Assembly (NCBI GenBank): GCA_021287065.1
Contig: JAJTBE010000030.1
Coordinates: 106 to 64,105 of the forward strand
Origin: Bacillota bacterium
GTDB lineage: Bacteria; Vulcanimicrobiota; JAJTBE01
Length of the DNA: 64,000 nt
Reading direction: 5' to 3'
Shown: piece after piece, positions 1 through 64,000 of the stretch
Layout of the letters: each line of letters starts with the position of its first letter
How positions within the stretch are numbered: position 1 is the first letter of the stretch
Position numbers and translations under genes: made by a program
Notes under the pieces: generated by a model
Databases searched by the model: none
What the model saw: only the letters and a program-made list of their open reading frames with translations
What the model was told of the DNA's origin: nothing

Positions 1-90
1 GCAAACGGGGGAAGAATCCCCCAAACCCCCTCGGCAGGGAAAAACCACCAATTGCACCGAATCGCAGGCTCCGCCTGCTCCTGGGTTATA
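1..90. repeat. Direct duplication: segment 1-90 is repeated at 586-676 (about 585-bp period), each followed by a MITE copy
   Basis: gcaaacgggggaagaatcccccaaaccccctcggca and ccgaatcgcaggc(t/g)c(c/t)gcctgctcctgggttata occur at both 1-90 and 586-676. Confidence 0.8.
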
Positions 91-375
91 ATGTGCTGCC
101 AAAAAATAGCTCAAATCCCCAGCCCAATACTCTTGTTTTTCAGGGAAGGAGGTTTGGAGGGAAACCCGCTTTTCCAAAAAAGCGTAGTTCCCTCTGACTG
201 TCCCAAACCTCCATAGTCCCCCGGTCCTCAAATCCCCCCCGGTCGGTCCCCCAATTCAAAAGTTTTGGGATGGAGGTCCGGAGGAAACTTTTTTCAAAAA
301 GTTTTCTCTGGGAGCTGGGCGAATGGATACAATTCCCGTGAGCGTTCAGGCAAATTCATGCCTTTATTTGGTTGA
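88..375 (+). repeat. MITE-like interspersed repeat, copy A (variant lacking the 29-bp insertion; left TIR not recognisable)
   Basis: About 85-90% identity to copies at 686-978, 12318-12523, 12606-12915, 33601-33893 (rc), 41937-42262 (rc) and 63253-63558 (rc). Contains the internal palindromes gggaaacccgcttttccaaaaaagcgtagttccc and ggaaacttttttcaaaaagttttc. Confidence 0.85.
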
Positions 376-685
376 ATTGTGTTTTTCGTTGAGATGTCTC
401 ATCTATAATTCCTTTTTTGGGAAACCCGCTTTTTGAAAAAAGCTCGTTTCCCAAACCCTTCAGGCAAAAACTTTCAGTGTATCATTTTTCCGTTCTCTTT
501 GATTTTGCTTTCTGCATATCGAGTTTATTGCTGTTTCTTATTCTCACTTTTTTGAAATCTGCTTCGCAGTTTTCAAAAAGGTTGGCAAACGGGGGAAGAA
601 TCCCCCAAACCCCCTCGGCATTTTTATAATCCGCAAATTCTCCGAATCGCAGGCGCTGCCTGCTCCTGGGTTATATTTCAATGTC

Positions 686-978
686 ATCGTATTAGCAAAA
701 ATCACTCCAATCCCAATCCCCAATACTCCTGTTTTTCAAGGAGGGAGGTTCGGAGGGCAACCTCGCTTTTCCAAAAAAACGTGGTTCCCTCTGAGAGTCC
801 CTAAACCCCCCGGTCCCCTTGGTCGGTCCCCCGATTCAAAAGTTTTGGGAAGGCGGGTGCCCGCCCGCAGGGTGGGCGCGAGGAAACTTTTTTCACAAAG
901 TTTTCTCTGGGAGCTGGGCGAATGGCTATAATTCTCGTAAGCGATCAGGTAAATTCATGCCCTAATTCATGGGCATTG
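686..978 (+). repeat. MITE-like interspersed repeat, copy B (variant with the 29-bp GC-rich insertion gggtgcccgcccgcagggtgggcgcgagg)
   Basis: Aligns along its length with copies A, D, F, H and I. Ends with ...catgccctaattcatgggcattg, the right TIR. Confidence 0.85.
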
Positions 979-1123
979 CCCCCCCCGCCAACCGCCATCA
1001 AACCCTTCCCTGAATGGTGAAACGACTCCATCAGTTTATAAGATCCTTTAGCAAAATCGCATTATAGGCGAATAACATACTTACCCGAAAAATTACCTCC
1101 CGCTGACTCAAATATAAAAAACC

Positions 1124-1155
1124 GCAGATTTCAAACCTCTGCGGTTTTTTTTATA
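1124..1155 (-). terminator. Rho-independent terminator downstream of the CHAP-like gene (usable in both directions)
   Basis: GC hairpin ccgcag-aggtttgaaat-ctgcgg flanked by A-run and T-run (aaaaaaccgcagatttcaaacctctgcggtttttttt). Confidence 0.7.
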
Positions 1156-1197
1156 ACATTTTTTAACAGAATCCGGAAGATAATGCTTCCTGAATCA

Positions 1198-1860
1198 TTA
1201 CTGCTGATTCAGATGGTAATATACACCTGCGGTGACATCTTTATCCCGTTCTGTAATTGTCTGGTAGCTGTGGCCGTTGTTATTTGAGCCTATGGTTTTC
1301 GCCCCGCCCTTTTCCGATACAAGCTCGGTATGCTTTCTGCCTTTTCCGATCCAGACATCGCCCGGTTGGGCATCTTCAGCGGAAACCTGTGAATAACCGT
1401 GGGCTTTGAGTGATTTTTCAAGGCCTTTTACTGTTGTCTGATGGTCATCAAGCCTGCCTACTGTTTTTAATGCTGATGATACGAAATCCGCGCAGTTATT
1501 ATCTTTTCCGCCTGCTGCGGTAAAATTGGGCATTTTTCCTTTAATTTTTGCTGAACGCTGATTTTCATATTTTCTTGCCAAATCCACTGCGTCCTGACCT
1601 GAACCAACTTTTTTTGCGGCATTGTCCTGCCCTATGAGACCTGCAACATTCACTTTGTTCTGATCGTCCTGTAAATGTTCACCTTTTTTTACTTCATCAC
1701 TGAGGGCAACGCCGTCTGTCGCCTGTGGCGGCTGAGCCTGTGCGCCTGCTGCGGATTCCTGCTGTCTTGTTGTCTGCTTTATGGAACCTGCCCCTGAAGT
1801 CTCACGAATCTGGCTGGTTGAATTCTGACTTGATCCTACTCTGTCAATCATGTTGTGCAC
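1198..1860 (-). CDS. CHAP/NlpC-P60-like cysteine peptidase (putative cell-wall amidase) with a low-complexity Q/A-rich N-terminal half
   Basis: 220-aa ORF. The C-terminal half has the NCADFVSSAL Cys motif and a downstream GDVWIGKGRKHTEL...NNGHSYQTI His region, typical of the CHAP/NlpC-P60 fold. A terminator follows. Confidence 0.6.
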   Translation of the reverse strand: MHNMIDRVGSSQNSTSQIRETSGAGSIKQTTRQQESAAGAQAQPPQATDGVALSDEVKKGEHLQDDQNKVNVAGLIGQDNAAKKVGSGQDAVDLARKYENQRSAKIKGKMPNFTAAGGKDNNCADFVSSALKTVGRLDDHQTTVKGLEKSLKAHGYSQVSAEDAQPGDVWIGKGRKHTELVSEKGGAKTIGSNNNGHSYQTITERDKDVTAGVYYHLNQQ

Positions 1861-1939
1861 CGCCTTGATCTAATGTTTTCTTTATTATAATATGTAAAGT
1901 ATTAACATGGTATTTTAAAAAGGTAAAATAAATGTTAAA

Positions 1940-2653
1940 ATGTTAAAGATGTGTAACAAATTTGTTAAATTTTTCCGTTCGGTGGCCACTATGAAAATCC
2001 ATAATTTGGTTATTCCGGCTTTTGCCATTATTATACTGTTTTCAGGATTCCTTTCCGGCTGCACTTCTCAGGGAAATGCCCATACCGGAAAAAACGGATC
2101 CGGCGGGGGATTTTCCATTTTCGGAATAAAACCTTCACCCTCCCCAAAAATCAAACTCTCCGCAAGACAGCAGAAACTCATCGAAGGCGCCCGATCCAGA
2201 ATCGGTGATGTTTATGACGATTCGTGGTATGCCGACGGCTTCCCCCCAGCCGGGAGAAGCGCTTGTGTTGATATAGTCTATTTCGCTTATAAAAATAATA
2301 ATTTCGACCTGCAGACAAAAGTAAACGAGGATATAAAACAGAACAGCGGACTTTATCCTGCAGTAGGTGATTACGCTATAAACCACCGGCGCTGCCCCAA
2401 TCTTATTGTGTGGTTTTCGAGGTTTGCTAAAAAACTGCCTCTGGAAACGGACAAAAAGCACATTGCTCAATGGAAACCGGGCGATGTGATTTTCTGGAGT
2501 ATGCAGAACGACGGAGTTGCCGACCATATAGGCCTTGTCAGCGATCAGTTCAGCCCCGACGGAGTGCCTCTCGTCATTCATCAGGCTGCACCAACCTGTG
2601 TTGAGGAAAATGCTATGAATACCTGGAAAATTATGGGGCATTTCAGACTATGA
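1940..2653 (+). CDS. Lipoprotein, DUF1287-like (NlpC/P60-related fold)
   Basis: Signal peptide with lipobox LSGC. Motifs SACVDIVYFAY, NHRRCPNL, WKPGDVIFW, DHIGLVSD and GHFRL match what I recall of the DUF1287 family. Confidence 0.6.
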   Translation: MLKMCNKFVKFFRSVATMKIHNLVIPAFAIIILFSGFLSGCTSQGNAHTGKNGSGGGFSIFGIKPSPSPKIKLSARQQKLIEGARSRIGDVYDDSWYADGFPPAGRSACVDIVYFAYKNNNFDLQTKVNEDIKQNSGLYPAVGDYAINHRRCPNLIVWFSRFAKKLPLETDKKHIAQWKPGDVIFWSMQNDGVADHIGLVSDQFSPDGVPLVIHQAAPTCVEENAMNTWKIMGHFRL

Positions 2654-3402
2654 ACAATTCCGGAATTTTACCGTATTTTTCAGTAATTATGCCTGCTTAC
2701 AACGAAGAATCCGTTGTGGAAAATACCATTTCCGATCTGATAACTGAAATGGAATCACCCCGTTATGCCGAATTCTGCAACACTCCCGCAGGGAAAGACT
2801 GGTTTGAGATTGTTGTAACCGACGACGGCAGCAAAGACCGCACTTTCGATTCACTCATCAGAATCGGTGAAAAAGATAAGAGAATCAGGATTTTCAGACA
2901 CGACAAAAACCTTGGCTTTGGTGCAGCTGTTATGAACAGTGTTGGCAGAGCCAAAGGGGAAAAACTTCTTCTGGTCCCCTCCGACGGTCAGTTTGATCCC
3001 GGAGAAATCATAAAATTCATAAAAGCTCTCGACGGATATGATCTTGTTATTGGCGTAAGGCCCGACAGACAGGGATACAACATCTTCAGAAAGTTTGTTT
3101 CGTTTGTTTATATCAGTCTGGTTAAGATGCTATTCGGAAAATCATATAAAGATACCAACTGGGTTCAGGCATGGAAAAGAGATGTCTTTCTTAAAATAAA
3201 ACCTCAGAGCAGCGGGGTTTTTTTTCTTCAGGAAACCATAACCCTCGCAGCAGGTGAACATTTCAGAACCGGGGAAGTGCCCTCAAGCCATATTGCAAGG
3301 GAAAAGGGAAAGGCAAGCGGTGGGAGATTATCCGTAATTCTCTTTACTCTTTTTGAAATGCTGAAATTCCGCTTCACTACAAAAAACCATGGTTCCCTCT
3401 GA
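2650..3402 (+). CDS. Family-2 glycosyltransferase (dolichol-phosphate mannosyltransferase-like)
   Basis: FSVIMPAYNEE, VVTDDGS..., DKNLGFGAA, LVPSDGQFDP and a C-terminal TM helix. Its ATG overlaps the upstream stop. Confidence 0.8.
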   Translation: MNNSGILPYFSVIMPAYNEESVVENTISDLITEMESPRYAEFCNTPAGKDWFEIVVTDDGSKDRTFDSLIRIGEKDKRIRIFRHDKNLGFGAAVMNSVGRAKGEKLLLVPSDGQFDPGEIIKFIKALDGYDLVIGVRPDRQGYNIFRKFVSFVYISLVKMLFGKSYKDTNWVQAWKRDVFLKIKPQSSGVFFLQETITLAAGEHFRTGEVPSSHIAREKGKASGGRLSVILFTLFEMLKFRFTTKNHGSL

Positions 3403-3570
3403 GCGCCCCGATTCCTGAAAATTTCTCCCTGATTCATTGACATCATTTTAGTTTTTTTTTCACAATCTCTTATTCTCTCCTTATGAAAATTTAAAAACTC
3501 ACATGAAGGATAAACTTCCGAATAATTTAATTTATAGATTAGTTGTCAAACAAAAACAGGAGGAGAAACA

Positions 3571-4014
3571 ATGCCGGAAACTTATACAAAAGAACAGATT
3601 CAGGAAATGATAAAAGGTATTATCAGGGGGAGCCATGTTGCTTCAATGGCAACAGTGTGGGAAGACAGGCCCTGGGTCAGATACATTATGACCCACAACG
3701 ACGGCGATAATATGAGCCTCTACACATCAACCAGCGTAAAACTTAGAAAAGTCGCCCATGTCAGAGCTAACCATCATGTTCACCTCACACTGGGATGGGA
3801 ATCTCAGAATCCCGGCCCCTATGTTCAGTTTGTCGGAACAGCAATCATCCACACAGATGAAGAAACAAAGAAAAAACAGTGGAAGCCTCAGTTCGAGCCT
3901 TTCTTCGGCAATGCGGACAATCCCGACTATTGCATAATTGAATTCATTCCCGATTACATCGAGGTATGGGGATATACTGAAAATGCAAAAGACTGCCTGA
4001 TGTGGGAAGCTTAA
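3571..4014 (+). CDS. Pyridoxamine 5'-phosphate oxidase-like FMN-binding protein (general stress protein 26 family)
   Basis: 147 aa, RBS ggaggag upstream. HVASMATV...PWVRYIM and HVHLTL are characteristic of PNPOx-like split-barrel proteins. Confidence 0.7.
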   Translation: MPETYTKEQIQEMIKGIIRGSHVASMATVWEDRPWVRYIMTHNDGDNMSLYTSTSVKLRKVAHVRANHHVHLTLGWESQNPGPYVQFVGTAIIHTDEETKKKQWKPQFEPFFGNADNPDYCIIEFIPDYIEVWGYTENAKDCLMWEA

Positions 4015-4175
4015 TTATTCTGATTCAGTAATTATTTGAAAATATCCGGGAAAATTATCCGGTTTCTTCTGCTGAAAAATTCTCAGCCAGCCTCACCGGA
4101 GGCGGGCAGGAAATTGACTGCAGAGACTGTGCCGGTGGATTTTCCCGGATTGTCATTTTATCCGCCGGAGGAGCT

Positions 4176-6017
4176 TTGTCTATGAACCATTCCGACATAA
4201 ACCCGGTTCCCGGGCAGATTCTGAATGGACGCTATGAAGTTCTTGAAAAGCTGCATGCCGGAGCAATGGGAGTCGTTTACCGGGCGAAGGACCAGCGATT
4301 AAATAAGATTTTTGCTCTCAAGTCCATGATTACTCCCGATGCTGAAGCTGATAGGAGCAGGGCGGGGGAGTGGTTTGAACGGGAAGCAAACATCCTGTGC
4401 AATTTAAGACATCCCGGAATTCCTGTTGTTACCGACTTTTTTGAAGAACTCCGCAGGCTTTGGCTTGTGATGGATTTTATAGATGGAATAAATCTTGGAT
4501 CCATGCCTCTTCCGGTCAGTGAAGCGGAAGCGGTAAAAGTAGCTCTTCTGGCTCTCGATATTCTGAAATACATACATAAAAAGGGTATAATTCACCGGGA
4601 TATAAAAACAGAACACTTCATTCTTGAAAACAGCTCAAACCGTTATTTTCTTGTGGATTTCGGAACCGCCCGATTCGCAAAACCTGCCGCCGTAAAAACC
4701 GCCATCGGAACCCACGGCTTCGCTTCCCCTGAGCATTACGAAGGCAAAGCTGATGCAGTTTCCGATATTTATTCCCTCGGTGCCGTTCTTCACCATATCC
4801 TTACCGCAAAAGACCCCAGAAACGGAATTCCTTTTGAATTTGAGCCTATTGAAAAAGCTGCTCCCGGTGTGTCTCAGAAAATGGCGTTTGTTGTTGATAA
4901 AGCACTTTCTTATTATCCCAAGGACAGATTTCAGAATGCGGAAGAAATGGAAAAAATTCTGAATGAATATACCACCGCCGACAGCAATTCCAAATCCGGC
5001 AAAACGGAATCTTCACAGGCACACAATACAAAAATTATGCCCCATTCCCCTGCAAAAGCAAGATCAGGAAGCACTCCCTCCGTTTTTTTATCCCCGGAAC
5101 CTGTTGAAATTCCTAAGATAACAGGCAGATTCAACCTCCGACATGCCGGACTTGTCAAAAAGGCACTTTTTATATCAGATGTAACAATCGCAGTTGTTTT
5201 CTATGATGGAACAGTTGTTTTCAGAAACTCAGCCGACGGCAAAGACGAAGGTTCTCTCACCAATATCGGTGCTTTTGCAGCAAACTGCTGCGATGCTGCG
5301 GTTTCCCCTGATTACGAAACCCTTGCCCTTGCTATGGATGATAAGAGAATTTTTCTGTGGAACCTGAATACCCGGAGAAGAACAGCAACCCTGTCGGAAC
5401 ATACAAGAGTGTTATCCTGTGTCCGGTTTGGCACAAAAGGAAAAATCATCTCAGGAGATTCCGGAGGGAATATCTGCATATGGAATACTTCGCCGGTTCG
5501 GTTCAAAGGTTCCGCAAATATGGGAAATTCTGCCTGCACAGCCCTCGCCTTTGGGGAAAATGATAAAATTTTCTTCTGTGGAAATGACCAGGGTTTCATC
5601 TTCAACGGAAATACAATTTTCCTTGAAAACGAAGATGCGGAATTTAAAAGCAGGCAGATTCATAACGGCTCAATAATATCGATTTTTCATTCCGGAGCCG
5701 ATGATAAGTTAATTACCACAGGAGTTGACGGATTTATCAGAATTCACAAAATCGAATCAGGCTCCCGCCTGCAGCTTCAGAATATATCAGAATTGAATTT
5801 TAACGGAAGACCGGTGAAATCAACTGCCTTCAATAATCAGAAAAACCTGATCGCCGCTGGGTTTGAAGACGGGGGAACCGCCATAATCAACTTCTCCGGA
5901 CTGAATATAACCGTAGAAACGAAAGAACATACAAAACCTGTGGAAAGCGTGGATATATCCCCAAATGGAAAAATAATCTGCACCGCAGACGAAGATGAGA
6001 TTATTTTGTGGGGATAG
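4176..6017 (+). CDS. Ser/Thr protein kinase fused to a C-terminal WD40-like beta-propeller
   Basis: Kinase subdomains GAMGVVYRAKD, ALKSM, HRDIKTEHFIL, DFGTA and ASPEH are present. The usual KPxN is KTEH (the Mg-binding Asn is replaced by His). The C-terminal half has repeated WD-like blades (ICIWN, IILWG). Confidence 0.85.
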   Translation: MSMNHSDINPVPGQILNGRYEVLEKLHAGAMGVVYRAKDQRLNKIFALKSMITPDAEADRSRAGEWFEREANILCNLRHPGIPVVTDFFEELRRLWLVMDFIDGINLGSMPLPVSEAEAVKVALLALDILKYIHKKGIIHRDIKTEHFILENSSNRYFLVDFGTARFAKPAAVKTAIGTHGFASPEHYEGKADAVSDIYSLGAVLHHILTAKDPRNGIPFEFEPIEKAAPGVSQKMAFVVDKALSYYPKDRFQNAEEMEKILNEYTTADSNSKSGKTESSQAHNTKIMPHSPAKARSGSTPSVFLSPEPVEIPKITGRFNLRHAGLVKKALFISDVTIAVVFYDGTVVFRNSADGKDEGSLTNIGAFAANCCDAAVSPDYETLALAMDDKRIFLWNLNTRRRTATLSEHTRVLSCVRFGTKGKIISGDSGGNICIWNTSPVRFKGSANMGNSACTALAFGENDKIFFCGNDQGFIFNGNTIFLENEDAEFKSRQIHNGSIISIFHSGADDKLITTGVDGFIRIHKIESGSRLQLQNISELNFNGRPVKSTAFNNQKNLIAAGFEDGGTAIINFSGLNITVETKEHTKPVESVDISPNGKIICTADEDEIILWG

Positions 6018-6095
6018 AAAAAAACCGGGCAGGATTGAAGCTTCCTTTAGAGTAATACTGAACGGGGATAGTGGAATGTCAGAAAAGGGGTAGAT

Positions 6096-6821
6096 GTGAT
6101 GGAAAAACAGAAACAATATTTTGAAAACCGTGATGAAGATAAACGAACCGATCTTCACAAAGCGGCAATTATCGGCGACAGAAAACTGATTACTTCTCTT
6201 CTTACCAAAGGCGCTGATGTTAACGCCCGGGACATAAACGGAGCTACTCCCCTGCATTTTGCTGCTCTGATGGGACATAAAAAATGCCTGATTATTCTAA
6301 TCTCACATAAATCGGATCCCAATGCCGGAGATAACAACGGGGCAACCCCTCTCCATCTTTCCGTTTATATGGGGCACAAAAAAGCAACCCTGCTTCTGAT
6401 TTCCAACGGCGCCAATATCAACGCCAAAGATAACTTTGGCGATATGCCCCTCGAAATAGCCGTCCGTCAGAATAATAAGGAACTTACCAATCTTCTTCTT
6501 GCCAATGGTGCAGCCGTCAACGAAAGATCGGGCCAGGGCCTCACCGCTCTGCATTATGCTGTTGTCGGCGGCAATGATAATATTGTTTCCCTGCTTCTTG
6601 CCAACGGCGCCGATGCCAACCTGCCGGAAACAACCGGCAGAACTCCCCTCCACATGGCAGCCTACCTCGGATATGGCAAAATTGCGGAAAGTCTGCTTAA
6701 AAAAGGCGCCGCCATTCACGCTGTTTCCGCAGAAAATTTTAATGCCGTTGAACACGCTGTCGCTGCAGGCCATAGGGCATTGGCGGAACTGCTGCAGAAA
6801 GAATCGGGAAAAAGCAGATAA
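6096..6821 (+). CDS. Ankyrin-repeat protein (about 7 repeats)
   Basis: Reiterated G(A)TPLH(F/L)AA...GH...LL...GA(D/N)(V/I)NA motifs. Confidence 0.9.
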   Translation: MMEKQKQYFENRDEDKRTDLHKAAIIGDRKLITSLLTKGADVNARDINGATPLHFAALMGHKKCLIILISHKSDPNAGDNNGATPLHLSVYMGHKKATLLLISNGANINAKDNFGDMPLEIAVRQNNKELTNLLLANGAAVNERSGQGLTALHYAVVGGNDNIVSLLLANGADANLPETTGRTPLHMAAYLGYGKIAESLLKKGAAIHAVSAENFNAVEHAVAAGHRALAELLQKESGKSR

Positions 6822-6902
6822 TTTTGTAATCAGGAAGGATAATAATTCAATCCAAAGAATTGTCATCCCCTGTTATTTCTATTTAGACCGGAAGATCCAT
6901 CA

Positions 6903-7562
6903 ATGATTGAAGCTGTTTCTCAAAAAAAGGAAAAAAACTGGCTGGATACTCTTGCCCTTTTAATATCAGGCGTACTCAGCCCTTATCTTATTATGCCCGT
7001 TTTTGTGGTAATCGTTTGTCTTACTTATTCAAAAACAATCACCGAATTCATCACATATTTTCTGTTGTGCTTTTCAGCATCAACAATCATACCTTTTGTA
7101 TATATATTGATTTGTGTAAAACGCAACAATATCACCGATTTGCATGTGGCTGAACTGGGACAGAGAAAGAAGCCTTTTATAGTAACCCTTGTGGGTGTAG
7201 CATTGATAATCGGAATTCTTACGATGATTCATGCACCAAAGGAAATAATTATTCTTGGTTATGTAATGCTTCTAAACGGCTTTATCTTCTTCATAATCAG
7301 CCTGTTCTGGAAAATCAGTATGCATTCATCCATTCTTGCCGGTGTTGTAACATCCCTGATGGTGCTCGTTAATTCAACCTACGGCTACGGTTTTCTCCTT
7401 ATCCCCATCCTTATCTGGGCAAGAATGAGAAGACAGCGCCATAGTCTTTATCAGGGCATTACAGCCACCATTCTGGCAAGTCTCGGAACATTTCTTTTAT
7501 TCAAGGCTTTTGGATATCAGCTCATAAAAACAGCATTAGCTTACATCTTACATTGTGCCTGA
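6903..7562 (+). CDS. Polytopic inner-membrane protein of unknown function (possibly PAP2-like)
   Basis: 219 aa with about six hydrophobic helices. Weak SMHSS / RRQRH motifs reminiscent of PAP2, not conclusive. Confidence 0.5.
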   Translation: MIEAVSQKKEKNWLDTLALLISGVLSPYLIMPVFVVIVCLTYSKTITEFITYFLLCFSASTIIPFVYILICVKRNNITDLHVAELGQRKKPFIVTLVGVALIIGILTMIHAPKEIIILGYVMLLNGFIFFIISLFWKISMHSSILAGVVTSLMVLVNSTYGYGFLLIPILIWARMRRQRHSLYQGITATILASLGTFLLFKAFGYQLIKTALAYILHCA

Positions 7563-7660
7563 TGTGCAGCTGATGCCGGTTTTTTGAAAAAGTATTTGAA
7601 TTCACAGCTCCGATATGGATTCAGCAGGTCTGCTTTTGTCAAACCTGCCGCAGGCTTTGC

Positions 7661-8869
7661 CTAATTCCACTTATTGCCGTCATCCCAGAACTGAGCTAAA
7701 CCTTTCTTATGGTAAAGCTTCATCAAATCCTGAAAGAAGTAATCTCTTTTGACGCGGTATTTTTCGCCCACTATCGAAACTATATAGTCTTCATCAAAGT
7801 TTTCAAGGATAGCCAGAGCTTCTTCCCTGAGGGGGAACCTTACTTCCCTTTTAACAAAACTTTCGTCCTCGGTAACATAACAGACATCCATCTCCTCGTA
7901 TCTTTCATCATCAAGAAGATTGTAGATAAACTTAACGATCTCCTGATCTCTGTAGAAAGAGAGCATTCTCAGGGCTATCTGCGCCTTGAGGAGATCATTT
8001 TCCGCCTTTGCGATAACTTCGAAAAGCCCTCTGAAACTGTGCTCGGCACAGATAATATTCATATCAAGGGCTACCTGTTCTATTTCGTCAATTGAAGAAA
8101 AACCTTCAAGAATATGCCTTCTGAACTGTCTCAGGCAGTTCAGCGCCCGGGGACCGCCGATAATAGCCAGGGAATCCATAGCTGTAAACGGAATTATATC
8201 ATCACTCATATACAGGTATTTATTGAGAACAGGAATAAAATCATCCCATCCCGGATTTCCGAGGGCTTCAATTATCTGTTCAATATAAATCTCACGCTCC
8301 TCGAACATTTCATCCGGAGGTATGGTTTCGTAATAAACAAGAGCGTCATAGAGGTATTTCTTGAGTCTGTCGTTTTTCAGCATTTTTGCTGTAAGAATGT
8401 ACTCAAACCCGAAATCATAATATCCGGCGCAGAACTTCTGAATTACATATTCCCTGTTGTTAATAGTCTGTATGAGAAAGCGGACATGATCCGTATCTGA
8501 AAAGCCCGGAGCATTTTCGATGCTCGCTGTCATGTTGGAAAGAAGATGGTAGAACAGATTCAGCAGTTCATCCCGTTTGGAAAACTCTTCCATTATGAAA
8601 CCGTTGTAACGGGCAATCTGACACGCAAATATAAAAACCGACTCCGCCTCAGCTTCACTGTAGAAATATGAATCAAGCCTGTCCAGAATTATTTCTGTAA
8701 TTGCGCATATCTTAAAAATGATATTTTCCGGCCTTCTCAGTTCTGCCAGTTTTTTCAGCTCATAAAAAAGCTCGTTGTCCATTGCGGGGAGGACAGGATT
8801 TCTGTCAATATCTTCCTCACCGGGAAGTATGTTAAAATAATTCCAGTCTTTGTACAAATAAGTCTCCAT
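7661..8869 (-). CDS. Acidic cytoplasmic protein with HEAT / PBS-lyase-like repeats
   Basis: 402-aa ORF. The segment EALGNPGWDDFIPVLNKYL...SLAIIGGPRALNCL resembles PBS-lyase HEAT repeats. Confidence 0.5.
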   Translation of the reverse strand: METYLYKDWNYFNILPGEEDIDRNPVLPAMDNELFYELKKLAELRRPENIIFKICAITEIILDRLDSYFYSEAEAESVFIFACQIARYNGFIMEEFSKRDELLNLFYHLLSNMTASIENAPGFSDTDHVRFLIQTINNREYVIQKFCAGYYDFGFEYILTAKMLKNDRLKKYLYDALVYYETIPPDEMFEEREIYIEQIIEALGNPGWDDFIPVLNKYLYMSDDIIPFTAMDSLAIIGGPRALNCLRQFRRHILEGFSSIDEIEQVALDMNIICAEHSFRGLFEVIAKAENDLLKAQIALRMLSFYRDQEIVKFIYNLLDDERYEEMDVCYVTEDESFVKREVRFPLREEALAILENFDEDYIVSIVGEKYRVKRDYFFQDLMKLYHKKGLAQFWDDGNKWN

Positions 8870-9261
8870 TTAACATACAGGATTTGAATTTGTCTGTTGG
8901 CTGCCTCAGCCTCCACCGGCATAAAAGAACCTGATTTTCCGGAAATCAGCGGGCATAACATACTTGTTTTTCCTGATTTTACTGTTTAAAAAAATATATC
9001 TCTTTTATTTTAGATCCTGCCTGTGGATAAGTCAAGGGACACCCATGTTTTGCCTGCTTATTTTGATTGAACAATAGAGGTTTTCACATCTCTGATTGCG
9101 AATAAACAACATGTAAAAGTCCCTTTATCAGGATTCGTATGAAACATATACGAAAGTCTGTACTTTCAAATTTCAAAGGGATTGAAAAAACACCCGGTGA
9201 ATTAAACACATAGACGCGTGTTGTGCCAAAATACTAATCACAGATATAGACGAGGGTAGCA

Positions 9262-10125
9262 ATGTTTGTAATCATTGGCTTGATTATTGTATTCGGAGCG
9301 GTGATCGGTGGGTTTGTAATTGAGGGTGGAAAAATCAAACTCCTCATCCAGCCTATTGAACTTATGATTATCGGTGGAGCTGCGCTGGGAAGCCTTTTGG
9401 TTTCTGCGCCGCCGTCACTTCTGATGAAAGTTTTCAAAAAGGTCCTCTCATCGTTTATTCCCAGCAAAAAAGGTTTCAGCAAAAAGTTTTACCTTAATAT
9501 GCTTATGATGCTCAATGAACTTTATTCCGTGGCAAATGCCAACGGTATTATCGCACTTGAGAAACATGTTGAAGAACCTAAGGAAAGCGAAATTTTCAAC
9601 CGCTATCCCGATCTCGTTAAACATTCCAAAGTAATGTCGTTTATCACAGACAGCTTCAGGCTTATGATCATGGGCAGCATCAGCTCCCACGATCTCGAAA
9701 ACATTATGGAAGCTGACGCAGAAATACAACACTCGGAAGGAGCAAAACCCGCCGCACTTCTCCAGAAAATCGGCGATGCCCTTCCCGGCCTCGGAATCGT
9801 TGCCGCCGTGCTTGGTATCGTTATCACCATGCAGGCTATCGGAGGACCCGCAGAGGAAATCGGCCACAAAGTGGCAGTCGCCCTTGTGGGAACATTCCTT
9901 GGAATTCTCCTTTCCTACGGTATGGTTCAGCCCCTTGCCACCAACATCGAACTTGAACACGAAGAAGAACTTAAAGCTTACGATGTTCTTAAATCAGGCA
10001 TAACTGCATATGCAGCTGGCATGCACCCTCTGTTTGCCCTTGAATTCGCAAGACGAAGCATACCCGACAGCGTCCGCCCTTCTTTCAAAGAAATGGAGGA
10101 AGCCATAAAGGGACCCAAGGAATAA
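9262..10125 (+). CDS. motA: Flagellar motor stator protein MotA
   Basis: N-terminus MFVIIGLIIVFGAVIGGFVIEGG, four TM helices, conserved PGLGIVAAVLGIV...AL(V)GTF plug/channel region. Confidence 0.9.
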   Translation: MFVIIGLIIVFGAVIGGFVIEGGKIKLLIQPIELMIIGGAALGSLLVSAPPSLLMKVFKKVLSSFIPSKKGFSKKFYLNMLMMLNELYSVANANGIIALEKHVEEPKESEIFNRYPDLVKHSKVMSFITDSFRLMIMGSISSHDLENIMEADAEIQHSEGAKPAALLQKIGDALPGLGIVAAVLGIVITMQAIGGPAEEIGHKVAVALVGTFLGILLSYGMVQPLATNIELEHEEELKAYDVLKSGITAYAAGMHPLFALEFARRSIPDSVRPSFKEMEEAIKGPKE

Positions 10126-10173
10126 CCTGAAATATAGCTGATATTTCATAGAAAAGGAATTGCCGGTAACACT

Positions 10174-11274
10174 ATGAGCGGAAATCCAAAAGGCGGAAAA
10201 TCGCAGCCTATCATAATTAAAAAAGTAAAAAAAGGAGGCCACGGCGGACACCACGGCGGAGCCTGGAAAGTTGCCTATGCCGACTTTGTTACTGCTATGA
10301 TGGCTCTTTTTATTGTCTTATGGATTGTTGGTCAGAGTGAAAAAGTAAAAGTTGCCATTTCTATGTATTTTAAGGATCCTGAAAAGTTTGAGGAAAAAGT
10401 AAAAGACGGAACCATAGTTCTGCCTGTTTCAACCGGAACCCCCAGTCCCATGCCTTCAGGCAACCTTATGCTGATGAAGACTGAAAAGGACGACACAGAA
10501 CAACTGAAAAAAGAAGCTGAAAATCTCGAAAAAATGGTAACCAGCGATCCTGATCTTAAAAAGTTCAAAGACCAGATTGAAATTAAGATCACTGATGAAG
10601 GCCTTCGTATTGAGCTTTTCGAAAAATCTTCCGGTAACGGAGTCTATTTCGATCTGAGCAGCGCAAAACTTAAACCCGAAGCGGAAAAACTCCTCAACAA
10701 ACTCGCCGGCGAATTAAAGAAACTCCCCAATGATATTTCCGTGGAAGGACACACAGACGCCCGGCAGTTTATTACACAAACCTACACAAACTGGGAATTG
10801 AGTGCAGACAGGGCAAATGCAGCAAGAAGAATCCTCCTGAACGGCGGAATTGCCAAAAAGCAGTTAAGCGAAATCAGGGGATATGCCGACCAGAAACTTA
10901 GAAATCCGGACAGTCCCAATGATTTTTCAAACAGACGCGTCAGTATTCTTCTTAAAAAGAGAATAGTAAAAGAAGATAAACCCGATGACAAACAGGAAAA
11001 GAAGCCTGAAGGTTCAGCTTCTCCTGCTGCTTCAGGCGCACCTGCCGAAGCCCCCGCCGCTCCTGCCGGTGAACATGGCGGAGCACCCGCAGAAGCTCCC
11101 GCTGGTGGACATGGCGAAGCTCCTGCTGCACCTGCAGGCGGACATGGCGAAGCACCCGCTGCACCCGCAGGCGGGCATGGCGAAGCTCCGGCGGCACCCG
11201 CAGGAGAAATGCCTCCACCACCGCCTCCTGAAGCTCCTGCTGCTCCCGCAGCTCCACCTGCCGGAGGGCACTGA
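10174..11274 (+). CDS. motB: Flagellar motor protein MotB (OmpA-like) with a C-terminal GGHGEAPAAPAG tandem-repeat tail
   Basis: GGHGGHHGGAWKVAYADFVTAMMALFIVLW TM/plug region. OmpA-like domain VEGHTDARQF...NWELSADRANAARR. Three and a half 36-bp repeats at 11040-11220. Confidence 0.9.
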   Translation: MSGNPKGGKSQPIIIKKVKKGGHGGHHGGAWKVAYADFVTAMMALFIVLWIVGQSEKVKVAISMYFKDPEKFEEKVKDGTIVLPVSTGTPSPMPSGNLMLMKTEKDDTEQLKKEAENLEKMVTSDPDLKKFKDQIEIKITDEGLRIELFEKSSGNGVYFDLSSAKLKPEAEKLLNKLAGELKKLPNDISVEGHTDARQFITQTYTNWELSADRANAARRILLNGGIAKKQLSEIRGYADQKLRNPDSPNDFSNRRVSILLKKRIVKEDKPDDKQEKKPEGSASPAASGAPAEAPAAPAGEHGGAPAEAPAGGHGEAPAAPAGGHGEAPAAPAGGHGEAPAAPAGEMPPPPPPEAPAAPAAPPAGGH

Positions 11275-11332
11275 TTCTTTTGGGGGGGCGTTCACAGGTG
11301 GCAAGTTTATAATTAAATAGAGGGGATTTACT

Positions 11333-12304
11333 ATGGTTTACCTTTGTGGAATTTTCAGCCGGCTGCGGAAGAATCCGCTTTCAGGCTTTTCACTTATTTT
11401 TGCTCTGGCTTTCCTCGCCACAGTCTTATTTTTGCCTTCGCCTGCTTTGGCACAACAGGCAAAAATCCGCATTGCAGTTATCGAATTTGAACAGGGCAGA
11501 TACCATTTTGACTCTGATAAAATGACCTACAGGGTTGAATCAAGCCTTATCCGGGATGGTGGTTTTGATGTTGTTTCCGGCAAAAAGGTTAAAGAAGCAG
11601 CATCGGAGCTGAAGCTCCCCGATTCAGGTTTTATGAATCAGGAAGATGCTGTGAAAATCGGTCAGAAAGTCGGTGCCGATCTTGTTGTTATGGGAGAAGT
11701 AACCGAATTCAATGTTGACAGATCTTCATTCAGCCCCGGAGTATCCATAGGCAGGGTGAGAGTGGGACGGGTCTATTCCGTTACTGTAAAACTGGTTCTC
11801 ACATCAAAAATGATTGCTGTTCATACAGGCCAGCAGGTTTTTTCAGAAAGTTTCGAAGGCAACAGCCACAGGGAATCACCTGATGTCGGCTACAGCTATG
11901 TAAATATATCCCTTGACGACCCTGATCCCGACTCAATGGCGCAGAAAGTCCAGAAAGAGGCAATGGACAAACTTACAGCCAAAATCAAACAGTCTGCAAC
12001 CGGAGTAAAAACTGCAGGTCCTGCAAAACCGGATTCCGCATCATTAAACGGTTATCTTCTTGCAGTGGAAAAAGAGCAGATTATTACTGATTTGGGAAAA
12101 GAGAGCAAAGTCACCCCCGGTATGTCTTTTTCAGTTTACGAACTCAAATCCTGGACCCACCCACAGACTGGCAAAAAAGTTACAGAAAAAATGAAAGTGG
12201 CAAAAATCAGGATAGTAAGAGTCAATGAAAACACTTCCGTAGCAGAACTGACCGAAGGAGCTCCCTCCGATATAAAAGCAGGCTTGCTGATAGTTCAGGA
12301 ATAA
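11333..12304 (+). CDS. Secreted protein with a CsgG/LpoB-like N-terminal domain (possibly flagellum-associated)
   Basis: Signal peptide ending ALAQQ. The segment RIAVIEFEQ...GADLVVMGEVTEF resembles the CsgG/LpoB/TolB-N fold signature. Sits directly downstream of motAB. Confidence 0.55.
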   Translation: MVYLCGIFSRLRKNPLSGFSLIFALAFLATVLFLPSPALAQQAKIRIAVIEFEQGRYHFDSDKMTYRVESSLIRDGGFDVVSGKKVKEAASELKLPDSGFMNQEDAVKIGQKVGADLVVMGEVTEFNVDRSSFSPGVSIGRVRVGRVYSVTVKLVLTSKMIAVHTGQQVFSESFEGNSHRESPDVGYSYVNISLDDPDPDSMAQKVQKEAMDKLTAKIKQSATGVKTAGPAKPDSASLNGYLLAVEKEQIITDLGKESKVTPGMSFSVYELKSWTHPQTGKKVTEKMKVAKIRIVRVNENTSVAELTEGAPSDIKAGLLIVQE

Positions 12305-12317
12305 CCTCTATGACTGC

Positions 12318-12523
12318 AATACCACTGAATCAGCAAAATGTGCTCAAAACCCCGGTCGGTCCCCTCTAACCCCCCGGTCTCCGGTCGGTCCCCCAATTCA
12401 AAAGTTTTGGGAAGGAGGTCCGGAGGAAACTTTTTTCAAAAAGTTTTCTCTGGGAGCTGGGCATGCGGCTACAATTCTCGTGAGTGAACAGATAAATAAA
12501 TGCCTTAATTCATGAGCATTGGG
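12318..12523 (+). repeat. MITE-like repeat, copy C (internally deleted; retains left end cactgaatcagcaaaatgtgctcaaa and the right half)
   Basis: Alignable to the left terminus and right half of the full copies. Ends aattcatgagcattggg. Confidence 0.8.
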
Positions 12524-12605
12524 AATACCCCCCCTGCCTGCAATGGTCCCGGCAACCAGGTGCAAACGGGGCAACCCATGCCAATAACAGGGGATGTCCC
12601 CATTC

Positions 12606-12915
12606 CACTGAATTATTACAATTTGCTCCAATTCCCAACCCCATATTCTTGTTTTTCAATGAGGGTGGTTCGGAGTAAACCCCGCTTTTCCAAATAGCGT
12701 GGTTCCCTCTGAATGTCCCCAAATTCCCCCGGTTATCTAACCCCCCGGTCTCCGATCGGTCCCCCGATTCAAAAGTTTTGGGATGGCGGGTGCCTGCCTG
12801 CAGGGTGGGCGCGAGGAAACTTTTTTCAAAAAGTTTCCTCTGGGAGCTTGGCACGCGGTTATAATTCTCGTGAGCGATATGATAAATCCATGCCTTAATT
12901 TATAGGCATTAGGGG
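12606..12915 (+). repeat. MITE-like repeat, copy D (full length, 29-bp insertion variant)
   Basis: Begins ccactgaattattacaa..., ends ...catgccttaatttataggcattagg. Contains both internal palindromes and the gggtgcctgcctgcagggtgggcgcgagg insert. Confidence 0.85.
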
Positions 12916-13204
12916 ATGATCCGATGAGATAATATAAAAATTGTGTTTTTCGCAATTCCCAAACCTATTTCAACATCGGATTTGGTAATCTCCTGTTAAA
13001 CCGGATGCCTCTGGAACCAACCCCCGATTTTAATCGGGGGGTAGGCAGAACCCCATAACCACAAGCCCCAACCATTTCTAATGGTTTCCCTTTTATAGAA
13101 TTGTGCCTTTGAGCTGTAACCGTAAATTTGGGATAATCTGATTTTTACCCTGAAAATACTCTTCGAAACAGGTTTTTACACAATTTCACAATCCTGCGTT
13201 ATGA

Positions 13205-13340
13205 ACAAAACTTACTCAAATCCCCAAGCCCAATACTTCTGTTCTTCAGGGAAGGAGGTTCGGAGGAAAACCCGCTTTTCCAAAAAAGCATGGTTCCCTC
13301 TGACGGTCCCCATTCCCCTTGTCGGTCCCCAAATTCCCCC
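13205..13340 (+). repeat. MITE-like repeat, copy E (left half only)
   Basis: tactcaaatccccaagcccaatacttctgttcttcagggaaggaggttcggaggaaaacccgcttttccaaaaaagcatggttccctctgacggtcccc matches the left half of the element. Confidence 0.75.
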
Positions 13341-13638
13341 TTCAGATATTCCTGCTGCAGCACTGCATAAATCATATTGTTTTTGAACCTAAAGGAAAAA
13401 ATACAGTTATTACGAAATTGGTATTTCCTGCGGTATTTCAGATATGACTGCACTAATTATCCATTAAACTGAAACCCTGAGAAACCGGAATAGCCTGAGT
13501 CTGATGAGGGATTAGAAATATTGCCGTGGTTATTACATTTGAAATGTTGGTTTCTGGCAGATGGTAATATTACTTAAAGCTGAACCATCAGTCTTTATCC
13601 GGAAATAACCCAACCGGTTTTGGTTTGGCTGACATCAT

Positions 13639-14571
13639 GTGCAGCCCTTTACAGATAAACATAAAATCAGAGCATATACCATTTTGCGGTATGGAAACAC
13701 AGCATTGACGCAGCGGGCAGACCGGTCCGGCGGGTTTGGCGGATACTGTGTCAGAATGGTATTAGCAGCTTCTTACGGAGGTTGTGTCAAGGTGGAAAAA
13801 ATTACCGAAATTGAATTGCATAATTCCCCCCTTTATGAACTGACAGAGTCGGCAGATAAATACTGCCTTCTGAAAATTACATCTTCACAGCTCAGGGAAG
13901 TTCTGAAAGCCACAAAAAATAAGATTAGTGATTTTGCTGATGAAACCAGAGTTATCATATTTGATGAAAACAAACTCGACGAATTTGAAAATATATATGC
14001 CGGAATAATAGCTGTAATAGAAAATATGCTCAATTTTATCAACAGACCCGGTGCTGAAGAGAAAATTGCGTCTGCTGCCGTGCAGCTCAAAGCATTGAAT
14101 CGTGAACTTATACTTTTTAAAAGATGGTTGATTGCGGAATGCAGGGTAGATGATGCGGAGCAATTGAGGGAAATGCTTCTCGACAGGATAACGGATGAGG
14201 ATGTTATCACCGATAAATATATTGAAGTGGAAAGCATGACAAATGCTGTTCTTGAAGAGAAAATACTCACGGATGAATTTGAGGAATTTATCGATTATAA
14301 AAGGGATGAGATAACAAAAGCCCTTGATGGTTATGATGATTTCTACCTGTCAAAAGACGAATGGACTATGGAAACTGCTCTCGGAGACAAACTTCTCCGG
14401 GAGGGAGCCGGAGAATATCTGGATTCCCTTGAAATGCTCAGGGAATCATGTGTTGCCGGCGATCAGGATTATGCTGAAATTGCCCTCGACAATCTTTTTG
14501 AAGCAAATGTAAAGCTCGTAACCGTGCAGAAATTAGCAGATTATGTCAAAGAACAGGCTGCAATATCATGA
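13639..14571 (+). CDS. Hypothetical acidic alpha-helical protein (start uncertain)
   Basis: 310-aa ORF with no recognisable motifs. Flanked by MITE copies and a long non-coding leader. Confidence 0.4.
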   Translation: MQPFTDKHKIRAYTILRYGNTALTQRADRSGGFGGYCVRMVLAASYGGCVKVEKITEIELHNSPLYELTESADKYCLLKITSSQLREVLKATKNKISDFADETRVIIFDENKLDEFENIYAGIIAVIENMLNFINRPGAEEKIASAAVQLKALNRELILFKRWLIAECRVDDAEQLREMLLDRITDEDVITDKYIEVESMTNAVLEEKILTDEFEEFIDYKRDEITKALDGYDDFYLSKDEWTMETALGDKLLREGAGEYLDSLEMLRESCVAGDQDYAEIALDNLFEANVKLVTVQKLADYVKEQAAIS

Positions 14572-14897
14572 AAATATTTCTGATAACCCTTGACAAATGA
14601 TGCATATTACCTGATATATAAATATATTAATATGAAAGCGGTATTGGTGATTATTATCGCATTTCGGAAAACACCACCGTAAAATTGCATTAATTGTCGG
14701 AATTTAAGCCGGATTATGCCTTTTTATGTTCGAAATACGATTTTGTTTGAGCCGGTTTTCCAAAATAACCGCAGGATTCTGCACTTTCCATCCATATTCA
14801 GGTATGCAGAACAAGTATGCCCTTTTTGCGGCAGCCTGTTGCAGATATTTTGTCAAACTGGTGTCAATCACAATTCCGGGGATAAGTAAAAAGATAA

Positions 14898-17800
14898 TTG
14901 GAGGATTGTATGGATTCCGTAACCAACAGAAATATAAACCAGGTGCAGTCGGCTAAGCCGCAGAACCTTCAGCAGGCACAGAGTAAACCTGCTGTCGTAC
15001 AATCAAAACCGGCTCAGGAAACAAAACAACAGGAGTTCGGCAAGGTCGGAGATCTACAGAATCAACCCCCGGGAGAGGCTAATCCCAAAAAAGCTCTCGC
15101 AGCTACAGGAGCACAGTCAAACTCTGCAAAACAGATTTCAGGCTCCACACAGGAGAATAAGCAGAATCAGCAGGCTCAGCAGAAACAACAGCCTTACAAT
15201 CCGCAAAGAGATACAACGGAACTTTACAGATCCATGCATGGCGGGCTTACCGGCATGGGCACAGATGAAAAAGCACTTTTCAAAGCCCTCGACGGCAAAA
15301 ACCCCGAACAGCTCAACCAACTCAGACAGACTTACAAAGATCACTACAAAAGAGACCTCGACGCAGATATTCGCAGTGAACTCTCCGGCGATGATCTCAA
15401 GAGAGCCGAATCCCTTCTCGGTGGCAATCAGGATAAAGCTGACGCAAATTCCCTCCGCAGTGCCATGTCAGGAGCCGGCACCGATGAACAGGCAATTTTC
15501 AGCAAACTTCAGGGCAAGAGTAAAGAACAGATTGATGCTATAAAAACCCAATACAGGGAAACCTACGGCAAGAGCCTTGATGATGATCTCAAAGGAGACC
15601 TTTCCGGCGATGATCTGAAAAAAGCTCAGGCTCTGCTTTCCGGTGACAACAATAAAGCTGATGCGGCAACTCTCCATAATGCAATGTCCGGAATGGGAAC
15701 CGATGAAGCTTCCATCTATAAAACCCTCGAAGGCAAAGACGCCAAAACAAGAGCAGCTATTCAGGACGCTTACAAGCAGGAATACGGAAGAGATCTCAAT
15801 GCTGATTTTAAAGGCGAAATGAAAGGCGCAGAACTTGACCGCGCCAACGCACTTATGGAAGGCAACGGGGCAAAGGCAGACGCCGCTAAGATGCGTGACG
15901 CCATGTCCGGCATGGGAACAGACGAAAATGCCATCTGGCAGTCCCTCGAAGGCAAGAGTGCGGAAGAACGCAAAGCCATTGCCGATGAGTATAAGAAAAC
16001 CTACGGCAGGGAACTCAGAGACGATTTTAAAAATGAAATGAGCGGAAACGACCTGAAACGCTCGGAAACCCTTCTTGATAAAGGCAAACTCTCTGATGCC
16101 GAAAAACTCCGCTATGCAATGGCAGGAGCAGGTACTGATGAAGATACTATCAGAGATGTCCTCAAAGGCAGAAGCAAAGAGGAAATTGCACAGATTAAAT
16201 CAGATTATCAACAGCAGTTCGGAAGAGATCTCACAAACGATCTCAAAGGCGACCTCTCAGGCAGGGATGAATTTGATGCAATGCAGGATCTAAAGGGTAA
16301 ACCTCAGTCCGCGGAAGAAGCACTGCAGAGAATGAACGAAACAAGGGATTATGAAAGAAAAGGCGTTTTAAACCATGTAAGCCGCAACTTTGTAGATACA
16401 TTCTCCGATAAAGGACAGCTCCTCGATGATAATACAAAGAGAGCTAACGAATTCTATAAAGGTGCCATGCAGGACGGCAAACTCGATGAAGGCGAGAAAA
16501 AGAGACTTTCCGAACTTACAGGATATGTTAATGACGATGTGCAGACCTACAGGGAAGCCAAAGACAGCGCTGCTGAAACTGCCGGAACAGTAGCTGCAAC
16601 AGCCGCTTCAGTGGCGGTGGTTGTAGGAACCGCAGGAACAGCAACTCCCGCAGTGGTAGCCCTCGGAGCCGCTGCCACAGCAGGAGCCGGAGCAAGAGTT
16701 ATGACCAAAGCGGCAATCGGCGGCAAAGGCTACGGCTGGGAAGAAGGAGCCATCGATATGGGCATAGGTGCCGTTGACGGAGCTTCAACCGTAGTCGGCG
16801 GAAAAGCAGGCACAATGGCTGCAAGGGCGACCCTCGAAGCTACAGCGGAAAGCACACTGAGAAAAGCCGGCGCTGATACCACTTCACGGCTGGTAACCAT
16901 GGCTTCAGGAGATATTCTTGAAAGAAACGCTGCAAAACGCGTAATGATCGGAGCCGTTGAAGGCGCTGTTGACGGCAGCGCAGGCGGCGGTATGTCAGGA
17001 GCCGGTGCTTCAGTTATCAGAGATGGAACCTGGGACCACGGTTTTGGCGAAGGCTTGAAACGAGTCGGCACTGAAACAGCGATGGGTGTGGGCGTCGGAG
17101 CTGCAGCAGGCGGTGTAATATCCGGCGGAATGTCTGCAAGAGCAGGCGGAGGCTCCCATCTGGTTGATGACTCCAAAGTCTGGATCACTAACAACCATGA
17201 AAACAACTTCGGCAGAAACTATGGACATATGGAAGATATGATCGAGGTCAATAAAGCCCTTGAACCTAATCCTCCGTCTTTCAAATATAAAATTTCCACA
17301 GGCGAAGAAGTTGATCTGAAAATTTATGGGTCAACCAACAAACAGCAAATTGAAAATATCCATCAGTCAGTTAATGACCTTGCGGCAAAAGGTGGAGACA
17401 GAGCTATACTGAACCTTAGGGAAATACACATAAGAAACAAAGTAGGCCAGTTTACCAACGAAGCCGGAGTTCCAATACCCCATTCGGAAGTAGGCGGTTT
17501 AGGCGGAAGTAATTATGGGGAAATGGTAATACAGGCGGAATCTGCTTCCACAAGAAGCGGAGCAGATCATGTCGTTCATCATGAAGTTGGACACAATATA
17601 GATGCAAATATGGGAATTGGACACCACTGGGTTTCTGATGCAGTTGATACGCCATTCGGCAAAGGTGCTTCCGTATCAGCCTACGGTTCGAAAAATGCCG
17701 CTGAAGATTTTGCGGAAACCCATAGAGAGCTGATTTCCAACTGGGATAAAATTCAGGCGGATCCCGATAGATACCTCCATTACAATGGCGATGTCGGAAA

Positions 17801-18290
17801 CAAATACAAATGGATGCTCGAAAATGTTTATGAGAAGGAAATCAAACCTCCCACACCACCTCAGGAATATGCAAGACGGGTTTTTGCAGAAAACAACCCT
17901 GCAGGAGCAGCCGGCGGAACTAACAGTATGTTTGGCGGAATGGGCGGCATGACCGGTGGCGGTGGAATGGGCGGCGGAATGCTCGGCGGCATTAACAGCA
18001 TGCCTCCTGAAAAAATCGCAGAATTCCTGAGAACTCCGGAGGGGAATAAGATGCTTACGAACTTCTCACCTCTGCTTAAAGATGCCGGACCTGAACAGCT
18101 TGAACAGGCTATCGAACAGCTTTCCAGAAATCCCGGTATGCTCGGCGGAGCCGGAGCCTTCGGAGGCGGTATGACCGGTGGCGGTATGATGGGCGGTTTC
18201 GGCGGAGCGGGAAATTCCGGCGGAAGCATGGGCGGCGGAATGCTTGGCGGCCCTCCCAATATGGGCTTCAAACCTCTGAGACCCCAGTAA
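14898..18290 (+). CDS. Giant multidomain protein: Q-rich N-terminus, at least five annexin repeats, a Gly/Ala-rich hydrophobic segment, an MtfA/anthrax-LF-like gluzincin domain (HEVGH...EDFAETH) and a Gly/Met-rich tail
   Basis: Five copies of the annexin endonexin-fold signature with the helix-turn pattern (GMGTDEKALFKAL, GAGTDEQAIFSKL, GMGTDEASIYKTL, GMGTDENAIWQSL, GAGTDEDTIRDVL), each followed by ...Y...YG..L..D(L/F)K.(D/E)(L/M)SG.... The HHEVGHNID sequence at 17577-17594 and the downstream YGSKNAAEDFAETH resemble the M90/MtfA-like zincin HExxH...E arrangement. The tail is GGMGGMTGGGGMGGGMLGG. Confidence 0.85.
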   Translation: MEDCMDSVTNRNINQVQSAKPQNLQQAQSKPAVVQSKPAQETKQQEFGKVGDLQNQPPGEANPKKALAATGAQSNSAKQISGSTQENKQNQQAQQKQQPYNPQRDTTELYRSMHGGLTGMGTDEKALFKALDGKNPEQLNQLRQTYKDHYKRDLDADIRSELSGDDLKRAESLLGGNQDKADANSLRSAMSGAGTDEQAIFSKLQGKSKEQIDAIKTQYRETYGKSLDDDLKGDLSGDDLKKAQALLSGDNNKADAATLHNAMSGMGTDEASIYKTLEGKDAKTRAAIQDAYKQEYGRDLNADFKGEMKGAELDRANALMEGNGAKADAAKMRDAMSGMGTDENAIWQSLEGKSAEERKAIADEYKKTYGRELRDDFKNEMSGNDLKRSETLLDKGKLSDAEKLRYAMAGAGTDEDTIRDVLKGRSKEEIAQIKSDYQQQFGRDLTNDLKGDLSGRDEFDAMQDLKGKPQSAEEALQRMNETRDYERKGVLNHVSRNFVDTFSDKGQLLDDNTKRANEFYKGAMQDGKLDEGEKKRLSELTGYVNDDVQTYREAKDSAAETAGTVAATAASVAVVVGTAGTATPAVVALGAAATAGAGARVMTKAAIGGKGYGWEEGAIDMGIGAVDGASTVVGGKAGTMAARATLEATAESTLRKAGADTTSRLVTMASGDILERNAAKRVMIGAVEGAVDGSAGGGMSGAGASVIRDGTWDHGFGEGLKRVGTETAMGVGVGAAAGGVISGGMSARAGGGSHLVDDSKVWITNNHENNFGRNYGHMEDMIEVNKALEPNPPSFKYKISTGEEVDLKIYGSTNKQQIENIHQSVNDLAAKGGDRAILNLREIHIRNKVGQFTNEAGVPIPHSEVGGLGGSNYGEMVIQAESASTRSGADHVVHHEVGHNIDANMGIGHHWVSDAVDTPFGKGASVSAYGSKNAAEDFAETHRELISNWDKIQADPDRYLHYNGDVGNKYKWMLENVYEKEIKPPTPPQEYARRVFAENNPAGAAGGTNSMFGGMGGMTGGGGMGGGMLGGINSMPPEKIAEFLRTPEGNKMLTNFSPLLKDAGPEQLEQAIEQLSRNPGMLGGAGAFGGGMTGGGMMGGFGGAGNSGGSMGGGMLGGPPNMGFKPLRPQ

Positions 18291-18307
18291 TATAGTCGTA
18301 AAATTGT

Positions 18308-18342
18308 AACCGGGGGGCATAATTATAAAGCCCCCCGCCTTG
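18308..18342 (+). terminator. GC-rich hairpin (attenuator/terminator-like) between the annexin gene and the downstream small ORF
   Basis: ccggggggc-ataattataaa-gccccccgcc. It lacks a clean T-run, so it may be only a partial terminator. Confidence 0.4.
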
Positions 18343-18373
18343 AAATATAAAAACACCCTCAGGAGGGGTTAAT

Positions 18374-18721
18374 ATGCAGATACAATCAAATACACAATCC
18401 GGTTTTCAACCGAAATACAAAGTTGATGTTTATGATAAACTTGTTGAAACTTTAACAGGGGATTCCGTAAAAATAGGAGAAGCATATTCCGACGGTACAA
18501 ATGGACAGCTCAATATACTCAACCCCCGTTTTAAGGAACAGCTTACCCAGTTGTTTACCCAGCCCCAGACAGTGATGTCTGGCGGCGGAGTTGCCGACGG
18601 CACAGCAGTGGACGGAGCGCCGCGTCAGATGGAACCCTGGAAACCTGAAACACTTCTTTACACCACAGTGTTCCAGCTCGGAAACCATAACTTCCGGGGC
18701 GAAATAAACACTATCGGATAA
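18374..18721 (+). CDS. Small hypothetical protein (115 aa) immediately downstream of the annexin/zincin gene
   Basis: Strong RBS aggagggg 7 nt upstream of the ATG. No recognisable domain. Confidence 0.55.
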   Translation: MQIQSNTQSGFQPKYKVDVYDKLVETLTGDSVKIGEAYSDGTNGQLNILNPRFKEQLTQLFTQPQTVMSGGGVADGTAVDGAPRQMEPWKPETLLYTTVFQLGNHNFRGEINTIG

Positions 18722-18910
18722 CTATCGGTTATTGCCGGTTTATACTGATATTTTGTCAAAGTGGAATTACAGGCTGACCTGAATGTAATAATTCAGAGCA
18801 GCCTTTTTAATTTGCTTCTCAACTGTATAAAAAAGGAAACTGAATACCCTTCAGTGAACTAAAAAAGAAATAATGAATTTATGCATCTTTCCAGATTAAG
18901 GAGTGATTTT

Positions 18911-19840
18911 ATGAACCCTCATAATATTTCCATACCCGCAGAAACCAAAGCTGTCAGTATCAGTTTTGCAGAACCTTATGAACTTCTGATTAAGCAGAAA
19001 GCCGGCAGCGAGGCGGAAATTTCCTTTACCGGTGTTCCGGTTGAAAATATTAAGCATAGCGCTGAAGCAGATAAGTTCAGCCTTGAGATTTTTGGTGATG
19101 TGGATCTGGATGATGCAGAGATATTAATTTGCAGCCCTGAACCCATACCTCTTACAGTAACAACCGGTTCCGGCGTTATTATTCTTGAGGAGATCCTTTC
19201 TGATCTGGAAGCGACCAGCACCTCCGGCGCAGTCTGTCTTTCAGGTTTCAGCGGCAAATCCGCACAGATAAATGTGGAGAGCGGAGATGTTACCGTAGAT
19301 GAATCTTCAGGTAATATCGGAATATCAGTTTCCTCAGGAGACGCCGTGGTTACTGAATTCGAAGGAAACCTCGTTTGTAAGGTGGATTCCGGAGATGTTA
19401 CACTGTCAGAAGTATCCGGCGATATAGAAATTTCGTCCCGCTCAGGAGATATCGAAGCTGGTTCAGTTATGGGAAATCTCAGCTTTTCTGCCGTTTCCGG
19501 TGATATTCTTATCGGCGATGTTACAGTGGAAAAACTGAACGCACAAACAGTTTCGGGCGATATAGAAATTGAGGCGGAAGTTCTGGAAGAAGAAAGCGTT
19601 ATTCAGGTGAAATCAGTTTCAGGCAGCATAATTCTTGTACTTCCTGAAGATGTTGACGGAAAAATCAGAGCCACTGTAAAGAGCGGCGAAATTGTCCTCG
19701 ATACGGATCCCTATAAACTCGACATCGGAGGGGAAAATAAAGAAACAACGGTCAGCATTGTCCTGACAGAATCTGAAGAAATAGCACTTCCTGAAATAAC
19801 TCTGGAAACTTCTTCAGGAGATATTGAAATCTCCGCCTGA
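18911..19840 (+). CDS. DUF4097-like putative adhesin / beta-helical repeat protein
   Basis: Reiterated (V/S)SGD(I/V)(T/E)(I/V) beta-strand motifs (VSGDIEI, SGDVTV, SGDAVV, SGDILI). RBS aaggag before the ATG at 18911. The ORF track extends to 18881, but that start has no RBS. Confidence 0.75.
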   Translation: MNPHNISIPAETKAVSISFAEPYELLIKQKAGSEAEISFTGVPVENIKHSAEADKFSLEIFGDVDLDDAEILICSPEPIPLTVTTGSGVIILEEILSDLEATSTSGAVCLSGFSGKSAQINVESGDVTVDESSGNIGISVSSGDAVVTEFEGNLVCKVDSGDVTLSEVSGDIEISSRSGDIEAGSVMGNLSFSAVSGDILIGDVTVEKLNAQTVSGDIEIEAEVLEEESVIQVKSVSGSIILVLPEDVDGKIRATVKSGEIVLDTDPYKLDIGGENKETTVSIVLTESEEIALPEITLETSSGDIEISA

Positions 19841-19968
19841 AAAAAAGCATGTTATAATTAATCATGGTTTTACAGGATTTTATACTGTTTTTATCTAATA
19901 TATGGAAACCGTTAGTTAGCTGATAAGTGTTTCAGTAAATATAAAGAACTGACTAAAAGGAGGATACT

Positions 19969-21117
19969 ATGTTTGACCCGACTATCCTTCCCCTCGCACA
20001 GGCGTCGTCCCAGTCGAACGGAGCAGTGCTGGGGCTTGGAGCCGTTGCAGGGATTTTCTTTATTCTCTTTATTGTTTTTATGGGGGCTAAATCTAAAGCT
20101 GAAAAAAGGGAAAAAGCTTTGATTTCCATTATAAAAGCAAGCCAGGAGCTGGGAACAACGGAAAGTCTTGAAAGTGTGCTGAAAATCGTTGTTCAGATGG
20201 TCAAAAACCTTTTCAACTGCGGCACAGTTGTTGTCTATCTGAAAGATGATGAAAAACCCGAAGAAGTGGTTTTAAGAAAAAAAGCTTATATCACTCCCCA
20301 CGAAGAAGCATTTCAGGATTTTAACCCCGATGTTACAAAATCAGTAATCAGCTCGGTGGCAAATGATAAAAAAGGCAAACTTTATTCCGACTTCCTGAAC
20401 GAAGGCAAAGATGAAGTTATTCAGAAGGAAAAAGGCCTCAGAGGTATGGCAATAGCCCCTCTGATTTTTGAAGATCAATCCCTGGGAACCATTATTATGG
20501 CAGACGGAAAGCCGGGAGTGTTCAATCAGGAACAATTCCACCTGTTCTCACTTCTCGCCAATCAGGCTGCTCTGGCGGTCAGAAATGTCCAGCTTCAACA
20601 GCAGACTGCTATGTTAGCGATTACTGACTCACTGTCAGGTATGTACACCCACGGTTTCTTTCAGGAGCACCTTGCAAAGAAAATCAGCGAAGCAAAATAT
20701 TCGGATCCGCCGCATCCCGTATCACTTATGATTCTCGATGTGGACTTCTTCAAAAAAGTTAATGACAATTACGGTCACCCTCAGGGCGACGCGCTGCTCA
20801 AACAGCTCGGCGGAGTTATCAGACTCCATACCAGACCCGGCGATGTAATCTGTCGTTACGGTGGAGACGAATTTACAATCACAATGCCCTCTACCGACCG
20901 CATTCAGGCTGTTCTGGTAGCGGAGAGAATCCGTCAGGCAGTGGAAGAATACGAATTTGTCCTTGGAAGCAACATTGTGCACATCACCATTTCCGGCGGC
21001 GTAGCCAGCTTCCCCGACGACGCAGTCAACAAAAAGGAACTGGTGGAAAAAGCCGATACATCAATGTATGAAGCTAAGAGAAAAGGCAGAAACAAAATCT
21101 GCTTCGCCTCTCAGTGA
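19969..21117 (+). CDS. Membrane-anchored GAF-GGDEF diguanylate cyclase
   Basis: N-terminal TM helix, GAF-like middle domain, C-terminal GGDEF domain with RYGGDEF and metal/GTP-binding residues. Confidence 0.85.
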   Translation: MFDPTILPLAQASSQSNGAVLGLGAVAGIFFILFIVFMGAKSKAEKREKALISIIKASQELGTTESLESVLKIVVQMVKNLFNCGTVVVYLKDDEKPEEVVLRKKAYITPHEEAFQDFNPDVTKSVISSVANDKKGKLYSDFLNEGKDEVIQKEKGLRGMAIAPLIFEDQSLGTIIMADGKPGVFNQEQFHLFSLLANQAALAVRNVQLQQQTAMLAITDSLSGMYTHGFFQEHLAKKISEAKYSDPPHPVSLMILDVDFFKKVNDNYGHPQGDALLKQLGGVIRLHTRPGDVICRYGGDEFTITMPSTDRIQAVLVAERIRQAVEEYEFVLGSNIVHITISGGVASFPDDAVNKKELVEKADTSMYEAKRKGRNKICFASQ

Positions 21118-21133
21118 TGATAAATTAAACAAA

Positions 21134-21210
21134 AAGAGGCTGTCCCGAAAGCAACGGTTTAAACAAACGAAAATCGAAACTTTCAGGACAGCCTCTTTTT
21201 TTTAAAAAAA
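21134..21210 (+). terminator. Rho-independent terminator (long-loop hairpin plus T9)
   Basis: gaggctgtcc ... ggacagcctc followed by ttttttttt. Confidence 0.65.
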
Positions 21211-21250
21211 ATTATCATCCACCATCCACCATCCGCCATCCACCATCCAC
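21211..21250. repeat. Heptamer microsatellite (ATCCACC)x5 with one variant unit
   Basis: atcatccaccatccaccatccgccatccaccatccacc. Confidence 0.8.
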
Positions 21251-21423
21251 CAGTAACCCCACGACGGTAGGCTCCCGCCAGCAACTGCCGGATCGCAGGC
21301 ATCCCGCCTGCCCCCGGTCAGCCAACTGTCAGCAACCTCATAACCACAATCTCCGCCAACCCCTGCCTGATTTCTCCCGAAAACCGGAGCAGTGTTTACC
21401 TTTGATAATTCCGGATTCAGGAT

Positions 21424-22857
21424 TTACCTTGCGAACATTTCAGGGTCCTGTGAAGGCTGGATTTCGAGAACCGTATAGTTTTCGAAATACTTTCTCGCCA
21501 TATTCTGAACATCATCAACAGTAACATCCTGCATACGGCGCAGGAGCACTTCGTTGAAATTGTGTCCCAGTCCCAGTGCTGTGTAGTATGCGAGATTATG
21601 AGCCTGAGATGAAGCTGTTTCGTTGTCGAGAAGATATTTTCCCAGAAGCTTCCTTTTGGTTGCATCCAGTTCTTCCTGACTGATTTTCCACTTCTTCAGC
21701 TTGTTTATTTCGTCAAACATCTTTTTTCTGGATTTGGAAAGACCCTTGCCGTTTGTAACGATATAGAGAATCATATGCGAAGGTCCCTCAAGCTGGGGGT
21801 AGGTGGAGCTTAACTCGTAAGCAAGACCTTCCTTTTCACGAAGTTCAATAAACAGCCTGCTGGAAAGGCCGTCGCCGAGGAGGGTTTCCAGAACTTTCAT
21901 TTTCGGGTAGTCCGGTGATTTTATATCCGGTGCGGGAAATCCCACAAAAACCCAGGCAAGTTCGGAATTTGTCTCAAGATAGAGTTTCTTTTCCGCTCCT
22001 ACCGGTTCCCAGGGAATATCCACAGTCTGGTTTTTCTGGCGGGGCAGGTCTGCAAATATTTTTTTACAGAGATCCATGGTTTCAGGAGCATTCACATCGC
22101 CCACAATCGCAAGAGTCATGCGGTTTGCAGAATAGTTTTCGTTGTAGAATTTCTGAATTTCCTCGATTTTCATCCTGTTAACAGTGTTTTTAAAACCGTA
22201 AACAGGCTGCCTGTAAGGATGATAACGGTAAAACTGATTCAGAAATATTTCATTGATCATCTGAAATGCTGATTTGTTACCCTCAATATTATATGTCTGT
22301 TCTTCTTTCTGTTCATCAAGGGCTTTCTGTTCAAAATCAGGAGTTTTTATGGTTGAAGCTAATCTTTTGAGATTGTTTCTGAATATATCGGGAGTCGCCA
22401 CCATATTTAATACGGCATAATCCGGCGATGCCGATGAATGAAGAAGGCATCCGTCAGACTCCGCAGCTTCCTGAAAAGTTTTTGGCGAAGCAGCGGTTTT
22501 TGATGTGAGCAGCAATGACTGAATAAGGCTTGTTATACCCGCATACATCTCCATTTCCTGCATTAGCCCCACTTTGACAAGCAGCTCGGTTCCCACAATG
22601 CCTGTGCCTGGTCTTTCCTGAATTATAATACGGAAACCGTTGGGCAGGGTCTCTTCCATAAGCCTTGTTTTGGCGGGAATGGAAGCAGGGCTGAATTGAG
22701 GGCTTGCCGGAGTCTGGGCAACAACAGGCTGAGCCGCCGGTGTATTCCGGGGCACATTGTTCTGTGCAAATGCAGGCATTCCCGTAAAAAGGAATATAGC
22801 AAGCATTGTGCAGAATATTACAACATGAAAATGTCGTTTCAGATTAAAATGTTTCAT
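21424..22857 (-). CDS. Secreted M16 (pitrilysin)-family peptidase-like protein lacking the HxxEH zinc motif (probably non-catalytic)
   Basis: Start chosen at MKHFNLKRHF (signal peptide ...MPAFAQN). The ORF track extends upstream without support. M16 fold features (GTELLVKVG, LAYELSSTY) are present but no HxxEH motif is found. Confidence 0.7.
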   Translation of the reverse strand: MKHFNLKRHFHVVIFCTMLAIFLFTGMPAFAQNNVPRNTPAAQPVVAQTPASPQFSPASIPAKTRLMEETLPNGFRIIIQERPGTGIVGTELLVKVGLMQEMEMYAGITSLIQSLLLTSKTAASPKTFQEAAESDGCLLHSSASPDYAVLNMVATPDIFRNNLKRLASTIKTPDFEQKALDEQKEEQTYNIEGNKSAFQMINEIFLNQFYRYHPYRQPVYGFKNTVNRMKIEEIQKFYNENYSANRMTLAIVGDVNAPETMDLCKKIFADLPRQKNQTVDIPWEPVGAEKKLYLETNSELAWVFVGFPAPDIKSPDYPKMKVLETLLGDGLSSRLFIELREKEGLAYELSSTYPQLEGPSHMILYIVTNGKGLSKSRKKMFDEINKLKKWKISQEELDATKRKLLGKYLLDNETASSQAHNLAYYTALGLGHNFNEVLLRRMQDVTVDDVQNMARKYFENYTVLEIQPSQDPEMFAR

Positions 22858-22915
22858 AACCGCTCCTGTCGCAAAAACAGCATCTATTATTCTAAGATAA
22901 GGGGTTTTCAATACT

Positions 22916-23668
22916 ATGTCAACATGCAAAAGTAAAGGCTTCTGTAAAGAAAATGAACAGTTTCTCTGTCTTAAAAATAATAATAACTCCATACTGTTAA
23001 AAAAATTAACACTTAATAACCTGCTGTTAAATTTTTTAACAGCATTACTGTTAATTTTCTTTGCAATAACTGCAAAGCCTGCTGCCGCACAGAACACAGT
23101 GAAAATAAAAAGCGAAAACTTCAGCTTCACAAGCAACAATCGCCAAATCAGAGGCGCCGCCTTTTATCCCGATGCACCCGGCAAATACCCCGGCGTGCTT
23201 GTAATCAACGGCAATCCGGAATCATTCGCAAAAGAAGGCTTCTTCGCCGTTACCCTCCAATCAGACGATGATAAGGATTACAGAATCGCCATAGATAAAA
23301 TGACAAACCACCAAAACTGCAAACCCGGCATCGGCATAACAGGATTTTCCTACGGCGGAGCACTCTCATTGGTCCTCGCCGCAAAAAATCCCAAAGTAAA
23401 AGCAGTAGTAGAAGTCTCAGGCCTCCTCGTACCACAGAACAATATCGATCTCACAAAAGACATACAAGCTGCCGTTATGTTCATAAGCGGCGAAAAAGAC
23501 CCCATGGTCCCGGTTTCAGGAACCCGCAAAATGTTCGAAGAACACAAAAAAACCGGAAAACCCTCCGACATCTACATAGTCCCCAACCAGGGACACGGCT
23601 TCACACCTGAATACAACATAATAGTATTCAGAAAATCAGTGGAATTTTTCAGGAAAAACCTGAAATAA
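22916..23668 (+). CDS. Secreted alpha/beta hydrolase (dienelactone hydrolase / S9 family-like)
   Basis: Nucleophile elbow GFSYGG. Downstream D and H (VPNQGHGF) complete the triad. Hydrophobic signal segment. Confidence 0.8.
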   Translation: MSTCKSKGFCKENEQFLCLKNNNNSILLKKLTLNNLLLNFLTALLLIFFAITAKPAAAQNTVKIKSENFSFTSNNRQIRGAAFYPDAPGKYPGVLVINGNPESFAKEGFFAVTLQSDDDKDYRIAIDKMTNHQNCKPGIGITGFSYGGALSLVLAAKNPKVKAVVEVSGLLVPQNNIDLTKDIQAAVMFISGEKDPMVPVSGTRKMFEEHKKTGKPSDIYIVPNQGHGFTPEYNIIVFRKSVEFFRKNLK

Positions 23669-23740
23669 AAATAATTGTATAACCAAAAAGATAAAAAATA
23701 GATCCTGTTTTGGAAAAAATTCAGAATGAGTTTCTGTAAT

Positions 23741-23790
23741 ATTCGTATATGAGGATTTTCAGAAATAAAAAAAGCTGAATCCTCTTTTTT
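23741..23790 (+). terminator. Rho-independent terminator after the hydrolase gene
   Basis: gaggatt(t)tcag...ctgaatcctc followed by tttttttc. Confidence 0.55.
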
Positions 23791-23892
23791 TCTCTTCCCC
23801 TCAACATATAGCAGGTGTTTTTGGGTATACACATAATATAGGTTTATTGGGAGTTTTTTTATACAAAAATATCTACAGAGAAGGGGATTGTC

Positions 23893-24225
23893 ATGCCGCA
23901 GTTTTTGAGGGCAAGTTCCCAGATGAGTGAGCTTCCGGGAGAGATACTTAATCAGGCTGATTTTATTCTTGTAAGTTATGAGGATGGTGGGCCTGTTAAC
24001 TGTAAGATTACTGAAAAATGTAAGCTGGTGTGCAGAACGGATCAGAATGAAAAAATCGTTTTCTGGGGTGATTCGGAAGACGAAAAAAACATCAAGCTGA
24101 TTGGCAGTATGAGTCTGCCTTTCAGGGTCAACTGCAGATTTATTGTGCCGCCTGAGCCTTATAAATCAAGGTTTGGACACAAATACTGGGTTCCCAAGGA
24201 AGCCCAGGTACTTGTAATTACATGA
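23893..24225 (+). CDS. Hypothetical protein (110 aa)
   Basis: ORF with plausible RBS (agaagggga). No recognisable domain. Confidence 0.35.
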   Translation: MPQFLRASSQMSELPGEILNQADFILVSYEDGGPVNCKITEKCKLVCRTDQNEKIVFWGDSEDEKNIKLIGSMSLPFRVNCRFIVPPEPYKSRFGHKYWVPKEAQVLVIT

Positions 24226-24233
24226 GTGTTAGT

Positions 24234-25079
24234 TTATCTGTGTGATTTGGTATGGTATAGCTTTAAGTAGTTGATTCTTTTTTTTGCCTCGCTAACCCAC
24301 ATTTTTGCTTCTGGTATATTCTTAGCTAATTTAATGTAATTGAAGTATTGGTCAATTGCTTTTTCTTTCTTTCCAATAGCCTCATAAGTTATCGCCAGAT
24401 TATAATAAGCATCTTGATAGTTTGGATTAAGTTTGATGATAAGATTGTTGTCTTCGATAGATCTGTCATACATTTTTAAGTAATGGAAAGAAACGGCTCT
24501 ATAATACAATGCATCGATATTTTCCGGTTCAATTTTTATTACTTCATTAAAATTGGTTACTGACTTTTCATATTGACCTAAATTGTTATAGATTTTTCCC
24601 TTTAAAAGGTATATTTCTTTTGAGTGTGGTTCTATCTTTTTAGCAGCTTCAATGGTTAGTAAGGCTTTTTCGTATTCGTCATTTTGTAAGTATGCATTAC
24701 CTAAAAGCAAATGGACCTTTAACGAATTTGGGCTTGCTTTTTTAGCAAGAAGATAATTTTCAATTGCTAAATTGTAATTTTTTTTCTCCAATGCTTTATC
24801 TGCTATTGCAATATAAACTTCAAAGTCATCCGGTTTTCCTTCATTGTTATTATTAATTGATTGTTTGTTTACATTTTTCTGATTGTTTTCAAGTTGATGG
24901 TTTTTGTTATTTATAAAAAACAAAAGAAATATTGCAAATAGAAAAACAAGCGAAAATAAGATGTAAATCAAAATATTCGAGTCTTTATTATTAATAATTA
25001 TAGTTGCCTTAGCGTTTTTTCCTGATGCCTGAGCAGCAATTTCAGATTGTGCACTCTGTTCACTTTTTTGTCTTGCCAT
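24234..25079 (-). CDS. TPR-repeat protein with an N-terminal membrane anchor (low-GC gene)
   Basis: TM helix ILIYILFSLVFLFAIFLLFFI, then about 5 TPR units (A..Y..LG.AY...Y..A...). About 30% GC versus about 47% in the flanks. Confidence 0.8.
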   Translation of the reverse strand: MARQKSEQSAQSEIAAQASGKNAKATIIINNKDSNILIYILFSLVFLFAIFLLFFINNKNHQLENNQKNVNKQSINNNNEGKPDDFEVYIAIADKALEKKNYNLAIENYLLAKKASPNSLKVHLLLGNAYLQNDEYEKALLTIEAAKKIEPHSKEIYLLKGKIYNNLGQYEKSVTNFNEVIKIEPENIDALYYRAVSFHYLKMYDRSIEDNNLIIKLNPNYQDAYYNLAITYEAIGKKEKAIDQYFNYIKLAKNIPEAKMWVSEAKKRINYLKLYHTKSHR

Positions 25080-25455
25080 ATTCGCCTCTAATATCTATTG
25101 TGGCGTTTGCGTTTTGCCCTGCTGCCTGAGCTACATATTTACCTTTTGCTTTTTGAGAAATTTTGAATTCAGCTGAAGGATTACTGTCAGCTTTTAAAAG
25201 AATACTTTGTAAATTATCCCTAAATTCTTTGTCATTTATTACTTTGTCTTTAACGATTTTTAATAAACCTTTTTCAAAACTATCCGTATCATTTTTAAAA
25301 TAATTTAGTATAGTTTTCTCACTCTCACTAAACTTGCTTTCAAAAAGACCTAATATTTTGCCTCCTATATATTCATTTATTTTGTCTCCTGTTTTTGCTA
25401 AATATGGTTTTAGAAAGTTAATTGAAGAGATTGCAACATCTATCAATCCATCCAT
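25060..25455 (-). CDS. Hypothetical protein (131 aa, low-GC)
   Basis: ORF co-directional with and overlapping the TPR gene start. Same anomalous AT-rich composition. Confidence 0.5.
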   Translation of the reverse strand: MDGLIDVAISSINFLKPYLAKTGDKINEYIGGKILGLFESKFSESEKTILNYFKNDTDSFEKGLLKIVKDKVINDKEFRDNLQSILLKADSNPSAEFKISQKAKGKYVAQAAGQNANATIDIRGEYGKTKK

Positions 25456-25473
25456 AATAAGCCTCCATTTGCA

Positions 25474-26931
25474 TTATTTTGGCATTTTTTTATGAAAATC
25501 CGTTACTGTCTGGTATGCTGCTGCGGTTTTCAGCAGGGTTGCCTCGTCGAAGGCTTTGCCTATGAGCTGCATTCCTGCGGGGAGGTTGTCCGGGAAGCCG
25601 CAGGGGGCTGATATGCCGGGGAGTCCGGCGAGGTTTACGGAAACTGTATAGATATCAGACAGATACATGCTGATGGGATCGTCGGTTTTTTCGCCGATTT
25701 TGAATGCCGGCGCCGGTGTTGTGGGAGTGAAAATCACATCACATTTTTCAAATGCTTTTTCAAAATCCTGTTTTATCAGAGTTCTGACTTTTTGCGCCTT
25801 GAGATAATAGGCGTCGTAATATCCCGATGAAAGGGCGTAGGTTCCCGTCATAATCCGGCGGATAACTTCTTTTCCAAAGCCTTTTCTGCGGGATTTTTTG
25901 TACATTTCGACAATATCGGAGCAGCCTTCCACCCTCAGACCGTATCTTGAGCCGTCGTAACGGGCAAGGTTTGATGAAGCTTCTGATGGAGCTATTATGT
26001 AATATGCGGGCAGTGCGTATCCGATTGTTGAAAGTTCAACCTCAACAAACTCTGCGCCAAGGCTTTCGAGGGTTGCTTTAGCGTTCTGCAGGCACTCATT
26101 GATTCCGGGGTCAAGCCCTTCTCCGAAGAAGTTGACCGGGTATCCTATTTTTAAGCCTTTGATTTGGGGATTTTTGACGATTTCGCCATAAACGGGTTTT
26201 TCGTAACTGACTGAAGTTGAGTCTTTGGGATCATGTCCTGAAATAATGTCGAATATAAGAGCTGTATCCTTTGCATCTCTTGCCATGGGACCAATCTGAT
26301 CCAGCGACGAGGCAAAGGCGATGAGGCCGTATCTTGAAACTGAACCGTATGTGGGTTTTAAGCCTGTGATTCCGCAGAAAGCTGCAGGCTGTCTGATGGA
26401 GCCTCCTGTGTCGGAACCGAGGGACAGAAGAGCTTCTTTAGCTGCTATAACTGCTGCGGAGCCGCCGCTTGAGCCGCCGGGGACTCTTGTTGTGTCCCAG
26501 GGGTTGGTTGTGGGGAAGAAAGCTGAATTCTCGGTGGAAGAACCCATTGCGAATTCGTCCATGTTGGTTTTTCCCAGAAGAACTGCTCCTGCTGATTCCA
26601 GATTTTCATAAACTGTGGCGTTGTATGGCGGAACAAAACCGGCAAGCATAGCCGATCCGCAGGTTGTTGTGATACCCTTTGTGCAGATCAGATCTTTGAG
26701 GGCAATGGGGATACCGGTGAGCGGGGTTATGTTTTCCCCTGAAGCCAGCTTTTTGTCGGCAGCTTCAGCCATTTCCATAGCTTTTTCCGGCAGAACTTTA
26801 AGATAAGCTCTGATTGTGCCGTCAATTTGTTCTATTCTGTCGAGATATGCTCCGGTCAGTTCTTTTGATGAAATTTCCCGGGATTTCAGTTTTTCCCCGG
26901 CTTCGTATGCAGTCAGTTCAAGAAGACTCAA
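25474..26931 (-). CDS. gatA: Glutamyl-tRNA(Gln)/aspartyl-tRNA(Asn) amidotransferase subunit A
   Basis: Amidase signature [14 protein letters not shown]...[16 protein letters not shown]. 485 aa. Confidence 0.9.
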
Positions 26932-27239
26932 GATTTGGAATCCTTTCTTTTATCAGGCACTATAGCAAAGCGGATGTAGGGCGCTTCGCCGTCATTGATT
27001 ATTTCTTCGAGATCTTTGATGTTTTTGACAAAATCGTTGAGGGGCATTGGGTTTTTGCCTGTGTATGTATAATAGAAGCCCATCAGTTCGCCGTCTGTTT
27101 CCGGGTCGGACCATGAAAGATCGGTTACAATTGTAAATCCGAGTTTGTCCAGTGCGGGGGCTACCTTATCATACCATTCTGCGCTTCCGAATACCTGAAT
27201 TTCAAGCAGCATAGGAGAAACCTCCCTTGTTTTACTCAA
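26928..27239 (-). CDS. Small hypothetical protein translationally coupled between the ABC ATPase and gatA (not GatC-like)
   Basis: Start and stop overlap the neighbouring genes (ATGA-type overlaps). No similarity to GatC that I can see. Confidence 0.5.
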
Positions 27240-28092
27240 ACTTGGCGCCTGTTAATGCTATGAAAACATCTTCAAGCGACGGTTTTTTTGTTTCTATCTT
27301 AAATTTTACACCTTTATTAATCAATTCCTGCAAAGCACCTGCTGTTTCCGGGCTGTCCGCAGGCATTGTCCGTGATTCCCAGTTTCCGGGGGTGCCGTTT
27401 TCTGTTTTTATCACCAGTGAGGTTTTGCCGATACTTTCTTTCAGGTTTTCAGGTGTATCCAGTTTTACAATTTTGCCTTTATTTATTATCGCAATTCGGC
27501 TGCACAGTTCATCAGCTTCTTCCATATAGTGGGTGGTCAGGAATATGGTTTTCCCTTTTTCGCTGAGGTTGCGGATCAAGCTTCTTATATTGCGTGCAAT
27601 ATGTGGATCAAGGCCTGATGTTGGTTCATCCATAAAAATTATTTCAGGATCCGTCAGAAGGGATCTGGCTATGATAAGCCTCTGTTTTAAGCCTCTTGAC
27701 AGCTTCTGGGCTTCATCTTTTGAGCGATGGGATAATTCAACAAAGTCGAGGACTTCTTCAACCCTTTCCTTTCCAAATCCATAAAGACGGGCGAAAAACA
27801 ACAGATTCTGAAATACGCTGAGTCGCGGGTAAAGATTCTGATCTTCAAAAACCACACCGATTCTGCTTTTAACCTTATGAGAATCTTTCCGGACATCAAA
27901 TCCGAGAACTTCAGCTTTGCCTTTGTCAGGTTTTATCTGGGTGGTGAGTATTCTGATTGTCGTAGTTTTTCCGGCGCCGTTGGGTCCGAGAAAACCAAAA
28001 ATCTCGCCTTTGTCCACTTCAAAGGAAATTCCCTGAACTGCTTCTGTTTTTTTATATTTTTTATGCAGGTCTGCTGCATTGATTACTGACAT
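27232..28092 (-). CDS. ABC transporter ATP-binding protein, ABC-2 (DrrA/NatA-like) type with a C-terminal extension
   Basis: Walker A GPNGAGKTT, signature LSRGLKQRL, Walker B IIFMDEPTSGLD, H-loop TTHYMEEA. Confidence 0.85.
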   Translation of the reverse strand: MSVINAADLHKKYKKTEAVQGISFEVDKGEIFGFLGPNGAGKTTTIRILTTQIKPDKGKAEVLGFDVRKDSHKVKSRIGVVFEDQNLYPRLSVFQNLLFFARLYGFGKERVEEVLDFVELSHRSKDEAQKLSRGLKQRLIIARSLLTDPEIIFMDEPTSGLDPHIARNIRSLIRNLSEKGKTIFLTTHYMEEADELCSRIAIINKGKIVKLDTPENLKESIGKTSLVIKTENGTPGNWESRTMPADSPETAGALQELINKGVKFKIETKKPSLEDVFIALTGAKFE

Positions 28093-28769
28093 TAAAACAC
28101 CGTTGATCGTAATTTTCCATCATCAAGATAGTAGATCTTATCTGCATAGCTTGCGATTTTCGGATCATGGGTAACCATGATCAGGGTAATCTTTTGATTT
28201 TCGTGGATGGAATGGATTACTTCCATAATTTCCTTACCCGATTTGCCGTCGAGGTTTCCGGTAGGTTCGTCCGCAAGAATCGTCCCCGGATTGTTTGCCA
28301 TAGCTCTGGCAATGGCAACTCTCTGCTGTTGTCCTCCCGACAGAGCCATTACTTTTTCCTCTGCTTTGTTTTCAAGGTTGACAAGGCGCAGAAGTGCAGC
28401 GGCTCTCGCTCTTCTCTCTTTGCCGAATGTGTTTGCAAGCTGCATGGGGAGCATGACATTTTCGATAACCGTAAGTGTAGGAAGCAGATTATAATTCTGA
28501 AAAATAAAACCGATATGGTGGAGGCGGATTTGTTCCCTTATGGATTCCGGTTCTGTGGAGATATCGACTTCATCAAGAAAAATATGCCCGAATGAAGGTG
28601 AATCAAGGCATCCGATCTGATAAAGCAGGGTGGATTTGCCGGAACCGGAAGGTCCCATAATAGCAATAAACTCGCCCTGTTCAACGGTCATATTGATGTT
28701 TTCCAGAACTCTGATGGAGCCGGCTTCACTTTCGATATACCTGTAAACTCCCTGGAGGGTAATTTTCAT
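28092..28769 (-). CDS. ABC transporter ATP-binding protein, MacB/LolD-like
   Basis: GPSGSGKSTLL, LSGGQQQRVAIARA, ILADEPTGNLD, VTHD. Confidence 0.9.
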   Translation of the reverse strand: MKITLQGVYRYIESEAGSIRVLENINMTVEQGEFIAIMGPSGSGKSTLLYQIGCLDSPSFGHIFLDEVDISTEPESIREQIRLHHIGFIFQNYNLLPTLTVIENVMLPMQLANTFGKERRARAAALLRLVNLENKAEEKVMALSGGQQQRVAIARAMANNPGTILADEPTGNLDGKSGKEIMEVIHSIHENQKITLIMVTHDPKIASYADKIYYLDDGKLRSTVF

Positions 28770-28781
28770 TCACTGCCTCCC

Positions 28782-29954
28782 TTATTCCCAGCGCAGAGCG
28801 TCAATAATATTCATTTTGTAAACGATGATAGCGGGGATGATTGCCGCCACTATCCCCACAAATCCTGAAAGCAGAAATGCATAAGCAATCAGGCTTGGGG
28901 TGATTTTTGCCAGAGGGAAGGAAAGCTGGAGCACTGCCATTACCGCATCGTTCAGCAACTGGCTTCCCATAATGCCGAGCACAACTCCGCCTATGCCGCC
29001 GATAAAGCACAGCATAAGGGATTCAACCTGAATCATAAAGAATACCGTAAATCTGCTTGTTCCTATGGATCTCAGGGTTCCGAATTCCTTTACCCTTTCG
29101 TAGGTGGACATAAGCATTGTGTTCATAGCCGCGGTAAGTGCAATGAGAACGCCGATGGCTGCAATGGCAAACTGCATAAGCCAGGCGTAACTGACATACT
29201 CATTGGCTGAACCGAGGTATTCTTCCCTTGTTTTTACATTAAGATGGGGATATGCTGTTTTTATAGCGTCTGCAACCTGCTTTCTGGTTGCCGGCACTGA
29301 TTTTTCAAGCTGAATCCATATTTCCTGAGCGCCTTTTGCGTTTTTGAGCTTTATCGCATTCTCAAGGGAAATATAGCAGAAATGATCGGCAAAACTCTCG
29401 CCGGGTTTTCCGATTCCCACCGTGGTAAAGGGCTGGCCCTCTATTACTATGGGAGTGTCAATGTTTATTCCCCTTGCCATTGCAAAATTGCCGCCTACAA
29501 CCACTTCCGGGGCATCGGCCGAATACATCCGGCTTCCCGGTTTTAAGTTGAAACGGGGGAAAAACAAAGGAAATTTATCTTCTCCAAGGCCCCAGACCAG
29601 AATAGTCTGATTTCCGATTTTCTGAGGGAATCTGTATATCGGGCAGACGCTGCTTATGTCCGGAAATTGCTCCTTACCTTCCAGCTTCTTCACCAGCTCA
29701 AGGGAAAGAACATCGGATGTAAAGCCTATTGTTCCTACAGGTCCTGTGGGCAGAGCTGCTGCATCAGGGGGCAGCACATAAACATCCACTTTCCTGCCGC
29801 TAATCTCTTTGGCAAAACGGGCATAAAGACCCTCCGCCAGAGAAAGCAGGGAAATAAAGGAACCTACGGCAAGCAGAACCCCGATTATAGTCAGAAGGCT
29901 CCGCTCCCTTTTTCTGTAAACATTTTTAACTGCAAGCTGAAATGCAATCAGCAT
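28782..29954 (-). CDS. ABC transporter permease, FtsX/MacB-LolCE family with a periplasmic domain
   Basis: N-terminal TM, large extracytoplasmic domain, three C-terminal TM helices typical of the FtsX-like permease family. Confidence 0.8.
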   Translation of the reverse strand: MLIAFQLAVKNVYRKRERSLLTIIGVLLAVGSFISLLSLAEGLYARFAKEISGRKVDVYVLPPDAAALPTGPVGTIGFTSDVLSLELVKKLEGKEQFPDISSVCPIYRFPQKIGNQTILVWGLGEDKFPLFFPRFNLKPGSRMYSADAPEVVVGGNFAMARGINIDTPIVIEGQPFTTVGIGKPGESFADHFCYISLENAIKLKNAKGAQEIWIQLEKSVPATRKQVADAIKTAYPHLNVKTREEYLGSANEYVSYAWLMQFAIAAIGVLIALTAAMNTMLMSTYERVKEFGTLRSIGTSRFTVFFMIQVESLMLCFIGGIGGVVLGIMGSQLLNDAVMAVLQLSFPLAKITPSLIAYAFLLSGFVGIVAAIIPAIIVYKMNIIDALRWE

Positions 29955-30139
29955 CTATTCTCAATTACTCCATTTTCGTAATTGTATAACCTTCCGGAAA
30001 ATGGCAAATCCGCCACAAAACAAAAACACCGGAAGTTTTTTTTCGATTGCATTATTCATATTCCTGCGTATGTAAAGATTCTTTGGGGAAAAGATTTTGG
30101 ATATGCAAATAAAACAGGTGAATATTTGTATGTTTTTCA

Positions 30140-30175
30140 GGCAAAAGCTCCTGACAGGCTTATCAGGAGCTTTTA
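30140..30175 (-). terminator. Hairpin terminator downstream of the GH38 gene
   Basis: gctcctga-caggctta-tcaggagc with flanking T/A runs. Confidence 0.5.
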
Positions 30176-30187
30176 TTCACTTTCGCT

Positions 30188-33100
30188 TTAAGCTGTCAGT
30201 TTTACTGTTTTTACCTCAAAGGGTTTGAAGGTCAGGGTTATTTTTGATTTATTATTTTCCCTGATGATTTCGATGGGATCTGACAGAGGGGTTTCCTCGC
30301 GCATGTCTGTTTCCACAGCTTCAGTAAAAACGGCAGGGATTGAGATTTCCGCTTCGCCTCTTCCGTTGAGGGATTCGTAAAGCCTGAGGACTACTGATTT
30401 GTTGTCTTCTCCCGGTTTTATGGTTTCGAGGATAATGTGGTTTTCTCTGCTTTTTACGCTGAATGACGGTATTGTCCGAAGGGTATTCGGAGGAGCGTTT
30501 TCAGGTTTTTCCTGTTTTGGCGGGAAAACCGCTGCATTGAGGTTTCTTGCTGCTGCTTCGGTTATCAGGGTGCTGTCGGGAGCTGACGACAGGCAGGGGA
30601 GGAGGGTGTACGTGAAATGGTGGAATCCCTCTTCCGCATCGGGGTCGGGGTGGACTGCGGATTTCAGCAGGGTAAGCTCAAGGGTTGAATTATGGTTTGA
30701 GCATGCATACTTACTGTCGTTGATCAGGGCGGCGCCGTATCCGTTTTCATACAGGGACGACCAGCGCAGAACCGGTGTTTCGAACATTGCCCGTTCATCA
30801 GGCTGGTTGCTGAGAGTGGATCTTTTTATGAATCCGAAGGGTATTTCCGAATAATCCTCATCGGCGTTAACATTGACAGGGAACGAAGTTTTTATCAGAA
30901 CATTCTTGTCATGCCAGTCCACAAGGGTTTCGAATTCGATAGCCGGAGTGTGGGCATAGAAATTAATATGCTGCATAATGGCGGAATTTCTGAAATTCTT
31001 AACCACCACAAGGGAGCATCTGACCGGTCCTTTTTCAACCCAGCGGGTCATTATGGTTTCCGGTTCCTCAAGGGGGAATTCCCTGTAGAATTCATCAATA
31101 TCCCATGCGTCCCAGTTGAGGGGGCGGTCTTCGAAGAATGAAAGCCTGTTGGCGGTTTCGCCTGGTTTAATAAGTTCTCTGGCAGGAGTTGTTCTTTTAT
31201 CAAGCAGCGAAACAATTTCCCCTTTTGCACTGAGAACGGCGGTGTAGAACGGAGATTCCACCACATTCACATTGGCGGCTACAGCTTCAAAAGATTCGAT
31301 TTCACCCGGTTCTTCAAATGTGAACATCTCAGATTCCAGAGGATTGAGAGCCGGGGCAAATATTTTTCCGAAGTATGTGTTTTGAACGGGATATCTTTTT
31401 CCATTTTCCGAAACCGCAATTTCAGATATGCCTGAAGCTGCGCAGGAGGCGGGCATTTCTTCGGTAAGTGCTGACAGCACATCGGTTATGCATCTTGAAG
31501 GTGTAATTTCATCCCTGATTTCAACAATGTTGTGAATGGGGAATACATGGGGGTTGAAAATCCCTGTTTTATCGGAATCAGCAGTAAACATACCGCTGAG
31601 CAGTGTTTTAATTTCACCTGTAAGGTCAGATTCCAGTTTTTCAAGCTGGTCCACAGCCTGTTCGTTAGCATCGTGGACGCAGGTTCCGGCGAGAATATCG
31701 TGGAACTGGTTAAGGAGAAGGACTTTCCAGTATTCATCCAGCCTGAACCTTGTTTCTTCGTCAAAAGTAACTGCGTTGCAGGTCATTCTGAGGCTGTATA
31801 GCTTTTCGAGGCAGTTGATAAGGTGTTCGTTTCTTCTGTTGAGCCTCTTTATATCGGAGCGGGAGGTCAGGGAGCCTCTGTGGTATTCGAGATAAAGCTC
31901 GCCTTTCCACACAGGGAGTTTAGCCCTGTTTTGTTCCAGTTTTTCAAAAACCTGCATAACTCTGCCCGTTTTCACTGCGGGCATTCCGGGGAGCTTGTCC
32001 ATTACGGGCATTCTCTCCATCATTTCCCTTACCGGTCCGCCGAGGCTGTCATCGTAACCGTAGGTGTGGAGCATTTCATCAGTGGCGTGCTTTTCTGAAA
32101 AATAGTTCCATGTTTCCTTTATTTCAAAGGGCGTGATTTTTCCGTGGAGGGCTGACCACTGGGGGCAGTCCTTATTGGGCGCTGTCTGAAACTGTGCGAG
32201 AATTTCCGATCCGTCGATTCCCTGCCATCTGAAGGCGTCTCTTGGGAATTTGGTATATGTATTCCACGACATTTTTGTAGTGGAAAAATAGTCCACTCCG
32301 CATTTTTTTGCAATCTGGGGAAGGTTTCCGTTGAAGCCGAAGGTGTCGGGAAGCCAGAGAATACGGGAGTCGTATCCGAAATATTTCTGAAAATAGCGTT
32401 TCCCGTAAATAAACTGCCTGATTAATGATTCACCTGAGGGCATATTTGCATCGGGTTCAAGCCAGGCTGCGCCTTCCGGTTCCCATCTGCCTTCCTGAGC
32501 GTATTTCCGGATTCTTGAAAACAGTTCCGGTTCCGGTTCCCTTATGAATTCGTAAAGAAGAGGCTGGCTCTGGAAATATGTGAAATCGGGATATTCTTCA
32601 AGAAGCCTGCACATCGTTGCAAAAACCTGTCTTGTTTTTCGTCCCGTAGCTTCCAGATCTCTCATCCACACTGCGTCTATGTGGCAATTTCCGGTCATTC
32701 TTATGGTGGGTCTTACTCTTTCTGCAAGTTCTTCAGGAATTTCGAATTTTTTGTCCGCTTCTTCAACAGCTTTCATAAATTCTTCGGAGCCGGGTTGTGT
32801 GAAGGGGATGGTTTTAAGTAATGAATCGGTGTATTCTATCAGTTTTCTTGTGGCAAAGTCGTCTTTGTCCAGAATATTCAGGCCGTCGGCTACAGACTGC
32901 AGTTTGTGGTGGAGTCCGAATGCGTGCAGGTTGAGTTCTCTTAACTCAAGTTTTACGATGCGTCTTTCCTGATGGCTTTTATCATAATTGACCCTGATGG
33001 TCAGTTCGTGTTCCATTTCGGTATCAAAATCAGCGGGGAGGAAAACTTCGGGATGGTTCTTATCGATTCCCTGAAAAGCTGTGCCGTTAATGTAAACCAT

Positions 33101-33445
33101 GCCTTCGGCCCCTTCAAACTCCCCGTTGGGGGTGATGTTGGCGAAACTGAAGTAGAGGGCGGTCCGGCAGTTTTTCAGTGATTCCGGTATGGAAAAGCGT
33201 CTTCTGAACCACGTGATTTTCGAATCTTCATCGAGCATGGGAATACGGCTGTCTTCCAGAACCTGCCATCCTCCGGCGGGAATCATAGGCGGTGTGAGAA
33301 TCAAGCCTGATGTTTCCTTAAACTGTATGGGCAGAAGCGATTCGGATTTGCCGTAAATAAAGCTGCCGATTTCGGCGGTTCTCTTTGTTATGCGCTGGAT
33401 GACTAAATCCAGTGAAATACTCTCATGCTGGGATCTCTGCATCAT
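30188..33445 (-). CDS. Glycoside hydrolase family 38 alpha-mannosidase
   Basis: 1085 aa. GH38 N-terminal catalytic motif TGNCHIDAVWM. Overall size and architecture typical of bacterial GH38. Confidence 0.85.
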   Translation of the reverse strand: MMQRSQHESISLDLVIQRITKRTAEIGSFIYGKSESLLPIQFKETSGLILTPPMIPAGGWQVLEDSRIPMLDEDSKITWFRRRFSIPESLKNCRTALYFSFANITPNGEFEGAEGMVYINGTAFQGIDKNHPEVFLPADFDTEMEHELTIRVNYDKSHQERRIVKLELRELNLHAFGLHHKLQSVADGLNILDKDDFATRKLIEYTDSLLKTIPFTQPGSEEFMKAVEEADKKFEIPEELAERVRPTIRMTGNCHIDAVWMRDLEATGRKTRQVFATMCRLLEEYPDFTYFQSQPLLYEFIREPEPELFSRIRKYAQEGRWEPEGAAWLEPDANMPSGESLIRQFIYGKRYFQKYFGYDSRILWLPDTFGFNGNLPQIAKKCGVDYFSTTKMSWNTYTKFPRDAFRWQGIDGSEILAQFQTAPNKDCPQWSALHGKITPFEIKETWNYFSEKHATDEMLHTYGYDDSLGGPVREMMERMPVMDKLPGMPAVKTGRVMQVFEKLEQNRAKLPVWKGELYLEYHRGSLTSRSDIKRLNRRNEHLINCLEKLYSLRMTCNAVTFDEETRFRLDEYWKVLLLNQFHDILAGTCVHDANEQAVDQLEKLESDLTGEIKTLLSGMFTADSDKTGIFNPHVFPIHNIVEIRDEITPSRCITDVLSALTEEMPASCAASGISEIAVSENGKRYPVQNTYFGKIFAPALNPLESEMFTFEEPGEIESFEAVAANVNVVESPFYTAVLSAKGEIVSLLDKRTTPARELIKPGETANRLSFFEDRPLNWDAWDIDEFYREFPLEEPETIMTRWVEKGPVRCSLVVVKNFRNSAIMQHINFYAHTPAIEFETLVDWHDKNVLIKTSFPVNVNADEDYSEIPFGFIKRSTLSNQPDERAMFETPVLRWSSLYENGYGAALINDSKYACSNHNSTLELTLLKSAVHPDPDAEEGFHHFTYTLLPCLSSAPDSTLITEAAARNLNAAVFPPKQEKPENAPPNTLRTIPSFSVKSRENHIILETIKPGEDNKSVVLRLYESLNGRGEAEISIPAVFTEAVETDMREETPLSDPIEIIRENNKSKITLTFKPFEVKTVKLTA

Positions 33446-33600
33446 AATTCCTTTATAAATTTATTGCTGATTTATGCCATTTATATTAGAACGGAAGACG
33501 GGAAAAATCAAGGGGTCCCTCTGAACAGAGTCAGGCTGGTTAGACCGGTTTCTTTAAGAATGACGGTTTCACCTTGAAATATATAAAGATTGGGGGCGGG

Positions 33601-33893
33601 TCAATGCCTATGAATTAAGGTATGGATTTGTTCGAACGCTCACGAGGATTGTAACCGCATGCCCAGCTCCCGGAGAAAAGTTTTTAGAAAAAGTTTCCTC
33701 CGGACCTTCATCCCAAAACTTTTGAATTGGGGGACCGACCGGGGGAATGGGGACCGCCGCAGGGTTTGGGGACCGTCAGAGGGAACCACGCTTTTTTAAA
33801 AAAGCGAGGTTGCCCTCCGAACCTCCCTCCTTGAAAAACAAGAGTATTGGGTCCGGAATTTGAGTGAATTTTACTAATTCAGTGGCATTGGGA
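33601..33893 (-). repeat. MITE-like repeat, copy F (full length, reverse orientation, no 29-bp insert)
   Basis: Reverse complement aligns end-to-end with copy A/D. Termini are ccaatgccactgaattag... and ...ccttaattcataggcattga. Confidence 0.85.
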
Positions 33894-33907
33894 CCGGGGT
33901 ACCGTTA

Positions 33908-34636
33908 TTATCTCCCAGCTTCTCCTGACATCCTCTGCAGCTTATGTGCGAAATTTGTTGCCGAATGTTTGTCTATTTCGCTCATTTCGTTGAATTTTAT
34001 ACCAATGCTGTAGTTTGCAGTATCTCCGCTGGACCGCTCCTCAAGTTTCTGTGCCCGTGTAACGAAGCCTGTGAGTTCGCTTCTGAAGTCCATGGACATA
34101 ATCTGAACGATAAGCTCCTCGTCTTTCATAAACGGTGAAGGCGACAGAAAAGACAGCCCGGCGATGCTGAAATCGTTAACCCGGACTGCAAGCCATTCTT
34201 CGTCCTGATTGCGTCGGACTTTGGCGGGCAGATCGGTGTTTATGCGGATATGTTTTCTTTCCACCACATCCTGCCATTCAAGCTGCTCAGGGTGCTCCAG
34301 AAGAATAATCGGAGGCTTTCTTTTCCATGCGATTTTTACCAGTTTTGATGAAAACCGGGCTACCTTGCCTTCACGGCTTACCGAAATAATAATATTCTGG
34401 CCTTCCCTGAAAGGAAATGGAAATTCCTCCATAAGCTCGGGAATATCAACGGTAAAATGCTCGTCTGTTGCTGAGTGGATAACGCCTTTCCACTGTTTTG
34501 CCACAGCTTCGTCCTTCTGAACATTTATCGTATCCCCGGTGAACAGTTCGATTTTCCTCTCTATCACCGGTGCAGCTTCTTCCTGCTGCTTTTTCTTCCC
34601 GAATAGATTTTTGAATATGTTTATAATCAGAACCAT
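33908..34636 (-). CDS. YcgR-like flagellar brake protein (YcgR N-domain plus PilZ c-di-GMP-binding domain)
   Basis: PilZ motifs RKHIRI (RxxxR) and NDFSIAGLSF (DxSxxG). The start overlaps the rsmG stop. Confidence 0.75.
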   Translation of the reverse strand: MVLIINIFKNLFGKKKQQEEAAPVIERKIELFTGDTINVQKDEAVAKQWKGVIHSATDEHFTVDIPELMEEFPFPFREGQNIIISVSREGKVARFSSKLVKIAWKRKPPIILLEHPEQLEWQDVVERKHIRINTDLPAKVRRNQDEEWLAVRVNDFSIAGLSFLSPSPFMKDEELIVQIMSMDFRSELTGFVTRAQKLEERSSGDTANYSIGIKFNEMSEIDKHSATNFAHKLQRMSGEAGR

Positions 34637-35415
34637 TAATCTCTCCCCTTGGGCTTTCTTCCATTCTTTTTATTTTTTGCATCACTCAGGTTTTCTTTTT
34701 TTATCACCTGATAACTGCGGGGAAACCGCTGGGGGCATGTTGATGCTTTCTTAAAGCATACAAATGTGGTTTCCGATTCCGAGCCTGTATTTATAACCTG
34801 CGGCTCCATCAAACCAAGCATACGGTAATCACTGCCCAGTTTTTCCAGCTCTTCCTTCCACTTACTGCCCTTCCATGCCGTCATTGTGCCGCCCTGCCTC
34901 AGCAAGGGAGAACACAGCTCGACCAGCATAATCAGACTCCCCACAGCTTTGCTGAATACATAGTCGGATTTTTCCCGGTATTCCGGATTTTTACCAAACT
35001 CCTCGGCTCTGCCATGGATGACTTCTATCCCCTCAACACCCAGAGCTAAACAGGATTCTCTGAGAAAAGCCGCTTTCTTTCCGTCAGCATCAAGAAAAAC
35101 AATGCTGAGATCAGGTCTGGCAAGTTTGACCACGATACCCGGAAAACCGGCTCCACAGCCTATGTCTGCAATACAGGCGCCCTCTCTGGGGTCAAAATAT
35201 TTCAGAAATAACAGGGAATCTGCAAAAAGATACTTTATAATCTTATCTTCATCTAACTTACCAATAAGATTTGTCTTTTCACTCCCCTCTTTCAGAAGCA
35301 GGAAAAAATCCGCCATTTTTTCCGCAGAATCCTTATACTGCGGCAGTCCGGCAGAATCCATTTCCGCCATGATCTTTGATACTATAATATCTCTGCTGGA
35401 TGTGGGATTGCTCAT
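34636..35415 (-). CDS. rsmG: 16S rRNA (guanine527-N7)-methyltransferase RsmG (GidB) with a roughly 45-aa basic C-terminal extension
   Basis: SAM-binding GCGAGFPGIV, LDADGKKAAFLRE, conserved RsmG core. Confidence 0.8.
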   Translation of the reverse strand: MSNPTSSRDIIVSKIMAEMDSAGLPQYKDSAEKMADFFLLLKEGSEKTNLIGKLDEDKIIKYLFADSLLFLKYFDPREGACIADIGCGAGFPGIVVKLARPDLSIVFLDADGKKAAFLRESCLALGVEGIEVIHGRAEEFGKNPEYREKSDYVFSKAVGSLIMLVELCSPLLRQGGTMTAWKGSKWKEELEKLGSDYRMLGLMEPQVINTGSESETTFVCFKKASTCPQRFPRSYQVIKKENLSDAKNKKNGRKPKGRD

Positions 35416-35555
35416 TATCCGTTCACTTTCATTAATTAAAACATTTTTTATGCTGATTCTAATTGTCCGATATTATCTCCACAATGTCAATAAGAAGCAG
35501 AATTCACTCTGTAATATTGTTGATATTTTTGTGTGAAGGGGGGGGCAATGTCACT

Positions 35556-35690
35556 GAATCAGCAAAATGTGCTCAAATCCCCAATCCCCAATCCCCAATC
35601 CCCAATACTTTTGTTTTTCAAGAAGGGAGGTTCGGAGGAAAACCGCTTTTCCAAAAAAGTGTGGTTCCCTCTGAGGGTCCCTGTCTTAAA
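35556..35690 (+). repeat. MITE-like repeat, copy G (left half only, with a (ccccaat)x3 micro-repeat)
   Basis: cactgaatcagcaaaatgtgctcaaatccccaatccccaatccccaatacttttgtttttcaagaagggaggttcggaggaaaaccgcttttccaaaaaagtgtggttccctctgagggtccc. Confidence 0.75.
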
Positions 35691-35699
35691 ATCTGCATA

Positions 35700-35735
35700 T
35701 AAAAAAGCGGCAGAGTTTGTCTGCCGCTTTTTATG
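35700..35735 (-). terminator. Rho-independent terminator downstream of pgk (symmetric, bidirectional)
   Basis: aaaaaagcggcaga-gtttg-tctgccgcttttt. Confidence 0.75.
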
Positions 35736-35747
35736 ATATTGAAAAAG

Positions 35748-36944
35748 CTATGCGTTGACAGCTGTTTTGTCGTTGAGGGCGGCAATGCCCGGAAGCTCTT
35801 TGCCTTCCATGAATTCCAGTGAAGCTCCGCCGCCGGTGGAGATGTGGGTCATCTTGTCGGACAGGCCTGCTTTTTTCACTGCGGCAACAGAATCGCCTCC
35901 GCCGATAACTGAAACGCCTTTCATTTCAGCTACTGCTTCAGCTACTGCCATTGTGCCTTTTGCAAATGCTTCAACTTCGAAAACGCCCATGGGTCCGTTC
36001 CAGAAGAGGGTTTTTGCGTCAGCGATATATTTTCCGAATTCTTTTACGGATTCTGGTCCGATATCCACTCCCATCAGGTCCGCAGGCATATTCTCAACGC
36101 TTACTGTGTCGATTCTGCCTGTGCCTTCGATGTTTTCCGCTACAACCACATCAACGGGCAGTCCGAGGACTACATTTCTTGATTTGCAGAGTTCCATAAT
36201 CCGTTTTACATTGTCCATATCGGGATCCAGCAGTGATTTGCCGATTTCCATTCCCTGAGCTTTAAGGAATGAGAACGCCATTCCGCCGCCGATGAGGATA
36301 ACCTGACAAAGTTCGGAAAGTTTGTCGATGATGCCTATTTTGTCGGATACTTTGGCTCCGCCCAGAATTGCTACGAAAGGTTTTTCCGGATGGGCAAGAA
36401 GGCTGCCGAGAGCTGAAAGTTCCTGTCCCATAAGGAATCCGGCTGCTGCTACGGGCAGATACTGAGTTACGCCTACTGTTGAAGCGTGTGCTCTGTGAGC
36501 GGTTCCGAATGCATCGTTGACATAGATTTCGCCGAGTTCAGCCAGTTTTTTGGAGAATTCGGGATCGTTCTTGGTTTCGCCGGGGTTGAAACGTGTGTTT
36601 TCCAGAAGGAGAACTTCACCGGGTTTCAGAGCCATTGCTTTGGCTTTAGCTTCTTCGCCCACTGTTTCGTTGGCTTTTGCCACCGGTTTGCCGAGAATTT
36701 CCGAAAGTTTTGCTGCCACGGGATCCATTCTCTTTGCTTCGTCCACAACTCCCTTGGGTCTGCCGAGGTGCGACATAAGGATGAGTTTGGCGCCGTGCTC
36801 AAGGAGATAATTGATTGTGGGAAGCGCTGCCCTGATGCGGGTGTCGTCGGTTACTTTTCCTTCTTTGATGGGGACGTTGAAATCGACGCGCATAAGGACT
36901 CTTTTATCGTTTACATCGATATCTTTAACTGTAATCTTGTTCAT
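35748..36944 (-). CDS. pgk: Phosphoglycerate kinase
   Basis: MNKITVKDIDV..RVLMRVDFNVP, GGGASLEF and other PGK signatures. 398 aa. Confidence 0.95.
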   Translation of the reverse strand: MNKITVKDIDVNDKRVLMRVDFNVPIKEGKVTDDTRIRAALPTINYLLEHGAKLILMSHLGRPKGVVDEAKRMDPVAAKLSEILGKPVAKANETVGEEAKAKAMALKPGEVLLLENTRFNPGETKNDPEFSKKLAELGEIYVNDAFGTAHRAHASTVGVTQYLPVAAAGFLMGQELSALGSLLAHPEKPFVAILGGAKVSDKIGIIDKLSELCQVILIGGGMAFSFLKAQGMEIGKSLLDPDMDNVKRIMELCKSRNVVLGLPVDVVVAENIEGTGRIDTVSVENMPADLMGVDIGPESVKEFGKYIADAKTLFWNGPMGVFEVEAFAKGTMAVAEAVAEMKGVSVIGGGDSVAAVKKAGLSDKMTHISTGGGASLEFMEGKELPGIAALNDKTAVNA

Positions 36945-37171
36945 TTAGTGATCCTCCTTAGTTGAAGAGGTTTCTGATATGTCATTCGGAACCGGTTTCA
37001 CAGTTTTATTTATACCTGATACACTGATGAAGTGGGGGCTTTGCCGGTGAAAACAGGCGCAGCCTGCAGGGGTTCCGAATGACATAAGTTGGAAATTGAA
37101 AAGGGTTAAGGGGGAAAACCCACCCTTGAGAGAGTTTTCCCCGGGTTTTATATATTTATATGGAAACGAAG

Positions 37172-38170
37172 TTATTTCTTCATCATGTAGCTGATGAGGT
37201 CAACAACTCTGTTTGAGTATCCGACTTCGTTGTCGTACCATGAGAAGACTTTAATCATATTGCCGACTACAAAGGTGCTCTTTGCGTCAACGATTGATGA
37301 GGCGGGGTTGCCTTTGAAGTCCATTGATACGAGTTCTTCGTCTGTTACTTCGAGAATGCCCTTCAGTGCGCCGGCTGCTGCTTCTCTGAGCTTTGCATTG
37401 ACTTCTTCCACTGATGTGTGTTTTTCAACGCTTGCTGAGAGGTCAACCAGTGATACTGTGGGGGTGGGGACGCGGATTGAAATACCGTCGATTTTGCCCT
37501 TGAGTGAGGGGATAACTTTGCCTGTTGCTGAAGCTGCACCGGTTGTTGTGGGGATCATATTGAGTCCGGCGGCGCGGGTTCTGCGAAGGTCGCTGTGGGG
37601 AAGGTCCAGAATTCTCTGGTCGTTGGTGTATGAGTGGATGGTTGTCATGAGGGCTTCTTTGATTGTGAAGTTCTCATGGAGAACCTTTGCCACGGGAGCC
37701 AGGCAGTTTGTTGTGCATGATGCGTTTGACACGATGTGATCGGTTTCAGCATTATAGTCGCCTTCATTTACGCCAAGCACCAGGGTCTTAATGTCGCTTC
37801 CTTTTGCGGGAGCTGAAATGATAACTTTCTTTGCTCCTGCATCGATGTGTTTCTGGCATTTATCTGATGAACGGAATACACCGGTTGATTCGATTACATA
37901 TTCTACATTCATTTCTTTCCAGGGAAGGGTTGCGGGGTCTTTTACGGAGAGCATTTTTATTTTCTTTCCGTTAACTACCATCTCGTCGCCTTCGAGTTTA
38001 ACTTCGCCGTTGAACTTGCCATATGTTGAATCGTATTTGAAAAGGTGTACCATTGTTGCGGGATCGCCCAGGTCGTTAATGGCTACCACTTCAAAATCAG
38101 GTTTTTTCTCCAGAATAGCTCTGAGAACCAGTCTGCCGATTCTTCCAAATCCATTGATTCCTACGTTCAT
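37172..38170 (-). CDS. gap: Glyceraldehyde-3-phosphate dehydrogenase (type I)
   Basis: NGFGRIGR Rossmann motif, active site [12 protein letters not shown]. Confidence 0.95.
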
Positions 38171-38183
38171 TGTATTTCCTCCT

Positions 38184-39182
38184 TTATTTGCCGGTCAAAA
38201 GACCTTGTTGTTCATCATCTGGTGGTTCAGCCATCGATTCCAGCCTGCGGAGCCTGCTGTTGACCGATGACTTGGATATGGGGGGATTTAACCTCTCCCC
38301 GAGTTCTTTCAGGCTTGCCTGTGGAAATCGAATCCTCAGGTCCGCTATTTCCCTTAAACTTCTGGGAAGTTTTTCCAGAAGACCTTTTTCCTGAAGACTG
38401 GCGATGCTTAAAGCCTGTCTGACGGCTGCCTGAATGGTTTTATCGGAGTTGGCGGTTTCGCAGTTGACCCTGCGCCGCACTTCCTCCCGTGTTTCCTTAA
38501 TTGCCCTTATTTCCTCAAATTTCAGGAGGCATCCGTGAGCTCCCATAATAGTGAGAAAATTGGCAATGTCGTCAGCTTTCTTGATATATATTACCTGATC
38601 ATTCTTTCTGATTGTAACACCGGCGGATATTTCCATCTGCTGCAGAATTTTATGCAGTATTCCCGTCAGGGTTTCATCAGGAGATATAATCTCAAGGTGG
38701 TAATACTTGCTTGGCGTGTTAATGGACCCTTTTATAAGAAATGCACCGAGTAGAAAAGCCCTTTTACAGCAGGATTTGCGCAGCCGGTTCTTTTTGATTT
38801 CGCCCGGAAGCCCCCAGCTTTCAAGGAATTTTTTCATCGGTTCATTCATGGGAACCATAACATTAAACTGTTTTCTTTTCTGAAGAAATTTTTCCTGTGA
38901 AACTTCCCAAAGGATATTTTCACCGGAAAAATATTTCAGTAGTTTATATAATATTCTGCTTATTCTATGATTGCAGGTGGAGATACGGGGATAGCCCTCA
39001 GCTTCTTTAAAATCCCCCCCGAAAAAAAGCATCGAAGCGAGGAGAGACTCCCTGCAGCAGTCTCTGTCAGGGATCCACTTAGCCATTTCTTCTCTTACAT
39101 CAAATGAGAATGAAATATAGATCCCCCCCTGATTGGTCGTTTGTGTTTGATATACACTATTCCATTTTACTCCGCTTGTCAA
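38184..39182 (-). CDS. whiA: WhiA-family DNA-binding protein (putative cell-division/sporulation regulator); TTG start uncertain
   Basis: N-terminal DRDCC motif. [25 protein letters not shown] (LAGLIDADG-like core), C-terminal HTH. Conserved gene order whiA-gap-pgk. Confidence 0.75.
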
Positions 39183-39346
39183 GATGGAGTAAAGCCCATG
39201 TAGAAAAGGAGCTTCTCAATACCGCATGTTTAAAAGGCAAAATGGATTTTTAATATTCAGGAAAAATTTCACGGTTTAACCGGGGATGTAAAAAAATATA
39301 GATTGAAGATTCTTTGTGTTTGCTATATAATAGGTTCAGATATGAA

Positions 39347-39501
39347 CCACCTATGGGATCCAAAAATCGGACACAGGAGAAACGACCCTGTCTTTATCGG
39401 AATTTTCGGGTGCTGCTGAAGCACCTTCGTTTGCAATAATTACTCTTGGCTGTAAAGTTAATCAGTATGAATCGGAAAAACTGCGCCGCAGTCTTTCTGC
39501 T
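39347..39501 (+). pseudogene. 5' portion of the mtaB-like gene, out of frame (probable 1-nt deletion in the A-run at 39476-39480; no canonical start codon)
   Basis: A different frame encodes FAIITLGCKVNQYESE, the canonical methylthiotransferase N-terminus. Adding one A at ggaaaa restores ...ESEKLRRSLSAMGFRESGDD..., contiguous with the main ORF. Confidence 0.6.
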
Positions 39502-40689
39502 ATGGGATTTCGGGAATCAGGTGATGATGAACCCGCTGATATATGCGTGGTCAACACCTGTGCCGTTACCGCCGAAGCTGCCCGGAAATCGAGGCAGGCT
39601 GCAAGGAAACTGAGGAAATTTTCACCAAACGCCAAAACCTGGATAATCGGCTGCGCTGCTGAAAAACCGCAGACCGAACTTGCTAATTTGCCTGATGAAA
39701 TTATTTTTGTGGGCAATGATGAAAAAGAGAACCTTGCGAAAATTATTGCCGCTGAATTTCCGGAAAATATGCAGCCTGTTCCTCTTACAGGAGGAAGAAT
39801 CAGGGCTTATCTCAAGGTTCAGGACGGCTGCGATTCCTTCTGTTCTTACTGCATAATACCCTATCTGAGGGGAAGAAGCAGATCCCGCAAGCCTCAGGAG
39901 CTTGTGGAAGAATTAAAGCAGCTTGAAGATGCGGGATACAGTGAAGTTGTTCTGACGGGAATCCATCTGGGTGATTACGGAAAGCATCTCGAACCCCGGA
40001 TTAACCTTGCAGGTCTTCTGGACCAGATGCTGGAAGCAACATCCATACCCCGGATAAGGCTCAGCTCCCTCGAACCGATGGATTTTTCCTGGGACCTGCC
40101 GGAAGTTTTCAAAAAGCATCCCAGAATATGCCGCCACCTGCATTTGCCTCTCCAGCACGGTTCTGACAGGATTCTGAAACTTATGAACCGCAAATATACC
40201 CTGCAGGAGTATGATGAAATAATAAGAAAATCGGTGGAGTTTTTCCCGGAAATAGCAATAACCACAGATGTGATGGTCGGTTTTCCCGGTGAAACAGACG
40301 AAGATTTTGAAAATATGGAAAATTATATCAGAACCGCACCGTTTTTCCAGCTCCACTGCTTCCCTTATTCAAAGCGCACAGGAACAAAGGCTGCATCAAT
40401 GGCAGGAATTGTCCCCTCCGGGATAAAAAAAGATCGCCTGCACAGATTACTTGATCTGAGCAGACAAAAGACAGAGCAGTTTCTCGACGGATATATCGGT
40501 AAAGAAGTTGAAGTATTGTTTGAACATTTTGATGATAAAGGAATGCTGACCGGTCATACCGGCAACTATATGGAAACAGCGGTTGAGGGCGGAGAGGATC
40601 TGAGGGGAGTCATATCCACAGTATCAGTAACCAAAAGATCGGGAGAAAAATTATATGGAAAAAGAACTGGGCATTTATGTAACAGGTGA
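39502..40689 (+). CDS. Radical-SAM methylthiotransferase, MtaB/MiaB family (main ORF; true start upstream, see frameshift)
   Basis: ADICVVNTCAVT (MTTase N-domain), radical-SAM CxxxCxxC motif GCDSFCSYC, C-terminal TRAM-like domain. Confidence 0.8.
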   Translation: MGFRESGDDEPADICVVNTCAVTAEAARKSRQAARKLRKFSPNAKTWIIGCAAEKPQTELANLPDEIIFVGNDEKENLAKIIAAEFPENMQPVPLTGGRIRAYLKVQDGCDSFCSYCIIPYLRGRSRSRKPQELVEELKQLEDAGYSEVVLTGIHLGDYGKHLEPRINLAGLLDQMLEATSIPRIRLSSLEPMDFSWDLPEVFKKHPRICRHLHLPLQHGSDRILKLMNRKYTLQEYDEIIRKSVEFFPEIAITTDVMVGFPGETDEDFENMENYIRTAPFFQLHCFPYSKRTGTKAASMAGIVPSGIKKDRLHRLLDLSRQKTEQFLDGYIGKEVEVLFEHFDDKGMLTGHTGNYMETAVEGGEDLRGVISTVSVTKRSGEKLYGKRTGHLCNR

Positions 40690-41590
40690 GAAACCGGGCA
40701 GACTTGATGTTTACATAGCGGAAAAAGCCCGCCTTTCGAGGGAAATGACCCAGAAGCTTATTGATCAGGGCCTGGTTACCCTCAATGAAGGCAAAACCAA
40801 AGCCAGTTCAAAGCTTAAGGAAGGCGATGTTATCAATGTCCGCATCCCAATGGCAAAGGAAACAGACATTGAAAAGCAGGATATACCTCTGGATATTCTG
40901 TTTGAAGACGAACACATTGCCGTTATCAATAAAAAGCGCGGTATGGTGGTTCATCCGTCAGTGGGACACGCCAAGGATACGGTTGTCAATGCACTGATTT
41001 ACCATCTGGATGACCTTTCCGGTATTGGCGGCGAAGAACGCCCCGGTATAGTCCACCGCCTTGATAAAAATACATCAGGTTTGATGATTGTTGCCAAAAC
41101 CGATGAAGCTCACAGAAAGCTGACATCGATTTTCCAGTCAAGAAAAATCACCAAAGAATATGTAGCTATAGTCCATGGAAGGCTCAGAGGCAGAGAAGGG
41201 GTTATCAACCTGCCTATAGGCAGGGATGAAAATGACCGCAAACTTATGGCTATCACCGTAGGCGGAAAAAATGCGGTAACCCGCTGGAAAGTGAAAAAAA
41301 GCTACGATGAATATTCCGTGGTTTCTCTTTTCCTCGAAACAGGAAGAACCCATCAGATCAGAGTTCATCTGAAACAGGTGGGAAATCCCGTGGTAGGCGA
41401 CCCTGAATACGGAAAATCGGAAAAATGCCCCTTCAAAATAGAAGGACAGGCTCTCCACGCTTTCAGACTTTCATTTGATCATCCGATAACAAATGAAAAA
41501 ATGGAATTCGAAGCCCCTATGCCCGAGGATATGCAGGAAATAATAGCAGAACTGGACAGAAGAAACATGGGCTTCTCATCACAGGCATAA
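40655..41590 (+). CDS. rluD: RluA-family 23S rRNA pseudouridine synthase (RluD-like) with an S4 domain
   Basis: N-terminal S4-like domain. Catalytic HRLDKNTSGLMIVAKT. Confidence 0.85.
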   Translation: MEKELGIYVTGEKPGRLDVYIAEKARLSREMTQKLIDQGLVTLNEGKTKASSKLKEGDVINVRIPMAKETDIEKQDIPLDILFEDEHIAVINKKRGMVVHPSVGHAKDTVVNALIYHLDDLSGIGGEERPGIVHRLDKNTSGLMIVAKTDEAHRKLTSIFQSRKITKEYVAIVHGRLRGREGVINLPIGRDENDRKLMAITVGGKNAVTRWKVKKSYDEYSVVSLFLETGRTHQIRVHLKQVGNPVVGDPEYGKSEKCPFKIEGQALHAFRLSFDHPITNEKMEFEAPMPEDMQEIIAELDRRNMGFSSQA

Positions 41591-41605
41591 AAGCAATGTA
41601 TAATA

Positions 41606-41645
41606 AAAACTCCCGGGATAACCAATCGGGAGTTTTTTTATTTCT
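41606..41645 (+). terminator. Rho-independent terminator after rluD
   Basis: ctcccgggataaccaatcgggag followed by ttttttta. Confidence 0.75.
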
Positions 41646-41751
41646 GATGGTTTCGTCAGATAAACGGCAATAAGATATAATTTTATAAGGATTGTGTCAA
41701 AAAGGTAGTTGTGTTATGGTGCAAAATGAAAAATAATTTTAATCAGACATT

Positions 41752-41973
41752 ATGCAAATGTCCTTTATAAAGTCTGTTATGCCTGATACTGAAGTTTGGG
41801 CATTGGGGAGCAGGGTTGACGGAACCTGTCATTCCGGGAGTGATCTTGATATTGTGAGCAGAAATCCCATTGATTTATCCAAACCGGCCGGCAGTAAGGC
41901 AAATATACTCAAACAGAAGCTGTCTGAGGGGAATATCCCCAATGCCCATGAATTAAGGCATGAATTTGTCTGA
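41752..41973 (+). pseudogene. Truncated minimal-nucleotidyltransferase (MNT)-like ORF running into a MITE copy
   Basis: ALGSRVDGTCHSGSDLDIV resembles the GS...SDxD nucleotidyltransferase motif. The ORF is short at both ends and its 3' end (NAHELRHEFV) is encoded by the terminus of MITE copy H. Confidence 0.4.
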
Positions 41974-42262
41974 TCGATCATGGGAATTATAGCCGTTTGC
42001 CAAGCTCCCGGAGAAAACTTTTTTGGAAAAAGTTTCCTCGCGCCCACCCTGCGGGCAGGCACCCGCCATCCCAAAACTTTTGGAATTAGGGACCCGACCG
42101 GGGACCGTGGGGATCAGGGACCGACCGGGAGTTTAGGGGACCGTCAGAGGAGACCACGCTTTTTTGGAAAAGCGAGGTCTCCTCCGAACCTCCTCCCTTG
42201 AAAAACAAGAGTATTAGGCTGGGGGATTTGAGTGAATTTTTACTAATTCAGTGTTATTGGGG
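41937..42262 (-). repeat. MITE-like repeat, copy H1 (full length, reverse orientation, 29-bp insertion variant)
   Basis: Aligns with copies B, D and I. Contains cgcgcccaccctgcgggcaggcacccgcc. Confidence 0.85.
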
Positions 42263-42390
42263 ATTAGAGACTGTTAGAAGGAACCACGCTTTTTTAAAAA
42301 AGCGAGGTTGCCCTCCGAACCTCCCTCCTTGAAAAACAAGAGTATGAGGTCCGGGATTTGAGTAAATTTTACTAATTCAGCGGCATTGGT
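42263..42390 (-). repeat. MITE-like repeat, copy H2 (partial, second palindrome half) in tandem with H1
   Basis: ggaaccacgcttttttaaaaaagcgaggttgccctccgaacctccctccttgaaaaacaagagtatgaggtccgggatttgagtaaattttactaattcagcggcattgg. Confidence 0.8.
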
Positions 42391-42456
42391 TCTGATTCCT
42401 GATTCATTCAGAAATGAGATCCTGAAGAATTACCATATCATCAGGCATAGCAGGGT

Positions 42457-44562
42457 TTAGCAGAACGCATAGAGGCTTCCGTCCGCTGTTCCTATATAGA
42501 TTTTTCCCGAAGTGCTCATTGCAGGTGATGAAATAATTTCCGATCTCAGATTGAACCACCACCGCGCCTTGCCCCAGGGGTTCAGTGCGTAAAGTATGCC
42601 GTCTCTTGATGCTGCATAGATGGTTCCTTCGTCTGAAGCCATAGGGGAGGAGAGCATAACATCATCGGTGCTGAAGCGCCATTTTTCCTGACCGTTTCTG
42701 TTTATGGCATAAAGATGCCTGTCGGTGGCGGCGATATATACTGTGCCATCTTTTCCCACAGCAGGAGATGAGCTTATTACCCCTTCTGTTTTGTATTTCC
42801 ACACAGGTTTGCCGAAGAGATTGAGGGCATATACAAATCCATCATCGCATCCGGTTATTATGTAGCCTTCTTTTGAGATAGCCGGTGTTGTTCTGATGGG
42901 CTTGGGGAGTCTGATGCTCCAGCGGATTTCCCCTGTGGGGTGGATTGCGATTATTTCTCCGTTTTTAGTGCCGAAAAGCAATGTTCCGTCATAGCACATG
43001 GAAGCGGATGTAGTTATTCCTGATTCGAATTTATTCTTCCACAGCAGGTTGCCTCTGTTGTCGATGCAATGGAGGTTTCCTGTGGAATCGCTGATGTACA
43101 CTTTCTTTTCACCAAGAAGCGGCGAATGTTTGAATGATGATTTTATCTTATAGCGCCATTTTTCCGCACCCTTTGAATCGAATGCATAAAGGCAGCCGTC
43201 TTCTGATGGAATGTATATTTTTCCGTTGATTTCCGCCGCGCCTGCAGATGCCACCGGACCTGAGGTTTCATACTGCCAGATTTGTTCTCCGGTTGGGCTG
43301 AGGGCAAAAATAAAATTGTCGTGGTTGCCGAAAAAGACATTGCCTTCTGAATCAGCGACAGGTGGAGCTGTGATTTTTCCGCCTGTGGTAAATTGCCATA
43401 AAACCGAGCCCTGTGTGTGGGCTGTAACAGGTGAAAGTCCGCTTCTCTGTGCGTTTCCCCTGAAGTGGTTCCAGACCGGATTGTCGAGCTGCAGGGAGGC
43501 GCTTGAAGGTTCTTCTTCTGTTGTTGCAACGCCGTTTGATTTTACCTGAACTTCCAGAACTTTGGTTTTTTTATGCTTCAGTGATGAAATTTCGTCTTCG
43601 ATGCTTCTGATTTCGTGCTGGAGATCCGAAAAGCGATCTTCCCTGACAATCATTGTGGCAATAGCTGCCCTAAGTTCCCTTGCGGACTGATAGCGGTCGG
43701 AAGGGTTGAGATGCAGGGCTTTTTCCACAATAATTTCGAGAGTTGCAGGCAGTTCGGGATTAAGCTTGCGAAGAGGTTCGAAATGGAACGGCGCTTCATA
43801 CTGGGGATCTTTTCCTGTGAGCAGGTGGTGGAGTGTTGCTCCCAGAGAATAGATATCCGACCGGGGTTCCGATTCGCCCCTGTATTGCTCCGGCGGAGCA
43901 TATCCCTGTGTGCCCACCATTGTTGCTTTTTCCTGAGAAATAAAAAGACGGGCTATGCCAAAGTCAACCAGTTTGACTTTTCCTTCGCCGGTGATCATTA
44001 TGTTGGATGGTTTAAGATCTCTGTAAATAATGGGTGGATTTCTGAAATGCAGATAATCAAGTACATCGCATATTTCAAGAGTCCAGCGGAGAACTCTTTC
44101 AACAGGAATCTTTTTTCCTGCTTCGGTTAATCTTCTAAGTATGCGGCGCAGATCCAGACCTTCGATATAATCCATCACAAGATAATATCTGTGGTTTTCA
44201 ACGAAATGCTCGAAGAAATGTGGCACTGCGGGATGGTTAAGTCCGCAGAGAATCTTGGCTTCCCGCTCAAAGCGTTCAATGGCATCGGTCCGTTCCCTGA
44301 TGCTGGTGAAGCGGTCTATGAGTTCTTTGATTGCCACAGGGCTTCCGTATTTTACATCGTTTCCTCTGTAAATATAGCCCATTCCGCCGACATTGATAAG
44401 TTCGTCAACTTTAAATCTGCCTGATAAAAGAAAGCCCTTGTGCAGTGTATGGAGAGTGGATGGAATAGAAGGCGAATCACCGAACTTCATATTTCTTCCG
44501 CACACAACACAAAACCGTGCCTGGCCTCTGTTTTCAGCCCCGCATTCAGGACATTCGATCAT
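42457..44562 (-). CDS. Ser/Thr protein kinase with an N-terminal zinc-ribbon and a C-terminal PQQ-like beta-propeller
   Basis: CPECG...CVVCG zinc ribbon. Canonical kinase motifs VGGMGYIY, VAIKEL, YRDLKPSNIM, DFGIA and APPE. About 8 PQQ/BamB-like repeats (G.VY....DG.LYA). Confidence 0.9.
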   Translation of the reverse strand: MIECPECGAENRGQARFCVVCGRNMKFGDSPSIPSTLHTLHKGFLLSGRFKVDELINVGGMGYIYRGNDVKYGSPVAIKELIDRFTSIRERTDAIERFEREAKILCGLNHPAVPHFFEHFVENHRYYLVMDYIEGLDLRRILRRLTEAGKKIPVERVLRWTLEICDVLDYLHFRNPPIIYRDLKPSNIMITGEGKVKLVDFGIARLFISQEKATMVGTQGYAPPEQYRGESEPRSDIYSLGATLHHLLTGKDPQYEAPFHFEPLRKLNPELPATLEIIVEKALHLNPSDRYQSARELRAAIATMIVREDRFSDLQHEIRSIEDEISSLKHKKTKVLEVQVKSNGVATTEEEPSSASLQLDNPVWNHFRGNAQRSGLSPVTAHTQGSVLWQFTTGGKITAPPVADSEGNVFFGNHDNFIFALSPTGEQIWQYETSGPVASAGAAEINGKIYIPSEDGCLYAFDSKGAEKWRYKIKSSFKHSPLLGEKKVYISDSTGNLHCIDNRGNLLWKNKFESGITTSASMCYDGTLLFGTKNGEIIAIHPTGEIRWSIRLPKPIRTTPAISKEGYIITGCDDGFVYALNLFGKPVWKYKTEGVISSSPAVGKDGTVYIAATDRHLYAINRNGQEKWRFSTDDVMLSSPMASDEGTIYAASRDGILYALNPWGKARWWFNLRSEIISSPAMSTSGKIYIGTADGSLYAFC

Positions 44563-44600
44563 TAATATCCTCCGGGTAGCTTTTTATTTTTAATATGGTA

Positions 44601-45608
44601 TCAGCCAAGGTATTTTTTCGCCGCATTAAATAGATTGTTTTTAAACTCAGCAACCCCTGAATACCGGAGATCCGGCTGGAGATTCAGAGCTTTGCTGATG
44701 ACTTTATCGAGATCGTTGCTTACATCGGGCCTGATAATGGCAAGGGGAACAAAATGAAACGGAGCTTCCTTTGCGGGATCCTTGCCTGCAATCATTCCGT
44801 AGAGTGTTGCCGCAAGCCCGTAAATGTCGCTTCTGTTGTCAAATTCCTCACGATACTGTTCCGGTGATGCATAGCCTCTTGCACCGAGCAGGGAGCCAAA
44901 CTTGCCCAGTCTGGGAACCCAGGGTAGAAGAATGACTTTCCGTGATGAATTGATAATGACTTTGGTGGGTTTGATATTCCGATGCACAATGGGTGGTGAA
45001 TTCTGATGAAGATACTCCACCAGTTCGCATAGAGCCAGCACTATTTTAACTGCATTGGCAACTGGGATGCCTTTTGCCTGTGAAATATCGCCCCGTATGA
45101 GTTCCGCCAGAGACTTGCCCTCAGCCTTTTTCATTACGACTATGTATTTCTTTTCTTCGTAATAAGTTTTAACGACTCTGGGAATATACTTATGCCTTAT
45201 ATAGGAAAGAACCTCGCCGTCATTGAGGAATCTGTGCATATCCCGCATTGTGATGTCCGGTTCGTGCAGATAAATGTTGTCGATTTTAACTACCACTTCT
45301 CTGTCCCGTTTTGTGTCAAAAGCGTTATAGACGATTCCCTTGCCGTCCTCGTATATTTTTTCAGTAAGAAGAAAGCGTTCTTTAACGAGGACTTCATCGG
45401 TGAGTTTCACAGGGTAGGTTCCCGTTTCGGCGCAGGGAAGTTCTTCGTCGCCGTTGCTTGTGGGGTTGTCAGAACGGATGGGGTATCCGCATTTTATGCA
45501 AAATTTGGCAGTAACTCTGTTACTGCTTTTGCAAAGAGGACAGATTCTGCAGGTTGTTCCAGGAAGCATAAATACACTCTTTAAGAATTCGGTCTTTATA
45601 TTCTCCAT
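44601..45608 (-). CDS. Zinc-ribbon pseudokinase (Ser/Thr kinase fold with catalytic residues substituted)
   Basis: CRICPLC...CIKCG zinc ribbon. Kinase fold retained (VVVKID, ASPEQ), but the catalytic loop reads HRNIKPTK (Asp to Asn, Asn to Lys) and DFG is replaced by LGKFG. Confidence 0.8.
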   Translation of the reverse strand: MENIKTEFLKSVFMLPGTTCRICPLCKSSNRVTAKFCIKCGYPIRSDNPTSNGDEELPCAETGTYPVKLTDEVLVKERFLLTEKIYEDGKGIVYNAFDTKRDREVVVKIDNIYLHEPDITMRDMHRFLNDGEVLSYIRHKYIPRVVKTYYEEKKYIVVMKKAEGKSLAELIRGDISQAKGIPVANAVKIVLALCELVEYLHQNSPPIVHRNIKPTKVIINSSRKVILLPWVPRLGKFGSLLGARGYASPEQYREEFDNRSDIYGLAATLYGMIAGKDPAKEAPFHFVPLAIIRPDVSNDLDKVISKALNLQPDLRYSGVAEFKNNLFNAAKKYLG

Positions 45609-45725
45609 ATTGCATCAGAATCCTGTTAACAACACTATTTTTTTCGTGCAACATTTTATAGGTAAAAGAGATCCGGAAAGGGTTAACGGCAAAATTGTAG
45701 AAAATAAAAAAGCAAAGCTTTATTA

Positions 45726-46547
45726 TTGAGATCCGGAGGCAAAATGATACTTAACCGTGATAATGTTTATCTTTCTGACGGTGGTTCTCCGGAAAAAATT
45801 GAAAATCTTATCAGGGGAAAAGGGTATAACATGGAAACCCTTTATTTTGCCATGCCCGATGTGCTCACAGGGGATTTGGAAGGCAAAATCAGGGATTTCA
45901 GCCAAAAAAGAGATGAACTTGGAGTAAAAAAGGTCATTATGCATGGACCCTTTTTTGATCTCACAGTAGCCTCCCTTGACCCGGAAATAGTTAAAATCAC
46001 CCTGAAACGTTATGAACAGGCTTTGGCAACCGCACAGGCGCTGCATATTGAAAAAATTGTTCTTCACACCCAATTTAACGCCCAGCTTAAAATTCCGGCG
46101 TATATCAACAACTGGCTGATTAAGTCAATGGATTATTTCAGCGGTATTGTGCAGAAACTGGAAGAAAGCCGCATTACCATACTGATTGAAAATATGTTTG
46201 ACGAAGATCCCGATATAATGGTGGAACTTCTCGAAAAAATAAATTCGCCCTGTTTGGGTGTATGCCTTGATGCAGGCCATGTAAATGCATTTTCGAGACA
46301 ACCTCAGAGAGAATGGATAAAACAACTCGGCAAACATATAAGATATGTCCACCTGTCGGACAACGATGGTCTGGCGGATGAGCATTATGCACTGGGAAGG
46401 GGAAATATCGACTTTCCTGATCTTTTCGGCATTTTTGATGATCTTGGGGTTAATCCTGAGTTTTGCATCGAAATGAATAGTGAGAAGGATCACCTTGAAA
46501 GCATCGCTTATCTGAAAAAAATAAATATTTTGGATCCGGATTTTTAG
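45726..46547 (+). CDS. Sugar-phosphate isomerase/epimerase, xylose-isomerase-like TIM barrel
   Basis: IVLHTQFN, ILIENM, LGVCLDAGH and HLSDNDG are typical of AP-endonuclease-2 / TIM-barrel isomerases. Confidence 0.75.
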   Translation: MRSGGKMILNRDNVYLSDGGSPEKIENLIRGKGYNMETLYFAMPDVLTGDLEGKIRDFSQKRDELGVKKVIMHGPFFDLTVASLDPEIVKITLKRYEQALATAQALHIEKIVLHTQFNAQLKIPAYINNWLIKSMDYFSGIVQKLEESRITILIENMFDEDPDIMVELLEKINSPCLGVCLDAGHVNAFSRQPQREWIKQLGKHIRYVHLSDNDGLADEHYALGRGNIDFPDLFGIFDDLGVNPEFCIEMNSEKDHLESIAYLKKINILDPDF

Positions 46548-46655
46548 ATTTTTTTACATAGCAGCAGAAGCTGTAGCAATCCGGAGTGTCTGAAAACAGG
46601 GGATTTCGGGTAAAATCAGGTATAAACCTGCCGATAAAACCAGCGGGGGGCGCAT

Positions 46656-47375
46656 ATGAAATCTATTGATACTGCCTGTGAAAATCACCAAAACGGTTCC
46701 ATGTTAAGCTCGAAGTTCGATTTTTCCGATGGAGCAAATAATTCTGTTGAAATTGCACTTATGCCGTCGGTGGATATGCTTCTGGGGCAGATAATAGCGG
46801 AATCCGTGGAAATGGGATGCAAAATAATGGTGGAGGGAAGCGTTATTGACACTTCCACCGGAAAACAGGTTTGCAGAATCGAATACGAAACCATTCCTGA
46901 TATCAACAAAGCGGAACAGGTTACCAGAGGCGCTTTTTATTCTGACAAAGAAAAAAACGAAGGCACATTTATATACGAAAAACTCTGTCTTAACTCTCCT
47001 GCCTCAGGTTTGTATGTTAAGGGCAATATGTCAACCCATACGGGAATCGACTCAAGAGAAAGGCTTGTCATAGCCTACAGCGCTTCATCAATCAATATGG
47101 ATGGTGTAATCAACGATTTTCATGTGACGGGGAAAATCAGATACGAGAAGTCAGGGGCTATAGTTCACACTGGAACCATCAGCGATATTGAGTTTGAAAG
47201 AATGCTTGTTCAGGATGAAGAATCGGAAATTGCACATATTACCGGAAAAGTTGGAAATTTAACCGAAAAAGGGGAGGCTGTGATGCAGCCTGACGGTTCA
47301 ATTCTTCTTGACAGAAATATCGGACAGTTTCATGTAATTCAGAAAGTTTATATCGTCTGTGTGCCTGATGAATAG
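46656..47375 (+). CDS. Hypothetical protein (239 aa)
   Basis: ORF with RBS. No recognisable domain. Confidence 0.5.
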   Translation: MKSIDTACENHQNGSMLSSKFDFSDGANNSVEIALMPSVDMLLGQIIAESVEMGCKIMVEGSVIDTSTGKQVCRIEYETIPDINKAEQVTRGAFYSDKEKNEGTFIYEKLCLNSPASGLYVKGNMSTHTGIDSRERLVIAYSASSINMDGVINDFHVTGKIRYEKSGAIVHTGTISDIEFERMLVQDEESEIAHITGKVGNLTEKGEAVMQPDGSILLDRNIGQFHVIQKVYIVCVPDE

Positions 47376-47613
47376 CCTTATTCTTACAAAATCCGATTTA
47401 TTACGGTTGATTAATGATGTTTGAATTTTGGTTTAAATGCCTGCTCTGTAAAGGTTTTTTGTTTAAAAGTAATCAGTTTCAGACACGCAAATATAACTTT
47501 CAAGTTACTCTATACAGAGACTGATAAATATAAAAGGTCTTCGCACCTCCCGGCAAATCCGCAGCACTACTACGATTTCCTGAGAACAACGAAGACAGCC
47601 GGAGGCTTAATTA

Positions 47614-49304
47614 TGGCACAAGTTTTATTATCTACCGTATGCAGACCTTTTGGGGGACCGGGGGAAGGCGCATCGGTGGCTGCAGAATTGTTTCATGCTC
47701 AGGTTACAAGAGCACAGGGAATATTCAGCGTCAGAGAAGTGATCAGATGCTGGGGCCTTGACTACATAGCGGAAAATATCACCTCGCCAACAGTGGTTCT
47801 CCACTATCCATCCGAAAAAGAATTTGTTAAAGAACTGAAGAAAAACAAATATACACATATCGGAATCAACTTCGTCCTCGCTACTCTTCACAAAGCAAAA
47901 AGACAGACCGAACTTATCAGAAAATACTCTCCGGAATCGAAGATTATTTATGGCGGTTATGGAGCCATTCTGCCGGAGGAGGAACTGAAGCCTTATTGTG
48001 ATTATATCTGCAAAGAAGAAGGCATAGGCTTCATGCGGAAGCTTCTCAACGAGAATACCGGCAAGCCCATTAAGCACCCCTACGCACCTATCGAATCACC
48101 TTCCGTGCTCTCTTACGGCTATCCCACAAAGGTTTCACACATTACAAGCGGCCTTGGATGCCCCAACGGATGCGATTTCTGCTGTACATCACACTTTTTT
48201 AAATGCAATTATCTCCCCTTCATCAACAGTGGAAGGGAACTATACGATATAACCAGGGAACAGGTTAAAAAAGCAAAGGAAGCGGGAGACGAAATCGGTG
48301 GCTTTATTATGATCGATGAAGACTTTTTCCTTCAGGAAGATAAAGCCAGAGGTTATCTCGAATGCGTCCGCAGGGATGAAACCGATATCGCCATTACGGC
48401 ATTCGGCAGCGTCAAGGGTTTGTCAAAATATACTCCTGACGAAATAGCTGAAATGGGTTTTGATGTTTTGTGGATTGGTTTCGAATCCGACGAAAAAGGT
48501 TATGGCAAGCTTAAAGGTAAGCCTATGGAGCAGCTCATCGCCGAACTCAAGTCCAGAGGCGTCGCAGTTCTTTCTTCCATGATTATCGGATTTCAGACTC
48601 AGGATATGGAGAGTATCCAGCGCAATTTCCGGAGGCTTCTCAGCAACAATCCCACATTCTCCCAGATTCTGATCTATTTTGCCATTCCGGGTACGCCGCT
48701 TCACAAAAAAGTTACTGAAGATAAGCTTTTCCTGCCGGAATTTGACGGTACAAAGGAATATAAGAATTTTGACGGATTCTCAATGCTTATGAAGCACCCC
48801 CATTTCACAAGGGAACAGCTTGAGAAAATTCAGCAGGATCTTTTTGAAGAGGAATACCAGACTCTCGGACCATCAGTGGTGAGAGTCGCCAAGGTTCTGC
48901 TTGACGGATACCTTACCCTGAAAGATTCTGAAAGCTCCCTCCTCCGTAAAAGGGCGGAAGTTAAAAAGAATAAGTCGAGAGCGCTGCTTCCTGCAATTTT
49001 TGCAGCATCGCTTTTTGGACCCAATGCAGACAGAAAACGGGATGCAAAAAACATATTTGACGAAATTGTGGAAAAAACCGGAAAAATGTCATTCTCGCAG
49101 AAAATGCTCTGCGCAGGATCCATTCCTCTTGCACTTTGGACAATGGTTAAAAACCGGTTTAACTCCCTCAACCAGCCCCGGTTCCTGAGAGTTGAGCACA
49201 GAGTGGATACCACATCCATACTGCCAATGGAAAAAATCAACGAGACCATAGACAATGTGGGCAAAACACTTACTCCGCCGTCAAAACTGGCTCCAAAAAA
49301 TTAG
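47614..49304 (+). CDS. B12-binding-domain radical SAM protein (class B rSAM-like)
   Basis: Start chosen at MAQVLLST. N-terminal B12-binding-like Rossmann region, radical-SAM cluster motif CPNGCDFC. Confidence 0.7.
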
Positions 49305-49317
49305 CAGCGATATTTAA

Positions 49318-49360
49318 CTGAAAAAACTGTGCCTGATTTAAGGGACAGTTTTTTTATTTT
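49318..49360 (+). terminator. Rho-independent terminator after the rSAM gene
   Basis: actgtgcc-tgatttaa-gggacagt followed by ttttttatttttg. Confidence 0.6.
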
Positions 49361-49470
49361 TGTATGAATTAGCTGCCGGATTCATTTATTGTAAAAAGTA
49401 TATTTTCGCAGCATTAAACCTGAGCTGTCAGTTTATTTTACGGCAGGATGTGGCAATTTATAAAATTTTG

Positions 49471-50382
49471 TTATTTCAAAGCTTTCAGAATTTCGTCGGC
49501 AGCTTCTTCCATTCCGGTTATATTTGTTTTCAGGTTGAAGCCTTTTTGCTGCAGTCTGTTAAGAAGTTCCATCGCCGGGGGGATTCCCAGCTCCAGAGCT
49601 TCTATCTTTTCCTTATTGCTGAAAATTTCTGCCGGTGCACCGTCTGCATATACTTCGCCTTTGTTCATAATTATAAGATGATCCACCATTCTGGCGATTT
49701 CCTGCATTTCGTGGGTAATCATAATGAGTGTGATATTCAGCTCGCTGTGAAGGCGGCGGAGAATGTCCCGTAGTTCGCTGCAGCCTCTGGGATCAAGGCC
49801 TGCAGTAGGCTCGTCCAGAACCAGAACCGAAGGCTGCATGGCAAGAACTCCTGCCAGAGCCACCCTTCTCATTTCACCGCCGGAAAGGCTGAAGGGGCTT
49901 CTGTCCTTCATATTTTCCGCATCAATTTTCATCCATTCCATAGCCTCATAAACCCGTTTATTGACTTCATCCGGGGATAATTCCATATTTCTGGGTCCGA
50001 ATGCTATATCTTCAAATACGGTTTCTTCAAAAAGCTGATATTCGGGAAACTGGAAAACAAGGCCAACTTTGAAGCAGACGGGTTTTTCGCTGTCTTTTGA
50101 TTTTTTATCCCTTTTCTTTTTCTCCCGTTTGTTGATGTCCTGATTTTCGACGAGAACTCTGCCCGATGTGGGTTTCAGCAGCCCGTTGAAATGCTGGACA
50201 AGGGTTGATTTGCCGGAGCCTGTAGGCCCGATTATGCCTGCCATTTCCCCTTTTTTTATCTCTATGTTCACATTGTTGAGTGCGGCAAATTCAAAAGGAG
50301 TTCCGGGCTGGTAAACATGACACAGATTTTCGGTGCGCAGTATGGGAGTATCGCTGGTGTTTGTTAATTCGTTGTTACTCAT
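49471..50382 (-). CDS. Energy-coupling-factor (ECF) transporter ATPase EcfA-like, with a Lys-rich insertion
   Basis: GPTGSGKST, LSGGEMRRVALA, LVLDEPTAGLD, C-terminal LGIPPAMELL helix typical of EcfA. A roughly 20-aa KREKKKRDKKSKDSEK insert follows Walker A. Confidence 0.8.
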   Translation of the reverse strand: MSNNELTNTSDTPILRTENLCHVYQPGTPFEFAALNNVNIEIKKGEMAGIIGPTGSGKSTLVQHFNGLLKPTSGRVLVENQDINKREKKKRDKKSKDSEKPVCFKVGLVFQFPEYQLFEETVFEDIAFGPRNMELSPDEVNKRVYEAMEWMKIDAENMKDRSPFSLSGGEMRRVALAGVLAMQPSVLVLDEPTAGLDPRGCSELRDILRRLHSELNITLIMITHEMQEIARMVDHLIIMNKGEVYADGAPAEIFSNKEKIEALELGIPPAMELLNRLQQKGFNLKTNITGMEEAADEILKALK

Positions 50383-50603
50383 AATAAAGATAATATTGCA
50401 CCGAAAGTGTCGGTATTCCTTTTATTTGTTTTTTGTGCCGTTGTGATTTATCCCATGGTAATGTGCCTGAATTGAATTATTAAGTTGAATAGCAGCTGTT
50501 TTTTTGCGACTGATATTGTATAATTCGACAGCCGGAAAAAAGGAAACCGGCTTCAGATAAAGAAATTGCAAAGCAGCAAAACAACATCAGTTGGGAAAGC
50601 GAG

Positions 50604-51035
50604 ATGAACATTATGGCGAAGAAATTTTTTATAGCATCTGTATTGCTTTTATTATTTGCCGCTCCTATAATCGCCCTTGCCGATGAAGGAAGTGAACTGA
50701 AGCAGGGAGCGCAGTCTCCCCAGGTGGTTTACGCCCGTTATGTGGATGCGGTTCATAAAGGTGATATCAATACAGCAAAGGAACTTGTATATTCAAGAAG
50801 CAGAGAGCTTTGGAATAAAGATCCCAAAAAGATGCTTGCAATGACCAAAAACGGTATTCCCACCAATCCCGTTCTTCAGTCGATGAATGAAACGAGAGAG
50901 TTTCAGTATGTTTATACGGTTATGAAAATGACGGGAACCTCTGCTCGTGACAGCAGGCCTATGGTTGGTGAAGTAAGGATGATAGTTGAGGATGGCGGCT
51001 GGAAAGTCTATACGGAAGTATGGAGAAATAGATAG
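50604..51035 (+). CDS. Secreted hypothetical protein
   Basis: Signal peptide MAKKFFIASVLLLLFAAPIIALA. 143 aa. Confidence 0.6.
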   Translation: MNIMAKKFFIASVLLLLFAAPIIALADEGSELKQGAQSPQVVYARYVDAVHKGDINTAKELVYSRSRELWNKDPKKMLAMTKNGIPTNPVLQSMNETREFQYVYTVMKMTGTSARDSRPMVGEVRMIVEDGGWKVYTEVWRNR

Positions 51036-51057
51036 TAGTAATTTGTTTAAGTCAAAA

Positions 51058-51105
51058 TGAGAGTGTCGGAAAAGCTTGTGCTTGAGACACTCTCTTTTAT
51101 TTTTG
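51058..51105 (+). terminator. Rho-independent terminator
   Basis: gagagtgtcgg...ttgagacactctc followed by ttttatttttgg. Confidence 0.7.
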
Positions 51106-51510
51106 GCGATTTGTCCATTTTTTTATGTCTAACCTGACAGAAAATGATGGCGGATCAGACATGAAAATTAAGCCTGAAGCCTTATTTAAGGGAAATTCCA
51201 CACCTGCTACAATCTAATAGGGACTAATGATAACAAAGGCGGGTGGGTATAAATTGAGAGGATTTGCCGTAAAAAATGTCCGTTTGACTGTGGTAATGAT
51301 TCTGCTTCTGGCGTTGTTTATGCAGTATGTTGAAGCTCTGGAGGGAACCCGTCCTGAATATCTGTGCACTCATCCCCACTGGTCAACAAGATACAACTAT
51401 ATGACTGCTATGATTAAAAAATACCGGAGTGAATAGACATAATCACAAATCCCGCTGTTTGAAGGATTTCTGGGGTTTGTAAGAAAATAATCCCCTGATA
51501 TCAGGAGGTT

Positions 51511-52452
51511 ATGATGAATAAAAGACTATTTTCAGTAATATCAGCAGTAATTGTTTGCTTTTTGTTATTCTTTTCCGCCTGCACGGAGAAAAAAGAGCAG
51601 CCCGCAGTACTGACACCGCCGGAAAATGACGACTGGGCGGCTTATATGCCCATGGAGACCGGTGATTCCTGGATTTATGAAAGTGCCGGCAAGGATGCAA
51701 AAATGCCCGGTATCTCTGTTACAATAACCGGAAAGCAGAAAGTCGGCGAAAAGGATGCTTTCATTTCCGAGCTGTCAATGGGCGGAATGCTCAGCCGCAG
51801 GGAATATCTTGAACTTATTCCCGGAAAAGGTGTTTATTCACGCCGTAGGGATTCCTTTGTTCAGGGAAGGCAGAATATTTTTACCCCTGACACTGATGAT
51901 GCTATACTTCAGTTCCCCATCAAGCTCGGATCCACCTGGGAATGGGATGACAATTCACCCCAGAAAATCAAGGGAATTAACCGTTTTAAAGTAGCCGCCT
52001 ATGAGGAAGTTACAGTCCCATCAGGCACATATAAAGCGTTCAGAATCGATATAATTCAGGTAGATATCTCAGGCGCGCAGGTTACCACATCAATGTGGCT
52101 TGCAAAGGATATAGGCATGGTTAAACAGGCTACTTCGATTACTGTGCCCGATAATAATGCGCCTCCGCTTCCTGATTTGGTTTTTGTGCTCAAGGAATAT
52201 GTTAAAGGGAAAGATGTCCCACAGGACCGCAAACCGAAGGCAGAAAGCCAGCCTCAGAATGGATTGGCTCCCGCAGCACCTCCTGTGCCCGGTTCCGAAC
52301 TTACGCCTTCAGCTCCCGCTGCTCCCGGAATACCTCTGGCTCCGGTTGCTTCCGGAACACCTGCTGCACCGGCCGCTCCCGCTGCTTCAGCAGCGCCTGC
52401 CAAACCCGCTGTGCCGGCTTCCAGTGCTTCACCCGGTGTGATGGTTCGTTAA
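51511..52452 (+). CDS. Lipoprotein with a Pro/Ala-rich C-terminal low-complexity tail
   Basis: Lipobox FFSAC. Tail PAAPPVPGSELTPSAPAAPGIPLAPVASGTPAAPAAPAAS. Confidence 0.65.
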   Translation: MMNKRLFSVISAVIVCFLLFFSACTEKKEQPAVLTPPENDDWAAYMPMETGDSWIYESAGKDAKMPGISVTITGKQKVGEKDAFISELSMGGMLSRREYLELIPGKGVYSRRRDSFVQGRQNIFTPDTDDAILQFPIKLGSTWEWDDNSPQKIKGINRFKVAAYEEVTVPSGTYKAFRIDIIQVDISGAQVTTSMWLAKDIGMVKQATSITVPDNNAPPLPDLVFVLKEYVKGKDVPQDRKPKAESQPQNGLAPAAPPVPGSELTPSAPAAPGIPLAPVASGTPAAPAAPAASAAPAKPAVPASSASPGVMVR

Positions 52453-52476
52453 TCGGTTTTAAGGATTTCTTACCTG

Positions 52477-53169
52477 ATGGCATATAAAAAGACTTCATTA
52501 TCCTCACCGCATAACTGGCTTTCAAAACACAGATATGTTCTCAGTCTTGAAAAAGCGGCGGATCGAATAAGGGGGCGCGTGCTCGATGTAGGGTGCGGGC
52601 TGAAACCTTATGGTTTTATAATTGAACCGAGGGCTGATGAATATATAGGCATGGATTATGAAAATGCATCCTATGGAAAATCCTGTGTGGATGTGGTGGG
52701 AAGTGCCGATGCTATTCCTTTTCCCGATGGCAGCTTCGATACTGTCGTCTCTTTTCAGGTGATTGAACATCTCCCTGAACCGTCAGCTTTTTTCAGTGAA
52801 GCTTTCAGAGTGCTGAAACCAGGGGGAAGCCTTATTACTTCGTCGCCTTTTCAGTTTGGGCTGCATGAGGAGCCTGTGGATTTTTACCGCTATACACCTT
52901 ATGGTTTGAAACATCTGGCGGGAAAAGCCGGGTTCGAAACCATCTCCATCGAGTCCGCAGGAGGCTTCTGGGTTATCTGGACTACAAGGTTTAATTATTT
53001 TCTCAGGCATCATATACCCTCCCGGCTTAGGTTTCTCGCTTTACCCCTGTTCTATGCGGATCAGGCGGCTGCGGATATTCTGGATAAGATTTTTTCCGGG
53101 TATAAATCTGATTCGGTTGGATATACCGCAGTTTTTGAGAAAAAGGCGCAAGGGGGTAATATTGGATAA
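52477..53169 (+). CDS. Class I SAM-dependent methyltransferase
   Basis: Motif I VLDVGCGLKPYG and the downstream acidic loop. Confidence 0.75.
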   Translation: MAYKKTSLSSPHNWLSKHRYVLSLEKAADRIRGRVLDVGCGLKPYGFIIEPRADEYIGMDYENASYGKSCVDVVGSADAIPFPDGSFDTVVSFQVIEHLPEPSAFFSEAFRVLKPGGSLITSSPFQFGLHEEPVDFYRYTPYGLKHLAGKAGFETISIESAGGFWVIWTTRFNYFLRHHIPSRLRFLALPLFYADQAAADILDKIFSGYKSDSVGYTAVFEKKAQGGNIG

Positions 53170-54466
53170 ATCCCCAGCTTCAAAGCCTGATATTCTTATT
53201 ACAAATTCTGTGGCTCTCAATGGCGGAGATGCAGCTATACTTGTTTCTATGGTTCACGCCATAAAACAGTCCTTTGAAAATGCGGATATAACTGTGCAGG
53301 CTAAAAACAGTGAAGCCTGCAGAAAGTATTATCCCGACATAAATTTCATTCCTGGTCTTGAGGAAAAAGAAAAGGGGAGGGGACTTGCGGAAAAAATATT
53401 CTTCAGGCTCAGGTATCCGCGCCTTTGCCTGTATGGGCTGATTCAGCGTCTGACCGGGATTGCTCCGGGGTTTCTGGCGTCCCGTCAGGAGAAGGTTATT
53501 CTGGATTCTTTCCGCAAAAGCAGCATTGTGGTGAGCTGCGGAGGGGGATTTTTAAACGATCTCTACCCAATATTTCCCCGCACCCTCGGATTTGTTCTTG
53601 CCCGTATATATGGCAAAAAAACGGCGATTTTCGCCCAGTCGGTGGGTCCTTTTACCGGCAGTTTCTCAAAGCTACAGGCAAAATGGATTATTGACGGTTG
53701 TTCGTCGGTTACGGTCAGGGATGAAAAATCTCTTGGAATCATAAGAAACGAACTTGGATGTAAAAATAAAAATGTCAGTTTTACCGCCGATTCAGCCTGG
53801 CTTCTTCAGGATATGCCCCTTCCTGAGTCTTTCTCCAATCCGGTTGAAAAAATAAAAAAAGAGAATGCCGGTTCACTTATCGTCGGAATGTCGGTGCGTA
53901 AATGGGATTTTCCGGAAATTGATTCGCAAAGCATGCGGGATGAATTAAAAGAAAATTATCGTAAAGTGATGAAGGAGCTTTGTATTCATCTGGTTGAAAA
54001 TCATCATGCGCAGATTGTTTTTATTTCAACCTGTCAGGGAAGACCTGAGTATTTTACTGATGATTCGGTTTTTGCCAATGAACTCCGCAGTGAGCTGCCT
54101 GAAAGTATTCAAAAAAATATTCATGTGATTGGGGATGCCTTTGACCCCCGGATTTTGATGTATATTATGAAAAGTTTCGATGTTTTTGCAGGGGTAAGAA
54201 TGCACACTGTGGTTCTTGCACTCCTTGCGGGGGTTCCCTGTGCCGGTATTGGTTACGAATTTAAAACCGTTGAACTTTTTACCCAGCTCGGTATAAAAGA
54301 TTATGCTGTTTCCCTTTATGATAATCCGACAGGTATTAATCAACTTGTATCGAATCTTATAAAAAACATTTCTCATATGAAAGGTTTGATAGTCGGAAAA
54401 ACCAGTGAAATGAGGCTCCGGGCAGAACTTAACATCAACAGCCTGAAAGGAGCCATGAAAAATTGA
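53162..54466 (+). CDS. Polysaccharide pyruvyl transferase family protein (TTG start with RBS; overlaps the upstream stop)
   Basis: IVVSCGGGFLNDLY and the overall PS_pyruv_trans architecture. RBS agggggt 4 nt before the in-frame TTG at 53162. The ORF track extends further upstream, overlapping the methyltransferase. Confidence 0.65.
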   Translation: MDKSPASKPDILITNSVALNGGDAAILVSMVHAIKQSFENADITVQAKNSEACRKYYPDINFIPGLEEKEKGRGLAEKIFFRLRYPRLCLYGLIQRLTGIAPGFLASRQEKVILDSFRKSSIVVSCGGGFLNDLYPIFPRTLGFVLARIYGKKTAIFAQSVGPFTGSFSKLQAKWIIDGCSSVTVRDEKSLGIIRNELGCKNKNVSFTADSAWLLQDMPLPESFSNPVEKIKKENAGSLIVGMSVRKWDFPEIDSQSMRDELKENYRKVMKELCIHLVENHHAQIVFISTCQGRPEYFTDDSVFANELRSELPESIQKNIHVIGDAFDPRILMYIMKSFDVFAGVRMHTVVLALLAGVPCAGIGYEFKTVELFTQLGIKDYAVSLYDNPTGINQLVSNLIKNISHMKGLIVGKTSEMRLRAELNINSLKGAMKN

Positions 54467-54551
54467 AGCAGCGAAACGGCAGGAAATTCAAAGGTTAGTT
54501 TTGAAACAGTAGTTTTAACTTTCCCTTCGTGTTTTATATCCTGGAGGACCA

Positions 54552-55379
54552 ATGACGGATCATTCGGATCTGTGGAGGCTTTACAAGGAACAGGGCGATC
54601 AGGAAGCTAAGAGTCAGCTTATAGAAAAATATATGCCTCTTGTCCGGCAGATCGCTTCAGTAATACTTAAGAAATTAAGAGGCGGCGTGGAAATCGAAGA
54701 CCTCATCAGTGATGGGGTGTTCGGTCTTTTACGGGCTGCTGAAAATTTCGATCTCTCCAGGGGATTCAAATTTGAAACCTATGCTACACCTGTTGTAAAA
54801 GGTTCTATCTACAACGGACTTCGCTCCCTTGACTGGGTTCCTGAAAGAACAAGGGGAAAAGCAAGGGCGGTTCAGCAGGGTAGAGAAGAGTATTACAAAG
54901 TTACCGGCAGATTTCCCACGGAAGACGAACTGGCAGAAGAACTGAAAATGAGCGCGGATGAAGTCTATGATCTTATAGCTGATCTGGGCTGTTTATACAT
55001 GCTCTCTCTGGACCAGCCTGTTCAACCTCTTGATGCAGAAAGTGCAACCGTAATGTCCACCGTGGAGGACAGCCTCACTAATGATCCATTGATTGAAGTA
55101 GAATTTGAAGAAGAACGGGACCATCTGAAAAAAGCGATAGACGAGCTTAACGAGAGAGAAAGATATATAATTACGCGCCACTATTTCGAAGGGTTTACAT
55201 TTGAATGTATTGCTCAGGATCTCGGCGTATCAAAACAGAGAATATCACAGATGCACGCAAGGGCAGTAAGAAGATTAAGGGAATATCTGGGCAGAATGAC
55301 CATAAGTGAAGAAGCAATAAAAACCTTTACGCTGGGAAGCAATCTTTTAATCCCGCCGCGCTGGAAGCAGCAGGGCTGA
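54552..55379 (+). CDS. fliA: FliA/WhiG-family alternative sigma factor (sigma-28-like)
   Basis: Region 2 DLISDGVFGLLRAAENFD..GFKFETYA, FliA-typical LRSLDWVPER, region 4 HTH. Confidence 0.8.
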   Translation: MTDHSDLWRLYKEQGDQEAKSQLIEKYMPLVRQIASVILKKLRGGVEIEDLISDGVFGLLRAAENFDLSRGFKFETYATPVVKGSIYNGLRSLDWVPERTRGKARAVQQGREEYYKVTGRFPTEDELAEELKMSADEVYDLIADLGCLYMLSLDQPVQPLDAESATVMSTVEDSLTNDPLIEVEFEEERDHLKKAIDELNERERYIITRHYFEGFTFECIAQDLGVSKQRISQMHARAVRRLREYLGRMTISEEAIKTFTLGSNLLIPPRWKQQG

Positions 55380-55381
55380 TA

Positions 55382-56368
55382 CTACAGCAGTATTTCGCCT
55401 GCGGCCATGGAATTCCGCATTGCATTTACAATCGTTCTTTCAGCTTCAAAAAGGCCGCTGGCTCCGTTTATTGTACATCCCGCAGCTCTGGGATGCCCTC
55501 CGCCTCCGAATTGTGCCGCAAGCTTGTTTACAGGTATTCTGCTTGAACGAAGGCTTACTTTAACGGCTCCTGACGAATTTTCCCTTAGAAGAGCCATTGT
55601 ATGGACTCCCCTGATGCGGAAAATCTCTCTCATAAAATTCTGTACATCGGATTCGTCTGCGTGGAAGCTTTCCATTGTTTCCCTGTCGAGGGTGGCTGTT
55701 GATATTCCGTCGCTGTGAACAGTAATGTTGCTTATTACTTTGCCAAGAAGCAGAAGGACATGATGGTCCATCTCCCTTTCAACCCATCTGGAGATTTCGT
55801 CAATGGGCACATCATGGTTTTCAAGAAGTTTTGATACCACTTTGTGGGTTCTGCTGGTGGTGTTTTTAAACTTGAAGCCTCCGGTGTCGGTGTATATGGC
55901 GACATAAAGGTTGATTGCCATTTCTCTGGTTACAGGTATATCAAGAATAGAGAAAAGTTCGTAAAAAATTTCGCCTACCGATGAAGCTGAAGGGTCCACA
56001 TAATTGAGATCGCCGTAGATGCTGTTGTCCGGATGGTGGTCTATATTGATTATTACCTTTGCATCAGGCTTCGTTTCGCAGGGGCATCTCCCCGGTGAAG
56101 GGCATTCGAAAAGAATGGCGCAATCAAACTCGTGATCGGGCAGAGTGGCTCTCACATTGTCTATTCCGGGCATAAAATCAAATATGACAGGCACTCTGTC
56201 TGTTGTGAAAATATATGGTTTTTTTCCGGCAGCTTTAAGGTACAGATATACTGCAAGAACAGATCCAAGAGCATCTCCATCCATATTTACATGGGGCATA
56301 AGCAGGAAAGTATCGGCTGATTCAACCGCTTTCTGAAATTTTAGGGAGAAACTCTCAAATGTTTCCAT
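55382..56368 (-). CDS. nrnA: DHH/DHHA1 phosphoesterase, NrnA-like (oligoribonuclease / pAp phosphatase)
   Basis: DHH motifs HVNMDGDALGS, NIDHHPDN and the DHHA1 motif GGGGHPRAAG. Confidence 0.8.
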   Translation of the reverse strand: METFESFSLKFQKAVESADTFLLMPHVNMDGDALGSVLAVYLYLKAAGKKPYIFTTDRVPVIFDFMPGIDNVRATLPDHEFDCAILFECPSPGRCPCETKPDAKVIINIDHHPDNSIYGDLNYVDPSASSVGEIFYELFSILDIPVTREMAINLYVAIYTDTGGFKFKNTTSRTHKVVSKLLENHDVPIDEISRWVEREMDHHVLLLLGKVISNITVHSDGISTATLDRETMESFHADESDVQNFMREIFRIRGVHTMALLRENSSGAVKVSLRSSRIPVNKLAAQFGGGGHPRAAGCTINGASGLFEAERTIVNAMRNSMAAGEILL

Positions 56369-56404
56369 TATCGAAACCTTCTTAACGGCTAATTATTGTG
56401 CTTC

Positions 56405-56794
56405 TCAGATATCTTCTTCCTGATCCTGCTGTTCGTCATCAGAATCTCCGCCTTCAGCGGGTTTGATGCTGTTGAGAAGCTGCAGGATACGGGAACCTCT
56501 TTCGATGCCCGGATCAAATATAAAGGCGATTTTGGGAGTCTTTTTCATCTTGATTTCTTTTCCGAGTTCTTTTCTGACAAAACCCGCAGCAGAATTAAGA
56601 CCGGTCATTGTTTTTTCCCGTTCTTCGCCTTCGGATAGCGTGCTGATAAAGATCCGCGCAAGGTCAAGATCCGGAGAGACCTTGACCTCGGTAACTGTAA
56701 CAAACCCTATACGGGGATCCTTAATTTTTTGCAATATCTCAGCAACGGCCTCCTTAATAAGTTCGGAGACCCGTTCTAATCTCATACTGGCCAT
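56405..56794 (-). CDS. rbfA: Ribosome-binding factor A
   Basis: RLERVSELIKEAVAEIL....DPRIGFVTVTEVKVS.DL..A.IF. Confidence 0.9.
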   Translation of the reverse strand: MASMRLERVSELIKEAVAEILQKIKDPRIGFVTVTEVKVSPDLDLARIFISTLSEGEEREKTMTGLNSAAGFVRKELGKEIKMKKTPKIAFIFDPGIERGSRILQLLNSIKPAEGGDSDDEQQDQEEDI

Positions 56795-56807
56795 TTATCC
56801 ACCTAAC

Positions 56808-59800
56808 CTAACTGAGCTGTTCAACATCGGCAAGTTCTCTCTTGACTTCCTGCAGGGCATAGCTTTCGATAACATCGCCGGGCTGCATTCCGCCAAATTT
56901 GTCAACGCCGATACCGCACTCGAAGTTAGTTTCAACTTCCTTAACATCATCTTTGAAGCGGCGGAGCGAATCGATTTTGCCTTCGAATACGATAACGCCG
57001 TCTCTGATGACTCTGGCTTTTGAACCTCTGGTAATCTTACCTTCGGTAACATAGCAGCCGGAGATGAATCCAACTTTGGATACTTTGAATACCGCTCTGA
57101 CTTCCGCTCTGCCAAGCTGAACTTCTTCAAACTCGGGTTTAAGCAGACCGAGCATAGCAGCTTTAACATCGTCGATTATGTGGTAGATTACACGATAAAC
57201 TCTTATATCAATCTGTTCCTGCTCTGCGAGCCTCTTGGTGATGGGGTCGGGCCTTACATTAAAGCCGATGATGATAGCGCCTGATGCTTTAGCAAGCATA
57301 ACATCGGTTTTATTGATTGCGCCGACACCGCCGTGGAGAACATTGATGTTAACTTCCACATTGGACAGTCTCTGCAGAGAGTGGCGGACAGCTTCCAGAG
57401 AACCCTGAACATCAGCTTTAAGCACGATGTTAAGATCCTTGACTTCCCCTGCCTGCATCTGACGATAGAGGTCGTCGAGGGAAGTTCTTGAAAGATTCTG
57501 GAGCTTCTTATCTCTTGTTGCAGCTTTGAGGCTGTCGGAAATTTCGCGGGCTTCCTTTTCATCTTCGATAGCCTGCAGATGATCGCCAGCTTCAGGTACG
57601 CCTGAAAGACCGATGATTTTAACAGGAGTTGAAGGGAATGCCTTTTTAACTCTCTTGCCTTTGTCGTTAAGCAGTGCTTTAACTCTGCCCCACTCGTTGC
57701 CTACCAGAACCACATCGCCCACATTGAGGGTTCCGTTCTGGACCACAACGGTGGCAACCGGACCATGTCCCGTATCCATAAAGGATTCGATAATAGTGCC
57801 TTCTGCCAGACGGTGGGGGTTGGCTTTGAATTCCTGAACATCTGCAACAAGGAGAACCATCTCAAGGAGATCTTCGATTCCCATACCGCTTCTTGCGGAT
57901 ACGGGGACCATAATTACATCTCCGCCCCAGTCTTCTGAAACGATGTCATGTTCAGCCATCTGCTGTTTGACTCTCTCAGGGTTTGCCTCGGGCTTGTCAA
58001 TTTTATTAATGGCAACGATTACCGGTACGCCTGCTGCTTTGGCATGGCTGATAGCTTCCACTGTCTGAGGCATAACGCCGTCGTCGGCTGCTACTACCAG
58101 AACTGCGATGTCGGTAACTCTTGCTCCTCTGGCTCTCATCTCCGTAAATGCTTCGTGGCCCGGTGTATCGAGGAACACAATTTTGCGATCTTCGATTTCC
58201 ACTGTGTAGGCACCGATGCTCTGTGTGATTCCGCCGTCTTCGTGGGCTGCCACATTGGTTTTGCGGATGCAGTCCAGAAGTGATGTCTTACCGTGGTCAA
58301 CATGTCCGAGAACCGTAACCACAGGAGGACGGGGCGAAAGGAGCTTCGGATCGTCAATTTCCTCTTCGGGTTTGACTTCTTCTTCTTTTTTCTGCTCTAC
58401 TCTGAAACCGAATTTTTTAACTATGGAAGCGGCAAGATCAAAGTTGAGGTTCTGGTTGATTGATGCCATAATGCCTTTAAGCATGAGGATCTTAATAATC
58501 TCATTAACCTGAACTTCGAGTTTCTTGGCAAGGTCGCCCACTGTGATTGATTCAGGAATTTCCATCCATTTGACGGTCGATTCCTTCATTGTAACTTCAG
58601 GCACCTTGGCTTCTCTTCTGCGTCTATCCCTGTGTCTTGAAGTAAGGGAGAAAGTTTTTGTTCTTGTTGCAAGAACAGGCTTTACTACCTTTTCTTCCTC
58701 AGGCTTTTCCTCTACTACAGGAGGAACCTGCCCTGTCGTAGGGGTGATTATGACTTCCATCTCGTCGCTTATGTCAACTTTGAAGTCTTTGTGAGTTTTC
58801 TTTTTTCTGGCTTTTGCCTTATCAGGATCGGGGGTGCTGTATTTGTTTTCAGCCTTAAATCCTCTGTCCTTTTCTTTGCGGGTCTGTTCCTTTACCTCCG
58901 GAGGCGGGGGAGCATCTTTCGGACCTCTGGGACCTCTGGTCTGTTTCTTTTCGAAAGGTTTCCGATCGTCGGCATCTTTATCGGGAACATTACCAAAACC
59001 ACCGCCGAAGCCGCCTCTGCGATCGCCTCCGCCTGTGCGGGGCTGATAAGGTCTGCCTTCACCGGGTCTTCCGCCTTCTCTGGGGGGGCGCTGTCCGTCG
59101 GGTCTTCCCTGATAAGGAGGTCTTCCGCCTTCAGTTCTTCCCTGATACGGAGGTCTTCCTTCGCCGGGTCTTCCGCCTTCTCTGGGGGGGCGCTGTCCAT
59201 CAGGTCTTCCCTGATACGGAGGTCTTCCACCTTCAGTTCTTCCCTGATACGGGGGTCTTCCGCCTTCAGTTCTTCCCTGGTACGGAGGTCTTCCTTCGCC
59301 GGGTCTTCCGCCTTCTCTGGGGGGACGCTGTCCATCAGGTCTTCCCTGATACGGGGGTCTTCCCTCTCCCTGAGGTCTTCCTTCGCCGGGTCTTCCGCCT
59401 TCTCTGGGAGGACGCTGTCCATCCTGTCTTCCCTGATACGGAGGTCTTCCCTCTCCCTGAGGTCTGCCTTCGCCGGGTCTTCTGTCATCTCTTCTGTCGT
59501 CTCTGGGGGGACGCTGTCCGTCCTGTCTTCCCTGATACGGAGGTCTTCCTTCGCCGGGTCTTCTGTCATCTCTGGGGGGTCTGCCGTCTTCTGATCTTCC
59601 CTGATAAGGGGGTCTGCCTTCGCCGGGTCTTCTGTCATTCTGTGGTCTTCTGTCATCACCCTGACGTCTGTCCTGTGAATAAGGAGGAGCGGTTCTTGCA
59701 GGTCTTTCTGTCTGTTCATGGCGAACAGGAGCCTGCGATCTTTCGCTTGTTTCCCGCGGGCGGGCTTCAGCGGCCGGTCTCTCGGCAGCTTCTGATTTCG

Positions 59801-60263
59801 GAGTCTGAACGGGTTTTTCCTGGGGAACGGGCTGATTGACAACGGGAGCGGATGAACGGACTTCTGGTCCTGCTGTTACCTGTTCTTGAGGCTTTACGGC
59901 AGCAGCCTGAGCCGGTTCAGCGGGCCTTGGAGCCTGCTGTACAGATCTCTCCTGAGCTACGGGAGCAGTTCCTGCTCTCTCAGCCGGTTTGTCCATAGCG
60001 GCCGGTGCTGGTCTTTCCACCGGGCGGGTTGATTCCACAACCTGAGGCTGCGGCTGTATAACTCTTGGAGGCATAGGTTTGCCTTCCTTCATAGCTTTCT
60101 TCCTTCTTCGAAATTCGGCAATTATTTCATTTGCCATAGTCTGATCAATCGAAGAAGAATGGGATTTTACTGTAATTCCGCGTTCGTCCTTCAAATAATC
60201 GATTAAATCTTTGTTTGAAACATCCAGTATTTTGGACAGATCAAATATTCTAACTTTTGTCAT
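56808..60263 (-). CDS. infB: Translation initiation factor IF-2 with a long Pro/Gly/Arg-rich tandem-repeat N-terminal region
   Basis: Start at [11 protein letters not shown] with RBS aaggga; the ORF track's earlier Met lacks an RBS. G-domain [29 protein letters not shown]. About 15 degenerate [23 protein letters not shown] units encoded at about 59030-59650. Confidence 0.9.
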
Positions 60264-60588
60264 CCTGTTCCCTTTCTTGAGGTTCACCCTTCATACCGGT
60301 CTGGTTCTCCGAAATCTGCTGAAGAATCGCCGCAAGATCTCCTGACAGGCGATTTAGATGCATTCTGCGGAATCGTTTCCCGGTAAGAAACTCCTTAATA
60401 CATCCATTATTCAGGCAGATATAAATTCCTTTTCCCTTTAATGTCCTCTTTTGGTCGTGATGGAGCAATCCATCTTCCGACCTGCCCATCCTCAGAAGCT
60501 CCTGCTTGGGGCGGAGCTTTCTGCAGACGATGCACATTCTGAGTGGAATATGTTTTTTTTCGACATTATTATTAATAATCGTCGTCAA
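60250..60588 (-). CDS. ylxR: YlxR/DUF448 family protein (start uncertain, possibly TTG; 3' end overlaps the infB start)
   Basis: IPLRMCIVCRKLRPKQELLRM...GKGIYIC..NGC matches the YlxR Cys-containing motif. Sits between nusA and infB as expected. Confidence 0.6.
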   Translation of the reverse strand: MTTIINNNVEKKHIPLRMCIVCRKLRPKQELLRMGRSEDGLLHHDQKRTLKGKGIYICLNNGCIKEFLTGKRFRRMHLNRLSGDLAAILQQISENQTGMKGEPQEREQDDKS

Positions 60589-61921
60589 AATCCATTCCTC
60601 TCCGGTTCTTTTTACTTTTTTTCTCCGGTTTCTTTCCCGTTTTCCTGTCGGCTCCACCTGGGTTTCCGCCGGTTTTAACGGCTGCTGCCACAGCTTCTCC
60701 TGCTGACTGGTTTCCGGGACTGAAACTTTCCGGCGGCAGAGAAATCTCTGTACGGGGCATTCCGTCCGGGTCAAAGGACGCTGTAAGCCCGCCGGTCGTA
60801 TCTTTTGCCTGACTTTCGCTCTTAATGTCAATCTTCCAGCCGGTAAGTTTGGCCGCAAGACGGGCATTCTGTCCTTCCTTGCCGATGGCAAGGGAAAACT
60901 GGGAATCAGGCACAATTACGAGTGCTGATCTGTCGTCAGGGTTGAGCGTAACCGTCATAACCCTGGCGGGGCTTAGTGCATTGGACACAAAAGTAAACGG
61001 ATCTTCCGTATAGTTAATTATGTCAATTTTTTCGCCGCGAAGTTCATCAACAATCATCTGAACCCTGCTGCCTCTCGGACCTACGCAGGCGCCGAGGGGG
61101 TCAACATTCGATTCAAGTGCCCTTACTGATACTTTCGATCTGGACCCGGGTTCCCTAACAACATTCTGAATCTCTATGAGTCCCTGCTGAATTTCAGGAA
61201 CTTCAGTTTCAAAAAGTCTTTTTACCAGACCCGGATGGGTTCTGGAAAGGAGCACCTGAGTGCCTTTTACAGTTTGCTCTGCTTTGAGCACATATACTTT
61301 AATTCTCTCCGAACGTCTGAAATGCTCTGTCGGGACTTGTTCCTGGGGAGGTATCAGAGCTTCTACCTTATTAAGGTCGATAACCCAGTTGCGATGTTCA
61401 TTTCGCTGAACAATACCGGGCATGATATCGCCTTCGCGTTTTGAAAACTCGGTAAAAATAATATCCCTTTCAGCTTCCTTGATCTTCTGGATGATAACCT
61501 GTTTTGTGGTTTGGGCGGCTATGCGGCCGAAACTCTTGGGGTCCTCTTCCATTATTACATCAATGTCCATACCGAGGAAGAGTTCATCTTCGTCCAGCTC
61601 GTCTTCTTCTCCCAGATCCGGCATAAGGGTGGGATCCATGGGATGAATCTTCAGAACATGGCCCTGCTTCATCTTTTTTCTTGCTGTGGAAAGAGATATT
61701 TCCTCATTTGGCTCTTTACGCCGAGGGACAATTTTTAAAGTACCGATAACTTTTATGCTGCCGGTGTTCCAGTCGATGGCGACTCTGATGTTCGGTCCCG
61801 CCTCAAAAGTTTTACGGTACGAGGAAGTAAGAGCCTGCTCAACCGCTTCCTGCAGAACTCCAAGCGGAATGTTTCTTTCCTTTTCAATCTGTTTTAATGC
61901 CGTTATAAGATCCCCATTCAT
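60572..61921 (-). CDS. nusA: Transcription termination/antitermination factor NusA
   Basis: N-terminal domain, S1 and tandem KH domains. Strong RBS aaaaggagga. C-terminal Gly/Lys-rich tail. Confidence 0.9.
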
Positions 61922-61959
61922 CGGGTTTCCTCCTTTTAGGATGCTGACGGAAAACAGAC

Positions 61960-62244
61960 CTATCCTCCTAATTTTTCAGAGTCGATCCCCGGCGATGCCA
62001 CCTCCAGGAAATATTTTTCCTCGATTATATCCACTTCGTCGAGTTTCGCACTGAGCGCCCTGGAGAATGCTTCGCAGTCAGACAGCATGATGCCGCCTTC
62101 CTTGTTAATAATAACGCGAAGAATCCTTCGACCGTACTCTTTCACGAATTCGGTTCGAACGACCGTCAACCCCAGTTGATCCTGTACTTCATCCGCAAGT
62201 TTGCGGATTTCTTTACTTATACCGGGACGTCTCTTATTTTCCAA
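61960..62244 (-). CDS. rimP: Ribosome maturation factor RimP, short form (N-terminal domain only, 94 aa)
   Basis: Contains LEVASPGIDS (the SPG motif of the RimP N-domain). Stops in all three frames before nusA, so the C-terminal domain is absent. Confidence 0.65.
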   Translation of the reverse strand: MENKRRPGISKEIRKLADEVQDQLGLTVVRTEFVKEYGRRILRVIINKEGGIMLSDCEAFSRALSAKLDEVDIIEEKYFLEVASPGIDSEKLGG

Positions 62245-62691
62245 CTCAATTCTCCTTTTTGCCTATAAAAAAGAGTGGGGAAATCCCACTCTCAAATAGT
62301 CGGAGAGTTTTTCCATCCTAATATAGCACAAACATTAGTCTTTGTAAAGTATTTGGAAAAAAGACATGTTATGTAAACACGTGACACAAGTCAATAAAAA
62401 TTTTTTTATTTAAATACTTTTACATGATTAAACCCCTTCCGCCGGAATGAAATGAGCCGATTTTTAAAATATTTTTTCAGTGCCCGATTTTGAAAGATCC
62501 GAAGTGGGAAAAACAGACTCTGATTTTTAAAAACAGGCATGTTTATATTTTGTCATGTAGTTGATACATAAGGCATAGGACCGATTCGCGTTACATGTTC
62601 AAGAATTTTTAACATTTTTTGTGTTGCATTTTGTAAGTGTCCATACTACAATAAGGCTCGTCAAAGACAAACCGAAAGAAGAGATTAGTAA

Positions 62692-63171
62692 ATGAACATA
62701 GACAGAATATACAATATACCCGGTGCAATGAGCATCAAGCGGGATGTGGAGAGAATCGCCAACGACCTCGTTAAATACGACAATATGGATCGTGTTGACC
62801 TCAGCAAAAAAGAAGGCGAAGTCGTCATCTCCCTGCGTGAAATGAAAAATGCAGGACTCCAGGAAGCTGTAAAGGTTTCAGGAAGCCCGGTTTTTACCGA
62901 CAGAATTCAGTTCGCCCACATTAACTATGATGTGAAAACAAGAGAAGTCAAAGCTGCCGACATTAAAACCATCAGGGTTTTTAACTCAGCCTACGGCGAA
63001 GGAATCGGCGAGCAGAAGCATTTCCGTTTCGAGGAGAAAAAAGCTGACGGAAGAAATGTCCAGGTGTTTTACGAATGCCAAGAAGATCCCCAGACCGGAG
63101 ATTCCTGCAGTAAAGCTGCCACAGTGGATAAATATACCGGCAGATTCATCAAATACGAACTTATCGACTAA
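62692..63171 (+). CDS. Hypothetical protein (159 aa)
   Basis: ORF with RBS (agaagagatta...). No recognisable domain. A weak hairpin follows. Confidence 0.5.
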   Translation: MNIDRIYNIPGAMSIKRDVERIANDLVKYDNMDRVDLSKKEGEVVISLREMKNAGLQEAVKVSGSPVFTDRIQFAHINYDVKTREVKAADIKTIRVFNSAYGEGIGEQKHFRFEEKKADGRNVQVFYECQEDPQTGDSCSKAATVDKYTGRFIKYELID

Positions 63172-63252
63172 TTAAGCCGCAGAGCGGCGTTGATTGTATA
63201 TAAATAAAACCTCGCTGTTTAAGCGGGGTTTTTGTTTTTCGGGGGATTTGTT

Positions 63253-63558
63253 GCAATATCCATGAATTAAGGCATAGATTGGTCTGAATGATCGCGGGTA
63301 TTGGAGCGGTCTGCCCAGCTCCCGGAGAAAACTTTTGAAAAAGTTTCCCCGCGCCCACCCTGCGGGCAGGCACCCGCCAGACTAAAACTTTTGAATTGGG
63401 GGACCGACCGGGGGGGTGAGACCGATGGGGGGTTGGGGACCGTCAGAGGAAACCACGCTTTTTTGGAAAAGCGAGGTCTCCTCCGAGCCTCCTCCCTTGA
63501 AAAACAGGAGTATTGGGCTTGGGATTGGAGTGGTTTTTGCTAATTCAGCGGTATTGCG
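63253..63558 (-). repeat. MITE-like repeat, copy I (full length, reverse orientation, 29-bp insertion variant)
   Basis: Aligns with copies B, D and H1. Termini are ...ccatgaattaaggcat and ctaattcagcggtattgcgg. Confidence 0.85.
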
Positions 63559-63559
63559 G

Positions 63560-64000
63560 GAAACCCCTATTACAACCGCAAGCGTTCGCCAGCGATTGTA
63601 GGAGGGCTTTGTAAGCCCGACGCGGACCCGCAGGGTTCGCCCTCACTGCAAACTCAAACCTCAAAATCCCCGAAAAAAGCGGTAAACTCACGCCAATTGT
63701 AGGGGAGAGCCAATGTGCTCTCCCGCAGCAACCTTCCGCCAACCGGCAGCAGACATCATAAAGAAAACAAAACGCCAACACTGCCGGATCGCAGGCGTCT
63801 CGCCTGTCCCACCGGTTAAACAACCTCGCATGCTCTCCGCAATCTCCGAATGGAAAATTCCTGACAACTGCGGGGTTCGAAAACAAACCTGTCTCCACTA
63901 AAAATTGAATTATGGTAATGAGGAGCTAATGGCGGGGGTCCAGTCTTTCAGGGATTTTCCGGCGTAGGTGTCCAATCCGGGCGAACCTGCCGGTTCGCGT
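63560..64000. repeat. Non-coding GC-rich structured region with internal sub-repeats and a shared motif ctgccggatcgcaggcNtcNcgcctgNccc
   Basis: attgtaggagggctttgtaagccc / attgtaggggagagccaatgtgctctccc sub-repeats. The motif at 63783-63812 recurs at 21286-21315 and, in related form, at 60-85 and 645-670. Confidence 0.5.

Follow-up and report, generated by a model that had tools for sequence, protein, structure and literature searches.

The whole stretch of DNA analysed here, 64,000 nucleotides long and hereafter called the window, carries between its genes a family of short repeats represented by ten full or partial copies, which lie at six intergenic loci and on both strands. All ten intervals were recovered by blastn with two reference copies and by an nhmmer profile made from an alignment of the copies (alignment A1), with E-values ranging from 1e-97 to 1e-38. 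The match spans obtained in this way are 86-384, 674-986, 12312/12359-12533, 12595-12922, 13186-13336 and 35541-35687 on the + strand, and 33593-33895, 41928-42261, 42258-42391 and 63243-63561 on the - strand. These searches bear out the ten-copy interspersed family, intergenic, in both orientations and bounded by terminal inverted repeats (TIRs), which had been proposed by a sequence-only reading of the window. Full copies measure ~290-325 bp (205-325 bp when the internally deleted copy is counted in), and the list of open reading frames (ORFs) shows no overlap of any copy with a credible gene. The ORFs found within the copies are short and their frame is not conserved. No relative was found anywhere for the only long one, at 12510-12854 on the - strand, and the six-frame translations of three copies, compared with 5.8 billion proteins, returned neither a relative nor spurious ORFs from other copies.

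Six of the copies are full length. The focal one, at 12600-12911 on the + strand, is 312 bp long (nhmmer E=4.7e-90, together with blastn and alignments A1 and A2), starts with CCATTCCACTGAATTA, finishes with ...TTAATTTATAGGCATTA and contains a GC-rich indel. The same indel is present in the full-length copies at 679-978 (+), which is preceded by a leader of ~90 nt, 41940-42259 (-) and 63254-63556 (-), and it is missing from those at 88-378 (+), where both TIRs are decayed, and 33602-33890 (-), whose left TIR equals the consensus perfectly. These five copies were delimited by blastn and nhmmer along with the alignment or, for 33602-33890, a TIR scan. An internally deleted copy of 205 bp at 12317-12521 (+), found with the alignment and nhmmer, keeps both TIRs and lacks the 5' hairpin module. 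The remaining three copies, all of them detected by blastn, the alignment and nhmmer, represent 5' portions of the element: a 5'-module fragment with no recognisable TIR at 13207-13340 (+), which stops in the C-rich centre; a centre-truncated copy at 35546-35687 (+), with the left TIR, the 5' module and a (CCCCAAT)x4 expansion; and a 5' half copy at 42260-42388 (-), which breaks in the C-rich centre. Besides these ten, nhmmer pointed to a solo palindrome similar to hairpin 1, GGGAAACCCGCTTTTTGAAAAAAGCTCGTTTCCC, at 419-452 (+; E=1e-3), which is probably a relic fragment, and to a degenerate fragment at 3365-3418 (+; E=2e-5) comprising hairpin 1 and the start of the centre, which overlaps the last codons of the ORF at 2650-3402.

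Several copies lie very close to their neighbours. The internally deleted copy begins 12 nt past the stop codon of the ORF at 11333-12304, and the copy at 33602-33890 is located 17 nt downstream of a PilZ-domain gene (33908-34636). The copy at 41940-42259 abuts the truncated copy 42260-42388 with its left end and the remnant of a nucleotidyltransferase-like ORF with its right end; as the half copy breaks off exactly where the full one begins, the pair is a nested or adjacent insertion. At the beginning of the window, the ~90-nt leader is duplicated along with the element (1-378 and 585-978), the two leaders being 86% identical. A composite unit of ~590 bp was also considered, given the recurrent distances of 596 and 590 between the starts of copies, but the spacers are unrelated and the idea was rejected.

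The internal organization of the family is modular, with a 5' hairpin module, a variable C-rich centre and a 3' module that includes an optional GC-rich hairpin. Positioned on the focal copy (+ strand), hairpin 1 is a long imperfect stem at 12670-12712 with the tip CGCTTTTCC-AAATAGCG (RNAalifold helix, columns 75-119), followed by the GC-rich hairpin region at 12784-12813, which holds the indel (columns 222-240 of alignment A1; helix 5), and by hairpin 3 at 12815-12838, which is the perfect palindrome GGAAACTTTTTTCAAAAAGTTTCC, with 11+11 paired positions. Out of the two perfect palindromes initially described, GGAAACTTTTTTCAAAAAGTTTCC is thus indeed perfect, but the other one (CGCTTTT..AAAAGCG) merely caps a longer stem, which is imperfect and has ~22 bp. 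In a similar way, the GC-rich insertion reported for about half of the copies does exist as an indel, found in four of the seven copies having the 3' module in alignment A1, but its size is ~19 nt and not 29 bp, since the 29-nt string quoted for it takes in flanking bases that are shared by the family.

The six full copies show pairwise identities of 73-84% (mean 79%), and the top value obtained by blastn, 92%, corresponds to one partial pair only. With a pairwise divergence of ~21% the copies are old, and neither the 85-90% identity previously given for them nor the recent mobilisation suggested on this basis finds support in the measured values. Conservation is unevenly distributed along the element. 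Column identity peaks at 91% in hairpin 3 and reaches 87% in hairpin 1; elsewhere it is 75-86% in the TIRs, 73% at unpaired positions and 62% in the centre. Internal hairpins that are better conserved than the TIRs are not what would be expected if dead transposon copies simply decayed neutrally. Such a conservation could come from a constraint acting on the master copies for their transposition, or from host selection on the hairpins, and the data favour neither.

The TIRs are ~17-19 bp long and asymmetric, with CAATGCCACTGAATTAG on the left and, read inwards, CAATGCCCATGAATTAAGG on the right (the right end reverse complement being CAATGCCCATGAATTAAG). The 18-mer of the left TIR occurs nine times in the window with up to three mismatches, compared with 0.09 occurrences expected by chance. 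Immediately outside the focal copy we find what looks like a decayed target-site duplication (TSD) of 10 bp, with GGGGATGTCC at 12590-12599 (+) matching GGGGATGATC at 12912-12921 (+) at 8/10 positions. The boundaries of this duplication were placed by analogy to the insertion sequences (ISs) described below, and its length is that of the perfect TSDs of three of them. A match of at least 8/10 has a probability of ~0.006 in a null drawn from window positions when boundary shifts of up to 2 nt are allowed. Among the six copies that could be evaluated, only the focal one has a convincing TSD (8/10), two match at 6/10 and three show none. Decay of the TSDs is expected at a pairwise divergence of ~21%, and the flanks would likewise be mixed up where copies recombine with one another.

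The sequence of the ends indicates the type of mobile element to which the repeats relate. For the IS4 subgroup, the literature (PMC2266710, Table 1) gives '-AATR--------WTW----' as end consensus, together with direct repeats of 10-13 bp, and both TIRs of the repeat fit this consensus. The ends of IS4 itself in E. coli K-12, read from NC_000913 as a control, are TAATGCCAGTCAGTTAAGC and TAATGCCGATCAGTTAAGG, and are flanked by a 12-bp duplication; counted from the terminus, the right TIR of the repeat matches TAATGCCGATCAGTTAAGG at 15 of 19 positions. The IS231 subgroup, whose end consensus is CAT-------AA--TAA--- with direct repeats of 10-12 bp (PMC2266710), was examined as another source of the ends and rejected, as the IS4 consensus fits better: positions 1-3 are CAA instead of CAT, and positions 11-12 are GA instead of AA.

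Full ISs bounded by the same type of ends were found outside the window. A scan of metagenomes for the right TIR gave 23 loci, and in three of them an inverted left-type end is present 1.4-1.6 kb away. The IS in contig L008 is 1591 bp long, has the exact left end CAATGCCACTGAATTA, a 459-aa ORF and a perfect 10-bp TSD, while the one in L028 is 1562 bp long, with a 490-aa ORF and also a perfect TSD of 10 bp; L026 contains a degraded IS copy. The ORFs of the metagenomic ISs carry the Pfam domains Nterm_IS4 and DDE_Tnp_1 and exceed the cutoff of the NCBIfam model NF033592 ('IS4 family transposase'), and the L008 protein is 29% identical to InsG of IS4 over its full length. Shorter elements were also detected that share these ends and have unrelated interiors, one of 153 bp (L005:5848-6000) in the metagenome-assembled genome (MAG) of a relative whose phosphoglycerate kinase (PGK) is 72% identical, and another of 214 bp in a metagenome (L016).

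When the L008 transposase was used to search a protein database, a protein (P0163) annotated as 'MAG: IS4 family transposase [Firmicutes bacterium]' was retrieved. Its contig, L031, contains an IS of 1701 bp at 31-1731, with CAATGCCACTGAATTAAGG as left and CAATGCCCATGAATTAAGG as right inverted repeat, a perfect 10-bp TSD (GGACCGGGGG) and an uninterrupted transposase gene at 125-1504 coding for 459 aa. Both ends of this IS read AATG at positions 2-5 and TTA at positions 14-16, fitting the IS4-subgroup consensus. P0163 reaches 165.9 bits on NF033592, where the cutoff is 115, has the Nterm_IS4 and DDE_Tnp_1 domains, and shows the Y(2)R(3)E(6)K signature as Y-HE-R-WEC-E-TTFDEV-K (motif YHERWECETTFDEVK); its identity to InsG is 24%. 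Compared with the 1400-1650 bp typical of the IS4 subgroup, the L008 and L028 ISs fall within the range and that of L031 slightly above it. The L031 IS and the repeat have their terminal 16-19 nt in common, which makes P0163 a plausible candidate for the transposase recognising the TIRs that the sequence-only reading had proposed to look for. Moreover, the 30 nt flanking this IS on the left match the centre of the repeat (93%, E=6e-6) and the 36 nt on its right side resemble this C-rich centre as well, which indicates that a further copy of the repeat was the insertion site of the IS. Using two IS4-type transposases as tblastn queries, no homologue was detected in the window, and the copy hosting the IS therefore lies outside of it.

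Several observations connect this IS with the genome from which the window derives. The PGK encoded in the window is 100% identical to MCE1245571.1, 'MAG: phosphoglycerate kinase [Firmicutes bacterium]', and the accession of P0163, MCE1246442.1, comes 871 numbers later, as expected for one annotated MAG. The only contig that could be retrieved for P0163 originates from run SRR17235527, which also holds the contig with the PGK of the window. The L031 IS is thus in the same genome as the window, an assignment that builds on the common run, accession block and organism label and on the flanks derived from the repeat, rather than on a closed assembly. With regard to other genomes, the PGKs of the nearest relatives are 72-73% identical and come from other MAGs, and a contig with a 97%-identical PGK is 1.4 kb long. 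The short-read contig L001 (SRR17235527), which carries the PGK, ends on both sides within TIRs of the family, and this is the behaviour of a high-copy repeat in a short-read assembly.

[quoted passage not shown] The MITE-like interpretation already advanced for the family gains support from an IS with matching TIRs that belongs to the same run and accession block and sits inside another copy. In a blastn-short comparison of three MITE copies with the ISs of L031 and L008, the alignments cover nothing but the terminal 15-19 nt. Type II MITEs are defined by a similarity to an IS that is confined to the TIRs (PMC10969869). As only the TIRs are shared, the family corresponds to type II and not to type I MITEs, the internal-deletion derivatives; a type I assignment was discarded since there is no similarity to the ISs beyond the TIRs in that comparison.

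According to the model that we propose, the transposase of the IS would bind the ends shared by both elements and move the MITEs in trans through the cut-and-paste mechanism of the IS4 family, duplicating 10 bp of the target with each transposition. The C-rich centre of the MITE may be a favoured target, and such a preference would explain at once why an IS is nested there, why copies abut and why the half copies all end in the centre. The half copies and the clustering would result from nested insertions and later deletions. Most of the copies in the window would be old, which could account for the decay of most TSDs and for some TIRs being no longer intact. We infer the movement of the MITEs from these traits, as neither an empty site nor an insertion polymorphism was seen.

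Other origins for the repeats can be envisaged. A purely local process, where one intergenic segment spreads by segmental or tandem duplication instead of transposition, was contemplated by the sequence-only reading itself and would account for the duplicated leader and element at the left end of the window, as well as for the clusters at 12317-13340 and 41940-42388, but it is difficult to reconcile with copies on both strands that have defined TIR boundaries. The copies are dispersed over six loci along 63 kb, their flanks are unrelated, and so are the spacers between clustered copies; in addition, one more copy, the one that carries the IS, is located beyond the window, and full ISs with 10-bp TSDs are delimited by these same ends. 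We regard local duplication as very improbable. It is scarcely credible, on the other hand, that the elements are REP/BIME-like units spread by a RAYT (a tyrosine transposase of the IS200/IS605 type) or other non-DDE relics: they are palindrome-rich and intergenic, and a separate family of ~30-nt REP-like palindromes does occur in the window, but with ~300 bp they are roughly tenfold the size of a REP, whose units have 20-40 bp, and they show IS4-type TIRs of 17-19 bp plus the remnant of a TSD of ~10 bp. To our knowledge, IS200/IS605-type elements have neither TIRs nor target duplication. Furthermore, the autonomous element with matching ends encodes a DDE transposase.

The repeats could also be, above all, genes or signals for structured RNA (small RNAs, mRNA stabilisers, terminators or insulators), or MITEs with hairpins co-opted by the host. 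RNAalifold draws eight local helices in the alignment, and one copy folds better than its shuffles on its own strand (z=-3.5), but the reverse strand folds almost as well (z=-2.0), as expected of DNA palindromes. The high column identity of hairpins 1 and 3 relative to unpaired positions and TIRs would fit an RNA role, as would the changes found on both sides of three stem pairs; these double changes are, however, mostly confined to two closely related copies, and 94-203 of 500 column shuffles reach the observed covariation values. In three cases a same-strand gene has its stop codon 12-68 nt before the start of the copy, yet taken together the copies face either way with respect to the adjacent genes. 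No T-run comes after any of the stems. Sites resembling promoters or terminators are no commoner than in shuffled sequence and none of them is consistently placed in the element, and Rfam gave no match either at the gathering score for the whole window or at E<=1 for the cluster at 12300-13350. The conserved RNA role initially considered for the family, be it as terminator, insulator or small-RNA gene, is left unsupported by these null results in the covariation, Rfam and promoter/terminator tests, and we judge an RNA or regulatory nature of the repeats to be improbable. It is unlikely that the internal hairpins are under selection, as a stabiliser of mRNA 3' ends, as a protein-binding or nucleoid-organising site, or as a cis site for transposition, with the centre perhaps offering a 'safe-harbour' target to the own IS and to sister MITEs.

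The distribution of the MITEs was explored in several collections. The nhmmer profile of the family had no match in 63 kb around the PGK of three relatives (L004, L005 and L007), whose PGKs are 71-73% identical to that of the window. Neither an internal 24-mer of the MITE searched in metagenomes nor a scan of viral contigs gave a match, and the interior of the family is therefore unseen in those collections. Among the plasmids of PLSDB, blastn found no match for a MITE copy and no close DNA relative of the IS, for which the only match was a 99-nt segment (73%) within a Streptomyces IS4 transposase gene. The description of the family as apparently undescribed is plausible for this particular set of sequences, but elements of this kind are well known.

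From a practical point of view, these blocks of ~300 bp should be masked in annotation as IS4-family MITEs, and not treated as genes or RNA candidates, and they explain breakpoints in the short-read assemblies of this organism. They also offer a clean pairing of MITE and IS in an uncultured lineage, where mobilisation in trans and self-targeting are made directly testable. The family seems to be uncatalogued so far; within a well-known class of mobile DNA it is an ordinary example, which opens no new question.

Several known systems come close to this one. Compared with E. coli IS4 and the IS4 subgroup (De Palmenaer, Siguier and Mahillon 2008, PMC2266710), whose end consensus and IS4 ends agree with the TIRs as detailed above, the partner IS likewise encodes its transposase in a single ORF, which combines the Nterm_IS4 and DDE_Tnp_1 domains and bears the YREK signature, and its TSD has 10 bp; the elements in the window differ from IS4 in having ~300 bp and encoding nothing. 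MITEs associated with IS4-family elements are also reported from archaea; in Haloquadratum walsbyi, for example, a MITE of 237 bp and 34 copies has been linked to ISHwa2, of the IS4 family, with a direct repeat of 5 bp (PMC3852290, Table 4). By its description, that MITE is also short and non-coding, with inverted repeats of ~17 bp and an IS4-family partner in the same genome, but the host is archaeal, the sequence is presumably unrelated and the direct repeat has 5 bp instead of the ~10 bp seen here. With type II MITEs in general (PMC10969869), the window family has in common its intergenic location, its AT/GC-structured sequence and its richness in hairpins, and nothing essential differs. 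Its own traits are the modular architecture and the fact that it is apparently a target for its own IS.

Similarities extend to IS231 and MIC231 in the Bacillus cereus group: there, too, the element is non-autonomous, has the ends of an IS of the IS4 family and is moved in trans, and the IS231 ends resemble those found here. MIC231 elements carry passenger genes and are kilobases long. IS231A, in work attributed to Hallet et al. 1994, reportedly prefers targets of the GGG(N)5CCC type. Finally, the pneumococcal BOX and the neisserial Correia elements are interspersed, intergenic, hairpin-forming and modular, with variable internal parts, and Correia elements duplicate TA. We know of no transposase for Correia elements and of no IS with matching TIRs for BOX. 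The sequences of both are unrelated to the family described here, for which, in contrast, a likely partner IS has been identified.

In two places of the window, at 1-90 and 585-675, a leader of ~90 nt (gcaaacggggg...ctcctgggttata) lies directly upstream of a copy of the MITE, the ~300-bp intergenic repeat family with IS4-type ends, and the two leader copies are 86% identical. Such a duplication of the leader directly before two MITE copies indicates that leader and element were duplicated together as a local tandem unit. In the partial copy 35546-35687, the motif CCCCAAT, a single unit in other copies, is expanded to four tandem units at ~35579-35606.

The reading frame of a 73-aa ORF on the plus strand (41752-41973), which bears a weak likeness to the N-terminal third of a nucleotidyltransferase domain (Pfam NTP_transf_2, E=9e-4, below cutoff), directly enters the right end of the MITE copy 41940-42259, and this ORF may represent a gene cut short by insertion of the element. 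A degenerate fragment at 3365-3418, derived from hairpin 1 and the beginning of the centre, runs over the final codons of the ORF 2650-3402, stop codon included, which suggests an old copy partly taken into the 3′ end of this gene.

Outside the window, a common junction, atggtctgattgtaa|CAATGCCCATGAATTAGTGAGATGGCAAGG, is shared by five JGI metagenome contigs from different samples (L010, L014, L018, L021 and L025), with neither a partner end nor a transposase within reach of it. The junction could correspond to a further element with a MITE-type end, or to an IS lost beyond the contig ends. Regarding the host, the Firmicutes/Bacillota phylum label of the MAG may be wrong: the window codes for kinases with BamB/PQQ-like repeats, its nearest relatives (L004 and L007; PGK 71-73% identical) carry genes for TonB-dependent receptors, and for one related MAG the label reads Eremiobacterota.

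Three large ORFs of the window contain in-frame tandem repeats and code for repetitive proteins that have nothing to do with the MITE: 56808-60287 on the minus strand (period 33 nt, 58993-59657), 10174-11274 (33 nt, 11026-11204) and 14898-18290 (~219 nt, 15332-16252). In the genome of a relative, L005, a distinct palindromic repeat (tagtgtctgtccctaattaac...ttagggacagacacc) occurs twice, at 6035-6110 and 6207-6290, both copies adjoining the 153-bp IS4-type MITE of that contig. The window has its own intergenic family of ~30-nt palindromes, CCGRATCGCAGGC-N3-5-GCCTGYCC with a GCAGGC/GCCTGC stem, at 57-84, 642-669, 21288-21317 and 63785-63813, which has no relation to the MITE and looks REP-like.

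Follow-up and report, generated by a model that had tools for sequence, protein, structure and literature searches.

A gene in the bacterial DNA analysed here (the window, a stretch of 64,000 nt) joins annexin repeats to a putative zinc metallopeptidase domain, which raises the question of what such a protein would do for a bacterium and whether the combination has been described before. The frame runs uninterrupted from TTG 14898 to 18290 on the forward strand (1130 codons). As we read the sequence, translation almost certainly begins at ATG 14910, since this codon has a GGAGG 6 nt before it and the TTG falls within that ribosome-binding site; with the stop at 18290, the product has 1126 aa and contains no Cys in its whole length. 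It consists of a disordered Q-rich leader, five annexin repeats, a helical linker, a glycine-zipper module, a gluzincin domain and a GGM-rich tail (Table 1). The same full-length domain order was found in independent assemblies (P0006, P0008-P0012, P0015, P0042 and P0144), and the intact frame is therefore not the assembly artefact that the earlier note on this DNA had allowed for.

Table 1. Features of the locus, with nucleotide positions counted from the first letter of the window.
Feature	Residues	Position (nt)	Strand	Basis or remark
Putative toxin/effector gene		14910..18290	+	Open frame, 1126 codons plus stop; architecture in about a dozen independent clusters
Shine-Dalgarno GGAGG		14899..14903	+	6 nt 5' of ATG 14910; sequence reading
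Leader	1-95	14910..15194	+	Gln/Ala/Lys/Asn-rich, predicted disordered; composition
Annexin core	96-463	15195..16298	+	Pfam, annexin VI match, motif spacing
Annexin repeats 1-5	101-172, 174-245, 247-318, 320-391, 392-463			GxGTDE in every repeat; residue +42 acidic
Helical linker (KPQSAEEALQRMNE...YREAKD)	464-552	16299..16565	+	Conserved in all trunk-bearing relatives
Glycine-zipper hydrophobic module	553-750	16566..17159	+	Hydropathy; conserved columns in relatives; model
Gluzincin (lethal-factor/MtfA-like) metallopeptidase tip	751-1000	17160..17909	+	
H891-E892-x-x-H895	891-895	17580-17594	+	
Y925, E932, E936		within 17682-17723	+	
GGM-rich tail	1001-1126	17910..18287	+	Composition; two Gly/Met-rich stretches around a ~50-aa helical segment
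G+C-rich hairpin GGGGGC-loop-GCCCCC		18311..18337	+	In the 83-nt intergenic spacer; sequence reading
Partner gene, 115 aa		18374..18721	+	Own GGAGG; candidate cognate immunity/inhibitor of the zincin tip

The annexin core matched Pfam PF00191 in five stretches (E=3.3e-68, 226 bits, against a cut-off of 25 bits), and its best solved relative was annexin VI (E=4e-59), to which it is ~40% identical; the repeats are 29-54% identical to one another. G-x-G-T-D-E recurs at residues 115, 188, 261, 334 and 406, with a period of 73/73/73/72, and the residue at +42 is acidic throughout (E, D, E, E and D), so that the GxGT-38-D/E type II Ca2+ site, predicted from the motif, is complete in 5/5 repeats. With this E value the GxGTDE periodicity is not coincidental low complexity, and the textbook annexin repeats proposed earlier are real; where "at least five" had been counted, both the motifs and the Pfam stretches give exactly five.

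C-terminal to the repeats, the linker is helical in the AlphaFold model (pLDDT 71-88). The zipper module begins with an apolar hairpin of helices whose turn, G-T-x-G-x-x-x-P, is conserved; three GxxxG(xxxG) segments, likewise conserved, and a T-W-D without variation follow. In the alignment, its Gly, Pro, Arg, Tyr, Asp and Trp columns are invariant or near-invariant in 10-11 relatives, and the model of this region is all-helical with low confidence. Rich in Ala, Gly and Thr, the hydrophobic segments reach only a moderate hydropathy (Kyte-Doolittle maximum 1.74). By this measure the Gly/Ala hydrophobic stretch of ~50 aa that had been picked out from the sequence exists, but it is merely the start of a ~200-aa module conserved in relatives.

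Annexin repeats, linker and zipper are conserved as a unit, which we call the trunk. A profile of the linker and zipper gave full-length matches in the window, L010, L011, L012, L001, L005 and L008, and only a handful of trunk loci are known. In P0002, P0003 and L008 the same trunk carries C-termini unrelated to the zincin and to one another; the P0002 comparison gives 30-80% identity as far as about residue 750 and background values beyond it, a sharp junction that lies directly after the last zipper. Across different genomes the trunk is joined to at least four unrelated C-termini (the zincin and at least three others), that is, it shows the constant N-terminal region and variable unrelated C-termini that define polymorphic toxins (sensu Zhang et al. 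2012). The alternative tips matched no known toxin family, and no orphan tip/immunity cassettes were found nearby. One alternative tip has a putative PD-(D/E)xK-like motif.

Exchange of the tip bears on whether the protein might instead reside in the inner membrane, where the hairpin would be an anchor, the annexin repeats a lipid organiser on the cytoplasmic face, the zincin a housekeeping or regulatory enzyme and the product of the small downstream gene a regulator. The absent signal peptide, the central hydrophobic hairpin and the core genes that surround the locus on the chromosome within the window (IF-2, NusA, PGK and MotAB) would all suit such a resident, and a cytosolic, membrane-anchored topology was predicted for one bacterial annexin (Kodavali et al. 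2014, PMC3894181). We nevertheless hold this to be very unlikely: unrelated C-termini are swapped at a fixed junction, unlike in housekeeping proteins; the family is very rare and patchy (one match in 185,579 species representatives); the hydrophobicity of the segments is only moderate; and the partner gene, considered below, follows the tip and not the trunk.

In the window, the tip contains HHEVGHNID (residues 889-897, with HEVGH at 891-895) and YGSKNAAEDFAETH (residues 925-938), the latter with the third-ligand motif E932-D-F-A-E936 and a Tyr (Y925) seven residues before it. It belongs to a zincin family of 161 clusters with the motif HExxH...Y-x6-E-D-F-A-E; HExxH is present in 148/150 members and the distal EDFAE in 134/150, and in an alignment of 97 members H, E, H, E and A are invariant while Y, D and E are nearly so. 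The family profile best matched anthrax lethal factor (LF; E=2.2e-5), followed by Mx-type zincins and MtfA, and the alignment placed Y925 and E932 on the ...SYGRTNEAEFFAE... segment of LF, at residues that we take to be its catalytic Tyr and Glu zinc ligand. The fold also matches gluzincins. The window domain itself reached no curated peptidase model (the best, Reprolysin_4, was under the cut-off at E=0.006, and the thresholds of Pfam ATLF PF07737 and Peptidase_M90 PF06167 were not reached), while other family members reached M90 (best 2.8e-6), ATLF (2.1e-5), Mx (2.4e-7) and M91. For this reason we place it, from sequence comparison, in a sister family of the LF/MtfA-type gluzincins that has no curated model of its own, and the earlier assignment to M90/MtfA/LF-like gluzincins holds for motif and profile, and for fold at the level of gluzincins in general, but not for membership of a curated model. 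The conserved motifs suggest a real peptidase family, and the tip is probably active. One zincin-family member is fused to ankyrin repeats.

The gene directly downstream encodes a protein with a pI of 5.0 that is predicted to be cytoplasmic, and in which no signal peptide or TM segment was found. The hairpin in the spacer has no T-run downstream and was not called as a terminator. Homologues of the partner lie directly downstream in L009 (75%), L010 (43-45%) and L012/L013 (33%), with BLASTP E from 1e-14 to 1e-67. The partner profile matched only zincin-tipped trunk loci: the gene is present in 4/4 of those with downstream sequence, P0008 included, and absent from 3/3 trunk loci with other tips, counts that are small because so few trunk loci are known. 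Since P0008 has the partner despite a different tail, the gene goes with the zincin rather than with tail or leader. No match was found in Pfam, NCBIfam or PDB, or to known Imm families. Linkage and co-variation fit the polymorphic toxin/immunity pattern and make the partner a candidate cognate immunity protein or inhibitor.

The partner might alternatively be an export chaperone or adaptor of a system aimed at eukaryotic cells (protists, fungi, animals), a suggestion that we find possible but doubtful; equally doubtful are its further elements, in which the annexin would recognise phosphatidylserine/phosphoinositides and LF/NleD-like proteases would cut signalling proteins. The repeats share about 40% identity with vertebrate annexins, and the nearest characterised zincins are LF and NleD/M91 (M91 matches occur in the family), both of which act on eukaryotic kinases. 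The ankyrin fusion would point the same way, and the partner is small, acidic and cytoplasmic, as are many secretion chaperones. Chaperones and adaptors, however, usually bind a constant N-terminal or hydrophobic part, whereas the partner is missing from trunk loci with other tips and tracks the zincin alone, and the putative PD-(D/E)xK-like motif would suggest an interbacterial nuclease.

Beyond the zincin, residues 1001-1126 are 32% Gly and 11% Met and include seven GGM, in agreement with the (GGM)n-rich tail noted previously. The tail is kept in P0001, and comparable Gly/Met tails occur in P0006, P0042 and P0020; in P0007-P0011 and P0014 a different, conserved module of ~240 aa takes its place, and in P0012, P0013, P0025, P0036, P0047 and P0050 the zincin forms the extreme C-terminus (0-10 residues after it). 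The conserved extra module could mean that the zincin is a self-processing (releasing) peptidase, as zincins of toxin proteins can be (Zhang et al. 2012, PMC3482391), and frees the GGM tail here, or the ~240-aa module in relatives, in the course of export or after it. This strikes us as improbable, given that many members (for example P0012 and P0013) end with the zincin, that the partner gene accompanies the zincin whatever comes after it, and that the tail in the window is low-complexity, with no enzymatic signature found in it.

The N-terminus is 23% Gln, and composition and hydropathy revealed no signal peptide or hydrophobic signal segment, which agrees with the Q-rich 5' end described in the earlier note. 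N-termini of the trunk family vary in length (32-114 aa; 12-22% hydrophobic residues) and share no motif that we could find; none has a Sec signal, which is also absent in 59/60 other zincin-family proteins. No trafficking domain (signal peptide, TPS, PAAR/RHS, LXG/WXG, MafB-N or DUF4157) was found in the window protein or its trunk relatives, nor were eCIS/T6SS genes found in the eight other neighbourhoods read or among the scanned ORFs of the window, a set that includes every ORF of at least 449 aa. Because neither secretion/injection machinery nor a known trafficking domain was found, export is treated here as an assumption.

One way out of the cell would be as cargo of an eCIS/PVC encoded elsewhere in the genome, which would make this a toxin of the same kind as Haliangium Hoch_1736; the disordered leader would be the loading signal, and the trunk would therefore not need to cross membranes unaided. 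Published annexin plus ALF-metallopeptidase toxins were assigned to the PVC secretion system (PMC3482391), Annexin is among the domains listed for eCIS operons (Geller et al. 2021, PMC8213781), and a disordered N-terminus without a Sec signal would suit such cargo. We consider this unlikely, as the defining PVC-metallopeptidase/DUF4157 is absent from the window protein and every family member scanned, genes for a sheath, tube, baseplate or AAA protein are missing from the scanned window ORFs (every ORF of at least 449 aa included) and from the surroundings of relatives, the trunk was not found in viral/tail-like contigs, and cargo that is injected would have no need of a conserved hydrophobic insertion module.

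Taken together, we favour the explanation that 14910-18290 and 18374-18721 are a polymorphic-toxin-type module, which is reasonably likely: an exported effector with a constant delivery trunk and an exchangeable tip, next to a tip-specific partner. The evidence favours the "membrane-targeted effector/toxin-like" reading of the earlier note, whose account was incomplete in that it overlooked the linker and zipper module, the exchangeable tips in relatives and the tip-linked downstream gene. "Toxin" and "immunity" are used here in the sense of architecture and linkage, and the alternative tips and the partner match no known toxin or immunity family. For such a polymorphic-toxin-type module we infer the export route, the target and the function of the partner as follows. 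The protein would be synthesised in the cytoplasm without a Sec signal, with the partner binding and blocking the protease, and would exit by a dedicated route that uses the disordered leader. At the target, whether bacterial or eukaryotic, the annexin core would dock on anionic phospholipid in a Ca2+-dependent manner, the moderately hydrophobic glycine-zipper helices would insert and then permeabilise or translocate, and the zinc endopeptidase tip would cut cytosolic or membrane-proximal target proteins.

A stronger form of the proposal, to which we assign a low likelihood, makes the trunk a new, self-contained bacterial delivery module, triggered by Ca2+, that would work without an injection apparatus on the target side. 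Once the annexin disc had attached to anionic lipid, the zipper helices would take one or another of several enzymatic tips across the bilayer, while a new family of small cytoplasmic inhibitors would silence the LF-like tip inside the producer. As a corollary, no lineage would be a better candidate for a direct link between bacterial and eukaryotic annexins, because its repeats resemble vertebrate annexins as closely (~40%) as they resemble one another and earlier surveys found no such similarity. A trunk that delivers by itself would offer a compact scaffold for protein delivery that could be reprogrammed; if it does not, the locus is one more member of the large polymorphic-toxin catalogue. 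With five intact sites, a defined exchange junction, an apparently active LF-like protease and a candidate inhibitor, the locus is a clean version for testing.

The closest known systems fall on each part of the protein. For the tip, these are the LF catalytic domain, Pro-Pro endopeptidases (M34, "ATLF-like") and MtfA (M90). For the repeats, they are the eukaryotic annexins A4, A5 and A6, with the same ~73-aa repeat, GxGTDE endonexin loop and acidic ligand 38 residues on (identity about 40%, E down to 4e-59). The window protein differs from these in having five repeats rather than four or eight, with all five Ca2+ sites intact, in their fusion to a putative membrane-insertion module and an enzyme, and in being encoded on a bacterial chromosome with Shine-Dalgarno sites. 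Kodavali et al. 2014 (PMC3894181) reported "no strong similarities" between bacterial and eukaryotic annexins, and the strong likeness to animal annexins seen here is relevant to the question of annexin origin. For the zipper, consecutive GxxxG motifs beside an enzymatic toxin domain are known from Tde1, an Agrobacterium T6SS effector, for which it was shown that they permeabilise the target membrane and that delivery depends on them (Ali et al. 2023, PMC10240207). The Tde1 zipper is short and N-terminal and the protein is loaded on the T6SS via an adaptor, whereas the window zipper lies centrally, spans ~200 aa, has no link to a T6SS and has a role that is a prediction.

The combination of annexin repeats and a zincin, which the earlier note took to be undescribed, has precedents in Zhang et al. 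2012 and Kodavali et al. 2014. In Hoch_1736 (Haliangium ochraceum, gi 262194969) and related PVC/eCIS toxins of "delta-proteobacterial" lineages, annexin stands N-terminal to a C-terminal LF-like/M90-like zinc peptidase; Hoch_1736 was described as annexin followed by an anthrax-lethal-factor-like metallopeptidase toxin domain, with annexin put forward as an accessory domain that breaches membranes and stands N-terminal to ALF-metallopeptidase toxins (PMC3482391), and also as annexin plus Peptidase_M90 (PMC3894181). The arrangement is read as an accessory membrane-binding domain plus an enzymatic toxin tip. A second case of annexin repeats with a toxin tip is the annexin-Pyocin_S-Colicin D protein of Burkholderiales bacterium JOSHI_001 (Kodavali et al. 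2014, PMC3894181), which likewise combines several annexin repeats with a predicted membrane segment and ends in a bacteriocin-type toxin domain; its tip, however, is a tRNase, it has a pyocin translocation domain, and three of its repeats are recognised. Genome-based predictions of bacterial toxins with annexin date back to 2012, with apparently no experimental characterisation in the literature searched. Compared by published description, Hoch_1736-type proteins open with a PVC-metallopeptidase (DUF4157) and contain a single annexin domain (HHpred recognises two), whereas the window protein has no DUF4157 and has five canonical repeats, a linker and glycine zipper, a GGM tail and a downstream partner. 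The window version is thus distinct from the known type in its five eukaryote-like repeats, its lack of a DUF4157/eCIS marker, and its new trunk and partner family; what is new is a trunk that also carries at least three other unrelated tips, and a gene of ~115 aa that is kept only at the zincin-tipped loci.

The plus-strand frame from 14898 was open and contained all of the sequence elements that the earlier note had named in it, including a glutamine-rich 5' end, as the leader was 23% Gln and lacked a hydrophobic segment. The TTG at the head of the frame falls within a GGAGG that lies 6 nt upstream of an ATG, so the product most likely starts at this ATG and comprises 1126 residues, none of them cysteine. 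A Sec signal was absent from the family sharing the trunk (five annexin repeats, a helical linker and a glycine-zipper hydrophobic module) and from 59 of 60 other zincin-family proteins. A promoter/terminator scan around the toxin gene and its downstream partner gene gave counts no higher than shuffles.

Pfam Annexin recognized five stretches of the protein (E = 3.3e-68; 226 bits, cut-off 25), bearing out the GxGTDE-containing annexin repeats proposed earlier, and among solved structures the closest were annexins VI, IV and V (E = 4e-59 to 1e-36). The signatures recurred with a period of exactly 73/73/73/72 residues, and the repeats shared ~40% identity with vertebrate annexin VI and 29–54% with one another. 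An acidic residue was found 38 residues past GxGT in five of five repeats, giving each the complete type II Ca2+-site signature. The conserved linker was modelled as helical by AlphaFold (pLDDT 71–88). The hydrophobic module had an apolar hairpin with a conserved turn, G-T-x-G-x-x-x-P, at its centre. In three further segments of the module Gly was conserved at i/i+4(/i+8), and Arg, Tyr, Asp and Thr-Trp-Asp occurred at invariant positions; the AlphaFold model of the module was helical throughout at low confidence, and enrichment of GxxxG over composition was weak (12 observed vs 7.4 ± 2.2). The region between the annexins and the junction with the C-terminal domain (tip) is not low complexity.

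Features of the toxin locus and of related loci (nucleotide positions within the window unless another locus is named; residues of the 1126-aa product)
Feature	Position	Residues	Remarks
Toxin frame	14898–18290		+ strand; TTG at 14898
Ribosome-binding site	14899–14903		GGAGG; 6 nt upstream of the ATG
Product from most likely start	14910–18287	1–1126	ATG at 14910
Leader		1–95	
G-x-G-T-D-E signatures		115, 188, 261, 334, 406	
Linker		464–552	
Hydrophobic module		553–750	
HEVGH		891–895	
YGSKNAAEDFAETH		925–938	
Tail	17910–18287	1001–1126	ends in conserved GFKPLRPQ
Spacer hairpin	18311–18337		GGGGGC / GCCCCC
Partner gene	18374–18721		115 aa; own GGAGG, 83 nt past toxin stop
Partner homologue, L009			75% identity to window ORF; directly 3' of zincin-tipped gene
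Partner homologue, L010			43–45% identity to window ORF; overlaps toxin stop codon
Partner homologue, L012/L013			33% identity to window ORF; directly 3' of zincin-tipped gene
Upstream ORF	13639–14571		310 aa
Ser/Thr kinases	4176–6017; 42457–44562		fused to beta-propellers (WD40; PQQ/BamB-like)
GH38 alpha-mannosidase	30188–33445		
Other-tip relative P0003 and neighbours	L005, 8783–17578		
Fourth-tip gene	L008, 1–1950		
ORF after fourth-tip gene	L008, about 1950–2319		~200 aa
Post-zincin module	L012, about 10990–11729		~240 aa
Single-annexin protein	L018, 9752–10231		159 aa; also in L019

Searches of Pfam and NCBIfam with the window zincin returned nothing significant (best match Reprolysin_4, E = 0.006, under threshold), and a single-sequence search of the PDB found no solved relative; informative results came from the family profile and the fold search alone. 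Exhaustive profile searching collected 161 cluster representatives at E ≤ 1e-3, 77 of which reached E ≤ 1e-10. Of the 150 members listed, 148 had HExxH and 134 had E-D-[FYL]-A-E, located 33–47 residues past HExxH. Columns H, E, H, E and A were invariant in alignments of 40 and 97 members, and a Tyr seven residues ahead of Glu, an Asp and a second Glu were near-invariant. The top match of the family profile was anthrax lethal factor (E = 2.2e-5), with HExxH, the Tyr and E-x-F-A-E aligned, followed by two 'Mx'-type zincins (about 1e-3) and MtfA (0.02), and single family members matched Peptidase_Mx, Mx1, M90, M91 (NleD) and ATLF. The AlphaFold model of the zincin (pTM 0.66; core pLDDT 70–86) had structural matches to gluzincins only (fold-match scores: M1 aminopeptidase catalytic domains, 9.1; PPEP-3 / PPEP-2, 7.0 / 6.8; lethal factor, 6.5; MtfA, 6.3; thermolysin, 5.9), and a Foldseek search agreed weakly with the gluzincin fold. 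Motif, profile and fold matches therefore support the earlier reading of an HExxH plus distal Glu, lethal factor/MtfA-like zincin, although the curated models did not recover it; formally, it is a sister family without a curated model.

Beyond the zincin, the last 126 residues of the window protein (32% Gly, 11% Met) formed two Gly/Met-rich stretches, with seven GGM, around a ~50-aa helical segment, and were similar to the GGM C-terminus of GroEL only in their amino-acid composition. Comparable tails were seen in the relatives P0001, P0006, P0042 and P0020, and other relatives carried a different module there. In P0007–P0011 and P0014 this was a conserved module with NPGHHDPxSPNFRGGGSMTT...GDWYRYQG...VHWNGATG between coiled-coil-like segments, which could be a second effector domain; it is a GHH/HNH candidate, a reading on which we place no reliance. 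Neither the GGM tail nor this module matched Pfam, NCBIfam or the PDB.

Local domain mapping found the order annexin, linker, hydrophobic module and zincin in P0006, P0008–P0012, P0015, P0042 and P0144, which excludes an assembly artefact, and a partial version of it in P0036, P0108 and P0112. The same repeats, linker and module were present in P0002, P0003 and the metagenomic locus L008, the C-termini of which were unrelated to the zincin and to each other. The window protein and P0002 were 30–80% identical up to ~residue 750 and at background beyond. The L008 gene, a fourth tip type on the shared trunk, contained VKFDGFEE...ILLDAKT, a PD-(D/E)xK-nuclease-like motif, and the ORF after it overlapped or abutted its stop codon; neither this tip nor this ORF had a family match. 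The tip looks like a candidate PD-(D/E)xK nuclease, and here too no reliance is placed on the assignment. Alternative tips and downstream genes of the other-tip loci lacked Pfam, NCBIfam and PDB matches, and orphan tip or partner cassettes were found neither in the window nor in the relatives' loci.

A trunk scan of genomes and metagenomes recovered the P0002 MAG ('Deltaproteobacteria bacterium PRO2'), a single short contig and nothing else, and the sole species-representative genome with a relative was a MAG labelled Deltaproteobacteria. No database record matched the toxin exactly, and the PGK of the window turned up solely in a sequencing run (SRR17235525). Word-indexed searches with the zincin alone or the linker alone missed known relatives, so their negatives are weak. 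Neither trunk nor zincin tip was found in viral contigs, which yielded only an unrelated phage protein with a single annexin repeat (GAGTDE...DALKGDLS) and an N-terminal transmembrane helix, encoded on phage-like IMG/VR contigs; this protein is a separate, virus-borne case of the annexin fold.

Partner genes accompanied the zincin-tipped toxin genes (see table), and all pairs of them were related at BLASTP E values of 1e-14 to 1e-67. Both the leader and the post-zincin module of P0008, the toxin of L012, differ from those of the window protein, so it is the zincin itself that the partner follows. A profile built from the four partners had no match in three other-tip trunk loci, where the downstream genes were unrelated, or beside three more distant, trunk-less zincin genes. 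The partner has neither a signal peptide nor a transmembrane segment, has a pI of about 5–8, and returned no Pfam, NCBIfam or PDB match. The toxin-partner spacer contains a G+C-rich hairpin without a T-run, which might govern how much of each gene is expressed relative to the other.

The surroundings are those of an ordinary bacterial chromosome (G+C 42–49%), with MotA/MotB and a FlgT-like gene upstream of the toxin gene, a DUF4097 protein, a GGDEF cyclase and an M16 peptidase downstream, and GatA, PGK, a GH38 mannosidase, two Ser/Thr kinase-propeller fusions, NusA and IF-2 further out. The propeller-kinases and GH38 enzyme suggest a myxobacteria- or Bdellovibrio-like lifestyle. All window ORFs of at least 449 aa were assigned, and none was a sheath, tube, baseplate, VgrG, TssM or similar component. 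The ORF upstream of the toxin gene had no family match and was not counted as part of the module because of its weak similarity (25% and 15% identity) to the upstream genes of two relatives. At L005, P0003 is flanked by a T2SS-F/TadB-like gene and by FHA-BTAD, pseudopilin-like (N_methyl) and Ser/Thr kinase genes; these neighbours, a pattern absent at the other loci, may hint at a pilus-type (Tad/Kil-like) export route.

The trunk is constant, the tips joined to it at a fixed junction vary, and the downstream gene covaries with the tip; at the level of gene content, this combination is the signature expected of a polymorphic toxin/immunity system. Beyond the observed modular anatomy, catalytic-residue conservation, intact Ca2+ sites, tip exchange, partner linkage and lack of a Sec signal, we infer an export route, a target and a partner function. 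Briefly, the toxin would be synthesized in the cytoplasm with its protease kept inactive by the partner and would be exported by a dedicated route through its disordered leader; the annexin core would dock on anionic lipid in a Ca2+-dependent manner, the moderately hydrophobic Ala/Gly/Thr-rich zipper helices would enter the membrane, and the zinc endopeptidase would be delivered and then act. Annexin domains have been proposed to help toxins breach membranes (PMC3482391), and a glycine zipper was shown to be necessary for translocation of the T6SS effector Tde1 (PMC10240207). The existence of a cognate partner suggests that bacteria are vulnerable to the tip. A eukaryotic target is suggested by the resemblance of the annexin repeats to those of animals, by the likeness of the protease to LF and NleD, and by the fusion of one relative to ankyrin repeats.

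The domains and the 'effector' idea of the earlier note held, but its view that the combination was undescribed is contradicted by two studies that already contain annexin with an ALF/M90 peptidase. Zhang et al. 2012 defined the Tox-ALF-metallopeptidase tip and noted that PVC-delivered toxins may carry annexin, always then with an enzymatic tip such as this one, as in Haliangium Hoch_1736 (PMC3482391). Kodavali et al. 2014 described Hoch_1736 as DUF4157, annexin and a C-terminal Peptidase_M90, and mentioned myxobacterial proteins with three and five annexins and an annexin-pyocin-colicin D protein (PMC3894181). Annexin is also among the eCIS-operon domains of Geller et al. 2021 (PMC8213781). 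Compared to Hoch_1736 and the PVC toxins as published, the window protein lacks DUF4157 and an eCIS context; its five canonical repeats are strongly eukaryote-like, whereas Kodavali et al. emphasized that such a resemblance was missing. Relative to published annexin toxins by their descriptions, the conserved linker and zipper module define a distinct trunk, and the locus adds a new partner family and a tip family without a model. The concept itself is a decade old; the window locus is a well-defined instance of it that is amenable to experiment, and some of its parts are new.

Follow-up and report, generated by a model that had tools for sequence, protein, structure and literature searches.

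A predicted pseudokinase encoded directly upstream of a zinc-ribbon Ser/Thr kinase-propeller protein in the Vulcanimicrobiota lineage

The gene pair and its surroundings

The window analysed here, the whole 64,000-nucleotide stretch of contig JAJTBE010000030.1, contains two co-directional genes on the minus strand. The upstream one encodes a predicted pseudokinase, and 38 nt downstream of it lies the gene of a Ser/Thr kinase joined to a propeller. A preliminary description of the locus had placed two co-directional open reading frames in this interval, and our analysis agreed. The features are as follows:

44601..45569, minus strand: pseudokinase gene, 322 aa from M14 (NCBI MCE1245577.1)
45486..45542, minus strand: zinc ribbon of the pseudokinase (CPLC...CIKCG, residues 10-28 of 322 aa), from Zn_Ribbon_1, AF2 and conserved Cys
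44607..45407, minus strand: predicted kinase-like (pseudokinase) domain, residues ~55-321, from Pfam, AF2, Foldseek and PknB alignment
44961..44984, minus strand: degenerate catalytic loop H196-R-N198-I-K-P-T-K203 (canonical HRDLKPxN), from sequence and alignment
44919..44924, minus strand: P216-W217 replacing Asp-Phe of DFG, with the Gly position deleted, from alignment
44563..44600, minus strand: intergenic spacer, 38 nt, with GGAGG (44569-44573) 6 nt ahead of the kinase ATG
42457..44562, minus strand: Ser/Thr kinase-propeller gene, 701 aa (NCBI MCE1245576.1)
44497..44553, minus strand: zinc ribbon of the kinase (CPECG...CVVCG, residues 4-22), Zn_Ribbon_1 21.8 bits against a cut-off of 25
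43684..44418, minus strand: canonical Hanks kinase domain, residues ~49-293, from Pfam Pkinase, with catalytic residues invariant in alignments
43540..43683, minus strand: long helix, residues 294-341 (...EIxSIExEIxxLKxKK...), a possible coiled-coil, from AF2 and conserved in the orthologue alignment
42460..43416, minus strand: eight-bladed PQQ/BamB-like beta-propeller, residues 383-701, from Pfam, blade repeats and AF2

The upstream protein had been given a length of 335 aa, as the mechanical open reading frame reaches an ATG at 45608. However, its start is most likely M14 (45569), which would give a product of 322 aa, because all orthologues and the NCBI protein begin there. The spacer between the two genes ranges from 4 to 94 nt in the other 11 loci that we recovered. 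Our promoter and terminator scan found no terminator-like site between the two genes, and they would probably form a two-gene operon and be transcribed together. The promoter and terminator matches around the pair showed no excess over the shuffled expectation. Given this, a -35/-10-like site at 45629-45600 and a terminator-like hairpin at 42323-42304 are suggestions only. No RNA family was found in the window with Rfam.

Predicted domains and catalytic motifs of the two proteins

The upstream protein matched the Pfam Pkinase model (PF00069) with 71.6 bits against a cut-off of 31.7, and AF2 predicted an intact bilobal kinase fold (pLDDT 87, pTM 0.81). The best Foldseek matches to this model were PknB, PknI, Stk1 and PknA, with PknB the closest (E = 6e-20). 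By aligning it with PknB and with the partner kinase, we identified YEDGKG at the Gly-loop, VVVKID, HRNIKPTK, LLPW instead of DFG, and ASPEQ. The HRD Asp is replaced by Asn (N198, codon AAT at 44976-44978), the DFG Asp by Pro, the metal-binding Asn by Lys (K203) and the second Gly of the Gly-loop by Asp (D75), while the VAIK Lys is kept. By the standard sequence definition, a kinase-like protein that has lost one or more of VAIK-Lys, HRD-Asp and DFG-Asp is a pseudokinase, and this holds for the upstream protein. With its catalytic base, glycine loop and both metal ligands lost, it is predicted to be incapable of canonical phosphotransfer. The catalytic loop was read in the same way by column extraction against 360 kinase domains. 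Thus the motifs and the absence of HRD and DFG pointed out in the preliminary description held when aligned with Hanks-type kinases, and the losses extend to the metal-binding Asn and the Gly-loop. The activation segment is short and has no conserved phospho-acceptor.

The zinc ribbon of the pseudokinase scored 20.6 bits with Zn_Ribbon_1, just under the Pfam cut-off of 25. All 11 full-length orthologues share its four cysteines (C10, C13, C24 and C27). AF2 predicted a confident beta-ribbon, after which residues 36-52 form a disordered linker whose sequence is not conserved. In the kinase ribbon, C4, C7, C18 and C21 are likewise invariant among orthologues, and AF2 modelled both ribbons at pLDDT 82-88. 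The presence of a CxxC...CxxC ribbon at each N-terminus, noted before from the letters, is therefore well founded although both Pfam scores are just below the cut-off. The maximum 19-aa hydropathy of the pseudokinase is 1.5, therefore it has no transmembrane segment. None was found in the kinase-propeller protein either, and both proteins are presumably cytoplasmic.

The downstream protein matched Pfam Pkinase with 136.5 bits (cut-off 31.7). Its motifs are NVGGMG, VAIKE (K79), E101, YRDLKPSN, DFG, T214/T218 in the activation segment, and APPEQ. As proposed earlier, this kinase carries every canonical catalytic residue, and by its sequence it is predicted to be catalytically competent. AF2 modelled the whole 701-aa protein with a pLDDT of 86.4, including a disordered linker (339-367) after the long helix. 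Residues 383-700 matched PQQ_2 (152.7 bits, 1.6e-44) and Beta-prop_ACSF4 (192.9 bits, 1.3e-56) in Pfam. The propeller, modelled at a pLDDT above 90, has eight blades of ~40 aa, each beginning with Trp (389, 429, 469, 508, 548, 588, 628 and 668), which settles the earlier count of about eight PQQ repeats. This kinase and PQQ-propeller architecture is common. After scoring 8,000 word-sharing candidates, we found more than 7,600 proteins at E < 1e-30, and all 120 among the matches listed had both the kinase and the PQQ-propeller domains.

Origin and conservation of the pair

The pseudokinase and the kinase are paralogous, with 33% identity over the ribbon and kinase domain (E = 5e-52). When the pseudokinase profile was searched against 1.84 billion representatives, the best single-domain matches were proteins with a zinc ribbon, a YRD kinase and a PQQ propeller. 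Proteins with multiple kinase domains topped this search because their domain scores add up. We rejected them as evidence of a fusion, and some are eukaryotic gene-model artefacts (P0106). Our scan of GTDB species genomes yielded one true family member (L012), while the kinases at the other 12 loci were either ordinary or degenerate in a different way.

Across 12 independently assembled loci with 39-85% protein identity, the degenerate motifs do not vary. The catalytic loop reads H[RL]NIKPxK in 12 out of 12 loci, and [LVI]PW was present in all of them as well. Among the proteins retrieved, this signature was found only in this pseudokinase family. Other invariant residues are D75 of the Gly-loop, K95 (the beta3 Lys), D97, P216, W217, SPEQ and PFHF, while the position of the alphaC Glu is taken by Ser or Ala in four of the 12 members. 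The NG86 omega was 0.08-0.23 for the pseudokinase versus 0.065-0.16 for the partner kinase. These values could be computed for few pairs only because dS is saturated in most, including the window versus L010. In the pairs with saturated dS, dN was just 0.09-0.66. The pseudokinase gene is under purifying selection.

The pseudokinase gene lies directly upstream of the kinase-propeller gene in all 12 loci, with order and orientation kept, although the flanking genes differ or are reshuffled from one locus to another. In two related loci (L027 and L028), the kinase is present without the pseudokinase. No pseudokinase without an adjacent kinase was found among the loci recovered. Pairwise identities showed that the two proteins have diverged in parallel from locus to locus, and the synteny is partly kept (AP_endonuc_2). 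These results point to vertical inheritance. With the motifs invariant, purifying selection and pairing in every locus, we could exclude that the substitutions stem from a sequencing error, that the gene is a decaying pseudogene, or that the adjacency is due to chance. The change from Asp to Asn, which might have been an error in a single assembly, is genuine because it is invariant in the 12 loci, and the conservation of the pairing expected in related genomes was found.

The neighbours of the pair in the window are housekeeping genes (WhiA, GAPDH, MtaB-like, RluD-like and a TIM-barrel protein). We found no FHA, PP2C or substrate gene linked to the pair among them, and no FHA-domain gene among the annotated neighbours in the related loci. 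A membrane protein of 411-451 aa is encoded downstream of the pair in five loci. It was not regarded as a core component because tblastn found no counterpart in the window.

Possible role and comparison with known systems

We consider it probable that the pair arose as a tandem-duplication operon in which the dead copy acts non-catalytically on or through its sister kinase. This is the most likely reading because the dead copy is strongly conserved, always lies in front of the kinase, and is never found alone. According to this model, tandem duplication of a zinc-ribbon Hanks-type Ser/Thr kinase would have produced the two-gene operon. The downstream copy would have remained a soluble, competent kinase whose propeller is a likely ligand- or partner-sensing module, and the long helix after its kinase domain probably favours self-association. 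The upstream copy would have retained the ribbon and bilobal fold while losing the catalytic base, metal ligands and glycine loop. It may be a heterodimer partner that sets the activation state of the kinase, as either an allosteric activator or an inhibitor of trans-autophosphorylation. Alternatively, it may be a scaffold sharing the docking surface of the kinase. The physical interaction and its sign, as well as the regulation of the kinase by the pseudokinase, are what we infer from this arrangement. A regulatory pair had also been proposed in the preliminary description, in which the ribbon common to both proteins was a possible means of dimerisation or localisation. The PknB-type back-to-back interface is kept only in part in the pseudokinase: the equivalent of R10 is invariant, that of D76 is K in the window protein, and that of L33 is not conserved. 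This partial conservation is not decisive on dimerisation.

Among the other explanations, we weighed whether the pseudokinase might be a substrate and adaptor of the kinase, being phosphorylated, for example in the linker between ribbon and kinase domain, and then recruiting other proteins. The linker is disordered and rich in Ser/Thr, and there is a precedent in the MviN pseudokinase domain of M. tuberculosis, which is phosphorylated by PknB and then recruits FhaA (PMC12599244). However, neither the linker sequence nor any phospho-acceptor in the activation segment is conserved, and the annotated neighbourhoods contain no FHA-domain gene, which makes this role unlikely. It is more unlikely still that the pseudokinase is itself an enzyme, with metal-free ATP binding in which Lys203 takes the place of Mg2+, and with either non-canonical phosphorylation or another reaction as its activity. 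Metal-independent ATP binding through extra basic residues has been proposed for ULK4 and the DLHK family (PMC12599244). K95 is invariant here, and so are the replacing residues N198, K203, P216, W217 and D75, suggesting that the pocket is under constraint. Two of these invariant residues, the beta3 Lys and the Lys in place of the metal-binding Asn, would leave room for nucleotide binding or unconventional activity. Against this, the protein has kept neither the catalytic base nor the glycine loop nor either metal ligand, an Asp lies where the Gly-loop must touch the phosphates, and the alphaC position is variable.

A slightly smaller chance was given to the two proteins being functionally independent, with their adjacency a remnant of the tandem duplication. 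Some lineages do have the kinase without the pseudokinase, and no shared partner of the two was identified, but a mere remnant is hard to reconcile with order and orientation kept in every locus at 39-85% protein identity, with saturated synonymous sites and reshuffled flanks, or with a pseudokinase that never occurs alone. The idea that the pair is a kinase-type anti-phage defence module (PD-T4-6, mad6 or tandem-kinase-like) seems very improbable. The PADLOC PD-T4-6 and mad6 models do match both proteins, and some multi-kinase proteins retrieved by the profile have EAD9, TCAD9 or STAND domains typical of conflict systems. But the PADLOC matches span the generic kinase domain only, the MAD6 scores (63.8 and 125.3 bits) are far from the NCBIfam cut-off of 460, and the housekeeping neighbourhood, the in-step divergence and the partial synteny do not resemble a mobile island.

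The favoured reading, in which the dead copy acts on its sister kinase, can be carried further, and here we are more tentative. The locus might be the first dedicated prokaryotic pseudokinase-kinase allosteric module, in which a dead paralogue from the same operon would form a heterodimer with a Hanks kinase-propeller sensor and so act as its on/off switch. Control of the STRAD-LKB1 or KSR-RAF type would then have evolved independently in this Vulcanimicrobiota lineage, and the invariant Lys/Asn/Pro-Trp pocket could sense nucleotides without metal or hold the protein in a locked conformation. The catalogue of bacterial pseudokinases is recent, and a function is known for hardly any of them; whether they control cognate kinases allosterically, as in eukaryotes, is still an open question (PMC12599244). 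The locus offers a minimal test system of two soluble proteins, one operon and a clear pair of active and dead paralogues, with related genomes having the kinase alone as natural controls. If the interaction is true, pseudokinase-based control of kinases would have arisen independently in bacteria through a simple tandem duplication.

The kinase-propeller architecture is a common one; the pseudokinase signature is what is added. With its N-terminal canonical kinase and C-terminal eight-bladed PQQ-repeat propeller, the window kinase is of the AfsK/RqkA type, where 'PQQ' is the name of the repeat type only and not a claim about a ligand. In Streptomyces coelicolor, KbpA is encoded directly upstream of afsK, binds unphosphorylated AfsK and blocks its autophosphorylation (PMC6988585). 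The window kinase is not an AfsK orthologue because it scored 141.3 bits against the equivalog cut-off of 1300 (NCBIfam NF053615). What AfsK shares with it is that it is a soluble Hanks-type enzyme ending in a PQQ-repeat propeller, and the gene layout matches as well, an upstream-encoded modulator followed by the kinase-propeller gene. To our knowledge, KbpA has not been described as a kinase paralogue, and we know of no N-terminal zinc ribbon in AfsK. RqkA (DR2518) of Deinococcus radiodurans is stimulated by PQQ and depends on its propeller to become active as a kinase (bioRxiv 10.1101/2020.04.06.028845). It resembles the window kinase in that a Ser/Thr kinase at the N-terminus is joined through a linker to a propeller of eight blades, which in RqkA carries tryptophan-docking motifs, but no pseudokinase partner or zinc ribbon has been reported for it.

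Bacterial pseudokinases have been catalogued in seven families, ActPs1-3, GLW, CP1, DYD and DLHK (PMC12599244), all of which have lost the VAIK Lys (bioRxiv 10.1101/2025.01.12.632604). The window pseudokinase, whose beta3 Lys K95 is kept in 12 out of 12 members, therefore fits none of these families as they are described. Its signature (Lys kept, HRN, Asn to Lys, LPW) is new to the catalogue. The closest family is ActPs2, in which HRD is changed to HRN and DFG is deleted (PMC12599244), comparable to H[RL]N and to PW with one residue deleted here. However, ActPs2 has Arg in place of the Lys, insertions of ~30 aa between beta3 and alphaC and of 200-250 aa in the activation loop that are absent from the 322-aa window protein, a C-terminal transmembrane segment and an actinobacterial range, neither of which applies here. 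ActPs1 is often fused to PQQ_2 (PMC12599244). None of the seven families is described as the operonic partner of its own active paralogue.

CD2148 of C. difficile, a Hanks-like protein without the catalytic-loop Asp and Asn, does not autophosphorylate, is phosphorylated by PrkC, and modulates PrkC-dependent phosphorylation of CwlA (PMC9674922). Bacteria thus offer a precedent in which a dead kinase tunes a live one, although the status of CD2148 as a pseudokinase is still uncertain. CD2148 differs in being anchored in the membrane and in having neither a zinc ribbon nor a propeller partner. As far as we know, it is not encoded beside prkC. PknG of M. tuberculosis was the only listed fold match whose alignment exceeded the query (331-342 columns, gaps included, versus 270-298 for the others; rmsd 5.7-7.9 A), and the alignment may extend into the N-terminal part of the pseudokinase model. 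The rmsd is high, and the ribbon of the pseudokinase is tethered by a disordered linker. In this comparison with the PknG family, both window proteins have CxxC(G)...CxxCG. PknG differs in having a C-terminal TPR domain, of which Pfam found no match in either window protein, and in having no propeller and no pseudokinase partner.

In eukaryotes, pseudokinase-kinase partnerships include STRAD-LKB1, HER3-HER2, JAK JH2-JH1 and KSR-RAF, as well as the tandem kinase-pseudokinase proteins of plants. In these pairs the two partners are joined in a single chain or come from unlinked loci, whereas the window pair would consist of separate products of one operon. Common to all is that an active kinase has as its partner a dead paralogue whose fold is intact, as proposed here, and in this respect the pair looks like a bacterial version of the animal and plant partnerships.

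The gene pair, its catalytic motifs and its domains

The two genes are co-directional and lie exactly where the preliminary description had placed them:

42457-44562, minus strand: partner kinase ORF, 701 aa
44601-45608, minus strand: pseudokinase ORF in its longest form, 335 aa

The length of 335 aa is probably too great. The pseudokinase most likely starts at M14 (45569), giving 322 aa, because every orthologue and the NCBI entry MCE1245577.1 (64,151-bp MAG contig) begin there. The spacer to the partner kinase is 38 nt, with GGAGG 6 nt ahead of the ATG, and no terminator-like hairpin was seen in it.

The pseudokinase motifs were read from its alignment to PknB structures and the partner kinase, and by column extraction from 360 kinase domains. 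Its Gly-loop is x-D-x-x-G rather than the canonical GxGxxG, the beta3 Lys is present (K95, 322-aa numbering), and the alphaC Glu is replaced by Asp. The catalytic loop reads HRNIKPTK (canonically HRDLKPxN), which removes the catalytic Asp as well as the metal-binding Asn, and LPW, one residue short, stands at the DFG site. SPEQ, the subdomain IX Asp and the subdomain XI Arg are kept. These alignments bear out the pseudokinase signature first noticed (HRN for HRD, no DFG). The partner kinase contains GGMG, VAIKE, the alphaC Glu, YRDLKPSN, DFG, Thr214/Thr218 in the activation segment, and APPEQ; all of these are invariant among its orthologues, in agreement with the active kinase (YRDLKPSN, DFG, APE) described originally.

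Pfam matched Pkinase in the pseudokinase (71.6 bits) and the partner kinase (136.5 bits; cut-off 31.7), and a PQQ_2/Beta-prop_ACSF4 propeller at residues 383-700 of the latter. The propeller resolves into eight blades of ~40 aa, each with a Trp at its start, matching the earlier count of about 8 PQQ repeats. Zinc-ribbon matches were slightly sub-threshold (20.6 bits in the pseudokinase and 21.8 in the partner kinase; cut-off 25). Despite these scores, the N-terminal ribbons previously assigned to both proteins stand: the four Cys are invariant among the full-length orthologues of each, and AF2 modelled both ribbons confidently. No transmembrane segment was found in either protein. AF2 predicted an intact, bilobal pseudokinase fold (pLDDT 87, pTM 0.81), whose closest folds among the matches listed were PknB, PknI, Stk1 and PknA. 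The PknG alignment (331-342 columns including gaps; 270-298 for the others) was the only one among the listed matches exceeding the query length, and therefore may extend into the N-terminal part. In the model of the partner kinase, a 48-residue helix (294-341) follows the ribbon and the kinase domain, and a disordered linker then leads to the propeller, which was modelled with high confidence.

Conservation, selection and synteny

A small pseudokinase family (P0001-P0007, P0062, P0069 and loci L012, L025 and L026) of 299-328 aa and 39-85% identity to the window protein came out of the word-indexed and exhaustive profile searches. The same substitutions, H[RL]NIKPxK, [LVI]PW, xDxxG and K-x-D, occur in all 12 independently assembled loci, and the 48 invariant positions include the replacement residues N198, K203, P216, W217 and D75. 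The D-to-N change is thus no sequencing error. NG86 omega was 0.08-0.23 for the pseudokinase and 0.065-0.16 for the N-terminal module of the partner kinase. In the remaining pairs dS was saturated; pseudokinase dN was 0.09-0.66, ~1.1-2.3 times that of the partner, except in window-L010 and L010-L007, where the two were equal. These values show purifying selection on the pseudokinase gene, which evolves somewhat faster than its partner. An assembly error or decaying gene is ruled out by the 12 concordant loci and this selection. In L010, the closest relative (85% identity), the ribbon is on a separate 53-aa ORF (4520-4681) overlapping a 280-aa pseudokinase ORF (4644-5486), probably through a frameshift in that assembly.

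Directly 3′ of the pseudokinase, 12/12 loci carry an orthologous zinc-ribbon/kinase/propeller gene, with spacers of 4-94 nt, so the pair is kept in relatives while the genes around it differ. Upstream, the window, L007, L010 and L026 have a divergent AP_endonuc_2 TIM-barrel gene; Peptidase_S26 and GTPase genes lie downstream in L001 and L003. In five loci the kinase-propeller gene is followed by a conserved protein of 411-451 aa that has a membrane helix at its N-terminus, to which no Pfam family was assigned and which has no counterpart in the window:

L004, 3579-4814
L007, 4480-5715
L012, 3885-5240
L025, 7179-8414
L026, 7179-8417

L027 has a 43%-identical kinase orthologue and the same AP_endonuc_2 neighbour without the pseudokinase. 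L028 has a 36%-identical kinase-propeller orthologue with a different, ribbon-less kinase-like gene downstream (295 aa, 7227-8114; degenerate Gly-loop, FHDLNPSN, DYG), so that a kinase and a small kinase-like protein are paired here too, in another arrangement. A pseudokinase without the partner kinase was never found among the recovered loci. The dependence is one-sided, the kinase occurring without the pseudokinase and not the reverse.

DUF1287 and glycosyltransferase-2 genes (L010, 1290-2704; window, 1940-3402) adjoin the AP_endonuc_2/pseudokinase region in L010 and lie ~40 kb from it in the window, which indicates rearrangement between these close relatives. Past the end of the partner kinase gene, in a gap of ~860 nt, a 73-aa ORF (41752-41973, plus strand) encodes a nucleotidyltransferase-domain fragment and may be what is left of a toxin-antitoxin-type NTase gene.

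The NCBI label of the contig (MCE1245576.1-77.1) is 'Firmicutes/Bacillota bacterium'. All relatives of the two genes that carry a name are Vulcanimicrobiota/Eremiobacterota MAGs, and the label may be wrong. The pseudokinase family was found in only 1 of 185,579 GTDB species genomes; it is therefore rare, and so far known from metagenomes only.

Origin and proposed role of the pseudokinase

The two window proteins share 33% identity over ribbon and kinase (E = 5e-52) and an unusual DPxxEAPFHFxPL motif, and the pseudokinase profile finds its best single-domain matches in zinc-ribbon/YRD-kinase/PQQ-propeller proteins. The simplest history would be tandem duplication of a gene of this type, after which one copy lost (or lacked) the helix and propeller and its active site degenerated.

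Sequence, conservation and synteny all give good support to the reading as a pseudokinase-kinase pair; the regulatory mechanism also proposed for it is one that we infer. We consider it moderately probable that the pseudokinase acts non-catalytically on or through its sister kinase, because its fold is conserved together with the replacement pocket, Trp keeps the DFG-Phe position hydrophobic with the HRD His retained, and the gene is obligately linked to the kinase. This Trp and His are compatible with an assembled regulatory spine. There are two bacterial precedents. KbpA, the product of the gene ahead of afsK, binds the kinase-PQQ protein AfsK and inhibits it (PMC6988585), the modulator gene preceding the kinase-PQQ gene as in the window. 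CD2148 of C. difficile, whose catalytic loop has neither the Asp nor the Asn, becomes phosphorylated only with PrkC present and modulates PrkC output (PMC9674922), a precedent for the non-catalytic role.

Less probably, the pseudokinase could be a substrate or adaptor, as in MviN. Genes for PP2C or FHA proteins, or for an evident substrate, were not found linked to the pair. Cryptic metal-independent activity is another, unlikely explanation, to be set beside the loss of both the Asp and the Asn and the retention of K95. Mere residual adjacency of the two genes would have to account for an arrangement kept in every family locus, and anti-phage defence for a window pair whose neighbouring genes are housekeeping. 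The pair is a clean system for testing whether kinases are under pseudokinase-based control in bacteria.

Comparison with known kinases and pseudokinases

The kinase plus PQQ-type propeller architecture is common, more than 7,600 proteins matching the partner kinase at E < 1e-30, and is represented by AfsK and RqkA. The partner kinase was rejected as an AfsK orthologue (141 bits; cut-off 1300). The window also contains:

4176-6017, plus strand: third Hanks-type kinase, WD40 beta-propeller fusion, 613 aa
6096-6821, plus strand: ankyrin-repeat protein, directly 3′ of the WD40-kinase gene

Several kinase-propeller fusions are therefore encoded in this organism.

Other degenerate kinases were met in the searches. 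In an Anaerolineales MAG (L014, JAFGQI010000046.1, 5974-7512), a 512-aa protein joins a zinc ribbon to a kinase domain and, at the C-terminus, to a Schlafen/AlbA_2 domain. Its HRD motif has become HRN and its DFG motif GFG, with the Asn and the Lys unchanged; this is another kind of pseudokinase-like architecture, from Chloroflexota. In P0066 and P0068, from the profile search, a degenerate kinase domain (HGN/HMN, no DFG Asp) precedes three canonical ones in tandem, and the four are fused to domains of the EAD9/TCAD9 and STAND NTPase types; both are thus tandem pseudokinase-kinase proteins of bacteria, in a setting that resembles conflict systems.

The search of the open-access literature found no account of dead and live kinase paralogues paired in one bacterial operon. 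Bacterial pseudokinases have been catalogued in seven families (PMC12599244), each with the VAIK Lys replaced in all or part of its members (bioRxiv 10.1101/2025.01.12.632604). In contrast, the window family keeps this Lys invariantly, and it lacks the insertions, Lys-to-Arg change and membrane anchor of ActPs2; it therefore fits none of the seven. What is new here is a variant within already known kinds, kinase-propeller proteins and bacterial pseudokinases.
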